A stretch of DNA of 64,000 nucleotides from an uncultured Bacillota bacterium. Lineage in GTDB: Bacteria; Bacillota; Clostridia; Christensenellales; QAND01. This document shows, piece after piece, positions 1-64,000 of the stretch. The stretch spans positions 72-64,071 of the forward strand of contig CAJLPK010000001.1 of the NCBI GenBank assembly GCA_905208455.1, read 5' to 3'. Below the pieces are notes generated by a model. The model was not told where the DNA came from. It worked only from the letters and a program-made list of their open reading frames with translations, and did not search any database. Made by a program: the position numbers and the translations under genes. How positions within the stretch are numbered: the stretch's first letter is position 1; every line of letters starts with the position of its first letter.

Positions 1-126
1 GACTATGGAAAGATGGTGGGGCTGTCGGGAACCAGCGTGGTGGCAGTTTCGCTCAAAGAAGCAGTGAATATGCGCAAGGAAGTGGATGCAGAGCTATACG
101 AAATCGCTGAAATGTGTTGCAGATAG
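1..126 (+). CDS. 3' end of an unidentified gene (C-terminal 41 aa, stop TAG at 124-126)
   Basis: Open frame runs from the window edge to TAG. It is followed by a hairpin plus T-tract terminator. The family could not be recognised. Confidence 0.35.
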   Translation, partial: DYGKMVGLSGTSVVAVSLKEAVNMRKEVDAELYEIAEMCCR

Positions 127-148
127 GAAAAATAAGGGGTATCATGAA

Positions 149-192
149 CGTAGTCATTCCCGTGGAGGGAATGGCTACGTTGTTGTTTTTTT
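149..192 (+). terminator. Rho-independent terminator
   Basis: Inverted repeat cgtagtcattccc/gggaatggctacg followed by ttgttgttttttt. Confidence 0.6.
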
Positions 193-213
193 GGCAGATC
201 GGAGGAGGCAAGA

Positions 214-1026
214 TTGAAAAACAGTAAGCGTATGATCAGCATTTTGCTGTCTGTCGTCTGCGCAGCGGCTTTCACTGGCTGCGGCGGGCAGGCGGAGGAG
301 CCTGTTCCTACGGTGGCGCCGGCGCCCTCGGCGGCATCCGGCGAGAATCCGCTTAACAATGCAATCATAGACTATATGAACCAAAGGGATTACAGCATCG
401 CAAAAGCCAATGAAATCATGGAAACCTATCAGCCGGAGGAAGGGCAGACCGATTATACAAACCTCATCAGCTCGCTATTCACCCCGAATTTTCGCGCAGA
501 TGATGAGCTTGTGGATTTGCTGCAATCTATGGTACAATCGGAAAAGACGGAAGCAGGCTTTCATATGACCTCTGAAAACGGGGGCAGTGGTGATTTGGTA
601 CTGGAAAACGGCGTATATAAATACACGTTTCAGGAGCAGATCACCGAAAGCGATGAGACTGTTACAACGATTTCACATTCCGCGACCCTGCTTGAAGACG
701 GCAGCCAAATGGATGTAAAGACAGAAAGCATCCAGCAGGGGGGCGTTCCTGTTTTAGAAAACTGGCTGCAGGTCAAAAAGCAAGACGGTGCTTATCAAGT
801 ACAACAATTTTATACGGATGATGGCGGTAGTACGCATCAGCTGATCCAAATGAGATTTCGACAGGAGGAGCTTTCCTATGCGGTGTATGACAACGTAGAG
901 GAAAAGCCGGCCAGCATATTTGAATCCGATGTATTTTTGGCAAATGGGTTTGTGACCAGCGTTACGCTCAAAGATGGCAAGGTCACGGTCGAAAATGATG
1001 GGAAGGAATTGGTGTTTGGCGCATAA
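214..1026 (+). CDS. Putative lipoprotein, function unknown
   Basis: N-terminal signal peptide with a lipobox (AAFTGCGG). Start is TTG at 214, with RBS GGAGGAGG 5 nt upstream. No recognisable catalytic motif. Confidence 0.5.
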   Translation: MKNSKRMISILLSVVCAAAFTGCGGQAEEPVPTVAPAPSAASGENPLNNAIIDYMNQRDYSIAKANEIMETYQPEEGQTDYTNLISSLFTPNFRADDELVDLLQSMVQSEKTEAGFHMTSENGGSGDLVLENGVYKYTFQEQITESDETVTTISHSATLLEDGSQMDVKTESIQQGGVPVLENWLQVKKQDGAYQVQQFYTDDGGSTHQLIQMRFRQEELSYAVYDNVEEKPASIFESDVFLANGFVTSVTLKDGKVTVENDGKELVFGA

Positions 1027-1069
1027 ACTTGTCCATAGCCGCAAAAAGGCGGAGCAATAATTTGGAGGG

Positions 1070-2305
1070 GTGAATCGTTTCATGAGAAGCAAGGAGATCG
1101 CAATTGTCGGAGCTGGTAAAATCGGGCGCGGGTATCTATCGGACTTATTTTCGCGGGCAGGCTATCATTTGATTTTTATCAATGGGTCGCCGGTTACAGT
1201 GGATAAGCTGAACGAGCAAGGCTATTATACGCTGTTTACCGCAAAATCAGACGGGCTGGATAAACGGAAAATTGCAGGATTTGAGGCTTACAGCTCTAAG
1301 CGGGATTTTGATGTTTGTGTGGAGCGCCTGCAAAAGGTCGACCTTGTTGCGGTGGCATTGTATCCAGGCGCATATCCGTCGGTAGCAGACCTGCTGGCCA
1401 AGACCATTATAAAAAGAATGGAGTCAGGGCTGGAAGAGCCGTTGAACGTCATGTTCTTTGTAAACATGGTATTTACAGCCAGGACATTCAAAACCCTGCT
1501 GCGCGAACGGATGGATGACAAACAATGGGCGTACTGCGAAACGCATGTGGGCCTGGTGGAGGCGCTGACCCATCGCGGTGGATATAATCCCACAGAGGAG
1601 ATGCTGGCAGAAGATCCCCTCTGTATTTCTACGGGCGAGGGCGAAGTGCTCCCTGTCGGCGATTGCTTTGTAGGAGAAAAACCGGATATGCCGTATATGC
1701 AGTTTGTGGACCGCATTGAAGGGCGTATGGTAAAGAAGATATGGTGCGGCAATATGAGGCACTGTACAACGGCGTGTATCGGCAAAGCCCGCGGCGCTAA
1801 GTATACGTTTGAATGTGCAAATGATCAATATGTCCGTAAATGTGCGGACTATGCCACCGTAGAGGCGAAATTTGGCATTGCCAAGGAATTTGGGTTTACT
1901 CAGGCAGAGATTGATGAGGGTGTTGGGCTGAACTGGGATTCCATGAAAAATCCCAATGCCAAGGACGATGTGGACCGTGTTTGTGCGGATCCTATTCGCA
2001 AGCTGGGCCATGATGAACGATTCATTGGACCGGCATTGCTGTGCTTGAAATATGGTATGGTGCCATATTTTTTGGCCAGAGGCGCAGCGTACCTGCTAAG
2101 ATATGAAAATGAGAAAGACGCGAGTGCTGTGGAGATTCAGGCGTACCGCAAGGAACAGGGCAATGAAAAAACCATTTTGAAATACTGTGGGCTGGATCGG
2201 GGCATTGAGAGCGAGGATGTATTATTCCAGTTGATTTTAGGGCAGATGGAGGAGCTGGAAGATCATGACTGGCAGGGCGCAAAAGCCTGGCAGATGGTAG
2301 ATTGA
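1070..2305 (+). CDS. Mannitol dehydrogenase family oxidoreductase (mannitol-1-phosphate 5-dehydrogenase-like)
   Basis: N-terminal Rossmann fold IAIVGAGKIGRG. Also carries family-like motifs KDDVDRV...IRKLGHDERF and HVGLVEAL resembling MtlD. Confidence 0.6.
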   Translation: MNRFMRSKEIAIVGAGKIGRGYLSDLFSRAGYHLIFINGSPVTVDKLNEQGYYTLFTAKSDGLDKRKIAGFEAYSSKRDFDVCVERLQKVDLVAVALYPGAYPSVADLLAKTIIKRMESGLEEPLNVMFFVNMVFTARTFKTLLRERMDDKQWAYCETHVGLVEALTHRGGYNPTEEMLAEDPLCISTGEGEVLPVGDCFVGEKPDMPYMQFVDRIEGRMVKKIWCGNMRHCTTACIGKARGAKYTFECANDQYVRKCADYATVEAKFGIAKEFGFTQAEIDEGVGLNWDSMKNPNAKDDVDRVCADPIRKLGHDERFIGPALLCLKYGMVPYFLARGAAYLLRYENEKDASAVEIQAYRKEQGNEKTILKYCGLDRGIESEDVLFQLILGQMEELEDHDWQGAKAWQMVD

Positions 2306-2314
2306 AAAAATAAA

Positions 2315-2342
2315 AGAGCAAGCTATGCTTGCTCTTTTTTTG
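2315..2342 (+). terminator. Rho-independent terminator
   Basis: Hairpin agagcaagc-tat-gcttgctct followed by a T7 tract. Confidence 0.8.
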
Positions 2343-2593
2343 TAGAAAGACAGCAAAGCTGCATTCCTACATGCGGGGTGCGATGCACAGAAATTACTGT
2401 ACGTTATCGCGGCTCTGTTTGTTTTGCTGCTTTACCTCAGCGGAATCGAACGAAGAAGAGCTCTGAGAATGCTGAGCGCTCTGCTTGTTCATCTGCTGGG
2501 TCTTCTGCATCTTGTTTTTCTTTGCCATGATTTATCACCTCGAAATTAGTATGGGATTTTGCAAGGTTCCTATGCTGGCAAATGATTACAAAG

Positions 2594-2619
2594 AAAAAAG
2601 GCGCTGTCAGCGCCTTTTC
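2594..2619. terminator. Bidirectional terminator hairpin
   Basis: Hairpin ggcgctg-tca-gcgcc flanked by an A-tract and a T-tract. Sits 3' of the minus-strand permease. Confidence 0.6.
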
Positions 2620-2629
2620 AGGAAAAATT

Positions 2630-3922
2630 TTACATTTTTTCTGGCAGTATCTTGTTGAGAATTACACCTAGAATGGCGCAGATGGCAATGTTGCTGATGG
2701 TAAAGGATTCCGTGATTTGGATACCGCCTGAAAGCCCGAGCCCGCTGACAAGCATGACGGCGACGATCATTAGATTGCGGCTATGGGTAAAATCAAGCTG
2801 TGCCTCTACCAGGGTGCGCATGCCGACAGCGGAGATCATCCCGAAAAGGATGATGGACACGCCTCCCATGACAGGACCGGGGATAGAGGAAAGAAATGTT
2901 TGAAATACGCCTAAAAAGCTCATAAGAATCGCAAAAACAGCCGCAATGCGCAGCGTTGTAGGATTATAGTTTTTCGTAACGGCCAATACACCGGTATTTT
3001 CACTGTAAGTGGTATTGGCCGGGCCGCCCAAGCAGCCTGCTGCCATGGTAGCCAGCCCATCGCCGAGCAAGGTGCGGTGAAGCCCGGGGTCTTGCATGAA
3101 GTTTTTCCCGACAACAGCGCCGTTGGTAGTAATATCGCCGATATGCTCCATGAAAGTAACCAATGTTGTAGGGGCAATGATGAGAATGGCGCTCAAATCA
3201 AATTTTGGCAAAAGGAAGTGGGGGGCGCTGATGCCTAAGCTGCCGGCTGAAAATACGGAAAAATCCACTTGCCCCATGATAGCCGCCACAATGTAGCCTA
3301 CTGCAATACCGAACACAATAGGAACGAGCTTGAAAAAGCCTTTACAGAAAATCGACACGATAATCATAGTGGCAACCACCGATACGGCGATGACCCAGCG
3401 CATCCAGAGCACGTCTGGAACAGCGGTTGTGCTGGCCAAGATATTATCAAAGGCCGTGGGCGCCAATGTCAGGCCGATGACTACGATCATAGGGCCTGTG
3501 ACGACGGGAGGAAAAAAGCTTGTAACCCGCGCAACGCCGAATAATTTGACCAGGAGGGCCAGCACAAGATACAAGGCTCCGGCGACAATGATCCCCCCTG
3601 TTACATAAGGGAAAGCGGCCTGATAAGCCGGCAGGGAGGTATAGTTGGCCATCCCGGCATCTACGCCGCTATACATACAAGCGGTGATCTGGATGACCCC
3701 GATGAATGCAAAGCTGGAACCAACAAAAACAGGCACCTTCCCCTTTGTGCAAAGATGAAAGATCAGTGTGCCGAGCCCGGCGGTAAACAGCGCGACATTG
3801 GGGTTCAGGCCGGTTAGGATGGGGACCAATACCGTCGAACCAAACATGGCGAACAGGTGCTGGATCCCTAGCAATAAGTTTTTGCCAACGCCCATGTTGG
3901 CAGGGGACTGCTGCATATACAT
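2630..3922 (-). CDS. Uracil/xanthine permease (NCS2 family)
   Basis: 430 aa polytopic membrane protein. N-terminal [16 protein letters not shown] is typical of PyrP/UraA. RBS aaggagg precedes the ATG. Confidence 0.85.
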
Positions 3923-4293
3923 ATCCTCCTTTGTTGAGATAGGCTCTTGAAATGAGCCTCATAAAAAAAGCCCTGTATAAAAACAAGGGACAAGTCAGGA
4001 TGACTGGACAAAGGCAGATGAAAATATCTTGAATAAGTATAGCATACGATTTGAGTATTCTCAATGGAAAAAACATAGAAATGACGAATTTATGACAAAT
4101 TTATCGAGCTGTTTTCAAACGATATCCTTGCGAACAGAGAGGCTTGCATGCTATACTGAATTAAATTGCGTATATTAGGATCTCTTCAAGGATATTTAGA
4201 CACTTGGATATTGGGAAAGGTCTGAATACGGAAGGGATTTTTCTTATTTACAGGCAAATGCCTGGCAGTGTGTATGGGGAAAGGATCGTAAAA

Positions 4294-5484
4294 ATGGAAT
4301 TTAAGCAAATGGCCCTTTCAAACGAGATGCAGCGGGCAATTCAGGAAATGGGATTCACTGACATGACAGAGGTTCAGGAAAAGACCATACCTGAAATGAT
4401 GGCGGGTAAGGATGTCATCGCAAAAGCACCGACAGGAACTGGAAAGACCTGTGCGTTTGGCGTGCCGCTCCTTGAACAAATGGATGGGCAGGAGGATGCG
4501 CTTCAATGCCTGATTTTAGCGCCTACCAGAGAATTGACCAGCCAAATCACAGAGGATTTGCGCGCTATGGCAAAGTACAAGGAAGGGCTTCGTATTGTCA
4601 GCGTGTATGGGGGGCAGTCCATGCAGCGGCAAATAGAGCATTTGAAAAAGAAACCACAGGTTATTGTGGCAACACCAGGCCGGCTGCTGGATCATATGAA
4701 AAGAAAGACAGTTAAACTGCACGCGCTGAAGACAATCGTTTTGGATGAAGCAGATGAAATGCTGGATATGGGATTTATCAAGGACGTAACAAGCATTTTA
4801 GACCGATGTCCCAAGAAAAAACAGGTAGTGATGTTTTCGGCCACGATTTCAAGAGAGGTTATGGATATTTCCTGGCTGTACCAGAGAGAGGTTGTGGAGA
4901 TTACAGTACTTCCCAAGGAGAAAAATGAGCCGAAGATTGCACAGTATAGCCTGCATGCAGAGGGAGATGAAAAGCTGCAGGTGCTTGCACGGCTGCTGCA
5001 CCAGGCAGATTGGCAGCGGGTCATGATCTTTTGCAATACAAAATACATGGCGGATCGCCTGGCAAAACGATTGCGGGCGCGGGAGATTGAGGCAGACTGC
5101 CTGCATGGGGATATCAAGCAAAGTGTTCGCAACAAAGTAATGAAGGATTTTAGGGAAGGGAAATTCCCTGTCCTAGTGGCTACGGATGTAGCGGCACGCG
5201 GCATTGATGTAGATGATATTGATGCAGTAATCAATTTTGATATGCCGGCGGACAATGCTTCCTACCTGCATCGGATCGGAAGGACGGGCCGGGCCGGAAA
5301 AGAGGGCGTGGCCTATTCGCTGGTATCCATTACAGAGACAGACCGGCTGGAGTCTATCATGCGGTGGACAAAGCATCAAATTACGGCGCTTCGCATGGAT
5401 GCAGAAGGAAACCTGGAGGAGGCGCCGAAAGAGATAGCAAGAAAAACGGCAGCCCCTATGAGAAGGCGGAGACGGCGCCGATAA
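4294..5484 (+). CDS. DEAD-box ATP-dependent RNA helicase with Arg-rich C-terminal tail
   Basis: Motifs Q, I (APTGTGKT), II (DEADEM), III (SAT) and VI (HRIGRTGRAG) are present. C-terminus is RRRRRRR. Start chosen at ATG 4294 with an upstream RBS; the track ORF begins at 4204. Confidence 0.9.
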   Translation: MEFKQMALSNEMQRAIQEMGFTDMTEVQEKTIPEMMAGKDVIAKAPTGTGKTCAFGVPLLEQMDGQEDALQCLILAPTRELTSQITEDLRAMAKYKEGLRIVSVYGGQSMQRQIEHLKKKPQVIVATPGRLLDHMKRKTVKLHALKTIVLDEADEMLDMGFIKDVTSILDRCPKKKQVVMFSATISREVMDISWLYQREVVEITVLPKEKNEPKIAQYSLHAEGDEKLQVLARLLHQADWQRVMIFCNTKYMADRLAKRLRAREIEADCLHGDIKQSVRNKVMKDFREGKFPVLVATDVAARGIDVDDIDAVINFDMPADNASYLHRIGRTGRAGKEGVAYSLVSITETDRLESIMRWTKHQITALRMDAEGNLEEAPKEIARKTAAPMRRRRRRR

Positions 5485-5534
5485 AAATTGCGCTTGACGG
5501 AGGCGGGCAGAATTTGTTATACTAACCTCTGCAA

Positions 5535-5621
5535 GCCGAAGTGGTGGAATTGGCAGACGCGTTGGACTCAAAATCCAATGTAGGCAACTACGTGTGGGTT
5601 CAAGTCCCACCTTCGGCACCA
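5535..5621 (+). tRNA. tRNA-Leu (anticodon CAA), type II with long variable arm, CCA encoded
   Basis: Acceptor stem GCCGAAG/CTTCGGC. Anticodon loop is CTCAAAA. Discriminator is A73 and the 3' end is CCA. Confidence 0.9.
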
Positions 5622-5623
5622 CA

Positions 5624-5656
5624 TCGGAACGAGTTGCGCTCGTTCCGATTTTTTTA
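5624..5656 (+). terminator. Rho-independent terminator after the tRNA
   Basis: Hairpin tcggaacgag-ttgc-gctcgttccga followed by tttttttatttt. Confidence 0.8.
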
Positions 5657-5902
5657 TTTTATAAAAAATCAGTCACCCGCGCCACGGTTCCTCCTTTTCG
5701 GCAAAAAAGTCACGCTGCGCCTGCGCTGTCCGCTTGTAAACGCGCTCACAACACTTTGGCTTGCTGTGGGCTTTTTGCGGGGTAGTGCGATGGTTCCTTA
5801 CTGGCATCTTTTTTGTAGCGCAAACCCGGTATCCAATACCGTGACCTATTTTGATAGGTTGCGGTATTTTTATGCTTCCAAGCGCACTCCCGCAATTATA
5901 TA

Positions 5903-6100
5903 ATGGTGTATATATCAACAGAAGGGGCGTTAGTGTGGATGTGGGCTGCGGTTTTTTTCATAATGCTGATTCTATTCATTGCGGCAGGAGGAGCAAAAAA
6001 GAAATCGCCTAAAAATGAACGAAAGGATAGCAAAGAGATAACGGAAGAAGATATATTTATGATGTTTATGCTAGAGCGCCATAAGGACGATCGGAAATAA
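5903..6100 (+). CDS. Hypothetical small membrane protein
   Basis: One predicted TM helix (WAAVFFIMLILFIAAGG) followed by a charged tail. An RBS-like gaagggg lies upstream. No recognisable family. Confidence 0.25.
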   Translation: MVYISTEGALVWMWAAVFFIMLILFIAAGGAKKKSPKNERKDSKEITEEDIFMMFMLERHKDDRK

Positions 6101-6229
6101 AGGATGAGGGATGAACGAAAAAGAAGTGCTTGGATGGAAGGGCTTCTTTTTTCTTAAAGGCGTGGAAACACTGAAAAATGGGAAATGATGAGGTATAATA
6201 GGATCAAAAGGCGAAAGGGGCAGAAAGGT

Positions 6230-7555
6230 GTGCAGAGATCATTGTTTGAAAATCAGGGGCATGACCCTTTGGCCAGCCGATTACGGCCAGAAACGCTGGA
6301 GGGATATGTTGGCCAGACGCATTTGCTGGGCAAAGGGAAGGTACTGCGGCAGCTGATCGAGCAGGATCAGATTTGTTCTATGATCTTTTGGGGCCCGCCC
6401 GGCGTAGGCAAAACGACATTGGCGCGTATCATTGCAGAGAAAACACGGGCCAGGTTTGTAGACTTTAGTGCCGTAACAAGCGGCATAAAGGAAATCAAAA
6501 AGGTGATGACAGAAGCGGATCACAGCAGAATGCTGGGGGAAAAGACCGTTTTGTTTGTGGATGAGATCCATCGGTTCAACAAAGCGCAGCAGGATGCGTT
6601 TTTGCCGTTTGTGGAAAAAGGAAGCATCATTTTGATTGGCGCGACAACGGAAAATCCTTCCTTTGAGGTAAACTCGGCATTGCTGAGCCGATGCAAGGTG
6701 TTTGTATTGCAGCCGTTGTCTGTACAAGAGCTAAAAACATTATTGCACCGTGCTTTAGCGGATGAAAGGGGTTTTGCAAAGCAGCAGATAAAAATTCAGG
6801 AGGAATGGCTGGAGATGATTGCGGCGTTTGCCAACGGCGACGCCAGGGTAGCGCTGAATACGCTGGAGATGGTGGTGCTTAACGGCAAAAAGGAAGGCGA
6901 TGCCGTTGAGGTCTCCCGTGAGATGGTGGAGCAGTGTATCGGCCAGAAGTCTTTGCTGTATGATAAAAACGGGGAAGAACACTACAATCTCATTTCTGCG
7001 CTGCACAAATCCATGCGCAACAGCGACGCAGATGCGGCTGTCTACTGGCTGGCCCGCATGCTGGAAGCAGGAGAGGATCCATTGTATGTAGCTAGGCGTT
7101 TGGTGCGTTTTGCAGACGAGGATGTTGGCATGGCGGACAGCCGTGCCATCGAAATCGCTGTGGCAGCCTATCAGGCCTGCCATTTTATCGGGATGCCGGA
7201 GTGTACGGTGAACCTGACACATGCAGTGGTCTATTTAGCGATGGCGCCTAAGAGCAATGCCTTGTACATAGCATATGAATCCGCCAAAGGGGATGCAATG
7301 AAAATGCTTGCAGAGCCGGTGCCGCTGCAGCTGCGCAATGCACCGACCAAGCTGATGAAGGAGCTGCATTATGGAGAAGGATATCAGTATGCGCATGATG
7401 CGTCTGAAAAGCTGACGGATATGCAGTGCCTGCCTGAATCGCTGAAGGATAGACGGTACTATCGCCCAACAGAGCAGGGCTCAGAAGCAAAGGTGAAGCA
7501 ACGTATGCAGCAGATTGCGCAATGGCATCGCCAGCACGATCTGAATAAAGAATAG
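6230..7555 (+). CDS. rarA: Replication-associated recombination protein A (AAA+ ATPase RarA/MgsA)
   Basis: Walker A FWGPPGVGKTTLARIIA and Walker B VLFVDEIHRFNK. C-terminal MgsA helical domain is present. Start chosen at GTG 6230 after RBS aaagggg; the track ORF begins at 6185. Confidence 0.85.
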   Translation: MQRSLFENQGHDPLASRLRPETLEGYVGQTHLLGKGKVLRQLIEQDQICSMIFWGPPGVGKTTLARIIAEKTRARFVDFSAVTSGIKEIKKVMTEADHSRMLGEKTVLFVDEIHRFNKAQQDAFLPFVEKGSIILIGATTENPSFEVNSALLSRCKVFVLQPLSVQELKTLLHRALADERGFAKQQIKIQEEWLEMIAAFANGDARVALNTLEMVVLNGKKEGDAVEVSREMVEQCIGQKSLLYDKNGEEHYNLISALHKSMRNSDADAAVYWLARMLEAGEDPLYVARRLVRFADEDVGMADSRAIEIAVAAYQACHFIGMPECTVNLTHAVVYLAMAPKSNALYIAYESAKGDAMKMLAEPVPLQLRNAPTKLMKELHYGEGYQYAHDASEKLTDMQCLPESLKDRRYYRPTEQGSEAKVKQRMQQIAQWHRQHDLNKE

Positions 7556-7727
7556 GAAAAAGGCTTCTATGCAGCAGGCATAGGGGCTTTTTTGCAGGAA
7601 AAGGCAAAAGAAAAAAGACGCATTTGATAAAATTTTGGCGGAGGGCTATGCGCAGGTACAGGGGTGCTTTTTTGATTTTTACTATGGGGTATGATAAAAT
7701 CATCTATAAAACAAAGGAGGCGGCGCC

Positions 7728-10310
7728 ATGCCTACATTGATTGCGATTGACGGAAACAGCCTTCTGTTCCGTGCTTTTCATGCCTTGCCGATATTAACGG
7801 ATGCAAAGGGGCGCTATACCAATGCGGTATACGGGTTCATGGGCATGCTCATTCGTTTGATCCAAGAGGAAAAACCGGATTATTTGGCGGTGGCGTTTGA
7901 TCTAAAAGCGCCGACCTTTCGCCATTTACAATATAAAGATTATAAAGCGGGCCGAAAGGCGACCCCTGAGGAGCTGATCCCACAGTTTGAGCTTTTGAAA
8001 CAGACGCTGGGGGAATTAGGGATTGCCGTGTTGTCCTGCGAAGGATATGAAGCGGACGATATTTTGGGCGCAATGGGAGCGCTGGCAAAGCAAAATGGCT
8101 GCCAGGCGCTGCTGGTTACGGGAGACAAGGACGCATTGCAGCTGGTAGGCGGGCCGGTCAAGGTCCTATATACCAAGCGCGGTATTTCAGATACCGACCT
8201 GATGGATGCTGAGGCGGTAAAGAAAAAGATGGGTGTTTACCCGGAGCTTGTAGCAGACCTAAAAGGACTGATGGGCGATAGTTCTGACAATATCCCGGGC
8301 GTGCCGGGCGTGGGCCCCAAAACGGCGGCCAAGCTGCTGGACAAATTCGGCACGCTGGAAGAGGTATTGGCACATGCGGAGGAGGCAGGCGGCCCGAAGC
8401 TTCGGCAGTCGCTGATAACCTATGCAGACCAGGCCAGACAAAGCAAATTTTTAGCGACCATTGATCCCAAAGTGCCTTGTGATTTCCAATTGGAAGGAAT
8501 TGCGTTTGCGGGGGTCGACGAGTCCGTCTGGACGCCGGTATTTACAGACCTTGGCTTTTCAACACTGGCCAAGCGGCTGGGGCTCGCTGCGGACAGCCAA
8601 GAGGCCCAGGCGGCTGCGCTGCCGGAGATAACGACCCGAAGAGTCGAGAGCCTGGCGCAATGGCGCGAAGTGATAAGCGCCTGCCCGCAGACTGTGGCAT
8701 TGTATGAAGACAAAGAGGGGCTGCATCTGGCGGTTTCCGACACAGAAGAAGTGTATGCTGCGTTTTCACAGACATTGCTGGGCGATGGGGTGGACCCTTA
8801 CGCAGCGTTGGAGATGCTGGCCCCCATGATGGCGGACGCCAGCATCGAAAAGATTTTATACGATGCAAAAAGCTGGGCACATACCATGCGCCAATGGGGG
8901 GTAGAGATACGAGGCGAGTGCCAGGATGTAATGCTGGCGGCCTATGTGGAAAATCCGGCCCAGGGGCAAAAGGATATACAGGCCTTATGCCAGACACACG
9001 GGCTTTTGGCGCCTGACCAGGCCGCCAATGCCTGCACCATGCTCCGGCTTTACCGCAAGATAGAGGCAGGACTAAAGCAATGGCGTGGCTTTGAAGTATA
9101 TCAGACACTGGAGCTGCCGCTATGGCGTGTGCTGTTTGCTATGGAATGTACCGGCTTTCGCTTGGATCTGGCACAGCTGCACGATTTGGCACAGCAGTAT
9201 GCTGAACGAATCAAAGAGCTGGAAGAAGAGATCTATGGCCTGGCGGGGGAGCAATTTAACATCAACTCTACCAAGCAGCTGGGAGAGGTATTGTTTGAAA
9301 AGCTGCGGCTGCCGGCCTGGAAAAAGACAAAGACGGGCTATTCGACGGATGTGGAGGTGCTGGAGCAGCTAAAAGGACAGCATCCCATCATTGCGTGTAT
9401 TTTGGAATATAGAAAAGCGGCAAAGCTGAAGAGCACGTATTTGGACGGATTACAGGCGTTGGCAGACCAGAGCAATGGCAGAGTCCATACGAGATTCCAC
9501 CAAAATATTACGCTGACGGGGCGCATCTCTTCTTCCGAGCCAAATTTGCAGAACATCCCTGTACGCACGGAGGAAGGACGGGAGATCCGCAGGGCCTTTA
9601 TCCCGTCAGGGCAGGGCCGCATATTGGTGGTGGCGGACTATTCGCAGATCGAGCTGCGCATTCTGGCACATATGGCCCAGGAGGACACAATGATCGATAC
9701 CTTCCGGCATGGCGGAGATATACATACGGCCACGGCGGCGAAGGTATACGGGATTGATCAGGAGGGTGTGACAAAGGAAATGCGCTCATCGGCCAAGGCG
9801 GTGAACTTTGGCATTGTCTATGGCATTTCGGATTTTGGGCTGTCCAGAAATCTTAACATCCCCCGTAAGCAGGCAGCTGCATTGATAGAGAGCTATTTTG
9901 AGACATATCCCAAAATCAGGGGATATATGGATCGGTGTATAGCGGATGGGCGTGCGCAGGGGTATGTGGAGACCATGTATGGGCGCCGGAGGTATACGCC
10001 GGAATTGACAAGCAAAAATTATAATGTGCGCTCCTTTGGAGAAAGGGCGGCGATGAACGCGCCGATCCAGGGCACGGCGGCAGACATCATTAAGGCGGCA
10101 ATGATTCATGTGCATGAGACGCTGAAAAAGCAATGCCCTCAAGCAAAGCTTATCTTGCAGGTGCATGATGAGCTGATTGTAGATGCGCCGGAAGCGGAGG
10201 CAGAAAATGTCAAGAGGATTTTAACCGATTGTATGCAGAATGTGCTGCCGCTGGATGTGCCGTTGATTGCGGAGGCGGATTCAGGGAAGAATTGGTTGGA
10301 GGCAAAATGA
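7728..10310 (+). CDS. polA: DNA polymerase I
   Basis: 5'-3' exonuclease N-terminus (IAIDGNSLLFRAFHAL). Pol A motifs RRAAKAVNFGIVYG and LQVHDELIV are present. 860 aa. Confidence 0.95.
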   Translation: MPTLIAIDGNSLLFRAFHALPILTDAKGRYTNAVYGFMGMLIRLIQEEKPDYLAVAFDLKAPTFRHLQYKDYKAGRKATPEELIPQFELLKQTLGELGIAVLSCEGYEADDILGAMGALAKQNGCQALLVTGDKDALQLVGGPVKVLYTKRGISDTDLMDAEAVKKKMGVYPELVADLKGLMGDSSDNIPGVPGVGPKTAAKLLDKFGTLEEVLAHAEEAGGPKLRQSLITYADQARQSKFLATIDPKVPCDFQLEGIAFAGVDESVWTPVFTDLGFSTLAKRLGLAADSQEAQAAALPEITTRRVESLAQWREVISACPQTVALYEDKEGLHLAVSDTEEVYAAFSQTLLGDGVDPYAALEMLAPMMADASIEKILYDAKSWAHTMRQWGVEIRGECQDVMLAAYVENPAQGQKDIQALCQTHGLLAPDQAANACTMLRLYRKIEAGLKQWRGFEVYQTLELPLWRVLFAMECTGFRLDLAQLHDLAQQYAERIKELEEEIYGLAGEQFNINSTKQLGEVLFEKLRLPAWKKTKTGYSTDVEVLEQLKGQHPIIACILEYRKAAKLKSTYLDGLQALADQSNGRVHTRFHQNITLTGRISSSEPNLQNIPVRTEEGREIRRAFIPSGQGRILVVADYSQIELRILAHMAQEDTMIDTFRHGGDIHTATAAKVYGIDQEGVTKEMRSSAKAVNFGIVYGISDFGLSRNLNIPRKQAAALIESYFETYPKIRGYMDRCIADGRAQGYVETMYGRRRYTPELTSKNYNVRSFGERAAMNAPIQGTAADIIKAAMIHVHETLKKQCPQAKLILQVHDELIVDAPEAEAENVKRILTDCMQNVLPLDVPLIAEADSGKNWLEAK

Positions 10311-10921
10311 CAAAACAAATCGGACGGTTTGTAATTGGCATTACAGGCAATATTGGAGCCGGGAAAAGCACCGTAACCCGAGCGCTGGCCAAAGCGGGCG
10401 CTTATGTGCTGGACGCTGATGCAATGGCCAGAGAGCTGCAAGCGCCGGGCAGCGAAGCGGTCTGCGCCATAGCAAAAGAATTTGGGGCACGGTTTGCGCC
10501 GGAAGGTATCTTGGACCGCAGGGCGCTGGCTGATTTGGTATTTGATGATGAAACAGCGCGGGTGCGGCTGAATATGCTGATGTGGCCACGGCTCATCGAA
10601 CAGACAAAGCGCAGGCTGCATGGATTGACAGGCGTCTGTATCATTGATGCGGCATTGCTGATAGAGTCCGGGCTGCATACGGTCTGTGATGAGGTCTGGC
10701 TGATTACGGCGCCGGAGGAGGTTCGGTGCGTACGCATCATGCAAAGAGACGGCTTGACACAGCAGCAGGCGTGGCAGAGAATCAAAAGCCAAATGCCTGA
10801 GGCTCAAAAGAAGGAGCAGGCCGACTATCTGCTGGATAGCACGGGGGGAGAGCATCGGCTGATTGAGCAGGCATGCGCGCTGTACGACCGTGCTGTGGGG
10901 GGACTTTATGACAAAAAGTAA
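10307..10921 (+). CDS. coaE: Dephospho-CoA kinase
   Basis: P-loop GITGNIGAGKST. ATGA start/stop overlap with polA. Size is typical for CoaE (about 204 aa). Confidence 0.85.
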   Translation: MTKQIGRFVIGITGNIGAGKSTVTRALAKAGAYVLDADAMARELQAPGSEAVCAIAKEFGARFAPEGILDRRALADLVFDDETARVRLNMLMWPRLIEQTKRRLHGLTGVCIIDAALLIESGLHTVCDEVWLITAPEEVRCVRIMQRDGLTQQQAWQRIKSQMPEAQKKEQADYLLDSTGGEHRLIEQACALYDRAVGGLYDKK

Positions 10922-11540
10922 AACGACAACTTATCCGGCCAGAAGCAGCAGGCAAACAGGCCGCAGGAGAAAGCAGCGCAAGCTGTGGCAGCTGTGGGTT
11001 GTGCTGGGCCTTTCTATTATAATATTGGCACTGCTGGCACTTGTGGGGTATCCTTATGCAAAAAAGCTGGCCTATCCGCTGAAATATGAGGCATATATCA
11101 CCGAATACGCCCAAGCAAATGCGCTGGACCCGTATCTTGTATGCGGGGTGATTCATACGGAGAGCCATTTTGATATGGAGGCAGAGTCGCGGGTAGGCGC
11201 CATTGGCCTGATGCAGATCATGCCGGATACGGGAGAATGGATCGCAAAGAAGATGTCGATCAAGGATTATAGCCAAGCAAAGCTGAAAGATCCTGAAACC
11301 AACATTCGTATGGGATGCTGGTATTTGAAATATTTGATGGATAAGTTTGATGGAGATATGACCCTGGTTTTGGCTGGCTACAATGCGGGGCCAAACCGAG
11401 TGACCCAGTGGCTGGAGGATGAAAAGTATAGCCAGGATGGGAAATTAACGGACATTCCTTATCAAGAGACTGAGGAATATGTAAAGAAGGTACAAAATGC
11501 GAAAGAGATGTATGAATCCTATTATACGCTGGAGTCATAG
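10908..11540 (+). CDS. Membrane-anchored lytic transglycosylase (SLT domain)
   Basis: SLT motifs ES..F.....S..GA.GLMQIMP and AGYNAGP. N-terminal TM anchor. Start overlaps the coaE stop. Confidence 0.8.
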   Translation: MTKSKTTTYPARSSRQTGRRRKQRKLWQLWVVLGLSIIILALLALVGYPYAKKLAYPLKYEAYITEYAQANALDPYLVCGVIHTESHFDMEAESRVGAIGLMQIMPDTGEWIAKKMSIKDYSQAKLKDPETNIRMGCWYLKYLMDKFDGDMTLVLAGYNAGPNRVTQWLEDEKYSQDGKLTDIPYQETEEYVKKVQNAKEMYESYYTLES

Positions 11541-13146
11541 GCTCATCTGTGTATCGCTTTGCTGTCTGCTGATTTTGGCAGGCTGCGGCGGGCAGGAGAC
11601 AGCAGTGCCCAGCCCATCGCCTAGCGAAAGCCAATCACAGGCAACGCCTGTTTCGGGCGGCAGCATGACCATCGTAATGCCGAACAATGCCCCTCTGAAA
11701 CCGCTGGAAACAACACAAAGAGAGCTGGTGGATCTTTTTTCCTTGATCTACGATAGCCCGCTGCAATACGATGATACGCTGAAGCTTCAGCCTAATGTTG
11801 TGGAACGCTGGAGTTTATCGGAAGATGGGCTTACCTGGACCTTTGTATTACGGAAAGATGTGACCTATCACAATGGACAAACGGTAAAAGCCAAGGATGT
11901 TGTGGCTTGCATCAATGAACTGAAGAAGATAGATGCTGATGAAAACAGGGATTCGATCTATGCGGTGAATATGGATTTGATTGCATCGGCCGCTGCCGTG
12001 GATGATATAACCTTTACCATCACGGCTACGCAAAAGACAAACCGTGTGTTAGCGGCCCTGGTATTTCCAATTATACCGGACACAGCCATTGGCACTTCTT
12101 TACCGACGGGATGCGGCCCGTATAAGGTGGTCTCCAATGATTCGGGGAAAGTGATGGAGTTGGAGGCCAATGATTCTTGGTGGAAGCGCACCCCGTATCT
12201 TTCTAAAATTACGGTGAAAGGGATACAGGACCCTGATACAGCGCTGACGAGTATGGATGTGAACTTGGTAGACCTGGTGCATACAGATTCCTTGACAGCT
12301 TCCGGCTATAAACAGCCTGGCAGCCGTGATGTCTATGAGGTGATGACACAGGAATACGAATGTATCATTCCCAATTTGCAGAACTCAAAGATGCAGGATG
12401 TGCAGATGAGGCAAGCCATCATCGCTGCCTTGGATAGAAAGACCATCATTACCGAGACGTATCTATGGCATGCGGTTACGGTGGATGCGCCTGTGCCTCC
12501 GGATGCGTATTACTATGACCAAACGCAGCAGCAGCATGAATACAATCCAGGGAAGGCGACAACTTTGTTAGGGGAGCTTGGCTATCAGGATAGTGATGGC
12601 GATGGATTTTTAGATCAAAACGGACAAAAGCTTACGATGAATATCATTGTCAACGAAAATACCTTAAGCAGTGCGCGTGCCGATGCTGCGAAGGTAGCGG
12701 CGCAGCAGCTGCAAAAGATCGGGATTGATGCAACGGTGACAGTGATGACATGGTCGGATTATCAGATTGCGCTGCAGAATGGAAATTTTGATTTGGCGTT
12801 TGCAGGGTTCTCGATTCCGAAGGACGGTGATGTAAGCTTCTTACTGCATAGTACCAGAGGAAAATACAATTATGGCAGATACACTTCCGCCACGATGGAC
12901 TCATATTTGGATGAGCTTGCAGCTGCGGCTACGGAGGAGGAGGTAAAGGCTGCTTCTTCCAAAGTGCAGCATTTATGGAGCGATGAGCTTCCTATCATCA
13001 GCTTGTATTTTAAGACAAACTCCGTTGTATGCTCGGCAAAGATAAAGGGGATCCCCACCATGAGGGATATGGATATTTTTAAGGATATAGACCAATGGTA
13101 CATTTTGCAGCAGGGAGACGAAAACAAGGCCAATGCGCCGGAATGA
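11497..13146 (+). CDS. ABC transporter substrate-binding lipoprotein, family 5 (peptide/nickel type); orphan with no adjacent permease or ATPase
   Basis: Lipobox LAGCGG. Size is about 545 aa. SBP_bac_5-like pattern is present. Confidence 0.7.
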   Translation: MRKRCMNPIIRWSHRLICVSLCCLLILAGCGGQETAVPSPSPSESQSQATPVSGGSMTIVMPNNAPLKPLETTQRELVDLFSLIYDSPLQYDDTLKLQPNVVERWSLSEDGLTWTFVLRKDVTYHNGQTVKAKDVVACINELKKIDADENRDSIYAVNMDLIASAAAVDDITFTITATQKTNRVLAALVFPIIPDTAIGTSLPTGCGPYKVVSNDSGKVMELEANDSWWKRTPYLSKITVKGIQDPDTALTSMDVNLVDLVHTDSLTASGYKQPGSRDVYEVMTQEYECIIPNLQNSKMQDVQMRQAIIAALDRKTIITETYLWHAVTVDAPVPPDAYYYDQTQQQHEYNPGKATTLLGELGYQDSDGDGFLDQNGQKLTMNIIVNENTLSSARADAAKVAAQQLQKIGIDATVTVMTWSDYQIALQNGNFDLAFAGFSIPKDGDVSFLLHSTRGKYNYGRYTSATMDSYLDELAAAATEEEVKAASSKVQHLWSDELPIISLYFKTNSVVCSAKIKGIPTMRDMDIFKDIDQWYILQQGDENKANAPE

Positions 13147-13230
13147 TCCGCAGAGTTTGAGAAGAAGAGGTTGACTTTTATGTATTTTCCTCTATAATGA
13201 ATAGGTGACAATTTCTATTGTTTCCTATTT

Positions 13231-13315
13231 GCGAGAGTGCTGGAATAGGCAGACAGGCACGTTTGAGGGGCGTGTGTCGCAAGGCGTACGGGTTCAAGTC
13301 CCGTCTCTCGCACCA
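13231..13315 (+). tRNA. tRNA-Leu (anticodon GAG), type II, CCA encoded
   Basis: Acceptor stem GCGAGAG/CTCTCGC. Anticodon stem CACGT/GCGTG with loop TTGAGGG. Discriminator A73. 3' end is CCA. Confidence 0.85.
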
Positions 13316-13461
13316 AACCAATATAATCCGAACTTGTTTTCAATGGGAGATGGGTTCGGATTATTTGTTTTCTTTGGGTGTTACGAAACTACCTATTTTC
13401 GTAATGCGGTAAACGTAATCCTGTCTTTATCCAAACCAAGGGACCAATGTATTGGATAGAA

Positions 13462-13478
13462 TGTTGATTAAATCAACA
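13462..13478. promoter_or_regulatory. Perfect 8-1-8 palindrome TGTTGATT-A-AATCAACA, about 50 bp upstream of the SRA gene (candidate operator)
   Basis: Read directly from sequence. Overlaps a -10-like tagaat. Confidence 0.3.
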
Positions 13479-13527
13479 ATTTCGAAAATGTAGCAATCGT
13501 TCTATTCAGAGCTCAGGAGATAGAAAT

Positions 13528-14286
13528 ATGGAAATAATCGGATTAAAAGTGAAACACAGTGTTTTTGGCGTTGGTGTGATCGTCGAAAGGAACGATGACT
13601 ACATAACAGTAGAGTTTGCCACAAAAACCGGTAAGTTTATGTACCCAGATGCTTTTGAAAAGTTTATGAAAGTAGAAGATCCCGATATGCAGCTGGCAAT
13701 CGTGAATATCATCAAAAATTCAAAGGAGACCAATCAGAAACACCAGGATGAGGAAACTACATATAAAGTGACCGAGGAACAGCGTTGCATGGATCCCGCC
13801 GTGGTTGCACCAAAGACAGAGAAATCCAAAACGCTCAATGCAATGTTTGCACCGGATTATCATGTAGAGAAGATGGCCAGACACCCCATTTTTACCTATC
13901 GGCAGGTGGAGGCTCAGTTTGGAATTCGCATTTCTGGATTTGGTAGAGGCATCAATTCAACAGATAATACCGTAGTTTTGATTTCCTCTATCGGAAAAGC
14001 CAATGGAAATTTTGTGTATCACGATAAGTGGACTGTGGATGGTGATTACTTGTATTCTGGCGAAGGCAAAACCGGTGATCAGACTATGACCAAGGGAAAC
14101 CTCGCAATCAGAGATGCGGCGCGAAACGAGAAGAAAATTCACCTATTCATCAAGTTTTCTCCCCAGGAGTATTACTACCAGGGCGTCTTTGAGCTTGTTG
14201 ATTATACTTACGAAAACGATAAGGACAAGGACGGTGAAATCCGTAAGGAATACAAGTTCCGTCTGAGAAAAGTGAGCGGTGTATAA
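13528..14286 (+). CDS. SRA/YDG-domain protein (predicted modified-cytosine binding), no attached nuclease domain
   Basis: C-terminal 150 aa match the SRA pattern VVLISS..G.NFVYHDKWTVDGDYLYSGEGKTGDQ...GNLAI...KKIHLF...YYQGVFELVDY (compare UHRF1 SLVLAGGY.DD.D.G..FTYTGSGG...N.AL...VRVVR..YDGIYKVV). Gene GC is about 43% against roughly 56% for flanking DNA. Confidence 0.55.
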   Translation: MEIIGLKVKHSVFGVGVIVERNDDYITVEFATKTGKFMYPDAFEKFMKVEDPDMQLAIVNIIKNSKETNQKHQDEETTYKVTEEQRCMDPAVVAPKTEKSKTLNAMFAPDYHVEKMARHPIFTYRQVEAQFGIRISGFGRGINSTDNTVVLISSIGKANGNFVYHDKWTVDGDYLYSGEGKTGDQTMTKGNLAIRDAARNEKKIHLFIKFSPQEYYYQGVFELVDYTYENDKDKDGEIRKEYKFRLRKVSGV

Positions 14287-14506
14287 AAATACTTGAAGCA
14301 ACAGCCATGATTATCCGTTACAATGACAAAATTTTTATATGCCAACGCCCTGCATATAAAAACTGTGAGCAGTTATGAGAATTTCTCAGAGTGCATCGAG
14401 TGCGTGCATCAGGAAGAACTGGGGTTACACTATGCGTGGAGCGTGAGCTTATAGATCTCCTACATGAATATAGAGCGGTTTCATAGCATGAGAAGTATGA
14501 GGCAAA

Positions 14507-14545
14507 AAGCGTTGCCATGCGCCAGCATGGCAACGCCTGTCTTTT
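14507..14545 (+). terminator. Rho-independent terminator
   Basis: Hairpin gcgttgccatg-cgccag-catggcaacgc followed by ctgtctttt. Confidence 0.6.
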
Positions 14546-14633
14546 GCGATGGCCTCATCCTAAAATAGAGACGCATTGATCTGTATTCGCTTTGGTGCTT
14601 TTGCTCAAATAGACCGTAAGATCCCCCATCCGA

Positions 14634-15107
14634 TCATGCCTTGGCAGCAAATTCGGTCAGGTCTTTTTTCGATACATGATTTAGCATCTGGCCAGGCATC
14701 CATTTGGTCGTCTGGGCACAAAGCGGTTTCAATACTTCTAAAGTTTTCCCAAACCCACTTCCACCGGAGGTGGCAAAGGGAAGAATGGTTTTTCCGGAAA
14801 AATCATAGCTTTCTAAAAAGGTATGGATAATGGTGGGTGCAGTATACCACCAGATGGGGAATCCTAAGAAAATAGTGTCATAATCGGCTATATTGCCCAA
14901 ACCCTCGGCGATTTCGGGACGGGAATGAGGATCCTTCATTTCAAGAGAGCTGCGGCTGCGCGTATCCCTCCAGTCTAGATCAGCATTTGTATAGGGATGA
15001 ATAGGCTTGATTTCAAATAGATCGGCCCCAGCGGCCTGGGCAAGCTGTTTGGCAATATTCCTTGTAACGCCGGTGGCGGAAAAGTAGGCAACGAGTTTTT
15101 GGGTCAT
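14634..15107 (-). CDS. Flavodoxin
   Basis: N-terminal KLVAYFSATGVTRNIAKQLA FMN-binding motif. Also PIWWYTAP and SGGSGFG motifs. 157 aa. Confidence 0.8.
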   Translation of the reverse strand: MTQKLVAYFSATGVTRNIAKQLAQAAGADLFEIKPIHPYTNADLDWRDTRSRSSLEMKDPHSRPEIAEGLGNIADYDTIFLGFPIWWYTAPTIIHTFLESYDFSGKTILPFATSGGSGFGKTLEVLKPLCAQTTKWMPGQMLNHVSKKDLTEFAAKA

Positions 15108-15797
15108 ACGCTTATATCCTCCTTATAAGTTGAAATAATATGTATCAGAAACAGGCTTTCACCATTGGTTGGCCGTTTGTTCTCCAGGTATCTCAACGGC
15201 AATATGGCCAAACCAGCAGCCTTAGCCCCCTGCCAACGTAAAGCGTTGACAGGGATGGAAACGACCATGGAGAGATAGCCTGCCTGCCTTCTTTTTGGTA
15301 CCATCCTTTTCCAGCCGTGCAGATCAGAATTTGACCGCCTCCGCTTTTGATATGGCGGATAGCCAATGATTGCGGCAACCCGGCTCAAAGGTCACATTGG
15401 CAAGAAAGGCTGCATTGGCCTTCGGGCCCATCAAGGGAAGGAGCAAGGATAATACTGTGCATAGGCATCGTTAGGCATACCCAACCCAAAGATATTCTGC
15501 GCACTAAATTGCTCTTTGCTTTGAAATTTTCTTTTGCCACCTCCGGAAAGGGCATTGCTCAGCTTTGTTTCCCATCATTGCAGGACTGCATCAGCGGATA
15601 ATGCAGAGAATCCACACGATCCAACAGATGTTCTTTTCGATGTATTTCAGCAAGAAAATCCGTCCTTCGCCGTTCCAGCATTTGGAAGCGTTGCTGGACG
15701 GTACAACGGTTGGCAGGGAAGAGATTTGATGAAAAAATAGAGGCCCAGAAACCGAGACATCCAAAGTATAATGCATCGCAAGGGATAAGGCCAATGC
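15108..15797 (-). pseudogene. Decayed region with no intact ORF; contains a stop-truncated LysR-like HTH fragment (…NRCTVQQRFQMLERRRTDFLAEIHRKEHLL…)
   Basis: Only short overlapping ORFs in all six frames. A minus-frame open stretch of about 92 codons resembles a LysR N-terminal HTH and ends in a stop. Confidence 0.3.
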
Positions 15798-16685
15798 TTA
15801 TTTCTCATTGATAGAAATACGGTTTATGTATTCCTTGGAAAATTCCACAAAGGCATGAACAGCGGGCGACATCATCTGGTTTTTCTTCCAGGCCAATACC
15901 GTATGGCTTTCCAGTTTTGGAGACAGGGGAATGTAATGCATCCCGTTGTAATGGCAATCTAGCCGGAGATTCAGAAAGACCCCAATGCCTTGACGCCCCA
16001 TAGAGGCCAGATTATAGGGAAGGTTTCCGCTGGCAACGATATGCAACTGCTCAGGCTCTTTTCCCAGCCAGTGCAAAAGCTCCTGTTGAATGAGATCGCG
16101 GCGCGTCAAAATAAGAGGTCTGTTGACGAGATCGCCAGGTACGATACATTCCTTTTCTGCCAAATCGGAACGCTCCGAGACAAGGACGCCCCATTCCTCA
16201 CAGATGGGGCTGCGGATAAACTCATACTTGCCGACCTCCACAGGCTCCAACAAAAAGCCGATATCCAAAAGCCCCTGCTCGATACACTCTTTGATATTGT
16301 CGGAATTGCCGCTGTATACCTCATATTGAATGGCGGGGTGCCGATGATGAAAGGCAGCGAGAATCTCCGCGAGCAAGCGGCTGTTTTGGTATTCGCCGCT
16401 GCCAATGGCGAGCGTACCGCTCAGCTCAGCTTTTTGCTTAAGCTCACACTTGGTTTTTTCGGCCAGGGAGACAAGCTCTTGCGCCCGCCGTTTCAAAAGT
16501 AGCCCTTGCTCGGTCAAGGTGATATTATGGCTGTTTCTGATAAATAATTTTGTGCCAAGCTCTGCCTCCAGCTGCATCATTTGACGGGATAAAGTCGGCT
16601 GGGTAACATGAAGCAGTGCTGCTGCCTTGGTGATGTTTTCTTCTCTGGCGATTGTCAGAAAATAGCTTAAAACTCGAAGCTCCAA
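15798..16685 (-). CDS. LysR-family transcriptional regulator
   Basis: N-terminal HTH ELRVLSYFLTIAREENITKAAALLHVTQPTLSRQMMQLE. Start chosen at TTG 16685 after RBS AGGAGG; the track ORF is extended upstream to 16808. Confidence 0.8.
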   Translation of the reverse strand: MELRVLSYFLTIAREENITKAAALLHVTQPTLSRQMMQLEAELGTKLFIRNSHNITLTEQGLLLKRRAQELVSLAEKTKCELKQKAELSGTLAIGSGEYQNSRLLAEILAAFHHRHPAIQYEVYSGNSDNIKECIEQGLLDIGFLLEPVEVGKYEFIRSPICEEWGVLVSERSDLAEKECIVPGDLVNRPLILTRRDLIQQELLHWLGKEPEQLHIVASGNLPYNLASMGRQGIGVFLNLRLDCHYNGMHYIPLSPKLESHTVLAWKKNQMMSPAVHAFVEFSKEYINRISINEK

Positions 16686-16813
16686 AAAAGCACCTCCTGA
16701 CTTTAGTAGAACACATTTGTCCCTTCTTTTCAATACGAAAGCGCAGAGAAGGAGAGATGGAGAGAGCACGAATGGAAAGCCGCATATTGATGTATGCGGC
16801 TTTCTCAAGAAAG

Positions 16814-18949
16814 TCAGTGTAATAAGATACGATTGAGCCTTGCGCCTAAGCGGCTGAGGAGCTCATTGGAAATTGTACCAGCTTGTTCCGCCAATTCCGC
16901 AGCGGAGAGGGAGAGCGGCCCGGAAGCGCCGATGAGTACCGCTGTATCGCCGGCGGAGACCTGGGGGATGTCCGTAACATCCACGATGGTTTGATCCATG
17001 CATATTTTCCCCAGGATGGGCGCCTTTTGCCCATGGAGCAGCACATACCCGCGGCCGTCGGACAGGCTGCGCGGCAGCCCATCCGCATACCCGATGGCAA
17101 TCGTAGCGATTTTCATAGTACGGCCGGCGGTAAAGGAAAAACCATATCCAGCAGACTCCTCCGCATACAACGGCTTTACGGTGGCTACACGCGCCTTGAG
17201 GGATAAAACCGGCTGTAGCCGGCATGCGCAGGCATCGGTATCCGCTTGCGTGCTCAAAATACCGTATAGCGCGATACCAACGCGTGCATAGTCTCCCCCT
17301 AATTCAGGATAATTCAGCACGCCGTAGCTGGCCAGCAGATGGGCATAGGGACAGGGCAGGCCACGTTTTTTTAGTTCACGAAGCACAGACTGAAAGGCCA
17401 TGGACTGCACCTTGGTAAAGGCCTTGCAGCGGGGTGAGAGGGAATCATCGGCGGAAAGATGCGTGAAGATGCCGTCGATCTGCAGCTGTTTGCGGGCAAA
17501 CAGCGATGCGATCTGGTCTATATTTTCGCTGCGCTCTCCTAGACGATGCATGCCGGTATCTATTCCGATATGGACATGCAGCTTTTTTCCATACGCACAC
17601 AAGCTCTCTGCATATGCGCTGTCTATGACTGTTTGGGATAAACGGTAGCGGTGCAGGAGATAGGCTTGCGAAGGATGCGTGTAGCCGAGAATGAGAATTT
17701 CTCCAGAAATCCCGTTTTTTCGGAGCTCGATCCCCTCATGAAGGCTGGCTACACAGAAATGCCGGATGCCTAGGCGCTGCAATTCTTTACAGATGGGTAC
17801 AGAGCCATGCCCATAAGCATTGGCCTTGACAGCAGGCATCAGCTGACAGGAACGGGGAAGCCTGCTTTGCAGGAGCGCAAGATTATGGGCAAGGGCTTGG
17901 CTGTCCAATTCTATCCAGGCTCTTCCTTTTGAAAAGGAGGGCCGGGGCTGCGGCAGAACGAGAGTGATCAAATAAGCAGCACCCAGCGAAGCAAGGGAGA
18001 CAACGGCGAAATGGAGCAGGCTTTGCTCGACAAGCAAGGGAACCAAGTGCAGTGCCTTGGCAGATGCCCGGACCAATACGATAACGGCGGGGTGAAGGAG
18101 ATAGATCCAGGCGGCGATGTCGCGGATTCTATGACAGGCCGGACGTTGCCAGGACAGCACAAGCTGATAGAGAAAGACCATGACAGGAAGCAAGCAAAGA
18201 TACATGCTGTCGTGCCGCGGCCATCCAAGATGGCGCAACAGAAAGGCTTCGGCCGTCATAGCAAACAGCGAGAGACAAAGGCCTGCGGCGGATTTAGAAC
18301 GATTGACAGCAGGCATCGTGGTTCCGGGGGACAGCAAAGCGCCCAGGACAAGAAAGGCAGGCGCAAAAAACAATCCGTTTCGCGTATAGGAAAAGAGTTG
18401 GAACCCGCCTTGATAAAGGGCATCCAGCAGGGGGACAGACTGGGTTAAGCCATAGTAACTGTCGCCCAAAAGCCCGATTAGATACAGAATCAGAGAAATG
18501 GACAGAGAGCCGCCTAGAGAGAGCTTTCGGCTCATCAAGTAGACAAGGCAAAGGCCAATCAGGCAGGCAGGGAAATACCAAAGGTGGTAAAAGGTACCGT
18601 CGAACAGCAAGAGACGCAGAGCGCCGCCCAGGGTAAGCGCTTGATAGTGCCCGCCATACAGGCCAATGGGAAAATACAATACGATGGCGACGCCATAGAG
18701 CAGAGAGAGCCTTTTTAGAGATTTGACAAGGACGGGCCGGGCATCTCCCGATTGATAAAAGCGGGAAACGGTGAACTGTCCTGTGACCATAAAGAAAAAC
18801 GGGACAGCGACCCTGGCCAAAACACGGGTAAGAAAGAAATCTGCTTCTGTGCCAAAACAGGTAAGCGGCGAGGTATGGATTGCAATGACGAGAAAAGCGG
18901 CGGCCAATCGAAACGCATCAAGCCCCCCGTAATTCCGTTTTGCGTGCAT
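16814..18949 (-). CDS. vanT: VanT-type membrane-bound serine/alanine racemase
   Basis: N-terminal acyltransferase-3-like polytopic membrane domain. C-terminal PLP alanine-racemase domain (AVKANAYGHG). About 711 aa. Last gene of the van cluster. Confidence 0.85.
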   Translation of the reverse strand: MHAKRNYGGLDAFRLAAAFLVIAIHTSPLTCFGTEADFFLTRVLARVAVPFFFMVTGQFTVSRFYQSGDARPVLVKSLKRLSLLYGVAIVLYFPIGLYGGHYQALTLGGALRLLLFDGTFYHLWYFPACLIGLCLVYLMSRKLSLGGSLSISLILYLIGLLGDSYYGLTQSVPLLDALYQGGFQLFSYTRNGLFFAPAFLVLGALLSPGTTMPAVNRSKSAAGLCLSLFAMTAEAFLLRHLGWPRHDSMYLCLLPVMVFLYQLVLSWQRPACHRIRDIAAWIYLLHPAVIVLVRASAKALHLVPLLVEQSLLHFAVVSLASLGAAYLITLVLPQPRPSFSKGRAWIELDSQALAHNLALLQSRLPRSCQLMPAVKANAYGHGSVPICKELQRLGIRHFCVASLHEGIELRKNGISGEILILGYTHPSQAYLLHRYRLSQTVIDSAYAESLCAYGKKLHVHIGIDTGMHRLGERSENIDQIASLFARKQLQIDGIFTHLSADDSLSPRCKAFTKVQSMAFQSVLRELKKRGLPCPYAHLLASYGVLNYPELGGDYARVGIALYGILSTQADTDACACRLQPVLSLKARVATVKPLYAEESAGYGFSFTAGRTMKIATIAIGYADGLPRSLSDGRGYVLLHGQKAPILGKICMDQTIVDVTDIPQVSAGDTAVLIGASGPLSLSAAELAEQAGTISNELLSRLGARLNRILLH

Positions 18950-19706
18950 GGGTTTGCCTCCATTCCGTTAAGATAAATCCGTCAGTATTATTGCCGGAGA
19001 TGCTATATGGGGCGGCGCCGTCGATCTCCAGGCAGGTAGGGGTGCTTAGGTCTGCTTGCAGATAGGAGACCAGAACCTCCTGGCCGCCGCAAAGGATATG
19101 ATAAGCGGCCTGTCCATGGCGGTACTGCTTGATGAAGGCAAGATATTCTTCCAGCACTAGATGGTTCTGCTCCATGATCTTGGCATGCGGCACGCCGACA
19201 TAGCGAAAGTGCCATGGCTCGTGCGCGATGCCGGTAATGTGCTCTTTGCCTGCCGGATAGCGCTCTATAAACCCGTAGTCCGCTGCTTTGCGGCGGAAGG
19301 TTTGGCAAAGGCCGCTGTAAGGGAACTCTGGACGGATAAAATCAATATGAGCCTGTTTTTGCCCAAGGTCGATGGCGAGCCCGGTCTGGTGCTCGCTGTG
19401 GCCTGGCAGGGCCACGTATTTTTGGGTAAAGGCCAACCCGTTGTCCCGGATCGAATCGTCCCAGATCTGCTGCTGCTCAGCCTGCGCCCGCCAGCCGCTG
19501 ACAGGGACGATGTGCCGCCAGCCTTGGAAAGAATCCATCAAGCTGGAAAGAAGAACCGCGGCTCTGCGCTGCAGGCAAACGGAAGGATAGTGCTCCAGCA
19601 CAGGGACCAGGTGAGACTGGGGATCTGGGCGATAGCCGGCCTCAGCGTTGACGAGGATTAGGCTGCCGGTATGGATCTCATTTCGGGAGAGCAGAAGCGT
19701 TTTCAT
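18918..19706 (-). CDS. vanXY: VanXY-type D,D-dipeptidase/D,D-carboxypeptidase
   Basis: VanY/VanXY-like zinc peptidase motifs (SEHQTGLAIDL, EPWHFRY). Lies between the ligase and racemase genes, as in vanG and vanC operons. Confidence 0.8.
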   Translation of the reverse strand: MKTLLLSRNEIHTGSLILVNAEAGYRPDPQSHLVPVLEHYPSVCLQRRAAVLLSSLMDSFQGWRHIVPVSGWRAQAEQQQIWDDSIRDNGLAFTQKYVALPGHSEHQTGLAIDLGQKQAHIDFIRPEFPYSGLCQTFRRKAADYGFIERYPAGKEHITGIAHEPWHFRYVGVPHAKIMEQNHLVLEEYLAFIKQYRHGQAAYHILCGGQEVLVSYLQADLSTPTCLEIDGAAPYSISGNNTDGFILTEWRQTHARKTELRGA

Positions 19707-28307: not shown

Positions 28308-29669
28308 TCAACCGCTTTTTTTTGTTTTCTGATGCCGATACTCTTTATACAACTTGGAAACCAGCCCGCTGAGCGCCAGGAGAGCCAACAGGTTTGGGAT
28401 GACCATCAATCCATTGAATAGATCGCTGAGGGCCCAAACGAGATCTACCTTTAGCATGGAGCCGACCATGATGAAGACCAATACAATACCGGAATAGAGC
28501 TTTACAGCTTTGGCGCCAAACAGATATTTGATATTGGTTTGCCCAAAAAAGTACCAGCCTACAATGGTGGAAAATGCAAAGAAGAACATACACAGGGCGA
28601 TGAAAATATCACCAAAATGCCCAAATACGGATGAGAAGGCAACCTGAGCCAGCTTGGAGCCGGTTTCTCCCGAGGAGAGTGCGCCTGTTGTTAAAAACGT
28701 CAGAGCAGTGAGGGTAAGTACGACAAAGGTATCTAAAAAAACGCCCATCAGCGCAACGACGCCTTGATCGCACGGATGGTCTACCTTGGCTAAAGCGTGT
28801 GCATGCGGCGTTGAGCCCATCCCGGCTTCATTGGAAAATAAGCCGCGCGAAACGCCGTAGCGCACAGCCATTTTTACTGAGATGCCGGCCGCGCCGCCCA
28901 ATACGGCGTCTGGGTGGAAAGCCCCTATAAAAATGGAAGCAAAGGCCTGCCCGATATGCTGATAATTGATGCCGATGACAACGAGCGAGCCGACAATATA
29001 AAAGAGAGCCATGATGGGTACGAGCTTTTCTGTAACAGATGCGATGCGGCGGATGCCCCCCATGAAGATAAAGCCGGCCAATACAGCTGTAAATACCCCA
29101 ACGACCCAGGAGGGAATGCCGAAAGCAATATCAAAAGCTTCAGAGATGGAATTGGATTGCACCATGTTTCCCATAAAGCCCAAGGCCAATATGATGAAAA
29201 CAGCAAACAGCGCCGCTAAAACACGGCCAAAGCGCCCATGAAACGCTGCCTTGATATAGTATACAGGGCCCCCGGTGACTTCGCCATGCATGGTTGTCTT
29301 GAATTTTTGTGCAAGCGTGGCCTCGGAAAAAATGGTAGCCATACCGAAAAAAGCACTGATCCACATCCAAAAGATTGCGCCAGGACCGCCGGAAACCACA
29401 GCCGTGGCTGCGCCGGCGATATTGCCGGTACCAATTTGAGCGGCTATGGCGGTTGTCAGCGCCTGGAAAGAACTCATGCCCTCCTTGCCGGCTTTTTTCC
29501 CCTTAAATCGAAACCCGCCAAATACTTTTTTGAAGCTGTCCTTAAATTTTACGATTTGGACAAAGCGAAGCCGAAAGGTGAAATAGATACCGGTGCAGCA
29601 CAAAAGCACGAGCAAAATATTATCCCACAGCGCGCCGCTGATGGCCTGTACGATGGCGGTAAATTCCAT
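28308..29669 (-). CDS. Sodium:alanine symporter (AGCS family)
   Basis: 453 aa. Typical AgcS N-terminus ...GALWDNILLVLLCCTGIYFTFRLRFVQ and overall topology. An upstream minus-strand promoter reads TTGCAT-N17-TATACT. Confidence 0.9.
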   Translation of the reverse strand: MEFTAIVQAISGALWDNILLVLLCCTGIYFTFRLRFVQIVKFKDSFKKVFGGFRFKGKKAGKEGMSSFQALTTAIAAQIGTGNIAGAATAVVSGGPGAIFWMWISAFFGMATIFSEATLAQKFKTTMHGEVTGGPVYYIKAAFHGRFGRVLAALFAVFIILALGFMGNMVQSNSISEAFDIAFGIPSWVVGVFTAVLAGFIFMGGIRRIASVTEKLVPIMALFYIVGSLVVIGINYQHIGQAFASIFIGAFHPDAVLGGAAGISVKMAVRYGVSRGLFSNEAGMGSTPHAHALAKVDHPCDQGVVALMGVFLDTFVVLTLTALTFLTTGALSSGETGSKLAQVAFSSVFGHFGDIFIALCMFFFAFSTIVGWYFFGQTNIKYLFGAKAVKLYSGIVLVFIMVGSMLKVDLVWALSDLFNGLMVIPNLLALLALSGLVSKLYKEYRHQKTKKSG

Positions 29670-29740
29670 ACTGATCCCCCTTTTTTGGATATGAGCAGTC
29701 TTTTTTAGTATAATGGTTCAAGGGACAAATGCAAGGGAAA

Positions 29741-29781
29741 AATAAAAAAAGCCCGAGGCTTAGGCAAGCTTCGGGCCTTTT
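29741..29781. terminator. Bidirectional terminator between agcS and dfx
   Basis: A-tract, then hairpin gcccgaggct…agcttcgggc, then T-tract. Confidence 0.55.
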
Positions 29782-29784
29782 GGC

Positions 29785-30174
29785 TTAGGCCAAATCGGTT
29801 TTCCATAAACCGTGCAGGTTGCAGTATGCAAATACGGCCAGGGGTTTTTCGCCGTCCGTAAGAGCTATATCAGCCTCCGGCGCTTGATCTGGGCACAATG
29901 CTTTGCGGTGCCCGCCCTCATTTGTCTGCACGTAGATCCATTCGATGGAATGCTCTTTGGTCATGGGATGCGCGGCACTGCCTACACATACATGCACCAA
30001 ATTACCGTCTGTTTTCACAACAGGCACATGCTTTTCCTGCGCAGCATCTGTTGTGTTGGCAATAAGCTCATGCATTTTCTCGCCGCAGCATACTACCGGC
30101 ACGCCGGCATTATGGATCATGCCAATTAGATTTCCGCAATGCTTACATACAAAAAATTTTTGTTCTCTGCTCAT
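29785..30174 (-). CDS. dfx: Desulfoferrodoxin (2Fe superoxide reductase)
   Basis: N-terminal desulforedoxin CxxC…CC motif (FVCKHCGNLIGMIHNAGVPVVCCG). C-terminal SOR domain (HVP.....G......H.M..EHSIEWIY). Confidence 0.85.
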   Translation of the reverse strand: MSREQKFFVCKHCGNLIGMIHNAGVPVVCCGEKMHELIANTTDAAQEKHVPVVKTDGNLVHVCVGSAAHPMTKEHSIEWIYVQTNEGGHRKALCPDQAPEADIALTDGEKPLAVFAYCNLHGLWKTDLA

Positions 30175-30421
30175 TGGTATTCACACTCCTTTTTATAATA
30201 AGACCATTTCCATTATACTCCAGCTTCTGAGATAAGAAAATAGACAGGAGAGGACTCTCATTTTTTCTTTGGAGCCTTTGTCTGATGGAAGCAAAACTGC
30301 CCATAGGGATGCGCTGATATAAAGTGTTGAATCTCCTTTGTGTATAGCTGGATGCGCTGATATAAATCCATCAGCAGCGCCGCCTCCTTTCTCCCTTTAC
30401 TGTAACCGAAAGAAAGAGAGC

Positions 30422-30982
30422 TTATACCGGGAGCTTGTCCGAAAGTGCAGCGCGCAGTCTGCCGGAAATGCTGGCGCAGACAAGGCATTTTAGTATATCA
30501 CCGGGCAATGTCGGCAGGCAGTATACAGCAAAAAGCTGCGAAATCGTCATGGCCTGTTTGAGATAGAGCGTCATGATGCCGTAAAAATACGGGAGACCGA
30601 TGAGATATAGGATGGCCGCGCCTGCCAGCGATGCCAAAAAAGCAGAGCTCCAGGATTTTCGGGAGCGTTCAAAGAGCAGGCCGGTACAAAAGGTGGCAGG
30701 GATCAAGCCCAGCAAAAAGCCAAAGGTAGGCTTAACCACATAGCCAATACCGCCGCCTTGAGTAAAAATGGGAAGGCCGATTAAGCCGAGAGCCAAATAA
30801 ACAGCAACCGAGACAGAGCCCCACTTTTTACCAAGCAGCAGCCCGGCCAGGGTAGAGAAAAAGGTTTGCAGCGTAATAGGCATCCAGCCCAGCGGGATTT
30901 TGATGAACGCGCCGATGGCACACAGGGCTGCAAACAGCGCACAAAGGATCAAAAGATACAAATGATTTTTATTGGAGGACAT
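30422..30982 (-). CDS. bioY: Biotin transporter BioY (ECF S-component), solitary
   Basis: BioY family pattern (IPLGWMPITLQTF...). Start chosen at ATG 30982 after RBS ggaagtg. Confidence 0.8.
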   Translation of the reverse strand: MSSNKNHLYLLILCALFAALCAIGAFIKIPLGWMPITLQTFFSTLAGLLLGKKWGSVSVAVYLALGLIGLPIFTQGGGIGYVVKPTFGFLLGLIPATFCTGLLFERSRKSWSSAFLASLAGAAILYLIGLPYFYGIMTLYLKQAMTISQLFAVYCLPTLPGDILKCLVCASISGRLRAALSDKLPV

Positions 30983-31105
30983 ATAAAGACACTTCCTATC
31001 GCCTATTTTTTGTACATAGTATAGGGAAGGAAAGACGTATGTCAATCATTTGATATTCTGAGGTTTACAATAAAAACGTACAATCAATGGCACGTTTTTT
31101 TGAAA

Positions 31106-32101
31106 TTAAGCGGGGTTTGCTGCCAAAAAGTCCATAACCTGTTGGAAATTTTGAATGGCTGTGGTAGTGCCGACGCTTTGAACGGAAATAGCGCCGGTCG
31201 CATTGGCAAAGCGGGCACATTCGCGCAAGCTGAATCCCTTTAGCACCGCTGTCATAAATCCGCCGGTAAAGTTATCTCCGGCGCCTGTGGTATCAATGGC
31301 GTTGACCTTGAAGGGCGGCATATGGAAGGATTGCTGACCGTCGCTGACATAGCAGCCGTCCCCGCCATGCTTTAAGATGACAACGCCGCGGCATACCTCT
31401 TTGAGGCGCTCGACAATGGTTTCAGGGTCATCGCTGTCTACCAATTTAGAGGCTTCTTCATAGCTGGGCATGAAATAGTCCAGATCCTGGATGATAGGAC
31501 GAATGCTTTCGGCAGTGTAACCTTCCGGCACCTGAGCGGTATCTGCTGATACCAAAGCCCCCGCTTCATGCGCTTTTTGTACGATGGTCGCAAAGCCGGA
31601 TTCCATTAGGCCAGGCAGGGCAAATAAGCTGCCCAGGGTAACGAGCCTGGTTTGGGAAAACAGAGAAAAATCAATGTCCTCTATGGTAAAGGCGTCGTTG
31701 CCGCCTCCCTGATAGAGAAAATTCCGACGGCCGTCCTCAAAGATGAGGGCAACAGAGGTACAGGTATTGACCGCGCTATCGCGTACTACATGAGACAGAT
31801 CCACCCCGCTTTTGGTTACGATATCCACAATGGCATCGCCCCAAATATCACGGCCGATTTTGCCCACCAATGCGGTATGCATCCCCAGCTTTGCCAAAAC
31901 GCAGGATTCGTTTTGCGCATCGCCACCGGGCCATAAAAGCATAGAGTCTACCGGCGTAGAGTCCACGGTAAAAATCTTTTCATTGACAGGACGTACAAGA
32001 ATATCTGCGCAGAGCTGGCCTACGCAAATGACATCATAACGGCGTTGCAAAGAAGATCCCTCCTTAATAGGCAGATACAAAAATGTTTCATAGTCATCCA
32101 T
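31106..32101 (-). CDS. PfkB-family carbohydrate kinase
   Basis: Ribokinase-like fold. C-terminal DTTGAGD anion-hole motif. N-terminal GxGxxAN-like motif. Confidence 0.75.
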   Translation of the reverse strand: MDDYETFLYLPIKEGSSLQRRYDVICVGQLCADILVRPVNEKIFTVDSTPVDSMLLWPGGDAQNESCVLAKLGMHTALVGKIGRDIWGDAIVDIVTKSGVDLSHVVRDSAVNTCTSVALIFEDGRRNFLYQGGGNDAFTIEDIDFSLFSQTRLVTLGSLFALPGLMESGFATIVQKAHEAGALVSADTAQVPEGYTAESIRPIIQDLDYFMPSYEEASKLVDSDDPETIVERLKEVCRGVVILKHGGDGCYVSDGQQSFHMPPFKVNAIDTTGAGDNFTGGFMTAVLKGFSLRECARFANATGAISVQSVGTTTAIQNFQQVMDFLAANPA

Positions 32102-32186
32102 ACTATTTCATAATTAAAGGGCAAAGTCAATGAGAAATCCGGTGAAAATAAAGAAAAGGAAAGGGCGTCCTTTCCTTTTATACAGA

Positions 32187-32534
32187 TTATGCAGAGGGGG
32201 ATTCATCTTGCCGCTGGTATTGGTGTACACTGTCATCCAGCGTAAGGGTCAATATATCCCCCTCGATGTTCCATGGCCCGGCCTGCAGGGAAGCTTGGTC
32301 GCATTGCAGGCGCAGCGTTTCCCCCTCCAGTTCATAGGTGCCGGTAAGCATTGTGCCGCTTTCGCTGCTAATGGCAAAGGTACGGTCCTGTGTAAAGGTG
32401 ATGGTTAAGCCATCCTCATTGTTGTCCGTCCAGGTCCCCACAAGCGGGTCCGCTCCGCCGCAGGCAGAAACCACAAAGGTAAGACATAGCGCAAGACAGA
32501 AAAAAGAAAGCGCTCTGCCAAAGGCTTTTTCCAT
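32187..32534 (-). CDS. Small lipoprotein (lipocalin-like), function unknown
   Basis: Signal peptide plus lipobox VVSACGG. Contains a GTWTD motif. Confidence 0.4.
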   Translation of the reverse strand: MEKAFGRALSFFCLALCLTFVVSACGGADPLVGTWTDNNEDGLTITFTQDRTFAISSESGTMLTGTYELEGETLRLQCDQASLQAGPWNIEGDILTLTLDDSVHQYQRQDESPSA

Positions 32535-32811
32535 AGAGAAACCTCCTGATTGGTGAAATAAAACTGCACACTTTGAGAGGAACAGGCAGATACATGCCTG
32601 TCCCTTTTGTGGAATACTTTAGCACTTTTCCTCTTATTTTCCTAGACAAAATTAAAAAAATCCGCTGAAATTAGGGAAAAGACATGGGAAAGCCGCGAAA
32701 AAGCCATAAAAAACAGGGAATCTATGAAAGGAAAAACACAGAATACACAGAAACAGAGAAACATGGTATAATATTTGATGATTATAAATTTTAAGGGGGG
32801 ACCTTGTATAA

Positions 32812-33399
32812 ATGGACGAGGGCAACCGACCACGAGCGCTTTCGCTGCTCACGGAGCATGTACAGAGTGAGTCTTTGCTAAAGCACGCGTATGCGGTGGA
32901 AGCGGCGATGCGGCGTATGGCGCGTTATTTTCATCAAAACGAGGATTTCTGGGGCGTTGCAGGCTTGCTGCATGACCTGGATTATCAGGAATATCCAGAC
33001 GAGCACTGTCAGCATGTGGAAGCAATGCTGCGGGAGGCGGGCTATGGAGATGAGATCGTACGCGCGATTTTAAGCCACGGCTATGGGCTCTGCACGGATG
33101 TAGAGCCGCAGACGGAGATGGAGAAATCCTTATATGCTGTGGACGAATTGACTGGTTTGATTACGGCGGTCGTATTGATGCGGCCTTCCAAATCCATCTT
33201 GGACCTGACAGTAAAATCCGTAAAGAAAAAATGGAAAACAAAATCCTTTGCAGCGGGCTGTAACCGGGAGATAATCCAGGATGGGGCAGATAGGCTGGCT
33301 ATGCCTTGGGAAACCTTGACGCTGCTGACCATCGAAGGGATGCAGGCGGAGGCGAAGGCTTTGGGCCTGGCAGGAACTTTGGAGGAAGAGGCATCATGA
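32812..33399 (+). CDS. HD-domain phosphohydrolase
   Basis: H..LLHDLDY motif and downstream His residues. About 195 aa. Confidence 0.7.
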   Translation: MDEGNRPRALSLLTEHVQSESLLKHAYAVEAAMRRMARYFHQNEDFWGVAGLLHDLDYQEYPDEHCQHVEAMLREAGYGDEIVRAILSHGYGLCTDVEPQTEMEKSLYAVDELTGLITAVVLMRPSKSILDLTVKSVKKKWKTKSFAAGCNREIIQDGADRLAMPWETLTLLTIEGMQAEAKALGLAGTLEEEAS

Positions 33400-33689
33400 T
33401 ACGATTGACGATCTTGGTTTGCTTTCCGCGGGATGATGAGCAAATGCCTGTGGATTGGGAACGGGAAACAAGGGAACTGATCCACCTGCCGGGTGTAGAA
33501 GAGGTATTTTGGGGACAGAACTACCAGGGAGAGGCCAACTATGACGCAGTCGCGATGATCGACTTTAAGAATGAACGTGCGTATCATAGGGCCCAGGAAA
33601 ATGAGGAATATCTGGAATGGTTCCGGGAAATCTCAAAATCTGAAGGCTTTGCATGCCTTTGCACGGAAATCGAGGAGGAAGAGGCATGA
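33396..33689 (+). CDS. Small Dabb-like (stress-responsive alpha/beta barrel) protein
   Basis: 97 aa. ATGA overlap with the upstream gene. Loose similarity to the neighbouring Dabb paralog. Confidence 0.35.
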   Translation: MIRLTILVCFPRDDEQMPVDWERETRELIHLPGVEEVFWGQNYQGEANYDAVAMIDFKNERAYHRAQENEEYLEWFREISKSEGFACLCTEIEEEEA

Positions 33690-34015
33690 TTCGGCATATT
33701 GAGGCGTGGAAGTTTAAGGAATATATAGACGGTACCAGCGCTATGGAAAACGCGATGGAGCTGAAAAGGCAGCTGGAGTCATTAAGGCGGTATAAGGTGC
33801 CGGGGCTGGTATCTATGAATGTGCAGCTGAATTGCCAAAGAGACGAGATGGAAGAAGCGGCGGAGTCTGCAATTTATGATATTGTCATGGACAGCGTGTT
33901 TTCCGATGGGCAGGCGCTGGAAGCATACAAGGAAGACCCGGCGCATAAAAAGATTGCAGAGTTTTGCGAATCGGTGCGGCTTTCCCGCGCAGCCGTGGAT
34001 TTGATTGTGGATTAA
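33686..34015 (+). CDS. Dabb-family stress-responsive protein
   Basis: 109 aa. HIEAWKFK…VPGLVSM… pattern of the Dabb family. Confidence 0.5.
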   Translation: MIRHIEAWKFKEYIDGTSAMENAMELKRQLESLRRYKVPGLVSMNVQLNCQRDEMEEAAESAIYDIVMDSVFSDGQALEAYKEDPAHKKIAEFCESVRLSRAAVDLIVD

Positions 34016-34563
34016 AGACGGGAGAATCTTTCACAGGGAGGCAGCTTCATTTGCAACCCAATATACAAAAACAATCCTTAGGGCGGGACTTTTTGATTTG
34101 CTTCGGCGTAAGCGCGGTGGGGTATATCCTGCTGCGTTTGCCCGTAGGGATCAATGAAATCAGTGTTTCCTTTGGCGTCTGCGCCCTATATTTGGCGGCG
34201 TATCTGCTGCCTTGGCCGACGGCTCTTTTATGTACGGTGTTGCCGGCCGTAGCAGCAGACGCAATCTGGGGCAGTTTTCAACTCATTCCGATGACCTTGG
34301 TGGTCACCGCTGCATGCCAACTGTCGCTGTGCTGGATGTTCAATCGGTATGTACAAAACAACCTAGGAAGGTTTTTGCTGGCGGCAGGCGTAGGCGGGGT
34401 ATTTTTCATGGTAGGCACCTTTTTCTATTTTGCCGTAGCCTATGGCATGCTGGAAGCGCTGCTTTCCATGATCCCCTATTTAGTACAGTGGATCTTTGCA
34501 TCAGTGCTGGGATATTGGGCCATTGCGCTGTACCGCTCCAAATTGCTGCCAAAGCTGAAATAA
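33964..34563 (+). CDS. Hypothetical membrane protein (ECF S-component-like), start uncertain
   Basis: 5–6 predicted TM helices. No recognisable motif. Confidence 0.35.
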   Translation: MRIGAAFPRSRGFDCGLKTGESFTGRQLHLQPNIQKQSLGRDFLICFGVSAVGYILLRLPVGINEISVSFGVCALYLAAYLLPWPTALLCTVLPAVAADAIWGSFQLIPMTLVVTAACQLSLCWMFNRYVQNNLGRFLLAAGVGGVFFMVGTFFYFAVAYGMLEALLSMIPYLVQWIFASVLGYWAIALYRSKLLPKLK

Positions 34564-34575
34564 GGAGAATAAGGC

Positions 34576-35301
34576 ATGAGATATCGCTGTTTGGGAAGAT
34601 ATGGGCCATACCCCGCTGCGGGCGGGGCTTCCAGCGGGCACCTGCTTTATCAAGGAGGAAAGGCGCTGGTGCTGGATATGGGATGCGGCACGCTGCCGCG
34701 CCTTCTGTTATCATCGGAGAAAACCGAGATTTGCGGCGTTGTGCTGACGCACCTTCATCCTGACCATTACAGCGATTTGCTCGTGTATGCGCAATATCTG
34801 GCAAAATGCGCGGGACGGCCGATGCCGTTGTTTATGCCGCGTGCTCCGGAGCGTGTTAGCAGTTTATTGGCGGACATGGGTGTATTTGAGGTGCACTTTA
34901 CGGATGCGCAGGCAGAGGCGCAGTGCGGTCCGTTTCGGCTGCGGTTTGCGCCAACGGTGCATCCATTGCCGGGATACGCTGTACGCGTGGATGGAGATTC
35001 GTCGCTGGCCTACACGGGAGACAGCCTTGTTACGCATGCGCTGACGGCTTGGGCCGATCAGGCAGACGTATTGCTTTGTGATGCTCCCTTTACCAAGCGC
35101 ACAGTGCCCAGCCCTTCTCCGCATATGACGGCGGAACAGGCGGCGGAACTGGCAAAAGCTGCGCATGTGGGGGCTTTGTGGCTTTCGCATCTTGTGCCGG
35201 GTAGTGATGAGCAAGCAGTGCTGCGCGCAGCCCGCGGGATATTTCAGCAAAGCTGCTTGGTGGAGGAAATGGCGGATAGAATCGTTCAAGGCTCGGCCTA
35301 A
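34576..35301 (+). CDS. MBL-fold metallo-hydrolase
   Basis: HLHPDHYSDL (HxHxDH) zinc-binding motif. 241 aa. Immediately upstream of comEC. Confidence 0.75.
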   Translation: MRYRCLGRYGPYPAAGGASSGHLLYQGGKALVLDMGCGTLPRLLLSSEKTEICGVVLTHLHPDHYSDLLVYAQYLAKCAGRPMPLFMPRAPERVSSLLADMGVFEVHFTDAQAEAQCGPFRLRFAPTVHPLPGYAVRVDGDSSLAYTGDSLVTHALTAWADQADVLLCDAPFTKRTVPSPSPHMTAEQAAELAKAAHVGALWLSHLVPGSDEQAVLRAARGIFQQSCLVEEMADRIVQGSA

Positions 35302-35313
35302 GGGGGAAACAAG

Positions 35314-36840
35314 ATGGAGGAAAGAGCAGGACGCGGGCTAACGGGCTACCGTTTATGGAATGTGCGGCCGCTTTGTCTTGCTGTCTTGGGCCTATCTATC
35401 GGCATTGCGCTGTGTTTTTATGTACGCCCTAATGCTGGGCTTTGTGTGGCCGTTTGTTTGGGTTTCGGTGTATGTATGCTGTGGCTCGCCCGTACCGGGC
35501 GCCGCGGCTTTTTTGTTATGCTGGTATTGATGATGATTGGCATCGGATGGGGCCGGGCCTCCTTTTCCCTGCAGCGGATCACGGCTTGGCCGGAAGAAGG
35601 CAGGATTCAAGGGGATATCCATGAGATCCAAGAACAAGAAGGCGTGTATACGATCCTGCTGGACGATGTTGTTTTGAACGGCGTACAGACAAAAGAACAG
35701 CTCCGGGTCCGTACAAAGTCAGATACCATGCAGTATGCCAGGCCCGGTGATGTGTTTGAAGGGTACGCCTTTTCCATTTGGGCGCCGGAGATGGATTCCG
35801 TATGGGACAGGGCCCAGCGTTATGCCAACCATTGGGACAAGCTGGCATGGGTGGGGGAAACAGAGGTAAAAATCACGCAAACGGAATTTCGTTTGCGCTT
35901 TGTGCCGGCCAGAATACGCGACATGGTGGCGGATCGTATAGATACGCTGTTTGGACGGGCAGCGCCTACTGTAAAAGGCATGGTGCTGGGAGATAAAACG
36001 GATCTAAGCGATGAACAGAAAACAGGATACGAAAGGGCGGGGATTTCGCACATCTTAGCGGTATCCGGCCTGCATGTAGGCTTTCTGGGCGTCATGGTTT
36101 CCAATTTGCTGCGGAGGAGCAGGCTGGGCAGAAGGACGCAGACAGCTTCCTTGCTGTGCTTCGTTTGGGGCTACTGTGCTGTGGTAGGCTTTCCAGCATC
36201 AGCAGTGCGCGCCACTGTGATGGTAAGCGTCCGCCAATGCAACCTGGCATGCGGCAGGCGTACGGATTTATTGGAGAATCTGTGCCTTGCGGCCTTGCTT
36301 ATTTTGCTATGGAACCCGTTGCAGCTGCTGATGCCGGGATTTCAGCTTTCTTTTGCAGCAGTGTGGGGCATTGCAACCGTTTCGGCTGCGCTGGCCCGTT
36401 GGAAGCCGGGCATGGGGTGGCTGGGACGGAGTTTATCCACCTCCTTAGGCGCACAGCTGGGGATCTGGCCCATTTCCCTGTATTTCTTTGAGGGCATTTC
36501 TGTGGTTTCCTTTTTGGCCAACCTGTTCGTTATACCGCTGGCCAGCCTCATAACATCCAGCGCTTTTGCCATCTTGCTTTGCTCGCTGGGGCTGCCGGGG
36601 TTGGCGGCCGGGCTCTCCAAGGCTGCCGCCGGCCTAGTATTGCTGATGAACTACGGAGCGGCGTGGACGGCGCGTATCCCCGGCGCATTGCTCACGATGC
36701 CAGCCTGGCCTGTATCGGCCACGCTGCTGTTTTTGGCAAGCCTGTTCTTTCTATCGCCTTATTGTTTGTGGAAGACAAAAGATCGGTGGACGGTCGCAGG
36801 ATTGTGCTGGCTGGTTGCGCTGCTGCTCGCCTTGGTCTAA
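35314..36840 (+). CDS. comEC: ComEC/Rec2 DNA-uptake channel (DUF4131 plus competence domain; no C-terminal MBL domain)
   Basis: Competence-domain motif GISHILAVSGLHVGFL. Polytopic. 508 aa against typical 700–800 aa. Confidence 0.8.
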   Translation: MEERAGRGLTGYRLWNVRPLCLAVLGLSIGIALCFYVRPNAGLCVAVCLGFGVCMLWLARTGRRGFFVMLVLMMIGIGWGRASFSLQRITAWPEEGRIQGDIHEIQEQEGVYTILLDDVVLNGVQTKEQLRVRTKSDTMQYARPGDVFEGYAFSIWAPEMDSVWDRAQRYANHWDKLAWVGETEVKITQTEFRLRFVPARIRDMVADRIDTLFGRAAPTVKGMVLGDKTDLSDEQKTGYERAGISHILAVSGLHVGFLGVMVSNLLRRSRLGRRTQTASLLCFVWGYCAVVGFPASAVRATVMVSVRQCNLACGRRTDLLENLCLAALLILLWNPLQLLMPGFQLSFAAVWGIATVSAALARWKPGMGWLGRSLSTSLGAQLGIWPISLYFFEGISVVSFLANLFVIPLASLITSSAFAILLCSLGLPGLAAGLSKAAAGLVLLMNYGAAWTARIPGALLTMPAWPVSATLLFLASLFFLSPYCLWKTKDRWTVAGLCWLVALLLALV

Positions 36841-36864
36841 AATGAAAAGAACGGAGGGAAGGCA

Positions 36865-37878
36865 TTGGAATATAGACAGCTGAAAAAACAAATACAGCAA
36901 AAGCAATTTTTATCCTGTTACGTTCTGTTTGGCGTGGAGCAGTTTGTCAAAATGCGTACGCTGGAAAAGCTGTGCCAGGCTGCGCTGGAGGAAGGGGACC
37001 CAGGCTGGAACCAGACGGTGTTGGATGAAAAGGCATCGGCAGAGGATATTTTTGCCGCCTGCCAGACCCTGCCCATGTTTGCGCCGCATCGGGTCGTCAT
37101 CGTAAAGGAATGTCCTTTACTAAAGCAGGGCGGCGGTACAGCCGGGGAGGAAACCATGCTTTCCTTAATTGAAACGCTGCCCCCGGAAACGATTCTTGTA
37201 TTCGTGCTGGAGGGCAAGCCGGACGGCCGGAGAAAGCTGACGGCTGCGATGAAGAAAAGAGATGCCATGGTGGAGTTTGCCACGATGACAGAGCATGAGA
37301 TTTTTGCCTGGCTCAAGGCCTATGCAGCGCAGCGGGGCAAGGCGGTAGAGCCGCAGGCGCTGGAAACGCTGCTCCAGCGGGTAGGCACGGACATGCAGAC
37401 GATTGCAACGGAGATGGAAAAAATCTGCTGTTATGCAGAGCAAAGCGACCAGATTACTAGAAAAGATGTATTGGCCGTTAGCAGCCAGACGCTGGAGGCC
37501 AATGCGTTTGAGGTTGTGGACCTGCTCGCGGCGGGCAGGCGCCAGCAGGCGGCAGAGCAAATTGATTTATTGCTGAGAGAAGGGCATTCCATCCAAATGT
37601 TTATGGGTGCAGTAGCGTACCGGCTTCGCCAGCTTTTGGCTGCCCGCCAGGGCTGGGAGGAAGGCAAAAGCGTGCAGGCCGCCGCTGCAAAGGTGCAAGG
37701 CCCGCGCTTTGCGGCCCAGCGCACGGCAAAGCAGGCAAAGGCAATGCGTACAGAGCATTTAAGGCAAGGCTTGGCGGCATTGACGGAGGCGGACTATGCC
37801 ATTAAGAGCGGACAAATGAAAGATGACCGGGCCGCGCTGGAAACAGCGCTTTGGCAGGCGTTTCCCACAAAAAAATAA
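36865..37878 (+). CDS. holA: DNA polymerase III delta subunit
   Basis: 337 aa. Conserved comEC–holA–rpsT synteny of Firmicutes. HolA-like N-terminus (LK..I....F...Y.L.G.E). Confidence 0.75.
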   Translation: MEYRQLKKQIQQKQFLSCYVLFGVEQFVKMRTLEKLCQAALEEGDPGWNQTVLDEKASAEDIFAACQTLPMFAPHRVVIVKECPLLKQGGGTAGEETMLSLIETLPPETILVFVLEGKPDGRRKLTAAMKKRDAMVEFATMTEHEIFAWLKAYAAQRGKAVEPQALETLLQRVGTDMQTIATEMEKICCYAEQSDQITRKDVLAVSSQTLEANAFEVVDLLAAGRRQQAAEQIDLLLREGHSIQMFMGAVAYRLRQLLAARQGWEEGKSVQAAAAKVQGPRFAAQRTAKQAKAMRTEHLRQGLAALTEADYAIKSGQMKDDRAALETALWQAFPTKK

Positions 37879-37923
37879 AAAAAGAACCGATGATTGATCA
37901 TCGGTTTTTTTATTGTTATGCAT

Positions 37924-38187
37924 TTAAGCATTCTGCTTTGCCATCACCGCGGCCAGCTGGGCCTTTTTACGGTTGGAGGCATTTTTATGGATCACACCCT
38001 TGGAGGCTGCTTTGTCCACCATGCTTACCGTTTCACGGTACACGGCCTGCAAATCAGAATCCCCTGCGGCAACAGCAGCATCAAATTTCTTCAAAGAAGT
38101 CTTCAAACGAGATTTGATCATGCGATTGCGGCCGGCTCGTCTTTCTTCAACTTTCACACGCTTCATCGCCGATTTAATGTTAGGCAT
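37924..38187 (-). CDS. rpsT: 30S ribosomal protein S20
   Basis: MPNIKSAMKRVKVEERRAGRNRMIKSRLKT… is a near-canonical S20. Confidence 0.95.
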   Translation of the reverse strand: MPNIKSAMKRVKVEERRAGRNRMIKSRLKTSLKKFDAAVAAGDSDLQAVYRETVSMVDKAASKGVIHKNASNRKKAQLAAVMAKQNA

Positions 38188-38326
38188 ATTCCTTCACCTC
38201 CCCGGGGGATAAACTTGACTTTGAGTATTGTACCATGGGATGGGCCGCTTTGCAAGCAAAAAAACCAGCAAAACTGCATACTTCCTTTGTTTTGGCAGAG
38301 GATAGAAAGAAAAGGAGGCAAGGATT

Positions 38327-39169
38327 TTGCAGAGATATTCGGATTTGGTACTGGAAAGCTGTATGGCGGCAGGGACGCTGCCGGGCGGCGTCGTGGTAGA
38401 GGAGCAGACGGAAGAGGAAGTGGAAATTTCTATTGTACGCATCACGGATGAGGAAGGGGAAAAAGCGGTGGGAAAGCCCAAAGGCACGTATGTCACCCTG
38501 ACGGCGCCGCATATGGCAGGCAGCGACCCGGAGATCGATAGGCGGTGCGCCAAGGCGCTGGCAAAGCAGATACGTGCTATGATGCCGAAAAGGAATAAAC
38601 AATGCCCTGTTTTGCTGGTGGGGCTGGGCAACCGATCCATGACGCCGGACAGCCTGGGCCCGCGGACGCTGGATCATGTGATGGTGACAAGGCACCTGTT
38701 TTCCTTATGGCCGGAGGATCTGCAAAAGGCAGGCAATGTTTGTGCGGTATCGCCCGGCGTTTTGGGGGAAACCGGCATTGAAAGCGGCGAAGCCGTGCTT
38801 GGCATCGTACAGCAGGTAAAGCCGGCCCTGGTCATTGCGGTGGATACCTTGGCGGCAGGCGACCCGGCCCGGATGGCGACTACGGTACAGCTGGGTGATA
38901 CCGGCATTGCGCCGGGAGGAGGGGTCGGCAACCGGCGGTTGGCGCTGGATGAAAGGACGCTGGGTGTGCCGGTGCTGGCCTTGGGCATACCGCTGGTGGT
39001 ACGCGCAGATACATTGTTTGAAGGAAGGCCGCAAGGGCTGATCGTAACGCCGAAGGATATTGACGGCCTTGTGAAAGCAAGCGCTGTATTGTTGTCCAGA
39101 GCGCTCAACCAGGCGCTGCATCCCAGGCTGCCCAAGGAGATGAAAGAACTTTTGGCCTCTCAATCATAG
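38327..39169 (+). CDS. gpr: Germination protease (GPR endopeptidase)
   Basis: N-terminal YSDLVLES resembles RTDLAVEA. Size and rpsT–gpr–spoIIP synteny fit. TTG start follows RBS AGGAGG. Confidence 0.8.
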   Translation: MQRYSDLVLESCMAAGTLPGGVVVEEQTEEEVEISIVRITDEEGEKAVGKPKGTYVTLTAPHMAGSDPEIDRRCAKALAKQIRAMMPKRNKQCPVLLVGLGNRSMTPDSLGPRTLDHVMVTRHLFSLWPEDLQKAGNVCAVSPGVLGETGIESGEAVLGIVQQVKPALVIAVDTLAAGDPARMATTVQLGDTGIAPGGGVGNRRLALDERTLGVPVLALGIPLVVRADTLFEGRPQGLIVTPKDIDGLVKASAVLLSRALNQALHPRLPKEMKELLASQS

Positions 39170-39215
39170 ACAACCATTGATGACGCATACCTTATGGGGA
39201 AAGGGGTGCGTATAA

Positions 39216-40250
39216 ATGCGGGGCCGGATGGTAACTAGAATCAGTCTGAAAAGAAAGAAAAAGCGCCATATACAGGCAGGACGTTTGTGTGCGGGCCTAG
39301 TGCTGCTGGCTTTACTGGGGTTTGCTTATGCCAAAAATGCTGCCGGGAAGGGGCTGACAGAACGCCTTATGGGCATGGAGATGGCCTTGCTGACAGGGGG
39401 AGAAACCATGACGGCGGCATTTGAAGAGGATGAGCCGTGGGCGCTGGAGGAGAATGAGGACACAGCGGCCAATGCAGAGCCCGTAGATACGGAAGAGCCT
39501 GCGTCTGTGACGGCTGCCAATGCAGAGGTAGCGCTTGGCACAAAGGTTACAACGCTGATGCCGCCGGAGGGGATCCAGCCACGTATCATTTTATATAGCA
39601 CGCATTCCAATGAATCCTTCCGAAAGGTGGAGGGAGACAATTACGAAGAATCCAGCCAATGGCGTACCCTGAACAGTGGTTATAACATTCAGAAAATTGC
39701 GCAGAATTTGGCCTACCTTCTGTGCAATGAATACCATCTTCCTGTTATGTTTGACAGCACGGACCATGAATTGGGAAAATACTATACGACCTCCTATAAC
39801 CGCTCGCTGGAGACAATGAAAAAGGATAAGGAAAAATACCCGGTGGACCTGTTTATCGATGTGCATAGGGACGGCACAGGCTCTTCCGGGATCGGCGATG
39901 TAGTGACAGTAGATGGAAAGCCCTGCGCAAAGGTGATGTTTGTCATTGGTACGGGCGAGGGAAAGACCGGCGAAGGATTTAAGGAACGGCCTAAGGATTG
40001 GGAAGCAAATAAAAGGCTGGCAGACGCAATCATTGCAGAACTGAATACCTATGCGGAAGGACTGGGCAAGACGACAAGAGTAAAAACAGGGCGGTATAAT
40101 CAGCATATGGCAGAAAACTGTATTTTGATTGAAATAGGCCACAACCAGAATACCCTGGAGGAGGTCATGAATACGGTACCGTATATTGCCAAGGCGATGA
40201 ATACGGTTTTTACCCGTGACCTTGACATCCAGCCATACTCCGTGCCATGA
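39216..40250 (+). CDS. spoIIP: Stage II sporulation protein P (SpoIIP)
   Basis: N-terminal TM anchor. C-terminal amidase-like domain (ILYSTHSNESF…, VMFVIGTGEG). Synteny with gpr. Confidence 0.8.
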   Translation: MRGRMVTRISLKRKKKRHIQAGRLCAGLVLLALLGFAYAKNAAGKGLTERLMGMEMALLTGGETMTAAFEEDEPWALEENEDTAANAEPVDTEEPASVTAANAEVALGTKVTTLMPPEGIQPRIILYSTHSNESFRKVEGDNYEESSQWRTLNSGYNIQKIAQNLAYLLCNEYHLPVMFDSTDHELGKYYTTSYNRSLETMKKDKEKYPVDLFIDVHRDGTGSSGIGDVVTVDGKPCAKVMFVIGTGEGKTGEGFKERPKDWEANKRLADAIIAELNTYAEGLGKTTRVKTGRYNQHMAENCILIEIGHNQNTLEEVMNTVPYIAKAMNTVFTRDLDIQPYSVP

Positions 40251-40287
40251 TAAAAGGCGAAATCAAACGAAGAGCGTGGGGAAAGGG

Positions 40288-41067
40288 ATGGACAAAACAG
40301 CACCGGTAGGGGTATTTGATTCCGGCATGGGCGGCCTGGGAACGCTAAAGGCCCTGAAAAATCAGCTGCCGCATGAAGATTTTGTGTTTTACGGGGACAA
40401 TGCCAATGCCCCCTATGGCACAAAAGAAACGGAGCGTATCCGTGCATTGAGCTTTGCATGTACTGATTTCCTGCTTGCCAAAGGCTGCAAGACCATTGTC
40501 ATCGCATGCAATACAGCATCCTCCGCAGCCAAAGAAGAGCTGCGAAGGGCATACGATGTGCCGTTTGTGGCGATGGAGCCGGCCATTGCACCGGCAGGCC
40601 GGGCTCGGAAAGACGGATGGGTTTTGGTCATGGCGACGCCAGCTACGCTGCGCCAGCCGTTGTTTGTATACAGAGTAAATAAATGCGGGCTGGAGGGGCA
40701 TGTGCTGCCGGTACCATGCCCAAAGCTGGTAGAGCTGACAGAACGGGGCGCTTTGTTGGGAGAAGAAACCTATCAGGCCATAGAGGAGGCGTTTTTGCCG
40801 CACCGGGATAAACAAGTAGACGCCATCGTATTGGGGTGTACGCATTTTATCCATGCCAAACGCCAGATACGCCAATGTGCGGATACGATCTGGCCGGGGG
40901 TTCCCTTAATGGATGGGAACCAGGGCACGGCGGTGCAGCTTGAAAGGATTCTCAATCAATACGATATGCGTAACGAGCAGACGGGGCCAGGAAGAATAGA
41001 GCTATGCACATCGGGCGATCCGAAGGTTTATCTGCCGTTGTTTGAGATTTTGATGCAGCAGGCATAA
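40288..41067 (+). CDS. murI: Glutamate racemase
   Basis: VGVFDSGMGGL and IACNTAS motifs. ATG at 40288 follows an RBS. Confidence 0.9.
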   Translation: MDKTAPVGVFDSGMGGLGTLKALKNQLPHEDFVFYGDNANAPYGTKETERIRALSFACTDFLLAKGCKTIVIACNTASSAAKEELRRAYDVPFVAMEPAIAPAGRARKDGWVLVMATPATLRQPLFVYRVNKCGLEGHVLPVPCPKLVELTERGALLGEETYQAIEEAFLPHRDKQVDAIVLGCTHFIHAKRQIRQCADTIWPGVPLMDGNQGTAVQLERILNQYDMRNEQTGPGRIELCTSGDPKVYLPLFEILMQQA

Positions 41068-41075
41068 GCATGATG

Positions 41076-41105
41076 AGAACAGAGCTTTTCGGCTCTGTTT
41101 TTTTA
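41076..41105 (+). terminator. Rho-independent terminator
   Basis: Hairpin gagaacagagc-tttt-cggctctgtt followed by ttttttat. Confidence 0.75.
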
Positions 41106-41409
41106 TACGGCTCTTGAGGGCGATGCTTGGGCGCGGCGCTGCAAAAGGAAAAGGGAACAGTCTCTTTTGATTTATCGAACCATAAAAATTAGAAAAAGCA
41201 CCCGCTGCATATTTTGGAAAGAGAAATGAAAAAGTGTATGAAATTACGAAAAAAAACTTTGCTAAGTAGAAAAATTCTGCTAGTATAACAATAAAGGAAC
41301 AAAAATGATTGTTACATACATAAAATATTTTATATAACCGAATAGAACCTTCAGGTTTGCAGTGTAAGGCACTGTGTTTGGCAATCTTGTATAAAAGGGA
41401 GGACTGGAA

Positions 41410-43488
41410 TTGAAAATCTATTCCGCAGAGAACGTTCGTAACATTGCTGTGGTAGGCCATGGCAGCGAAGGAAAGACCACGCTGGTAGAGGCAGCGCTGT
41501 TCAAGGCCGGGCATTTGGACCGCATGGGGCGCGTAGAAGATGGAACGACGGCTACGGACTACGATCCGGAGGAAACCAAGCGGCATATTTCCATTTCTAC
41601 GGCGTTGGCGCCGGTAGAGTGGAAAGAAACGAAAATCAATTTGATCGATGCGCCGGGGTATTTTGATTTTATAGGCGAACAGCTGCAAGCGATGAAACTG
41701 GCCGATGCCGCGATGATCGTGGTGGGCGCTGCATCCGGCATTCCGGTCGGAGCGGAAAAGGCATTTAAGATGAGCAAGGAGGCAGGCTTATCCCAGTTCT
41801 TCTTTATCAATCAAATGGATCGTGAACATGCAGATTTTGCCAAGACACTGGATCAGCTGCAGCATAAATTCGGCAGCGGCGTAGTGGCGCTGACGATCCC
41901 TGTTGTGGATAGCGGCAAAGTGGTCGGCTATATAGATGTAATCGAGCAAAAGGCCATGATGATCGACGGAAAGGGCTATCGGGCACAGGCTGTGCCGGAA
42001 GAGCTTGTGGACTATGTGGTAGACCGTAGGATTGAGTTGGTGGAAGCGGCAGCGGAAAATGACGATGAGCTGTTGGAAAAATACTTCAATGGAGACGCCT
42101 TGAGCGCGGAGGAAGTATTTGCCGGGCTGAAGATTGGGATTCTAAACGGAGACATCCAGCTGGTGCTGGCCGGCTCTGCACTGCAGGGCGCGCTGATAGA
42201 CAATCTATTGGATGCCGTCGTTGCCTTGATGCCGAATCCCGAGCAGAGGCCGGCACAGCAGGGCAAAACAGACGGCGGAAATGATAAGGAGGTGCCTTGC
42301 CAGGTCAATGCGCCGTTTGCCGCCCAGGTCATTAAGACGGTGGCGGATCCCTTTGTGGGCAAATTGTCCATTTTCCGTGTCTATGCCGGCACGCTAAAAG
42401 CGGGGATGACGGTGTACAACACAAAAGCAGAAAAGCAGGAAAAGATTGGTACCGTGTACGCTATGCGCGGGAAAAAGCAAAACGATGTAGTATGGCTCTC
42501 CGCAGGCGATATCGGCGCTGTGGCAAAGCTGCAGTATACCAATACGGGCGATACGCTTTGCGACCCGGCAGAGCATGTAACCTTCGATAGAGTAGAATTT
42601 CCCGAACCCTGTATTTCTATGGCGATCTCTGCGAAGAAAAAGGGAGAAGAGGATAAGGTATTTGGCGGTCTTTCCAGGCTGGAAGAGGAGGACCCGACTT
42701 TTAAGGTGGCCAAAGACCCGGATACGGGTGAAACGCAGATCCGCGGAATGGGGGAAATGCACCTTGAGGTCATCACCAATAAGCTGAAACAAAAATTCGG
42801 CGTGGAAGCGGAGCTGAAGGACCCGCAGGTGCCGTATCGTGAGACCATCCGCAAGGCGGTAAAGGCTGAGGGCAAGCATAAAAAGCAATCCGGCGGGCAT
42901 GGACAGTTTGGCCATGTATGGATTGAGTTTGAGCCGCTTTTGGAAGGGGAGTTTGAATTTGTGGATAAGGTCGTGGGCGGCGTAGTACCGCGCAACTTTA
43001 TCCCGGCTGTGGAAAAGGGATTGAGGGAAAACTTAAACAGAGGCGTGCTGGCAGGATATCCAATGGTGGGGATACGGGCTACGCTGTATGACGGCTCATA
43101 CCATCCGGTGGACAGTTCCGAAATGGCCTTTAAGACCGCTGCGCGCTTGGCGCTTCGGAAGGGCTGTGCGGAGGCTTCTCCTGTGCTGTTGGAGCCCATC
43201 ATGCGGGCAGAGGTTACGGTGCCGGATGAATACATGGGCGATGTGATCGGCGATATGAACCGCCGCCGCGGACGCATTTTGGGGATGGACCCGCTGGGCA
43301 ATGGAGAGCAGGTGGTGCTGGCGGAAGTGCCGCTGGCAGAAATGTTCAAATATGCCACGGATCTGCGCAGCATGACGCATGCACACGGAAGCTTTGTGCT
43401 GACGTTTGATCGGTACGAGGATGTGCCCGGCAATATTGCGCAGAAGGTCATCGAGACGCGCAAGAGCCTGCAGGGAGAAGAAGACTAA
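41410..43488 (+). CDS. Elongation factor G paralog (EF-G-like translational GTPase)
   Basis: 692 aa. G-domain plus EF-G domains II–V (…GETQIRGMGEMHLEV…, KQSGGHGQFGHV, RRRGRILG). The P-loop reads VGHGSEGKTT rather than the canonical AHIDAGKTT. Start is TTG after an RBS. Confidence 0.8.
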   Translation: MKIYSAENVRNIAVVGHGSEGKTTLVEAALFKAGHLDRMGRVEDGTTATDYDPEETKRHISISTALAPVEWKETKINLIDAPGYFDFIGEQLQAMKLADAAMIVVGAASGIPVGAEKAFKMSKEAGLSQFFFINQMDREHADFAKTLDQLQHKFGSGVVALTIPVVDSGKVVGYIDVIEQKAMMIDGKGYRAQAVPEELVDYVVDRRIELVEAAAENDDELLEKYFNGDALSAEEVFAGLKIGILNGDIQLVLAGSALQGALIDNLLDAVVALMPNPEQRPAQQGKTDGGNDKEVPCQVNAPFAAQVIKTVADPFVGKLSIFRVYAGTLKAGMTVYNTKAEKQEKIGTVYAMRGKKQNDVVWLSAGDIGAVAKLQYTNTGDTLCDPAEHVTFDRVEFPEPCISMAISAKKKGEEDKVFGGLSRLEEEDPTFKVAKDPDTGETQIRGMGEMHLEVITNKLKQKFGVEAELKDPQVPYRETIRKAVKAEGKHKKQSGGHGQFGHVWIEFEPLLEGEFEFVDKVVGGVVPRNFIPAVEKGLRENLNRGVLAGYPMVGIRATLYDGSYHPVDSSEMAFKTAARLALRKGCAEASPVLLEPIMRAEVTVPDEYMGDVIGDMNRRRGRILGMDPLGNGEQVVLAEVPLAEMFKYATDLRSMTHAHGSFVLTFDRYEDVPGNIAQKVIETRKSLQGEED

Positions 43489-43502
43489 GCTTGGCTTACA
43501 AA

Positions 43503-43535
43503 GAGGCCGCTTTTAAGGCGGTCTCTTTTTTTATA
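43503..43535 (+). terminator. Rho-independent terminator
   Basis: Hairpin agaggccgc-ttttaa-ggcggtctct followed by ttttttt. Confidence 0.8.
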
Positions 43536-43603
43536 CATGGAGGTTCTGCGCCGGCTGTGGTAAAATAAAAAAAATGATGTTTGGATAAAAAGGAGAAATC
43601 AGG

Positions 43604-44497
43604 ATGATCACCATCAAAGTACCGGCAACATCGGCCAACCTGGGGCCGGGTTTTGACTGCCTGGGGCTGGCAGTATCCATGTACAATACGGTGGAGGTAG
43701 AGCCGAGCAAAACGTTGAAGATTGAAATTATAGGAGAAGGCTATGAATCCATTCCGAAAAATGGTTCCAACCTCATCTTTAAGGCATATAGGCGTACTAT
43801 GCAGCATTTGGGAGAGCCAGCGGCCAATCTACATATGATACAGCACAATAAAATCCCTTCTACCAGAGGGCTGGGCTCATCCTCTACTGCCATTGTAGCG
43901 GGTATTTTGATTGCATCTGAGATCAGCGGCAGGGCCGTTCCGCGGGCAGAGGCGCTGCGCATTGCAACGGAGATCGAGGGGCACCCGGACAACGTAGCCC
44001 CTGCGCTATACGGCGGTTTTACCGTATCTATGCAAAAGGATAAGCAGGTGCGCACGCTTTCCTTTGAGGTGTCAAAGGATTTGGTGCCGGTGGCGATGGT
44101 GCCCAATTTTGAATTATCTACAGCCAAGGCGCGGAATGTATTGCCGCAGCATGTGCCGTATAAGGATGCTGTATTCAATACTGCGCATGCCAGCTTTCTG
44201 GCGGCAGCGTTTGCCAAGGGGGATTTGGAGCATCTCTTGTTCGCTGTGGAGGACAGGCTGCATCAGCCTTACCGGGCGGGGCTGATTCCGGGCTTTGAAG
44301 AAATTGTAGCATGTGGCAGGGAAATGGGAATCCCGGTGTATTTGTCCGGGGCAGGGCCGACGATGATGGCGCTGTGCAGCCGCGGCAATGTCAATGAATT
44401 TGTGGTTACAATTAAGCCGGTATTGGCTAAATTTGCGGAATGGGATGTGCATGTCCTGGAGGTGGAAAACCAAGGCGCACAGGTAGTACGCGCATGA
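43604..44497 (+). CDS. thrB: Homoserine kinase
   Basis: GHMP kinase motif VPATSANLGPGFDCLG. Also carries GLGSSS. Confidence 0.9.
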   Translation: MITIKVPATSANLGPGFDCLGLAVSMYNTVEVEPSKTLKIEIIGEGYESIPKNGSNLIFKAYRRTMQHLGEPAANLHMIQHNKIPSTRGLGSSSTAIVAGILIASEISGRAVPRAEALRIATEIEGHPDNVAPALYGGFTVSMQKDKQVRTLSFEVSKDLVPVAMVPNFELSTAKARNVLPQHVPYKDAVFNTAHASFLAAAFAKGDLEHLLFAVEDRLHQPYRAGLIPGFEEIVACGREMGIPVYLSGAGPTMMALCSRGNVNEFVVTIKPVLAKFAEWDVHVLEVENQGAQVVRA

Positions 44498-45540
44498 AGG
44501 AGCGTTATGAAAGGATTGCGCAAGAATTAATTGCCTGGTTTGAAAAAAACAAGCGGGATCTGCCGTTTCGGAAAACGAAGGATCCCTATCAAATCTGGAT
44601 CAGCGAGATCATGGCTCAGCAAACTCGTATTGCGGCATTGATCCCGTATTTTGAGCGTTTTACAAAGCAATTTCCCACGGTAAATGCGTTAGCGGCAGCG
44701 GAGGAAGAGCAGGTCCTAAAGGCGTGGCAGGGACTGGGTTACTATGCGCGGGCCCGCAATCTGCATAAGGCGGCAAAGAAGATGGTGGCGGAATGCGGCG
44801 GGAAGGTGCCGAACGATCCGGATCAGCTGCGCAGGATGCCGGGCATAGGCGCGTATACGGCGGGCGCAGTGCTTTCCATTGCCTATGGACAGAAAGTGCC
44901 GGCAGTAGACGGCAACGCCACACGAGTTTTTGCGCGGATAGAGGAAATATATGAGGATGTACTAAGGCCGCAAACCATTCGGCAGGTAACAAATATCATC
45001 CGTGAAATGATGCCGGATGGGCAGGCGGGCAAGCTGACCGAAGCGATCATGGAGCTGGGCGCCTTGGTCTGCCTGCCGCAGACACCGCAGTGCCAGGTGT
45101 GCCCTGTGCGCAGTGAATGCAAAGCGTATGAGCATGGTAAAACAGAGGTTTTGCCATTTCGCAGCGGGCCAAAGCCTAAAAAGGAGGAGCAGCGCCTGAT
45201 CCTTTTGGCAGAGGATGAACAGGGGCATATATTGATGCGCAAAAGAAGCGAACGGCTGCTGCATAATCTATGGGAATATATCAATGTACCGATGCAGGCG
45301 CCGGAGCAGGCGCTGGATGCGCTGGGGATGAAAATGATAGAGCAAAGGGAGATTACAAAGGCCCAGCATGTATTTACACATATCATTTGGTATATGCAGG
45401 GCGTATACGCCAAGGTACAAAATGCCCCGGCGCCGCAAGGCTATGAATGGGTGCCGAAGCAAGGGATAGAGTCTAAGGCAATGCCAACAGCACTGGCGGT
45501 GTTTACAAAGTGGGGCAGAAAAAATATATGGGATAGATAA
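44494..45540 (+). CDS. mutY: A/G-specific adenine DNA glycosylase
   Basis: HhH-GPD motifs (ISEIMAQQTRI, LPGIGAYTAGAV). FeS cluster loop C.Q.C.VCP..SEC. C-terminal NUDIX-like domain. ATGA overlap with thrB. Confidence 0.85.
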   Translation: MKERYERIAQELIAWFEKNKRDLPFRKTKDPYQIWISEIMAQQTRIAALIPYFERFTKQFPTVNALAAAEEEQVLKAWQGLGYYARARNLHKAAKKMVAECGGKVPNDPDQLRRMPGIGAYTAGAVLSIAYGQKVPAVDGNATRVFARIEEIYEDVLRPQTIRQVTNIIREMMPDGQAGKLTEAIMELGALVCLPQTPQCQVCPVRSECKAYEHGKTEVLPFRSGPKPKKEEQRLILLAEDEQGHILMRKRSERLLHNLWEYINVPMQAPEQALDALGMKMIEQREITKAQHVFTHIIWYMQGVYAKVQNAPAPQGYEWVPKQGIESKAMPTALAVFTKWGRKNIWDR

Positions 45541-45568
45541 AAAGGCCCGGCTGTACAGCCGGGCCTTT

Positions 45569-45805
45569 TTATTCAGGGGCAGGCTCAAAGAACCATTTGT
45601 TATCATCCAGAAAAAGCAGTATTTTTCGATTCCGTACTCTACATAGATAGCGGATGCCGCATCCGCCCTGCTTACGGCTGGCAGCACGGCGTATATCCAG
45701 CACGCGGTCGATGGCAAACGTACGCCCATCCGGCCAGATGAAAGAGAGGGGAATGATTTGACCGTTTTCATCAAACCGGGCGATCACAGGCAGGTATTGG
45801 GGCAT
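45569..45805 (-). CDS. Hypothetical 78-aa protein immediately downstream of the Y-family polymerase gene
   Basis: Separated from the polymerase stop by only 3 nt. No recognisable motif. Confidence 0.3.
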   Translation of the reverse strand: MPQYLPVIARFDENGQIIPLSFIWPDGRTFAIDRVLDIRRAASRKQGGCGIRYLCRVRNRKILLFLDDNKWFFEPAPE

Positions 45806-45808
45806 TTG

Positions 45809-47047
45809 TTATAAAGCCCCCTTTCGGAAAGCAACAGAGTGCAGGGAATTTTCCTCTAAGGGATCGATTTTCAGCTGTGTGTCCTGCAAGGTGACAGCAC
45901 GGGCGATGCACCAATGCCCAAAGCGATGGCGCAGCGTATCGATACAGCGTTCCAATTCGGCTTTTTTCTGCTCTTTCATTGAAAAAATAGAAAGCTGGTA
46001 TGCTTCCTTCTCAAAGGACAACTGGCTGACCTGTACACCAACGCTGCGGATAGGGGCGCCATCCCAATGCTGGCGGATCAAGCGAAAGCAAGCGCTTGCC
46101 AAACGGCTGCTGACTTGTGTGGGAGCGCCCAGATGGATCTGCCGGGTTTGGCTGGAAAGCTCGAAATCCCGCAGCCATAGATGGAGAACTTCTGCACGGA
46201 GGTGTGCCAGCCGAAGCCGTTCTGCAACACATTCGCAAAGCATATATATGATAGGGACAAGCTCGCCGGCATGCACTAAATTTTTAGGAAGCGTGGTGCT
46301 GTTGCCGATGGATTTTGCTACGGGGGAGTCTCCCCAGCGTGCAACCGGGGCGTACTCATGCCCCAAGGCATATTGGCGCAGCGTATGGCCCCATTTGCCG
46401 AGCAGGGAACGCAGCGTAGTCTCAGGTGCACGGGCTAAATCGCCGATGGTATGAATGCCGATGCGCGCCAGCTTTTTCTCTGTGGCCGGGCCTATGAACA
46501 GCAGTGCACGCGGAGACAAAGGCCAAATCATCGTTTCCAGGGAAGAAGGCGGCAGTGCGGTGACGGCATTGGGCTTTTTCAGTTCACTGCCCAGCTTTGC
46601 AAAGATCTTGTTGTAGGAAACGCCGATGGAAACCGTTACACCCAGCTCCCGTTCAATGGTGCGGCGGATCTCTTCCGCCATCTGTACGCCCTCGGCAAAG
46701 GAATCCACGCAGCCTGTTAAGTCTATCCAGCTTTCATCGATGCTGAATGGCTCTACACGATCAGAGTATCTGTGATAGATTTCATTGGCCATGTTTGAAA
46801 TGCGGTGGTACCGATCATAATGCGGCGGCACTACCACAAGCTGGGGGCATTTCTGCCTGGATTGAAACAACGGCTCGCCTGTTTGGACGCCGCGGGCTTT
46901 GGCCCATTCGTTTTTAGCCAATACAATGCCGTGGCGCTTGCTTTCGTCACCCCCAACAGCCAAGGGCACGGTGCGCAGATGAGGCTGATACAGCATTTCC
47001 ACAGAGGCATAGAAGCTATTCATATCGCAATGCAGAATCACGCGCAT
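45809..47047 (-). CDS. Y-family DNA polymerase (UvrX/YqjW/DinB-like translesion polymerase)
   Basis: N-terminus MRVILHCDMNSFYASVEMLYQP…PLAVGGD…SIDESWIDLT. Start chosen at ATG 47047 after RBS GGGAGG; the track ORF is extended to 47416. Confidence 0.85.
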   Translation of the reverse strand: MRVILHCDMNSFYASVEMLYQPHLRTVPLAVGGDESKRHGIVLAKNEWAKARGVQTGEPLFQSRQKCPQLVVVPPHYDRYHRISNMANEIYHRYSDRVEPFSIDESWIDLTGCVDSFAEGVQMAEEIRRTIERELGVTVSIGVSYNKIFAKLGSELKKPNAVTALPPSSLETMIWPLSPRALLFIGPATEKKLARIGIHTIGDLARAPETTLRSLLGKWGHTLRQYALGHEYAPVARWGDSPVAKSIGNSTTLPKNLVHAGELVPIIYMLCECVAERLRLAHLRAEVLHLWLRDFELSSQTRQIHLGAPTQVSSRLASACFRLIRQHWDGAPIRSVGVQVSQLSFEKEAYQLSIFSMKEQKKAELERCIDTLRHRFGHWCIARAVTLQDTQLKIDPLEENSLHSVAFRKGAL

Positions 47048-47204
47048 GGAAAGACCTCCCTTACAAAGATAAGAACGTTTGTTCGTATATAGTATAATGC
47101 ACGGGCAGCGGATTGTAAAGCGGAAAATCATGGCGGGGCGAAACAGGATTGGGAAAACGACGAGAACTGTGGTAAAATGCTCAGGAGGAAAAGGAGAGAA
47201 AACA

Positions 47205-47711
47205 TTGCCAAAGCAAGAATATGAAACCTGTTTGCATGGCGCAGTACTGGGGCCAAAGGATGATCCTCGCATTTGCCTGCGTGGGCAATTGGACGCTCTG
47301 CATGCAAAGGCTGTGCTGTGCGCAATAGAAATAAATGAACGGGGAGATAAGCAGCTGGCAGAGCAGATCGAACAGATCGCAGCCATGGTGCTGGCGTTGC
47401 TGGAAGCGGAGTACAAGGGAGAAATGCCGGCGCTGCCGCTGTTGGATGGAAAAACAGAAGCGCAGATCCACTGGGCTTCTCATTTTCCTGAAAAGGCGTA
47501 TGGAATACCGCATTTTTTCCCAAGCGTGCGTACGGGGCGCAGGATTGCGCAAATCAATGTGCTGAGAACAGAAATCAGGGATTGCGAAAGGCAGGCGGTA
47601 GCGGTATATAAGGATGGATTTCCGGCTTTCATCCAAGCGTTGAACAGGTTATCCAGCTATGCATATTGCTTGATGTGTGAACAGAAAGCAAAACAGGAGG
47701 AAAAAATATGA
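47205..47711 (+). CDS. PduO-type ATP:cob(I)alamin adenosyltransferase-like protein (tentative)
   Basis: About 168 aa helical protein. KDDPRICLRGQLDALHAKAV and INVLRTEIRDCERQAVAV…LNRLSSYAYCL loosely match PduO-type motifs (KNDPRVAAYGEVDELNS…; ARTITRRAERQIV…INRLSDYFF). TTG start follows RBS aggagg. Confidence 0.4.
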   Translation: MPKQEYETCLHGAVLGPKDDPRICLRGQLDALHAKAVLCAIEINERGDKQLAEQIEQIAAMVLALLEAEYKGEMPALPLLDGKTEAQIHWASHFPEKAYGIPHFFPSVRTGRRIAQINVLRTEIRDCERQAVAVYKDGFPAFIQALNRLSSYAYCLMCEQKAKQEEKI

Positions 47712-48511
47712 AGGTAGGGCTGTCCACTTCCTGCTATTTTACAAAAGTAAATACAGAGGATACGCTGCCGCTGATCCGGAGTTTAGGGGCCGACCGTTTT
47801 GAGGCATTTTTAGGCGGCATGTATGAATATCAAGAGGATTTTGCGGCCTTGATGGCAAAACGGAAAGATGACCTGGGACTTCTTTGTACTACAATCCATA
47901 CATTGGGCAGCCAGTTTGAGCCGCAGTTATTTGCAGGCCATCCGCGCCAGCAGCAAGCGGCCTTGGATGTATTTGAGATGGCCTTGGTATGCGCAAGCAT
48001 CCTAGGCGCTCGGTATTATGTGATGCACGGCTCGCTTTTCCTAAAGAAAAAAATGGGGCGTCCCAATTTCCAATATATCGGGGAGAGATTCCAAAGCCTG
48101 TGTGAACTGGCGGACTCCTACGGGATACGGCTTACGCTGGAAAATGTGCATTGGTGCCAATACCATGAGGTGGGATATGCCAGGGCATTGCAGCCTTTTT
48201 TGGGGGATTGCTCGCTGGGGTATACGCTGGATATCAAGCAGGCGGCCCAATCCGGGTATCCCATGGAGGGGTATATGCAGGAAATGGGAGAGCGTCTCTG
48301 CAATATCCACCTTTGCGATATTACAGAGAAGGAAGGGATGGTCTATACCTCCTTGCCGGGACAGGGGCGCTTTGATTTTGCGCATTTGGCGGCGATATTG
48401 CGTGATAAAAATTTCAATGGCGCGGTGACAATGGAGGTCTATCCGGATGATTGGGCGGAGGAGAGCGAGCTTAGGCGTTCTTTTGCTTTTCTTCGTGATT
48501 TGTTTGACTAA
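47708..48511 (+). CDS. Sugar phosphate isomerase/epimerase (xylose-isomerase-like TIM barrel)
   Basis: 267 aa. AP-endonuclease-2/TIM-barrel pattern (GADRFEAFLGG…, YYVMHGS…, TLENVH). Confidence 0.65.
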   Translation: MKVGLSTSCYFTKVNTEDTLPLIRSLGADRFEAFLGGMYEYQEDFAALMAKRKDDLGLLCTTIHTLGSQFEPQLFAGHPRQQQAALDVFEMALVCASILGARYYVMHGSLFLKKKMGRPNFQYIGERFQSLCELADSYGIRLTLENVHWCQYHEVGYARALQPFLGDCSLGYTLDIKQAAQSGYPMEGYMQEMGERLCNIHLCDITEKEGMVYTSLPGQGRFDFAHLAAILRDKNFNGAVTMEVYPDDWAEESELRRSFAFLRDLFD

Positions 48512-48583
48512 AAATAAACAAATTTGCCCAGAAAAGGACGGGCATGGTATAATAACCGCAATTCAAAAAGGAGGTACCAAACG

Positions 48584-49999
48584 ATGGTACGATATGAAGA
48601 TCCGGCTTTCCAAGCCTCTATGAAAATCAAATTGGATGTTTCCAATATGATGGAAGAGATTCTGGGAGAAAAGGGATTTCGGGCTGAGCAGCTTCAGGCG
48701 CCGATTTTTGCACAGGCCGCCAAGCAGATGACAGCACAGAAAGAGCAAATGGGGTTCCGCCAGCTTCCGTATACGGACCCGGCGCTGTTGGATGAGATTT
48801 TGGATACGGCGGCGGAGATCCGTAAAAAGTTCGATGCATTTGTCGTATTGGGCATTGGCGGCAGCGCGTTGGGGCCGATTGCCGTACAGCAGGCGCTAAA
48901 CCATATGCGCTATAATGAACTGCCCGCGGAAAAACGGGGCGGCCCGCGTTTTTATGTAGAGGATAACATTGACCCTGCTCGCATGGATGCGCTGTTTGAT
49001 GTGATCGATATAAAGAAAACATGCTTTAACGTCATTACAAAATCCGGCAGCACCAGCGAAACCATGGCGCAGTTTTTGATCATTGCGGATAAGCTGAAAA
49101 AAGCGGGCGTACCGCTTAAGGACAACATGATTGCAACCACGGATCGGGCAAAGGGCAATCTCATTAAGATTGCACAGCAGGAGGGGCTCAAAACCTTTGT
49201 GATTCCCGATGGTGTAGGCGGCCGGTTCTCTGAGATGACGCCGGTAGGCTTGTTGGGGGCGGCTGTCTGCGGCATCGACATTAAAGAGATGATCGCGGGC
49301 GCGCGCTATATGGATGGCTTGCTGCAAAGTGAAAACGTAATGGAGAACATGGCGTATTTGGATGGCGCATTGCAGTACCTGTGTATGGAAAACGGCATCA
49401 ATGTATCGGTGATGATGCCGTATGCGGATACGCTCAAGTATATGTCCGATTGGTATGCGCAGCTTTGGGCAGAGTCGCTCGGCAAAAACGTTACCCGGGA
49501 CGGCAAGCCGGTGCATGTAGGCCAAACGCCGGTAAAATCTCTGGGCGTAACGGATCAGCATTCTCAGGTGCAGCTGTATACGGAAGGCCCGTTCGATAAG
49601 GTCGTGACCTTCTTGGCTGTGGAGGATTACGGCACGACGGTAGAGATTCCGCATGGATATGAGAATATTCCCGATGTTTCGTTTTTGGGCGGACATTCGA
49701 TGAATGAGCTCATCAGCGCCGAGCAGTTTGCTACGGCCTATGCGCTGAACCGTGCCGGAAGGCTGAATAAAACCTTCACCCTGCCGGCAGTCAATGCGTT
49801 TACCATTGGCCAGCTGCTGTATGTGCTGGAGGTGGAGACAGCTTATCTTGGCGAATTGTATAATATCAATGCCTTTGACCAGCCAGGCGTAGAGGAGGGT
49901 AAAAACGCCGCTTATGCGTTGCTGGGCAAGCAGGGCTACGATGAAAAGCGCAGGGAAATGGACGGCGCGCCGAAGCCTGTTGCAAAATACATTTTATAA
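48584..49999 (+). CDS. pgi: Glucose-6-phosphate isomerase
   Basis: 471 aa, compact clostridial-type PGI (…VVLGIGGSALGP…, SKSGSTSET, GGRFS…). ATG 48584 follows RBS AAGGAGG. Confidence 0.9.
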   Translation: MVRYEDPAFQASMKIKLDVSNMMEEILGEKGFRAEQLQAPIFAQAAKQMTAQKEQMGFRQLPYTDPALLDEILDTAAEIRKKFDAFVVLGIGGSALGPIAVQQALNHMRYNELPAEKRGGPRFYVEDNIDPARMDALFDVIDIKKTCFNVITKSGSTSETMAQFLIIADKLKKAGVPLKDNMIATTDRAKGNLIKIAQQEGLKTFVIPDGVGGRFSEMTPVGLLGAAVCGIDIKEMIAGARYMDGLLQSENVMENMAYLDGALQYLCMENGINVSVMMPYADTLKYMSDWYAQLWAESLGKNVTRDGKPVHVGQTPVKSLGVTDQHSQVQLYTEGPFDKVVTFLAVEDYGTTVEIPHGYENIPDVSFLGGHSMNELISAEQFATAYALNRAGRLNKTFTLPAVNAFTIGQLLYVLEVETAYLGELYNINAFDQPGVEEGKNAAYALLGKQGYDEKRREMDGAPKPVAKYIL

Positions 50000-50004
50000 A
50001 GATG

Positions 50005-50034
50005 AAAGGGCCCCTCCGAAAGGGGCCTTTTTTA
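50005..50034 (+). terminator. Rho-independent terminator
   Basis: Hairpin gggcccctcc-gaa-aggggcc followed by tttttt. Confidence 0.85.
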
Positions 50035-50093
50035 CAAAGAGCATGAGAGATAGAAGCGATGCAGAAGCAGGCGTTTACGCCTGGAGATAAAAT

Positions 50094-50564
50094 TTGGAAG
50101 GAGAGGAAGAAAAAGTGATTATGCTGCGGCCTGTGACAAAAGAGAATTATGAGGTTTGCTGTAAATTGCACGTAGCGAAAGAGCAGGAGGCATATGTGGC
50201 GCCCAATGTTTTTTCATTGACGCAAAGCAAATATTTGCCGGAGCGTATACCAGTGGCCATCTATTGGGATGAGACGATGATCGGATTCGGCCTCTACGGA
50301 ATAGATACTGGCCGAAATGAAAACTGGATCTTCCGTTTTATGCTTGGGAATCAGTACCAGGGCAGAGGATGGGGGAAACAAGCCTTTGCAGCTTTTTTGG
50401 ACATGGTTTCTGCAAGGGCGGGGTATGATGCTGTGTATTTGAGCGTAAACTTAGAAAACAAAACGGCGCAGCACATGTACCGTTCCTTCGGGTTTGAAGA
50501 CACGGGGAAAATGGCCTGTCCGGAAGAAAAAATCATGAAGAAAATGGTGGATGCTAAAAAATAA
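50094..50564 (+). CDS. GNAT-family N-acetyltransferase
   Basis: Acetyl-CoA binding motif QGRGWGKQAF. About 150 aa. Confidence 0.75.
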   Translation: MEGEEEKVIMLRPVTKENYEVCCKLHVAKEQEAYVAPNVFSLTQSKYLPERIPVAIYWDETMIGFGLYGIDTGRNENWIFRFMLGNQYQGRGWGKQAFAAFLDMVSARAGYDAVYLSVNLENKTAQHMYRSFGFEDTGKMACPEEKIMKKMVDAKK

Positions 50565-50648
50565 CAGGATACGATGCATGGAATTTACAATGCGAAGGGG
50601 AAGACTATGATATAATGGTGCTACCCAAAGAGAAAGGTGGGCGGAACC

Positions 50649-51131
50649 ATGACACTGATAGATTGGATTGCATTGGGCGTCATGCTTTTGGGTGTGATCC
50701 TGTTAGTTATAGAGGTCTATGCGCCGGGATTTGGCCTGCCAGGCTTGGCAGGGCTGCTGTTTTGTGCAGCGGGGATTGCCATGTTTGCCAACACCTGGGC
50801 ACAAGCAGCCATTGCATTCAGCATTATCGCGGCCATTGTGGCGGCTGCGTTTGGATTTACCCTGTACTCCGCTTCAAAGGGACGGCTTTCAAGATCCAAG
50901 CTGATTTTGAACGATGCGGTCACGGAAAAGGCCGGGTATGCCGATTTTGATGCATTGGAAGACTGGGTCGGGAAGCAAGGCATTGCAATCTCGCCTCTGC
51001 GCCCGGCGGGCGTTGCGGAAATTGAGGGGAAGAGATTGGATGTTGTGACCCGCGGTGAGTTTTTGGCAGAGGGAGAGGCCGTGCGTATCGCACAGGTGCA
51101 GGGACGGCAAATCATTGTTTGCCATGTATAA
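50649..51131 (+). CDS. NfeD-family membrane protein (short form, OB-fold C-terminus)
   Basis: Three TM helices then a beta-rich C-terminus (…AEIEGKRLDVVTRGEFLAEGEAVRIAQVQGRQIIV). Immediately upstream of the flotillin gene. Confidence 0.75.
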   Translation: MTLIDWIALGVMLLGVILLVIEVYAPGFGLPGLAGLLFCAAGIAMFANTWAQAAIAFSIIAAIVAAAFGFTLYSASKGRLSRSKLILNDAVTEKAGYADFDALEDWVGKQGIAISPLRPAGVAEIEGKRLDVVTRGEFLAEGEAVRIAQVQGRQIIVCHV

Positions 51132-51152
51132 ACACAAGAAAGGGAAGAGGAT

Positions 51153-52148
51153 ATGTATTTAGAGGATATGATTGGGCCGATTTTAATTGGGGCGGCTGTT
51201 TTGGTTGTCTTGATCTTGTTTTTTACATTTGTTCCTTTGCGCCTATATATCAGCGCATTGGCGGCAGGCGTAAAGGTCAATATTTTCACACTGGTGGGCA
51301 TGAAGCTGAGAAATGTAAAGCCTGCCCGTATCATCCTGCCTATGATAAAGGCGACCAAAGCGGGCCTGGATGTGACCATCAATATGCTGGAAACGCATTA
51401 TTTGGCAGGCGGCAATGTAGATAAGGTGATCGATGCGCTCATCGCGGCACAAAGGGCGAATATCCCGTTGGAGTTCGGCAAGGCACAGGCCATTGATTTG
51501 GCTGGCCGTGATGTGCTGCAGGCAGTGCAGATGTCTGTGAACCCTAAGGTGATAGAAACACCGATTGTAGCCGCCATTGCAAAAGATGGCATTGAGCTGA
51601 GGGCCAAAGCGCGCGTGACGGTGCGAGCCAATATCGATAGGCTTGTCGGCGGCGCCGGGGAGGAGACAGTCATTGCCCGTGTGGGCGAGGGGATCGTTAC
51701 CACGGTAGGCTCATCCGACTCCCACAAAGCGGTGTTGGAAAATCCCGACCTCATTTCCCGTACCGTTTTGAATAAAGGGCTGGATGCTGGGACTGCGTTT
51801 GAGATTTTATCCATTGATATCGCGGATGTGGATGTAGGGCGCAACGTAGGCGCACAGCTGCAGATGGACCAGGCAGAAGCAGACCGCCGCATTGCGCAGG
51901 CAAAGGCAGAGGAACGCCGGGCCATGGCTGTGGCAAGGGAACAGGAAATGAAAGCATCTGTACAGGAAATGCGCGCAAAGGTCGTAGAGGCAGAGGCCGA
52001 TGTGCCTAAGGCGATGGCACAGGCGCTGCGGGAAGGCAAGCTGGGCGTGATGGATTATTATCAGATGCAGAATGTCATATCTGACACAGAGATGCGCCAG
52101 TCCATTGCGGAGGCAGGCAAGGACGACACGCCAGGCGTGGAGAAATGA
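51153..52148 (+). CDS. floA: Flotillin-like protein FloA (SPFH/band-7 domain)
   Basis: 331 aa. N-terminal TM helix followed by an SPFH domain, matching the B. subtilis YqfA/FloA family and size. Confidence 0.85.
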
Positions 52149-52151
52149 TCC

Positions 52152-52658
52152 ATGGAAGCACTCATCGTTTTGTTTTTCTTGTTTTTGATTCCCAGCCTGG
52201 GGAACGGAAAGAAGAAAGCACAACAAAAACGCGAAGCGGAGCAGAGAGTGTTCCGTCAAATGCAGGAGGAGCTTGAGCGCGAGCAGGCGGAAGAGGCGCG
52301 GCGTATGAGCGCGGGGGAAGGCGAGCAGAGACGGACGGAAATGGAAAGAGAGACTGCTCGCCGCGCAGCGCAGACAGAGGCGCGCCAAGCAAGCGAGCCT
52401 GGGCTTTACCAGCAAGTTGCTTTTGCACATGCTGTGGAAGAGAGCTCCGCCTGCACAGCGGATTGGCAGGAAGAGGTGCGCTTGCATACAAGCCGGCAGC
52501 CTGCCGGAAACAGTGCGCAGGAAGAGAGCCCGCAAAAACCAAAGCGGCGCAATCCATATGCAGCATTGTTCACCCCAGAGGGCGTGCGAAACGGTATGAT
52601 CCTATCAGAGGTGCTGGGTGTGCGGGGCGGCCGGTTTGGAAAACGTATAGGGAGATGA
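52152..52658 (+). CDS. YqfB-like charged/coiled-coil protein (third gene of the nfeD–floA operon)
   Basis: N-terminal TM helix. E/R/Q-rich segment. Conserved position as in B. subtilis yqeZ–yqfA–yqfB. Confidence 0.45.
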   Translation: MEALIVLFFLFLIPSLGNGKKKAQQKREAEQRVFRQMQEELEREQAEEARRMSAGEGEQRRTEMERETARRAAQTEARQASEPGLYQQVAFAHAVEESSACTADWQEEVRLHTSRQPAGNSAQEESPQKPKRRNPYAALFTPEGVRNGMILSEVLGVRGGRFGKRIGR

Positions 52659-52666
52659 AAAGGAAA

Positions 52667-52700
52667 AGGCCCGGTGAGCATGCCGGGTCTTTTCTTGCTT
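52667..52700 (+). terminator. Rho-independent terminator
   Basis: Hairpin aaaggcccggtgagcatgccgggtc followed by ttttctt. Confidence 0.7.
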
Positions 52701-52769
52701 AGAGAGAGGGACAAAAAGTAGGCAAACTCCGTAAAATATGATATGATGCTTGAAATTAGGAGGCCCAAA

Positions 52770-53402
52770 ATGGCAATTACGGAGATTCGGCCAGTGGTAT
52801 GTATGGCATGTGGACATAAACAGAGCGTGCTCGACGTACGTCAGATCAATGTGCAGAAAAGACCGGAGATCAAACAAAAAATCTTACAAGGGTCGCTGTT
52901 TCCCATGTATTGCCATGCATGCGGAGCAGTGTTGGAAAAGGCACAGAATTGCTTGTATATCGATCCTGCCATCCCCTTGCTGCTGGAGCTGGCAGCGCCG
53001 GGGGAGCCCTGCCGTCTGCAGGAGGTGCAGAGCGGGCTGGGAGATACAGGAGCCATCATCCGAGTAGTGCGTACGCCGGAGGATATGGCGGAAAAATTGC
53101 GCATTTTTGATTGCGGAATGGACGATCGTGTTGTAGAGATCATCCGCCTATTGATGGTTACGCAGCTGACAGAACAGGATCCGGGGTTGATGGAGGGCAG
53201 CCCGATGTTTACTGCGGCGCAGGGAGAGCCAAAGCTGTCCTGTTTGTGCCGTGACGGCAGTGAGCGAGTATGCCCGATCCCCCAAAAATTGCACCGTGAT
53301 ATCCAGTCGCAGTATCTGGCGGGCAAGGAAGACAGGGATACATTGATCGTGGATAGCGCCTGGGTCTACCGGCTTTTATTGTCACAGAAGGGAAGGGGAT
53401 AG
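52770..53402 (+). CDS. CpXC-domain zinc-ribbon protein (paralog 1)
   Basis: N-terminal C..C…C..C ribbon (CMACGHK…CHACG). Shares conserved motif VRTPEDMAEKLRIFDCGMDDRVVEI with its neighbour. Confidence 0.55.
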   Translation: MAITEIRPVVCMACGHKQSVLDVRQINVQKRPEIKQKILQGSLFPMYCHACGAVLEKAQNCLYIDPAIPLLLELAAPGEPCRLQEVQSGLGDTGAIIRVVRTPEDMAEKLRIFDCGMDDRVVEIIRLLMVTQLTEQDPGLMEGSPMFTAAQGEPKLSCLCRDGSERVCPIPQKLHRDIQSQYLAGKEDRDTLIVDSAWVYRLLLSQKGRG

Positions 53403-53407
53403 CAGCC

Positions 53408-54031
53408 ATGCAAGCAAAGGAGGAAATGGGGATTCGGTGTCCCCATTGCGGCCGCGTGCAAAAGGTGACACGCTGGCGATTGGTGAATTTGGAAGCAGAG
53501 CCGTTGGCAAAGCTGAGAGCGTTCAAGGGCACCCTATTTAGGGCGCCCTGCGAAGCGTGCGGAAAGACAATGCAGTTTCAATACCCTTGTGTGTTTTTGG
53601 ATGAGACGCATCGTGCCTTGCTATATCTTTGCACAGAAGAGAATGAGCAGGATACACAGACGCTTTCTGCGATTCCGCCGCAGGAAGGATATAAGTTAAG
53701 ATTGGTGCGTACACCGGAAGATCTGTCGGAAAAATTACAAATTTTGGAATGTGGCTTGGAAGATACCGTCATAGAATTGGTAAAGGTATTTTATTTCATG
53801 CAATTCCATACCCAATATCCGGAAGAGACCGTGGTGAGCGCTTTATTTTCAGAGCAGCCTTCAAAATGCATCCGTATGGTTTGCCGGAGCGGACAGGTAT
53901 ACGAGATCCCCTTGCAGAAGGATTATTACAAAAAGGTACAAGCGCAATACCAAGAACGAATCTGGAAGCGCTGCGGACAGGGAATGCAGTGTATTGACGC
54001 GGCTTGGGCCAGCGGGGTGTTGGAGCTATAA
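53408..54031 (+). CDS. CpXC-domain zinc-ribbon protein (paralog 2)
   Basis: CPHCGRV…CEACGK ribbon. Motif VRTPEDLSEKLQILECGLEDTVIEL is paralogous to the upstream gene. Confidence 0.55.
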   Translation: MQAKEEMGIRCPHCGRVQKVTRWRLVNLEAEPLAKLRAFKGTLFRAPCEACGKTMQFQYPCVFLDETHRALLYLCTEENEQDTQTLSAIPPQEGYKLRLVRTPEDLSEKLQILECGLEDTVIELVKVFYFMQFHTQYPEETVVSALFSEQPSKCIRMVCRSGQVYEIPLQKDYYKKVQAQYQERIWKRCGQGMQCIDAAWASGVLEL

Positions 54032-54032
54032 G

Positions 54033-54854
54033 ATGAAAATCATAGATGCACATTTACATTTTTGGCCGGGAGAACCATACTTTGATGAGATAGCGCTGGC
54101 AGCAGGACATAAAAATACAGAGACCCATCTCTATGAACAATACCAGACGTGTGAAATTGCAATGGGGATTGTAATGGGCAACGATACGCTGGAAAAAGAA
54201 CGCCACCGTTATCCGTCTTTTTTGCGGTATTGTATTGGCCTGGACAGCAATTTTACTGCGCAGCATGACCTGCAAAGCACCGTGGATCAGGTGGAATGGC
54301 ATTTACAGCAATCAAGCTGTGTTGGTATCAAGCTGTACCCGGGTTATTGCACTGGTTACGTATCGGACAAGCAGTACCGACCGTATTATGAATTGGCGCG
54401 CCGTTATCGAAAGCCGGTAGCGATCCATACCGGGGCCACAGCGGGGGCAGAGGCCTGCTTGAAATACAGCCATCCGCTAACCGTAGACGAGATTGCAGCG
54501 GAGTATTCTGATGTGCAGTTTGTGCTGTGCCATTTTGGCAGCCCATGGGTACAGGATGCTGCTGCCGTGATGGCAAAAAATGAAAACGTGGCGGCGGATC
54601 TATCTGGCCTATTGGAGGGGTGCCCGGATTTGGAGCGCCTTTGGGAGGAACAGAGCGCCTTTTTTGCCTATACGAAAATGTGGATGACCTATTTAGGGCA
54701 GTATGACCGATTGATGTTTGGAACGGACTGGCCGCTGGTGAATTTACCGCTGTACATTCGGTTTATACAGAAAATGGTACCAGAATACGCATGGGAAAAG
54801 GTGTTTTTTGATAATGCCAACCGAATCTACCAACTGCATCTGGAGAAAATATGA
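54033..54854 (+). CDS. Amidohydrolase-2 family metal-dependent hydrolase (TIM barrel)
   Basis: N-terminal IIDAHLHFW metal-binding motif. Also …HTG… and FGTDWP. 273 aa. Confidence 0.7.
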   Translation: MKIIDAHLHFWPGEPYFDEIALAAGHKNTETHLYEQYQTCEIAMGIVMGNDTLEKERHRYPSFLRYCIGLDSNFTAQHDLQSTVDQVEWHLQQSSCVGIKLYPGYCTGYVSDKQYRPYYELARRYRKPVAIHTGATAGAEACLKYSHPLTVDEIAAEYSDVQFVLCHFGSPWVQDAAAVMAKNENVAADLSGLLEGCPDLERLWEEQSAFFAYTKMWMTYLGQYDRLMFGTDWPLVNLPLYIRFIQKMVPEYAWEKVFFDNANRIYQLHLEKI

Positions 54855-54886
54855 AGCGCATCACAGCGGAAGATACGATGGTAAGT

Positions 54887-54932
54887 AAGGCGCATTGCCT
54901 GCAGAATGCAGGGGGTGCGCTTTTTTACGGGA
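54887..54932 (+). terminator. Rho-independent terminator
   Basis: Hairpin gcgcattgcctgcag-aat-gcagggggtgcgc followed by ttttttac. Confidence 0.7.
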
Positions 54933-55200
54933 TTATTTTGCAAGAAAAATGAAGGATTTTATAAAATAATAGGAAATCTCTTGACAAAACAAGAAAGAAA
55001 CGCAAGAATGTAGTTAGTATTGACTAATCAAAGTAAAAGATGTGTATTTCCCTTTGAAGAGGCTTATTGTGCCAAGATACAGGATGAGATCCGCGGGCTG
55101 CCCTAAACTGTTAAAATCAAAACAAAGGCGTACATGGTAGAGATAAAGCAAGGGTAAGCTTTCATAGAAGATAAAAGCACGGCCAGGAACCTAGCTTTTT

Positions 55201-55229
55201 TTGACATGTATATCATAAAGACTTATAAT
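55201..55229 (+). promoter_or_regulatory. Consensus sigma-70 promoter TTGACA-N17-TATAAT
   Basis: Exact -35 TTGACA (55201-55206), a 17-nt spacer, and exact -10 TATAAT (55224-55229), all read directly. Confidence 0.6.
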
Positions 55230-55245
55230 ATTACATAGATAAATT

Positions 55246-55266
55246 TTATGTTACGTTGTAACATAA
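55246..55266. promoter_or_regulatory. Perfect 9-3-9 inverted repeat TTATGTTAC-gtt-GTAACATAA, between the promoter and the RBS of the DUF362 gene (candidate operator)
   Basis: Read directly. Lies about +17 to +37 relative to the -10 element. Confidence 0.4.
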
Positions 55267-55287
55267 ATACGCGGTAAGGAGCGATGT

Positions 55288-56157
55288 ATGATGGATAAGG
55301 CGAAAGTATTTTTCACAAAAGAGATTACGCCGGAAGCAATGATCAAAATGTACAAGGCATTGGGCGTAGAGCTGCCGGGAAAAGTGGCTGTCAAGGTCCA
55401 TTCCGGAGAGGTTGGAAATCAGAATTTTATCCGTCCTGCCTTTATGAAGCCCATGGTGGATCATGTAAAAGGCACCATTGTAGAATGCAATGCGGCCTAT
55501 GAAGGAAAACGCGATACCACAAAGGCGCATTGGGAAACAATGAAGCTGCACGGATGGACGGACATTGCGCCGGTGGATATTATGGATGAAGAGGGAGAAA
55601 TGGAGCTGCCTGTGCCCGAGGGAAAGCGTATTCAGGTCAATTATGTAGGCTCGCATTTGGCCAAGTACGATTCCATGCTGGTATTATCGCATTTTAAGGG
55701 ACATCCGATGGGCGGTTTTGGCGGCGCGCTGAAGAATATCTCGATTGGCATCGCATCTTCTCATGGCAAAGCATACATCCACGGCTCAGGAAAGCCGGAG
55801 GAGATTTGGACGGGGGATCATGATTCTTTCCTGGAAAGTATGGCGGATGCAGACAAATCCATTATGAAGCATTTTGGCGATAAAATTGCTTTTATCAATG
55901 TGATGCGGAACATGTCGGTAGACTGTGACTGCGTTGCAGAAGCGGCGGATCCCTGTATGAAGGATATTGGGATTTTGGCATCCCTGGATCCTGTGGCGTT
56001 GGATCAGGCCTGCATTGATTTGGTCTATCAGGCTGATGATGAAGGCAAAGCAGAATTGATTGAACGCATCGAATCCCGGAACGGTACGCTCACCATTAAA
56101 GCTGCCGAGGCGGTAGGCGTCGGCACAAGGCAGTATGAATTGGTGAAGGTAGACTGA
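55288..56157 (+). CDS. DUF362-domain protein (putative Fe-S protein)
   Basis: 289 aa. Conserved C..CDC cysteine cluster (SVDCDCVAEAADPC). RBS AGGAG sits 6 nt upstream of the ATG. Confidence 0.5.
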   Translation: MMDKAKVFFTKEITPEAMIKMYKALGVELPGKVAVKVHSGEVGNQNFIRPAFMKPMVDHVKGTIVECNAAYEGKRDTTKAHWETMKLHGWTDIAPVDIMDEEGEMELPVPEGKRIQVNYVGSHLAKYDSMLVLSHFKGHPMGGFGGALKNISIGIASSHGKAYIHGSGKPEEIWTGDHDSFLESMADADKSIMKHFGDKIAFINVMRNMSVDCDCVAEAADPCMKDIGILASLDPVALDQACIDLVYQADDEGKAELIERIESRNGTLTIKAAEAVGVGTRQYELVKVD

Positions 56158-56166
56158 TATAAGACA

Positions 56167-56201
56167 AAGAAAAGAGGTATGCATCTGCATACCTTTTTTT
56201 G
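56167..56201 (+). terminator. Rho-independent terminator
   Basis: Hairpin aggtatgcat-ctg-catacct followed by ttttttt. Confidence 0.8.
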
Positions 56202-56265
56202 ATTGCCTGCGCTAGGCATTTGCTTATAAATACGGTAAGATAGTCAGTGGCTAGGGAGGCAAAGG

Positions 56266-57417
56266 ATGAAACAGATCCATATTGGCACAATCATTGCGGA
56301 AAAGAGAAAACAAAAGGGCTTAACGCAGCAGGCGCTGGCCGAGCATGTGGGGATTTCCAAGCCTGCGGTATCCAAATGGGAAAGCGAGCAGAGCTATCCG
56401 GATATTGAGCTGCTGCCGGTACTGGCCTCTTTTTTTGATTGTACGGTAGATGAGCTGCTAGGATATGAGCCGCAGCTTTCCCGGGCAGAGGTGCAGGCGC
56501 TGTATGCAAAGCTATCGGCAGAATTTGTCAGCCAGCCATTTGAGAAGGTTTATCAAAAGAGCCGGGCGTTGTTAAAACAATATTTTTCCTGCTGGGTGCT
56601 CCAGTTTTACATGGCGCTCTTATGGATCAACCATGCAGATATTCAAAAGGACAAGCAAAAAACAAAGGAACTCTATTTTGAGGCGCTCGAGGTGCTCAAG
56701 CGAGTAGAAAAGGGGAGCAAGGATACCGTGCTTTCCAGACAAGCGTTGCAGCTGCAAGCCTTTTGCTATTTGGCAGCAGAGCAGCCTAAACAGGCGATAG
56801 AGCTGCTGGGGGATATTGTAGAAATGCCGATGCAGACAGAAATATTATTGGCAAAGGCGTATTTTGCGGAAGGAGACAGACAGCGCGTTCGGGAATTGCT
56901 CCAACAATATATGTATGAAAATCTGATGGGCATCTTGGATGCTTCGCCGGATCTATTGGCGGCGTATTTAGACGATCCAGAGAAGGCAGAAAACTTTTAT
57001 CATCGTATTTTGGCTTTAGGGCAGGCGCTGGGGGCGGATACGATGCATCCCAGTAAATTTATCCCCATCTACATGGTGGGATGCCAAATGTTTTTGCAAA
57101 CAGGAAAGCAGGATGAGGCGGCGGCAGCATTAGAACGGTATTTGGATCTGGCATGCTATGGAAGTGAGCTGGGGTGGCGTTTGCAGGGAAGTGATTTGTT
57201 TGATTGCCTGGAACCATACTTTCATTCCAGGTTGTTAGGGAATTTTGCTCCGCGGGATGGACGCTTTATTGAGCATATATTGATTGATTACGTGGAAGGT
57301 ACGCCTATGCTGGCAGCATTATGCAAGAGACCGGCCATCCAGGCCAAACTGGCGCGATTGAAGAAATTCCAGGAGCATGAAGTGCCGGAGTGCGAAAGGG
57401 AGACAGAGACGCAATAG
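56266..57417 (+). CDS. XRE-family HTH regulator with C-terminal TPR-like helical domain (RNPP/Rgg-like architecture)
   Basis: N-terminal HTH IAEKRKQKGLTQQALAEHVGISKPAVSKWE. Long alpha-helical repeat C-terminus. 383 aa. Confidence 0.7.
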   Translation: MKQIHIGTIIAEKRKQKGLTQQALAEHVGISKPAVSKWESEQSYPDIELLPVLASFFDCTVDELLGYEPQLSRAEVQALYAKLSAEFVSQPFEKVYQKSRALLKQYFSCWVLQFYMALLWINHADIQKDKQKTKELYFEALEVLKRVEKGSKDTVLSRQALQLQAFCYLAAEQPKQAIELLGDIVEMPMQTEILLAKAYFAEGDRQRVRELLQQYMYENLMGILDASPDLLAAYLDDPEKAENFYHRILALGQALGADTMHPSKFIPIYMVGCQMFLQTGKQDEAAAALERYLDLACYGSELGWRLQGSDLFDCLEPYFHSRLLGNFAPRDGRFIEHILIDYVEGTPMLAALCKRPAIQAKLARLKKFQEHEVPECERETETQ

Positions 57418-57794
57418 ATTGAAAGGACGGCAGAGAATCGCTTTTTGACTCATCGCTTGACAGAAACGGTAGGGAATGGAGATAGGATTTCCCAATATAC
57501 ACATTGCCCTATCAAACCTGTCGGGAGTGACGGTGCTGCGTTCCGCCTTTATTGGACACAGGAGCCGGTAGATTCAGCAGAGCCTGTTGGCACGGATGAG
57601 GCAAAGGCGTTCTCATAAATTTTCAGCGTACATGGAAGAGGGAATAGGCCCTCTGCATTTTGGCAGGTTCTCGAGGATGCTAAGCGGTTGCGCAGCCGCA
57701 GAAACGATGGATTGCAGAACAATGAAAAGCATAAGGGATGGTATTGCATGAAAAGGCCCTGCAAGCAGTTGCTTGCAGGGCCTTCATGGTATGG

Positions 57795-58628
57795 TTAAGC
57801 GGCTTTGGCCTCATGCTGAATACGAATCAGTGCATGCTTCATACGGGGAATCATGACGATTGCCAAACAAATGATGAGTTCGGGAACCAGATAAGTTGCA
57901 TTGTAGCCCAAGGAGTAAAGAAGCGGACTTTGCCCTGCGGGTGCAGAGGAGGCAAAATAGATTACACCGGACAAAACATGGATGAGAAACCGCGCTGCAG
58001 AGCCCAGGATAATGCCCAGGGGAAGCTGGTTATCCTTCCGAAAAAGCCCTGCAACGCCCAGCACAGCAAAGGGGAGGATATAATCCAACAAAAACTGCAT
58101 GGGATGGATGACATAGGCGCCTTGTACCAGCTGCATGATCCCGTCCATTGTACCGGCAGCTATGCCGGGGATGGGCCCGTAGATCCAGGCAAAGACCAGG
58201 ATGGGCAGCATGGAAGCGGGGGTAACGCTGCCGCCATTTGGCATACGATACAGGGTAAGACAAGACAATACAAACGCCAGCGCAACGCACAAAGCGCCGG
58301 TGGAAAGCATTTGGATCGTCCATTTTTGCCGCCGCAGCAGCAAAATGATGCAGACAATGCCAAGGATGGCGACGAGGACAGACCAAAAGACAGGAGAATA
58401 CAAAAAGGCCGCGGCCGTGGACGCTCCTTCCTCCGGCTCAATGGAAGGCAGTGCAAAAGCAAACAGCACTGCCAATGCCAGCAGCAATACTACGGCGATG
58501 GGCAGCGATGACCCGGCACGCTTGCGCAGCGCAAAGAACACCACAGCGCACACGACGACAAGCGCCCATACCACCCAAGCCCATGCGGGCAAGGCTACCA
58601 AGTTTTCTAAAAACGTAGAAAACCACAT
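57795..58628 (-). CDS. ThiT-like ECF S-component (probable thiamine/precursor transporter) with N-terminal two-TM extension
   Basis: Polytopic. Directly downstream of a TPP riboswitch. The C-terminal roughly 180 aa have S-component-like topology. Confidence 0.5.
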   Translation of the reverse strand: MWFSTFLENLVALPAWAWVVWALVVVCAVVFFALRKRAGSSLPIAVVLLLALAVLFAFALPSIEPEEGASTAAAFLYSPVFWSVLVAILGIVCIILLLRRQKWTIQMLSTGALCVALAFVLSCLTLYRMPNGGSVTPASMLPILVFAWIYGPIPGIAAGTMDGIMQLVQGAYVIHPMQFLLDYILPFAVLGVAGLFRKDNQLPLGIILGSAARFLIHVLSGVIYFASSAPAGQSPLLYSLGYNATYLVPELIICLAIVMIPRMKHALIRIQHEAKAA

Positions 58629-58661
58629 AGATCAAACCACTCCTTTTGACCGCTTCCCATG

Positions 58662-58800
58662 AAAAAACCCGCAACATCGTTGCGGGAAACGCTGGCATAT
58701 GGCTTGATATGCGCGCCGCTTCCCTCCGTTGGCATGATCCAGACAGGTTCCAAGGGTCGGGCGGATATGCCCTCTCAGCCTTTCGGCACCCCCAGCGGTA
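58662..58800 (-). promoter_or_regulatory. TPP (THI-box) riboswitch with terminator expression platform
   Basis: Minus-strand RNA reads CUGGGGGUGCCGAAAGGCUGAGAGGGCAUAUCCGCCCGACCCUUGGAACCUGUCUGGAUCAUGCCAACGGAGGGAAG. This matches the THI-element core (GGGGUGCC…GCUGAGA…ACCCUU.GAACCUG.UCUGGAU.AUGCCA.CG.AGGGAA). It is followed by hairpin CCCGCAACGAUGUUGCGGG plus a U-tract abutting the start codon. Confidence 0.8.
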
Positions 58801-58889
58801 CTATTTGATTTTTTTATAGTATAGGGTGAAAGGAAAGGGTTTGTCAAGGATGGACTTGCAACGGTGGAAAAAAGGCGGTATAATGCAGA

Positions 58890-59150
58890 CAATCAAGCGA
58901 CGACCAAGGCCACGTTTTACGCGGCACAGCAGAGAACCCGCCCGCAGGCTGAAAGGCGGGTATGCCGGGAGAACGGTTCCCACCTTGCGAGCTTTGCAGT
59001 GAAAGCTGCCGCCTGCCGGGCGTTATCGGTACAATGAGTGGGCAAGTGTACTTGCCAAGTAAGGTGGTACCACGGAAGCATGTCTTTCGTCCTTGCAGAA
59101 AAATTGCGGGCGAAAGGCTTTTTTTATGCCCGCCTGTGAAAGCTTGTTTG
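58890..59150 (+). promoter_or_regulatory. T-box leader upstream of proS, with promoter TTGCAA-N17-TATAAT at 58856-58884
   Basis: Conserved T-box sequence AAGGTGGTACCACGG (about 59060-59074). AGAGA motif in stem I. Upstream AATGAGTGG-like box. Terminator-like GC hairpin plus T-tract (59106-59133) before the RBS. Confidence 0.7.
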
Positions 59151-59164
59151 GAGGAGGTAGTTCA

Positions 59165-60619
59165 ATGGCAGGAAAGAAACAGCAAGGGGCGTTTGTGCAG
59201 GCGATCACGCCGATGGATGAGAATTTTTCAAGATGGTATACGGACGTTGTGGTGCGGGCAGAGCTCATGGATTATTCCGATGTGAAGGGCTGTATGGTCA
59301 TCCGTCCGTACGGCTATGGCATTTGGGAATTGATCCAAAGGGAGCTTGATGATAGGTTTAAGGCAACAGGCCATAAAAACGCATATTTTCCGTTGTTTAT
59401 TCCGGAAAGCCTATTGAAAAAAGAAGCAGAGCATGTAGAGGGGTTTGCGCCCGAAGTTGCCTGGGTGACAAAGGGCGGCAATGATGAACTAGCAGAGCCG
59501 CTGGTCGTGCGCCCGACCAGCGAAACCATCATTTGTTCTATGTATGCAAAATGGGTGCAATCCTATCGGGATCTGCCGCTGCTGCTCAACCAGTGGTGCA
59601 ATGTAGTGCGCTGGGAAAAGAGCACACGCCCGTTTTTGAGAACCAGCGAATTTTTGTGGCAGGAAGGGCATACTGTGCATGCTACCTATGAGGATGCACA
59701 GAGGGAAACCATGCAGATGCTGGAGGTGTACCGCGATTTTGCCTATAATGTGCTGGCCATCCCGGTGCTGACAGGGCAAAAGACAGAGAAAGAGAAATTT
59801 GCAGGGGCAAAGGATACCTATACGATGGAGGCCATTATGCATGATGGCCAGGCGTTGCAGATGGGGACTAGCCATAACCTGGGCCAGCATTTTGCCAAGG
59901 TATTTGACATTCAGTTTTTGGATAAGGATGGACAGCAGAAGTATGCTTGGCAGACCAGCTGGGGCGTCAGCACACGCATGATCGGCGGTTTGATTATGGT
60001 GCATGGCGACGACCGCGGCCTAAAGCTGCCGCCGAAAATTGCGCCGGTTCAGGTCGTGATCGTGCCGGTGGCAATGCATAAGGAAGGCGTGCTGGAAAAG
60101 GCCAACGCTTTATATGAAGAACTGAAGGCAGCTGGTCTGCGTGTAGAATTGGATGACAGAGACCAGTCCCCCGGCTGGAAATTCAACGAATGGGAAATGC
60201 GCGGTGTGCCGGTCCGGCTAGAGGTAGGGCCTCGGGATATTGAAAACGGGCAGGTCATGCTGGCGCGCCGGGATACGCACGAAAAGACAGCAGCGCCTAT
60301 GGAAGGGCTGGTGCAGTCCGTTCAAGCGCTTTTGGAGGATATTCATACTACGATGCTGCGCATGGCTACCGAGCACAGGGATGCGCACATTTTCCAAGCC
60401 TCTACCATAGAGGAGGTACGGGACGCAGTTGATGTTAAGAAAGGTTTTGCGTTTTCGCCCTGGTGTGGAGAGCGTGACTGTGAAGAGCATGTAAAAGCGG
60501 AATATGGCATTACGACACGCTGCATGCCGTTTGAACTGCAGGACCAGGCGGAGGGGCATGTATGTGCCTGTTGCGGAAAGCCGGCGAAAAAGATGATTTA
60601 TTGGGCGCGTGCCTATTGA
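59165..60619 (+). CDS. proS: Prolyl-tRNA synthetase (archaeal/eukaryotic-like type, no editing insertion)
   Basis: 484 aa class II aaRS. Motifs FSRWYTDVV, VIRPYG, RPTSET and C-terminal zinc-binding C.CG…Y are present. Confidence 0.9.
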   Translation: MAGKKQQGAFVQAITPMDENFSRWYTDVVVRAELMDYSDVKGCMVIRPYGYGIWELIQRELDDRFKATGHKNAYFPLFIPESLLKKEAEHVEGFAPEVAWVTKGGNDELAEPLVVRPTSETIICSMYAKWVQSYRDLPLLLNQWCNVVRWEKSTRPFLRTSEFLWQEGHTVHATYEDAQRETMQMLEVYRDFAYNVLAIPVLTGQKTEKEKFAGAKDTYTMEAIMHDGQALQMGTSHNLGQHFAKVFDIQFLDKDGQQKYAWQTSWGVSTRMIGGLIMVHGDDRGLKLPPKIAPVQVVIVPVAMHKEGVLEKANALYEELKAAGLRVELDDRDQSPGWKFNEWEMRGVPVRLEVGPRDIENGQVMLARRDTHEKTAAPMEGLVQSVQALLEDIHTTMLRMATEHRDAHIFQASTIEEVRDAVDVKKGFAFSPWCGERDCEEHVKAEYGITTRCMPFELQDQAEGHVCACCGKPAKKMIYWARAY

Positions 60620-60625
60620 GATGAG

Positions 60626-60656
60626 GAGAAAGCTGAAAGGCTTTCTCTTTTTTTAT
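60626..60656 (+). terminator. Rho-independent terminator
   Basis: Hairpin gagaaagc-tgaaag-gctttctc followed by ttttttt. Confidence 0.8.
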
Positions 60657-60970
60657 TTGTATGCCACATTTTAGGGATATGCGGTGCACATTTACTTTTT
60701 TGCCTTATTTAGGATATAATATAGATTCTGACAGAAAATAGAATCAATCATTTGCATGATATGTGCATACAAATTGTGTATGGGGGTGTTGGGTTGCCAA
60801 ATACGGAGCAGACAAGGTTTGTGCCCAGAAGCGAGCTGCGCGAGCAGGGGCGGAGACCTAAACACACACATAGAAAGCAAGCGCCGGTACACAGCCGGCA
60901 GACAGGCCGGCCGGTACGCCATACTGCACATAAGGCAACAAAAGCATCACAGCATGCGCTGAAAACCACC

Positions 60971-62455
60971 ATGGTCGTTACGCTGATCATTGCAGCCAGC
61001 AAGCTGCTGGGCTTTGTACGGGAAATGGTGATGGCCGCTTATTTCGGCCGCGGCGTGGAAAGCGATGCATTTGTAACGGCTTATGGCATATTCAGCATTA
61101 TGACATTGCTATTTAGCGCAGGCATTGCCTCTACCTTTATTCCGATTTATACAAAAACAAGGCTGCGGCAGGGGCAGCTGGCAGCTGATCGATATGCCAG
61201 CCAGGTGGTTACGCTATACTTTGTGGCGGGTTTGCTAGGCTCTCTTTTGGCGTATTTGTTTGCACCGGCGATCTGCTCGCTGATCTATCGCGCAGAGGTA
61301 GGGGTGGAGCTTACCATCCAGCTGACGCGGATGATGTATCCCTCCTTGGCGTTTTATGCAGTCACGGGTGTTTTATGCAACCTACTGAATGCGAGGGAAA
61401 AATTCATTCCAGAGCAGCTGCTGGGATTCATTTTGTCCGCCTGCTTGATTACCGCCATCGTTCTGTTCAAGGATATCCGTATGGTGGGCATAGCGGTGTC
61501 GGTGACAGGGGTGACGCAGACGATCATCCTGCTGCCGTTTTTGCGGGGGCACTTTCGCTACCGGCCGCACCTTACGGTACGGGAGCCTAAGATACGCCGC
61601 ACCTTTGTGCTGGCCATTCCGGCGCTGATTAGCATGGCGTTTGATGAAATCAATCACCAGATAGACCGTATGATTGGGTCTTCACTGGGGGTTGGGGTCG
61701 TAACAGCGCTTAGCAAATCCTATTCGCTGGTTACCACTGCGCTGGGCATCTTGATTGTTCCGATCACAACGATTACATTCAGCAGGCTGAGCCGCATCGT
61801 AGCAAAACGAAAGAAAAATGATTTCAGCCAAGCTGTGCGGCAAAGCATAGAGATCATTGCGCTGGTCACTATGCCGGTTATCGTACTGGGCGTTGTGATG
61901 CAAAAGGACATCATTGCAGTCGCTTTCCAGCGCGGCGCGTTTACCGCAGAGGATACGGCCTTTACCGCGCCGGTTTTTGCGATGTATATTGCAGGATTAT
62001 TCTTTTTTGGGCTAAGAAATTTTTTGAGCCGTGTTTTTTATTCCTTGCAGGATACCCGTACCCCTATGCGGGTCGGGATTGTAAGCGTATGTGTAAACAT
62101 TGCGCTGAACCTTACATTGTCACGCATAATCGGGGCTATGGGCTTGACGCTTGCCACAACAACGGCTGCTTTGACAGGCGCTACCTTGCAGCTGATTCTA
62201 TTGCATAAAAAAATGGGCTCTTTAGGATTGCGCAGCGTGGTAGGGCAGATCCTTCGCATACTCATTTCCTTGGCGGCAGCTACGGTGATTTTGCTGCTTG
62301 TGCTCGGCCTTTTACCGGCGCACAATGGGGAAACCTTAACAGGCCTCTTGCGTTTGTTTGCGGGGGCGGCTTCCTTCCTGGCGGTGTACTTAGGTGCGAC
62401 GATGGTGCTGGGAGTTCGCAGCACAAGGCAGCTGATCCACATGGTAAAGAAATAA
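60971..62455 (+). CDS. murJ: Lipid II flippase MurJ (MviN)
   Basis: About 14 TM helices with MurJ family pattern. Start at ATG 60971 is uncertain. The in-frame upstream ORF back to 60752 is highly basic and lacks an RBS at 60971. Confidence 0.75.
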   Translation: MVVTLIIAASKLLGFVREMVMAAYFGRGVESDAFVTAYGIFSIMTLLFSAGIASTFIPIYTKTRLRQGQLAADRYASQVVTLYFVAGLLGSLLAYLFAPAICSLIYRAEVGVELTIQLTRMMYPSLAFYAVTGVLCNLLNAREKFIPEQLLGFILSACLITAIVLFKDIRMVGIAVSVTGVTQTIILLPFLRGHFRYRPHLTVREPKIRRTFVLAIPALISMAFDEINHQIDRMIGSSLGVGVVTALSKSYSLVTTALGILIVPITTITFSRLSRIVAKRKKNDFSQAVRQSIEIIALVTMPVIVLGVVMQKDIIAVAFQRGAFTAEDTAFTAPVFAMYIAGLFFFGLRNFLSRVFYSLQDTRTPMRVGIVSVCVNIALNLTLSRIIGAMGLTLATTTAALTGATLQLILLHKKMGSLGLRSVVGQILRILISLAAATVILLLVLGLLPAHNGETLTGLLRLFAGAASFLAVYLGATMVLGVRSTRQLIHMVKK

Positions 62456-62484
62456 AAAAAGGACGGGGTTCCCGTCCTTTTTAT
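62452..62484. terminator. Bidirectional terminator between murJ and degV
   Basis: A-tract, then hairpin aggacgggg-ttc-ccgtcct, then T-tract. Confidence 0.8.
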
Positions 62485-63323
62485 TCTGCCTTTACATAGG
62501 CGAACCCAACGCAGCCCGGGCCTGTATGGGTGCCGATGACAGGCCCTACATCGCAGAGAATATAAGGCTCCACACTGCAATGAGCGGAAATGGCGGAGAT
62601 GAGATCCGGGACAGCCTCCGGGGCATTGGCATGGGCAAAGGCAAAGCCATATTGCGGATCAGCCGGCTCACGCTCTAAAAGATGCACTAAGTGGCGGAAA
62701 GCGCTTTTATAGCCTCTGGATTTGCTGACAGAGACCACAGCGCCATCCTTGATGCCAACGATGGGCTTTAGCTGAAGCATCGTGCCGACCGCAGCGGCAG
62801 AGGCGGACAAGCGGCCCCCTTTGTGCAGGTATTTGAGCGTAGCCACTACGCCATAGACAGCCAAGCGGTCCTTGATGCTGTCTAAGGCTTGGCAGATTTC
62901 CTCAGCAGACTTTCCTTCGTCCCGCAGCTTGGCGGCATGGCGCAGCAAGAGCACATTGCCGAAGCTGACGTTCATCGTGTCCACAAGATGGATTTTGTCG
63001 CTTTGCAGCTGCTCTTTGGCAATAACGGCAGACTGGAACGTGCCGCTTAACCGGCTGGAAAGAAAAATACCGACGATTTCATGGCCTTGTTCCAATTCCG
63101 GCTGAAAACGCGCGATAAAGGCCTCGGGATTCAGCTGGCTTGTAGTGGGCAGATCATGGCTCTGGCTCAGCTTTTGATAAAAGGCCTCGGGGCTCAGCTC
63201 TACCTTATCCAGATACTGTTCCTCGCCAAAATAGACCGATAGAGGGATACATTCAATATCCAGCTCTTGAAGCTGGGATAGGCTGAGGTCGCAAGTGCTG
63301 TCTGTGATGATGCGGATCGACAT
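62481..63323 (-). CDS. DegV-family fatty-acid-binding protein
   Basis: N-terminus MSIRIITDSTCDL. 280 aa. Start at ATG 63323 follows RBS GGAGG. Confidence 0.85.
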   Translation of the reverse strand: MSIRIITDSTCDLSLSQLQELDIECIPLSVYFGEEQYLDKVELSPEAFYQKLSQSHDLPTTSQLNPEAFIARFQPELEQGHEIVGIFLSSRLSGTFQSAVIAKEQLQSDKIHLVDTMNVSFGNVLLLRHAAKLRDEGKSAEEICQALDSIKDRLAVYGVVATLKYLHKGGRLSASAAAVGTMLQLKPIVGIKDGAVVSVSKSRGYKSAFRHLVHLLEREPADPQYGFAFAHANAPEAVPDLISAISAHCSVEPYILCDVGPVIGTHTGPGCVGFAYVKAE

Positions 63324-63330
63324 GGGAAGG

Positions 63331-63801
63331 TCAATCCTCCTTTCCTTCATTGGATTTTTCGGAAAAATAATGCTGTATGGCATCCAGGGCCTTGACCAAG
63401 GCTCGAAGCTCTTCGCCATTTAGCGCCTGGATCACAGAGGAAATCATATCGTGATGAAAAGCGGCATGAATGCGGTTTGCCTCCAGCCCCTTTTCGGTAG
63501 GGCAAAGCAGGACAGAACGCTTATCCTTTGTGCCGCGCTTTCTTTGCAGATAGCCTTTTTTGATAAGCGGGCCAACGGCCGTTGTCAGGCTGCCGGCGGT
63601 AATGCCGAGAAGCGGAGCGATCACGCTTGGCCTGCTGTCCTTTTCCGTCTGTGCCTGGCAAACCGCTTCAATGACATGGATCTCACGGATGGAGAGATCG
63701 CTAAGGGAACCGCGGCATAATACGCGCCCCTCAATGCGCAAAATTTCGTTGAACGCGCCGACAAGAAATTCATTGAGCGCTGCATAGGTCAGATCCTGCA
63801 C
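63331..63801 (-). CDS. MarR-family transcriptional regulator
   Basis: 156 aa. Winged-helix region (…KDKRSVLLCPTEKG…). Confidence 0.75.
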   Translation of the reverse strand: MQDLTYAALNEFLVGAFNEILRIEGRVLCRGSLSDLSIREIHVIEAVCQAQTEKDSRPSVIAPLLGITAGSLTTAVGPLIKKGYLQRKRGTKDKRSVLLCPTEKGLEANRIHAAFHHDMISSVIQALNGEELRALVKALDAIQHYFSEKSNEGKED

Positions 63802-63936
63802 ACGGCAGCCTCCTTTTTTGTTTGAACTTCAAAATAAATGATGGAATACAGCATAGCACAAGAACACGCAAAAGGCAAGTGTATTTTGAACTTCAAAGGA
63901 AAAGCCCCGCCGAAGCGAGGCCTGGTAGCATCTTAG

Positions 63937-64000
63937 CATTAGGAGCAGGCAGCGAGGATGGCATCGTGCAGAAATTGCGCAGCGCCGGGAGCGATCGCAT
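63937..64000 (-). CDS. 3' end of an unidentified minus-strand gene (…AIAPGAAQFLHDAILAACS*)
   Basis: Open frame to the window edge. Followed on the minus strand by a hairpin plus U-tract. Confidence 0.3.

Follow-up and report, generated by a model that had tools for sequence, protein, structure and literature searches.

A putative Tudor-SRA reader gene and a dead NUDIX neighbour in an islet at tRNA-Leu(GAG) of an uncultured Bacillota bacterium

A short islet of horizontally transferred DNA lies at the 3' end of a tRNA-Leu(GAG) gene in the stretch of 64,000 nucleotides analysed here ("the window"), which comes from an uncultured Bacillota bacterium. The islet carries an intact gene for a Tudor-linker-SRA protein and, directly downstream, the wreckage of a MutT/NudG-type NUDIX gene (Table 1). 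We think it somewhat probable that the islet is what remains of a mobile two-gene module made up of a modified-cytosine sensor and a pyrimidine dNTP pyrophosphohydrolase, of which only the sensor survives in this genome. The original prediction for this locus had offered two accounts of the SRA gene: a leftover of a modification-dependent restriction system or a standalone reader acting with another partner. The second came closest to the truth; the partner is the NUDIX gene, and here that gene is dead.

Table 1. Features of the islet and of its flanks, with positions counted from the first nucleotide of the window
Feature	Position	Strand	Evidence and remarks
tRNA-Leu(GAG)	13231..13315	+	ARAGORN; foreign DNA begins at its 3' end (left junction)
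Foreign islet	13316..14605	.	1,290 bp, ~42% GC; blastn against L057, gene content of L057-L064, GC statistics
Terminator-like hairpin	13323..13364	+	19-pair stem, then a T run; inside the islet, directly past the tRNA
Intact 252-aa Tudor-linker-SRA gene	13528..14286	+	ORF; AGGAG Shine-Dalgarno 9 nt before the ATG
N-terminal domain (aa 1-50)	13528..13677	+	Tudor/SH3-like barrel of the PcrA/UvrD C-terminal type (predicted); pLDDT 81-87
Charged linker (aa 68-104)	13729..13839	+	pLDDT < 50; variable columns in alignment A1, poorly conserved
SRA (YDG) domain (aa ~105-250)	13840..14277	+	Pocket Y164, D166, Y176 and YSGEG motif
MutT/NudG-type NUDIX pseudogene	14283..14472	+	tblastn with intact partners L011, L013 and L008; DNA alignment A2
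Right-hand spacer	14473..14605	.	Strong terminator-like hairpin at 14509-14536, followed by a T tail
Host flavodoxin-like gene	14634..15107	-	First host gene to the right of the islet; synteny with L057 resumes
Host pseudogenes	15126..15702	-	Frameshifted cupin 15126-15529 (two frames) and MerR-like fragment 15571-15702

The borders of the islet were placed by comparison with a sister lineage (L057). In blastn alignments, synteny between the two is broken exactly at 13315 and restored at 14606, and in L057 the corresponding slot is taken up by 1.6 kb of other DNA containing an aldo/keto reductase gene. The segment from 13316 to 14640 has a GC fraction of 0.418, a value as low as this being found in only 0.24% of same-size windows across the 64 kb. 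The low GC content that had been predicted is therefore real, but the host value of about 56% set against it was overstated: the background of the window is 0.507, so the dip amounts to about 9 points rather than 13 to 21. A junction at the 3' end of the tRNA, an atypical composition and absence from the close relative L057, the marks of a tRNA-linked island, are all found here. The predicted horizontal acquisition at the tRNA is borne out by the synteny break and the composition: the islet is what is left of foreign DNA that entered at the 3' end of tRNA-Leu(GAG).

No integrase gene occurs among the listed ORFs of the islet, and a search around it for an att-type direct repeat, a partial tRNA copy or terminal inverted repeats found none; the same search around two other minimal islets (L021 and L019) likewise gave nothing. 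The elements that carry intact relatives encode tyrosine integrases or serine recombinases, and the missing integrase and att repeats fit a remnant left after deletion. Neither the 212-bp 5' part of the islet nor the right-hand spacer has homology to the other fetched loci, and the spacer has none to L057. A promoter-like site matching at 11 of 12 positions lies upstream of the tRNA gene at 13171-13198.

To the right of the islet, the flavodoxin-like gene (Pfam Flavodoxin_4 and FMN_red in identical contigs) shares 76% amino acid identity with the L057 flavodoxin. Beyond it, tblastn with L057 proteins located pseudogenes of a cupin and a MerR gene, both of which are intact in L057. These lie outside the islet and share in the local decay. 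The decayed stretches seen originally downstream of the SRA gene are thus real, the first being the dead NUDIX gene and the second this pair of host genes.

The 252-aa ORF predicted originally is confirmed, and so is the SRA fold of its C-terminal part. The identical protein has a precomputed match to PF26348 (SRA_ScoMcrA; E at most 1e-5). PF02182, the family that had been expected, does match at E 5e-6, but its score of 26.7 bits stays under the gathering score of 30.7. In the AF2 model the SRA domain has a pLDDT of mostly 78-95, and Foldseek pairs it with SUVH5, SUVH6, KRYPTONITE, ScoMcrA, MspJI and UHRF1 (probability 1.0, E 3e-6 to 5e-4), the anticipated resemblance to the SRA domains of UHRF1 and ScoMcrA being found for both; SauUSI (7clg) is also among the fold matches. 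Sequence searches of PDB chains with the protein and with the family profile returned no SRA entry, only chance matches to trigger factor and a portal protein; the evidence for an SRA domain accordingly comes from Pfam and fold comparison.

Judged from its residues, the SRA domain appears to keep a canonical base-flipping pocket with two tyrosine walls and an aspartate. Y164, D166, Y176, G178 and G180 are invariant in alignment A1, and in alignment A3, which covers distant representatives, D166 and G178 reach at least 90% conservation. The pocket walls of TagI are Y55 and Y67, and its carboxylate is D58 (PMC6212794). Y164 and Y176 have the same spacing of 12 as the two TagI tyrosines, while D166 is at Tyr+2 and the carboxylate of TagI and UHRF1 is at Tyr+3.

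At the other end of the protein is a putative Tudor domain like that of the PcrA/UvrD helicases, which had been overlooked in the original prediction. PF21196 matches aa 4-24 at E 0.022, below threshold (15 bits against 23.9); the same family is on record for two homologues (P0101 and P0119) and reaches E 4e-4 in 2 of 64 representatives. Foldseek aligns 40-48 residues of the domain with the UvrD C-terminal domain in 7egt_B (TM 0.72 on target) and 7egs_B at probability 1.0. The Tudor assignment is drawn from a sub-threshold Pfam score and a structural match over 47 residues, and its support from the sequence is weak. Among proteins with just this N-terminal domain in common, Pfam scans picked out no informative partner domains. 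UHRF1 and the SUVH proteins, whose SRA domains bound to 5mC/5hmC DNA (SUVH5, SUVH6, KRYPTONITE and UHRF1) are the best structural matches of the C-terminal domain, also combine a Tudor-type barrel and an SRA domain in one polypeptide. Their likeness in architecture is convergent: the barrel predicted here is of the bacterial, protein-docking PcrA/UvrD type and not a histone-methyl-lysine reader, and there is no RING or SET domain.

The gene downstream was recognised with intact partner NUDIX proteins from other loci, whose tblastn matches to it reach E 1e-12 to 4e-14. Its start codon has changed from ATG to ATA, a TGG codon has become an in-frame TGA stop (14376-14378), a 32-nt deletion has removed the Nudix box, a second deletion has taken 1 nt, and the 3' part is missing, homology stopping after about codon 74. 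The copy has neither an intact ORF nor the Nudix box GX5EX7REUXEEXGU. Since both the NUDIX gene and the remainder of the element have been lost, the module is probably disabled in this genome.

The SRA gene that is left is, we infer, one of two things: an orphan reader that retains some function, or a relic that has not yet been mutated. The second, a functionless ORF merely undisrupted so far, concerns the local copy only and says nothing of the family; it is a serious possibility, if an unlikely one. Not only have the partner gene and the other parts of the element disappeared, but the adjacent host genes are decaying too, and no clear sigma-70-like promoter was found in the window directly 5' of the gene. 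The protein also sits on a long branch: it deviates six times across 101 highly conserved columns, where the mean is 1.0, and all six substitutions fall at positions otherwise at least 95% conserved. Its closest relative is only 76% identical, and the species-representative genomes have no copy closer than 75%. However, all contigs read (21, from many different samples; the identical protein is listed on at least 22) have the same undisrupted 759-bp ORF, and a comparison of two strain variants gave 2 changes in it, both silent, against 7 in the 186 bp of the NUDIX pseudogene. The gene also has a good Shine-Dalgarno sequence, its pocket residues are untouched, and SRA genes without NUDIX are known from loci elsewhere.

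The case for a two-gene module comes from those other loci. Of 40 GTDB-species loci, 33 have an intact NUDIX gene 3' of the SRA gene, 31 of them with a gap of at most 25 bp. NUDIX is absent altogether from the other seven, so the reader can exist alone. One relative fuses the two as SRA-NUDIX (P0229) and another has the form Tudor-SRA-TIR (P0133). The intact partners match the NCBIfam NudG model at 1e-35 and the MutT model TIGR00586 with 110 bits (cut-off 97.9), and they have a complete Nudix box, GGKIExGETxExxxxRExxEELG. Of the E. coli enzymes NudG is the nearest, at 44% identity, with MutT at 38%; whereas these are chromosomal housekeeping proteins, the partner NUDIX is encoded on mobile elements in translational coupling with an SRA reader, and its copy in the window is a pseudogene. 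We found no published description of this two-gene pairing.

In a complete module, the SRA domain would recognise modified cytosine of the 5mC/5hmC class, flipped out of invading DNA or possibly met as a free nucleotide, while the NUDIX protein would act on the nucleotide pool. There are two options for the latter step. The enzyme could hydrolyse modified or canonical pyrimidine dNTPs and starve the replication of the invader, or it could clear 5-methyl-dCTP and so spare host DNA from becoming a target. Reader and NUDIX would together form a modification-directed immunity module that requires no nuclease of its own, and the reader may attach to RNA polymerase or UvrB through its Tudor domain. 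We infer this mechanism for the complete module, as we do the ligand class and the NUDIX substrate. The proposal can be carried further, to an undescribed nuclease-free immunity module against modified cytosine in which the SRA pocket would sense such bases in invader DNA or 5-methyl-dCMP from degraded DNA, the Tudor domain would hold the sensor on RNA polymerase or UvrB, the NudG/MutT-like NUDIX would exhaust or clean out the pool of (modified) dCTP, and the link between MutT-like genes and SauUSI-type restriction enzymes would follow from the same principle. In this full form the scenario is speculative and stands only a small chance of being right.

Two known groups of systems share part of this layout. 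A MutT/NUDIX gene whose role is unexplained was found in 2011 to accompany at least 60 SauUSI-like 5mC-dependent enzymes (PMC3141236; PMC7641849). There too a modified-cytosine sensor (SRA-like, DUF3427) is genetically coupled to a small MutT-family pyrophosphohydrolase, but SauUSI has its own PLD nuclease and helicase and the window protein has neither. PUA-like sensors, in turn, pair with swappable effectors, among them the NTP pyrophosphatase MazG, and dNTPs are depleted (PMC12871103). The PUA-Calcineurin-CE-HAD and PUA-MazG-HAD systems likewise join a modified-base sensor of the PUA superfamily to nucleotide-phosphohydrolase effectors, and their sensor family is also fused to TIR, HNH and McrB modules, like the SRA relatives described here. 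PUA-Calcineurin-CE-HAD, however, belongs to another PUA clade (m6A and m6-dAMP, not the SRA/cytosine class), uses calcineurin-like and HAD proteins in place of a NUDIX and has a documented filament mechanism, whereas that of the SRA-NUDIX pair is putative.

The roles within the pair might also be the other way around. The reader would then be the active component, which occludes modified DNA or brings RNA polymerase or UvrB, and with the latter host excision repair, to it through its Tudor domain, and the NUDIX would be a safety device that keeps 5-methyl-dCTP and related nucleotides from entering host DNA and being taken for foreign. We regard this as improbable, but several observations lean towards it. 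[quoted passage not shown] NudG hydrolyses 5-methyl-dCTP, a like NUDIX stands beside SauUSI-type 5mC-dependent enzymes, and DUF3427 fusions restrict T4gt despite little nuclease activity (PMC6765204). A dispensable safety device would also fit the loss of NUDIX with SRA kept, as in the window, L007 and L008, and likewise the 7 of 40 loci that have no NUDIX. Yet decay in the opposite direction occurs too, with SRA truncated and NUDIX intact in L051, L052 and L055. The fusions of SRA with NUDIX and with TIR rather resemble sensor-effector pairs, and the docking on RpoB or UvrB is a proposal that leans on the low-scoring Tudor match.

As for where the pair is found, it circulates on integrative elements and in defence islands of gut and anaerobe Clostridia. 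The distribution is patchy, with the SRA gene in 40 of 185,579 species representatives, and all named hosts among the species-representative loci are Clostridia. The GC content of the module is 30-49% regardless of its flanks. Neighbours at homologous loci include type I RM, GmrSD, SIR2, an MmeI-like methyltransferase, D5 primase and integrase, as well as a Schlafen-like (DUF2075) helicase and a BglII-like nuclease, and some pairs lie on serine-recombinase elements adjoining a rumA-like rRNA methyltransferase gene. Homologues are thus in defence or mobile-element contexts, in agreement with the original prediction; of the neighbours it had looked to, nuclease and methyltransferase genes do occur, but the conserved partner is the NUDIX and not a nuclease. 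A conserved third gene, nuclease or ATPase was sought 5' of the SRA gene, where neighbours vary by locus. A crude regular expression for C5 methyltransferase motifs gave nothing convincing in the window or the 40 loci (flanks of up to 8 kb per side). The family is not typically phage-borne, since a scan of 2.9 million viral contigs yielded one locus only and tblastn against phage genomes found the isolated N-terminal domain only. Intact partner NUDIX proteins match PADLOC PDC-S07 at E 4e-47. According to PMC12851794, 99% of Enterobacter genomes have a match to that model, and because it also matches housekeeping NudG/MutT, the match is weak evidence for defence.

The same data bear on a role outside immunity, in which the pair would be a DNA-quality or regulatory module on mobile elements: SRA would recognise hemimethylated DNA or a pyrimidine altered by damage or oxidation, NUDIX would clean up oxidised dNTPs, and the pair would in this way prevent mutations, assist repair or regulate the element epigenetically. 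The partner NUDIX does score above the MutT equivalog cut-off, its closest plasmid-borne homologue lies in an oxidative-stress cluster among peroxide-stress genes with no SRA gene, the putative Tudor domain derives from a family of repair helicases, and no PADLOC or NCBIfam model matches the SRA protein. We nevertheless give this reading a rather poor chance. The patchy, low-GC occurrence, the RM, GmrSD and SIR2 neighbours, the fusions with TIR and with a PD-T4-1-like domain and the kinship to specificity domains of restriction enzymes all speak against it, as does the frequent decay of either partner, which is typical of defence genes in flux.

The closest kin among described enzymes are the type IV SRA-HNH proteins TagI, ScoA3IV/Sco5333, TbiR51I and ScoMcrA, which have the same SRA family (SRA_ScoMcrA) and fold (5zmn, 5zmm). 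The window protein also appears to share the two tyrosine walls and the carboxylate with TagI, and, by the motif scan, it resembles the SRA-HNH enzymes in having no linkage to a C5 methyltransferase. It differs from them in having no HNH or other nuclease domain, as originally noted and as confirmed here by Pfam, PADLOC and NCBIfam, and in its putative N-terminal Tudor domain and separately encoded NUDIX partner. One source names the identical protein "HNH endonuclease"; for this protein the annotation is wrong. That label, the distant SRA relatives with HNH or AAA (McrB-like) domains, which occur on plasmids and in the representative library, and the decayed flanks could suggest the sensor-only stump of an SRA-HNH or SRA-PD-(D/E)xK enzyme whose nuclease domain or adjacent gene has decayed, but this is very improbable, because about 250 aa without nuclease is the norm among the 576 relatives (nearly all of the best 120 have 245-258 aa and the identical Tudor-linker-SRA layout), the ORF ends where its homologues end, no Pfam nuclease match is present, and the decayed DNA directly downstream is a NUDIX gene, while the second decayed stretch holds host cupin and MerR genes. 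Some relatives are joined to HNH, NOV_C or AAA_5, and fusion to the PD-T4-1-like domain also occurs. The idea of a restriction-enzyme remnant is therefore largely refuted, and the preferred reading remains that of a sensor whose lost neighbour was a NUDIX enzyme.

For this genome, the locus is a decayed remnant and the activity of the surviving reader is only putative. The usual picture of modification-dependent defence has a reader domain fused with a nuclease. The finding points instead to a nuclease-free family of readers whose genes are regularly linked to that of an enzyme acting on the nucleotide pool. Should the pair work as proposed, it would be a cytosine-side counterpart of the PUA-sensor systems that deplete dNTPs, and it would supply a testable reason for the presence of MutT-like genes beside SauUSI-type 5mC-dependent enzymes.

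The 252-aa protein belongs to the SRA family by profile and predicted fold, as the original prediction had claimed for its C-terminal part. A local Pfam search placed SAD_SRA on residues 164-251 (E 5e-6, under the gathering score) and a weak PcrA/UvrD Tudor match on residues 4-24, and the precomputed Pfam annotation of an identical protein carries PF26348 (SRA_ScoMcrA) with no mark of weakness. When PDB chains were searched by sequence alone, no SRA entry was reached. An AlphaFold2 model built from 36 homologues (mean pLDDT 74) has two confident domains with a disordered linker (residues 68-104) between them. In Foldseek comparisons with the PDB, the C-terminal domain of the model matched SUVH5 (5mC and 5hmC DNA), SUVH6, KRYPTONITE, MspJI and the two structures proposed at the outset for comparison, UHRF1 and ScoMcrA, all at probability 1.0; SauUSI followed with a weaker score. 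The N-terminal 50 residues matched the UvrD C-terminal Tudor domain (7egt_B, TM 0.72 on target, and 7egs_B), which in these entries is complexed with UvrB and an RNA polymerase lobe. Y164, D166, Y176 and the YSGEG motif do not vary across the family alignment, and D166 and G178 are at least 90% conserved among distant representatives; the pocket aspartate lies one residue nearer the first tyrosine than in the SRA pocket used for comparison, that of TagI (Y55, D58, Y67; PMC6212794). The base-flipping pocket is probably, not certainly, conserved.

No nuclease domain was found in the protein by Pfam, PADLOC or NCBIfam, in agreement with the original prediction, and we therefore do not consider it a type IV restriction endonuclease. 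The "HNH endonuclease" label of the source annotation is wrong on the same searches and is thus a transfer from SRA-HNH relatives. The suggestion that the protein is what remains of an SRA-nuclease restriction enzyme is largely refuted: among 576 proteins returned by the homologue search, the best 120 (61-100% identical) are nearly all 245-258 aa long with the same nuclease-free layout, which speaks against truncation, and the decayed neighbour is a NUDIX gene. Cluster representatives searched exhaustively with HMMER yielded 61 clusters at E ≤1e-30, mostly of 220-270 aa. Elsewhere the same SRA clade is joined to TIR, HNH, NOV_C and McrB-type modules: fusions among 64 distant representatives were to HNH (4/64), NOV_C (3), HNH_2, McrB-like AAA_5, TIR and NUDIX. 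The distant relative P0133 (429 aa) is Tudor-SRA-TIR; two further homologues are P0229 (460 aa), SRA-NUDIX followed by a C-terminal domain matching the PD-T4-1 defence protein, and P0121 (493 aa), in which a 240-aa cysteine-rich domain that matches nothing in Pfam comes after Tudor-SRA. A tblastn search of plasmids with the SRA part gave matches within annotated HNH endonucleases and AAA ATPases.

Across the family, the nuclease-free SRA reader, predicted to be of the base-flipping type, shows genetic linkage to a MutT/NudG-type dNTP pyrophosphohydrolase, with occasional fusions of the two. When one genome per GTDB species was scanned, 40 loci emerged, and all those with a taxon in the record title are clostridial. 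An intact NUDIX gene lies 3' of the SRA gene in 33 of the 40 (31 by HMM search, with L018 and L046 added by tblastn), at a gap of ≤25 bp in 31 of those 33; in 7/40 neither search found one. Decay is frequent for either partner: the NUDIX gene is disrupted in L007 and L008, and it is kept beside a truncated or split SRA gene in L032, L038, L048, L051, L052, L054 and L055.

Intact NUDIX partners have a complete Nudix box and score best among NCBIfam models with NudG ("pyrimidine (deoxy)nucleoside triphosphate diphosphatase", 1e-35), while also clearing the 97.9-bit cut-off of the MutT equivalog TIGR00586 with 110 bits; among E. coli proteins they are closest to NudG (44% identity; MutT, 38%), which is reported to hydrolyse 5-methyl-dCTP. 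They also match the PADLOC phage defence candidate PDC-S07 (E 4e-47). According to PMC12851794, 99% of Enterobacter genomes have that model, so it evidently captures housekeeping NudG/MutT too and we give the match little weight; defence censuses that count PDC-S07 probably tally a housekeeping gene. A Pusillibacter megaplasmid carries a 54% identical NUDIX homologue in a group of peroxide-stress genes that includes no SRA gene. Apparent fusions of SRA-linked NUDIX to a DUF6994 domain (L023, 8765-9781; L054, 8164-9243) and to a peptidase M20-like domain (L044) are either real or ORF-calling artefacts.

In the window, the SRA gene lies in foreign DNA next to a tRNA gene. The low-GC patch on which the original prediction was based is real, at 41.8% GC over 13316-14640 (equally low in 0.24% of same-length windows across the 64 kb), but the window average is 50.7% and not the ~56% assumed for the host, so the dip is smaller than claimed. 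Foreign origin is supported beyond composition, by synteny. A variant of the nearby solute-binding protein (P0278, at least 90% identical) is far commoner in metagenomes, and its contigs (L057-L064, from a sister lineage) lack the SRA gene and carry the order solute-binding protein, tRNA-Leu(GAG), aldo/keto reductase, flavodoxin, cupin, MerR, LysR, VanT-like. At the DNA level, the window's homology to L057 ends exactly at the last tRNA base and restarts at 14606, just beyond the flavodoxin gene, and the intervening 1,290 bp are therefore an insertion or replacement, with boundaries nearly identical to those first proposed. The slot in L057 is occupied by an aldo/keto reductase-ferredoxin gene. 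Since the hairpin following the tRNA gene sits within the foreign DNA, the apparent terminator of this tRNA was supplied by the insertion in this lineage.

Features of the SRA locus and its surroundings in the window
Feature	Position	Strand	Remarks
tRNA-Leu(CAA)	5535-5621		second tRNA-Leu gene, 7.6 kb upstream
tRNA-Leu(GAG)	13231-13315	+	
Foreign islet	13316-14605		
Hairpin	13323-13364		terminator-like
252-aa ORF (SRA protein)	13528-14286	+	AGGAG ribosome-binding site upstream
NUDIX pseudogene	14283-14472		extent of tblastn match
Premature stop in NUDIX pseudogene	14376-14378		TGG to TGA
Cupin and MerR-like pseudogenes	15126-15702	-	host genes, both intact in L057; cupin frameshifted (two frames), MerR-like reduced to aa 76-119
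vanG-like cluster	16814-23509	-	directly right of the SRA locus

The decay seen downstream of the ORF resolved into a dead NUDIX gene and two host pseudogenes (cupin and MerR). Homologues in three independent contexts are followed by a NUDIX of 131-132 aa (PF00293, NUDIX_4) that begins at or a few bases from the SRA stop codon, and tblastn with intact partners found its counterpart in the window (E 1e-12 to 4e-14). DNA alignment revealed (i) a start codon changed from ATG to ATA, (ii) a premature stop, (iii) a 32-nt deletion that takes out most of the Nudix box and (iv) one more single-base deletion, with homology gone past ~codon 74. The last ~134 bp, up to 14605, include a strong hairpin terminator and had no match among the fetched loci. 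The vanG-like, glycopeptide-resistance-type cluster encodes a VanT-like membrane acyltransferase/alanine-serine racemase (711 aa), VanY, a D-Ala-D-Ala/Ser ligase, VanW, a histidine kinase and a response regulator (Pfam calls taken from the 100% identical contig L006).

The window instance is a degraded remnant from which the NUDIX gene, the backbone of the element and any att repeat have been lost, and the interest lies at the family level. The SRA ORF is intact and identical across the contigs read, which come from many different samples. Two strain variants (L001 and L005) are 99.3% identical over 2.8 kb of the region, with two changes in the 759-bp SRA ORF, both silent, and seven in the 186-bp NUDIX pseudogene; these small numbers hint at constraint on the ORF. 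The seven substitutions (14287-14472; 38 per kb versus 1-3 per kb in flanking genes) far exceed neutral drift for that divergence, which suggests a recombination patch or mutation hotspot. Against such constraint, the protein forms a long branch (nearest relative 76% identical; family median nearest-neighbour identity 92%). Of 101 columns with ≥95% conservation, it deviates at six, where the mean is 1.0; the six substitutions are all conservative and lie outside the pocket. No sigma-70-like promoter was found just upstream. We think it less likely than not that the local SRA gene is a functionless relic.

In other genomes the pair is accompanied by mobile elements and defence genes, and the neighbourhood check proposed at the outset did reveal a defence context. 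In L007-L010 and L013-L016 the pair has variable defence cargo on one side and a conserved backbone (D5-type primase, tyrosine integrase) on the other. One set carries as cargo an MmeI-like methyltransferase, T5orf172 and a SIR2 protein of 1,048 aa, the other set GmrSD and a type I RM system. Many other loci have a serine recombinase abutting a rumA-like rRNA methyltransferase gene, with the pair directly after the recombinase. A Schlafen-like (DUF2075) helicase is 5' of the pair in L033 and L049, and the SRA and NUDIX genes of L049 are separated by an inserted BglII-like nuclease gene. The unit also recurs as a tiny islet without mobility genes: a 1.5-kb islet of 44% GC within 65% GC DNA in the Pseudoflavonifractor phocaeensis isolate genome (L021, 7800-9350), the pair by itself with a tRNA-Leu gene on either side in an Oscillospiraceae MAG (L019, 3502-4888), and an SRA gene adjoining a tmRNA gene in another MAG (L045, 8001-9672). 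No terminal repeats common to these islets were found. Because the L019 pair adjoins tRNA-Leu(CAA), different tRNA-Leu genes act as landing sites for SRA-NUDIX cargo. Module GC is 30-49% irrespective of the flanks and below flank GC in 33/40 loci. The family is nearly absent from the viral collections searched. A crude regex found no C5 methyltransferase motif in the fetched flanks (≤8 kb per side) of any locus, and PUA-domain enzymes that depend on modification are reported to lack a linked C5 methyltransferase likewise (PMC6765204).

The SRA protein most resembles the sensing component of modification-dependent systems built on PUA/SRA domains. No paper describing an SRA-NUDIX module turned up in full-text literature searches, and PADLOC 2.0 and NCBIfam hold no model for the SRA reader. 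Sensor-partner systems of this type are already known; the new aspect is a modified-base sensor with a swappable partner that is here a NUDIX protein and no nuclease.

A role of the pair outside defence, in repair or regulation, is possible but less likely than one in defence. In the mechanism that we propose, the SRA reader would sense modified cytosine and the NUDIX protein would work on the nucleotide pool. In one version, NUDIX would be the effector, acting once the reader is engaged and destroying modified dCTP (5m- or 5hm-dCTP) or pyrimidine dNTPs in general. This would be analogous to the PUA-Calcineurin-HAD system with its MazG variants, in which a PUA-like modified-base sensor sets off dNTP depletion (PMC12871103). 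In the other version, the reader would be the active component, occluding DNA or recruiting RNA polymerase/UvrB via its Tudor domain (PMC8318588), and NUDIX would merely keep 5-methyl-dCTP out of host DNA. For at least 60 5mC-dependent restriction enzymes of the SauUSI type, linkage to a MutT/NUDIX gene has been described (PMC3141236; also PMC7641849), and this second version would also account for that association, unexplained since 2011.
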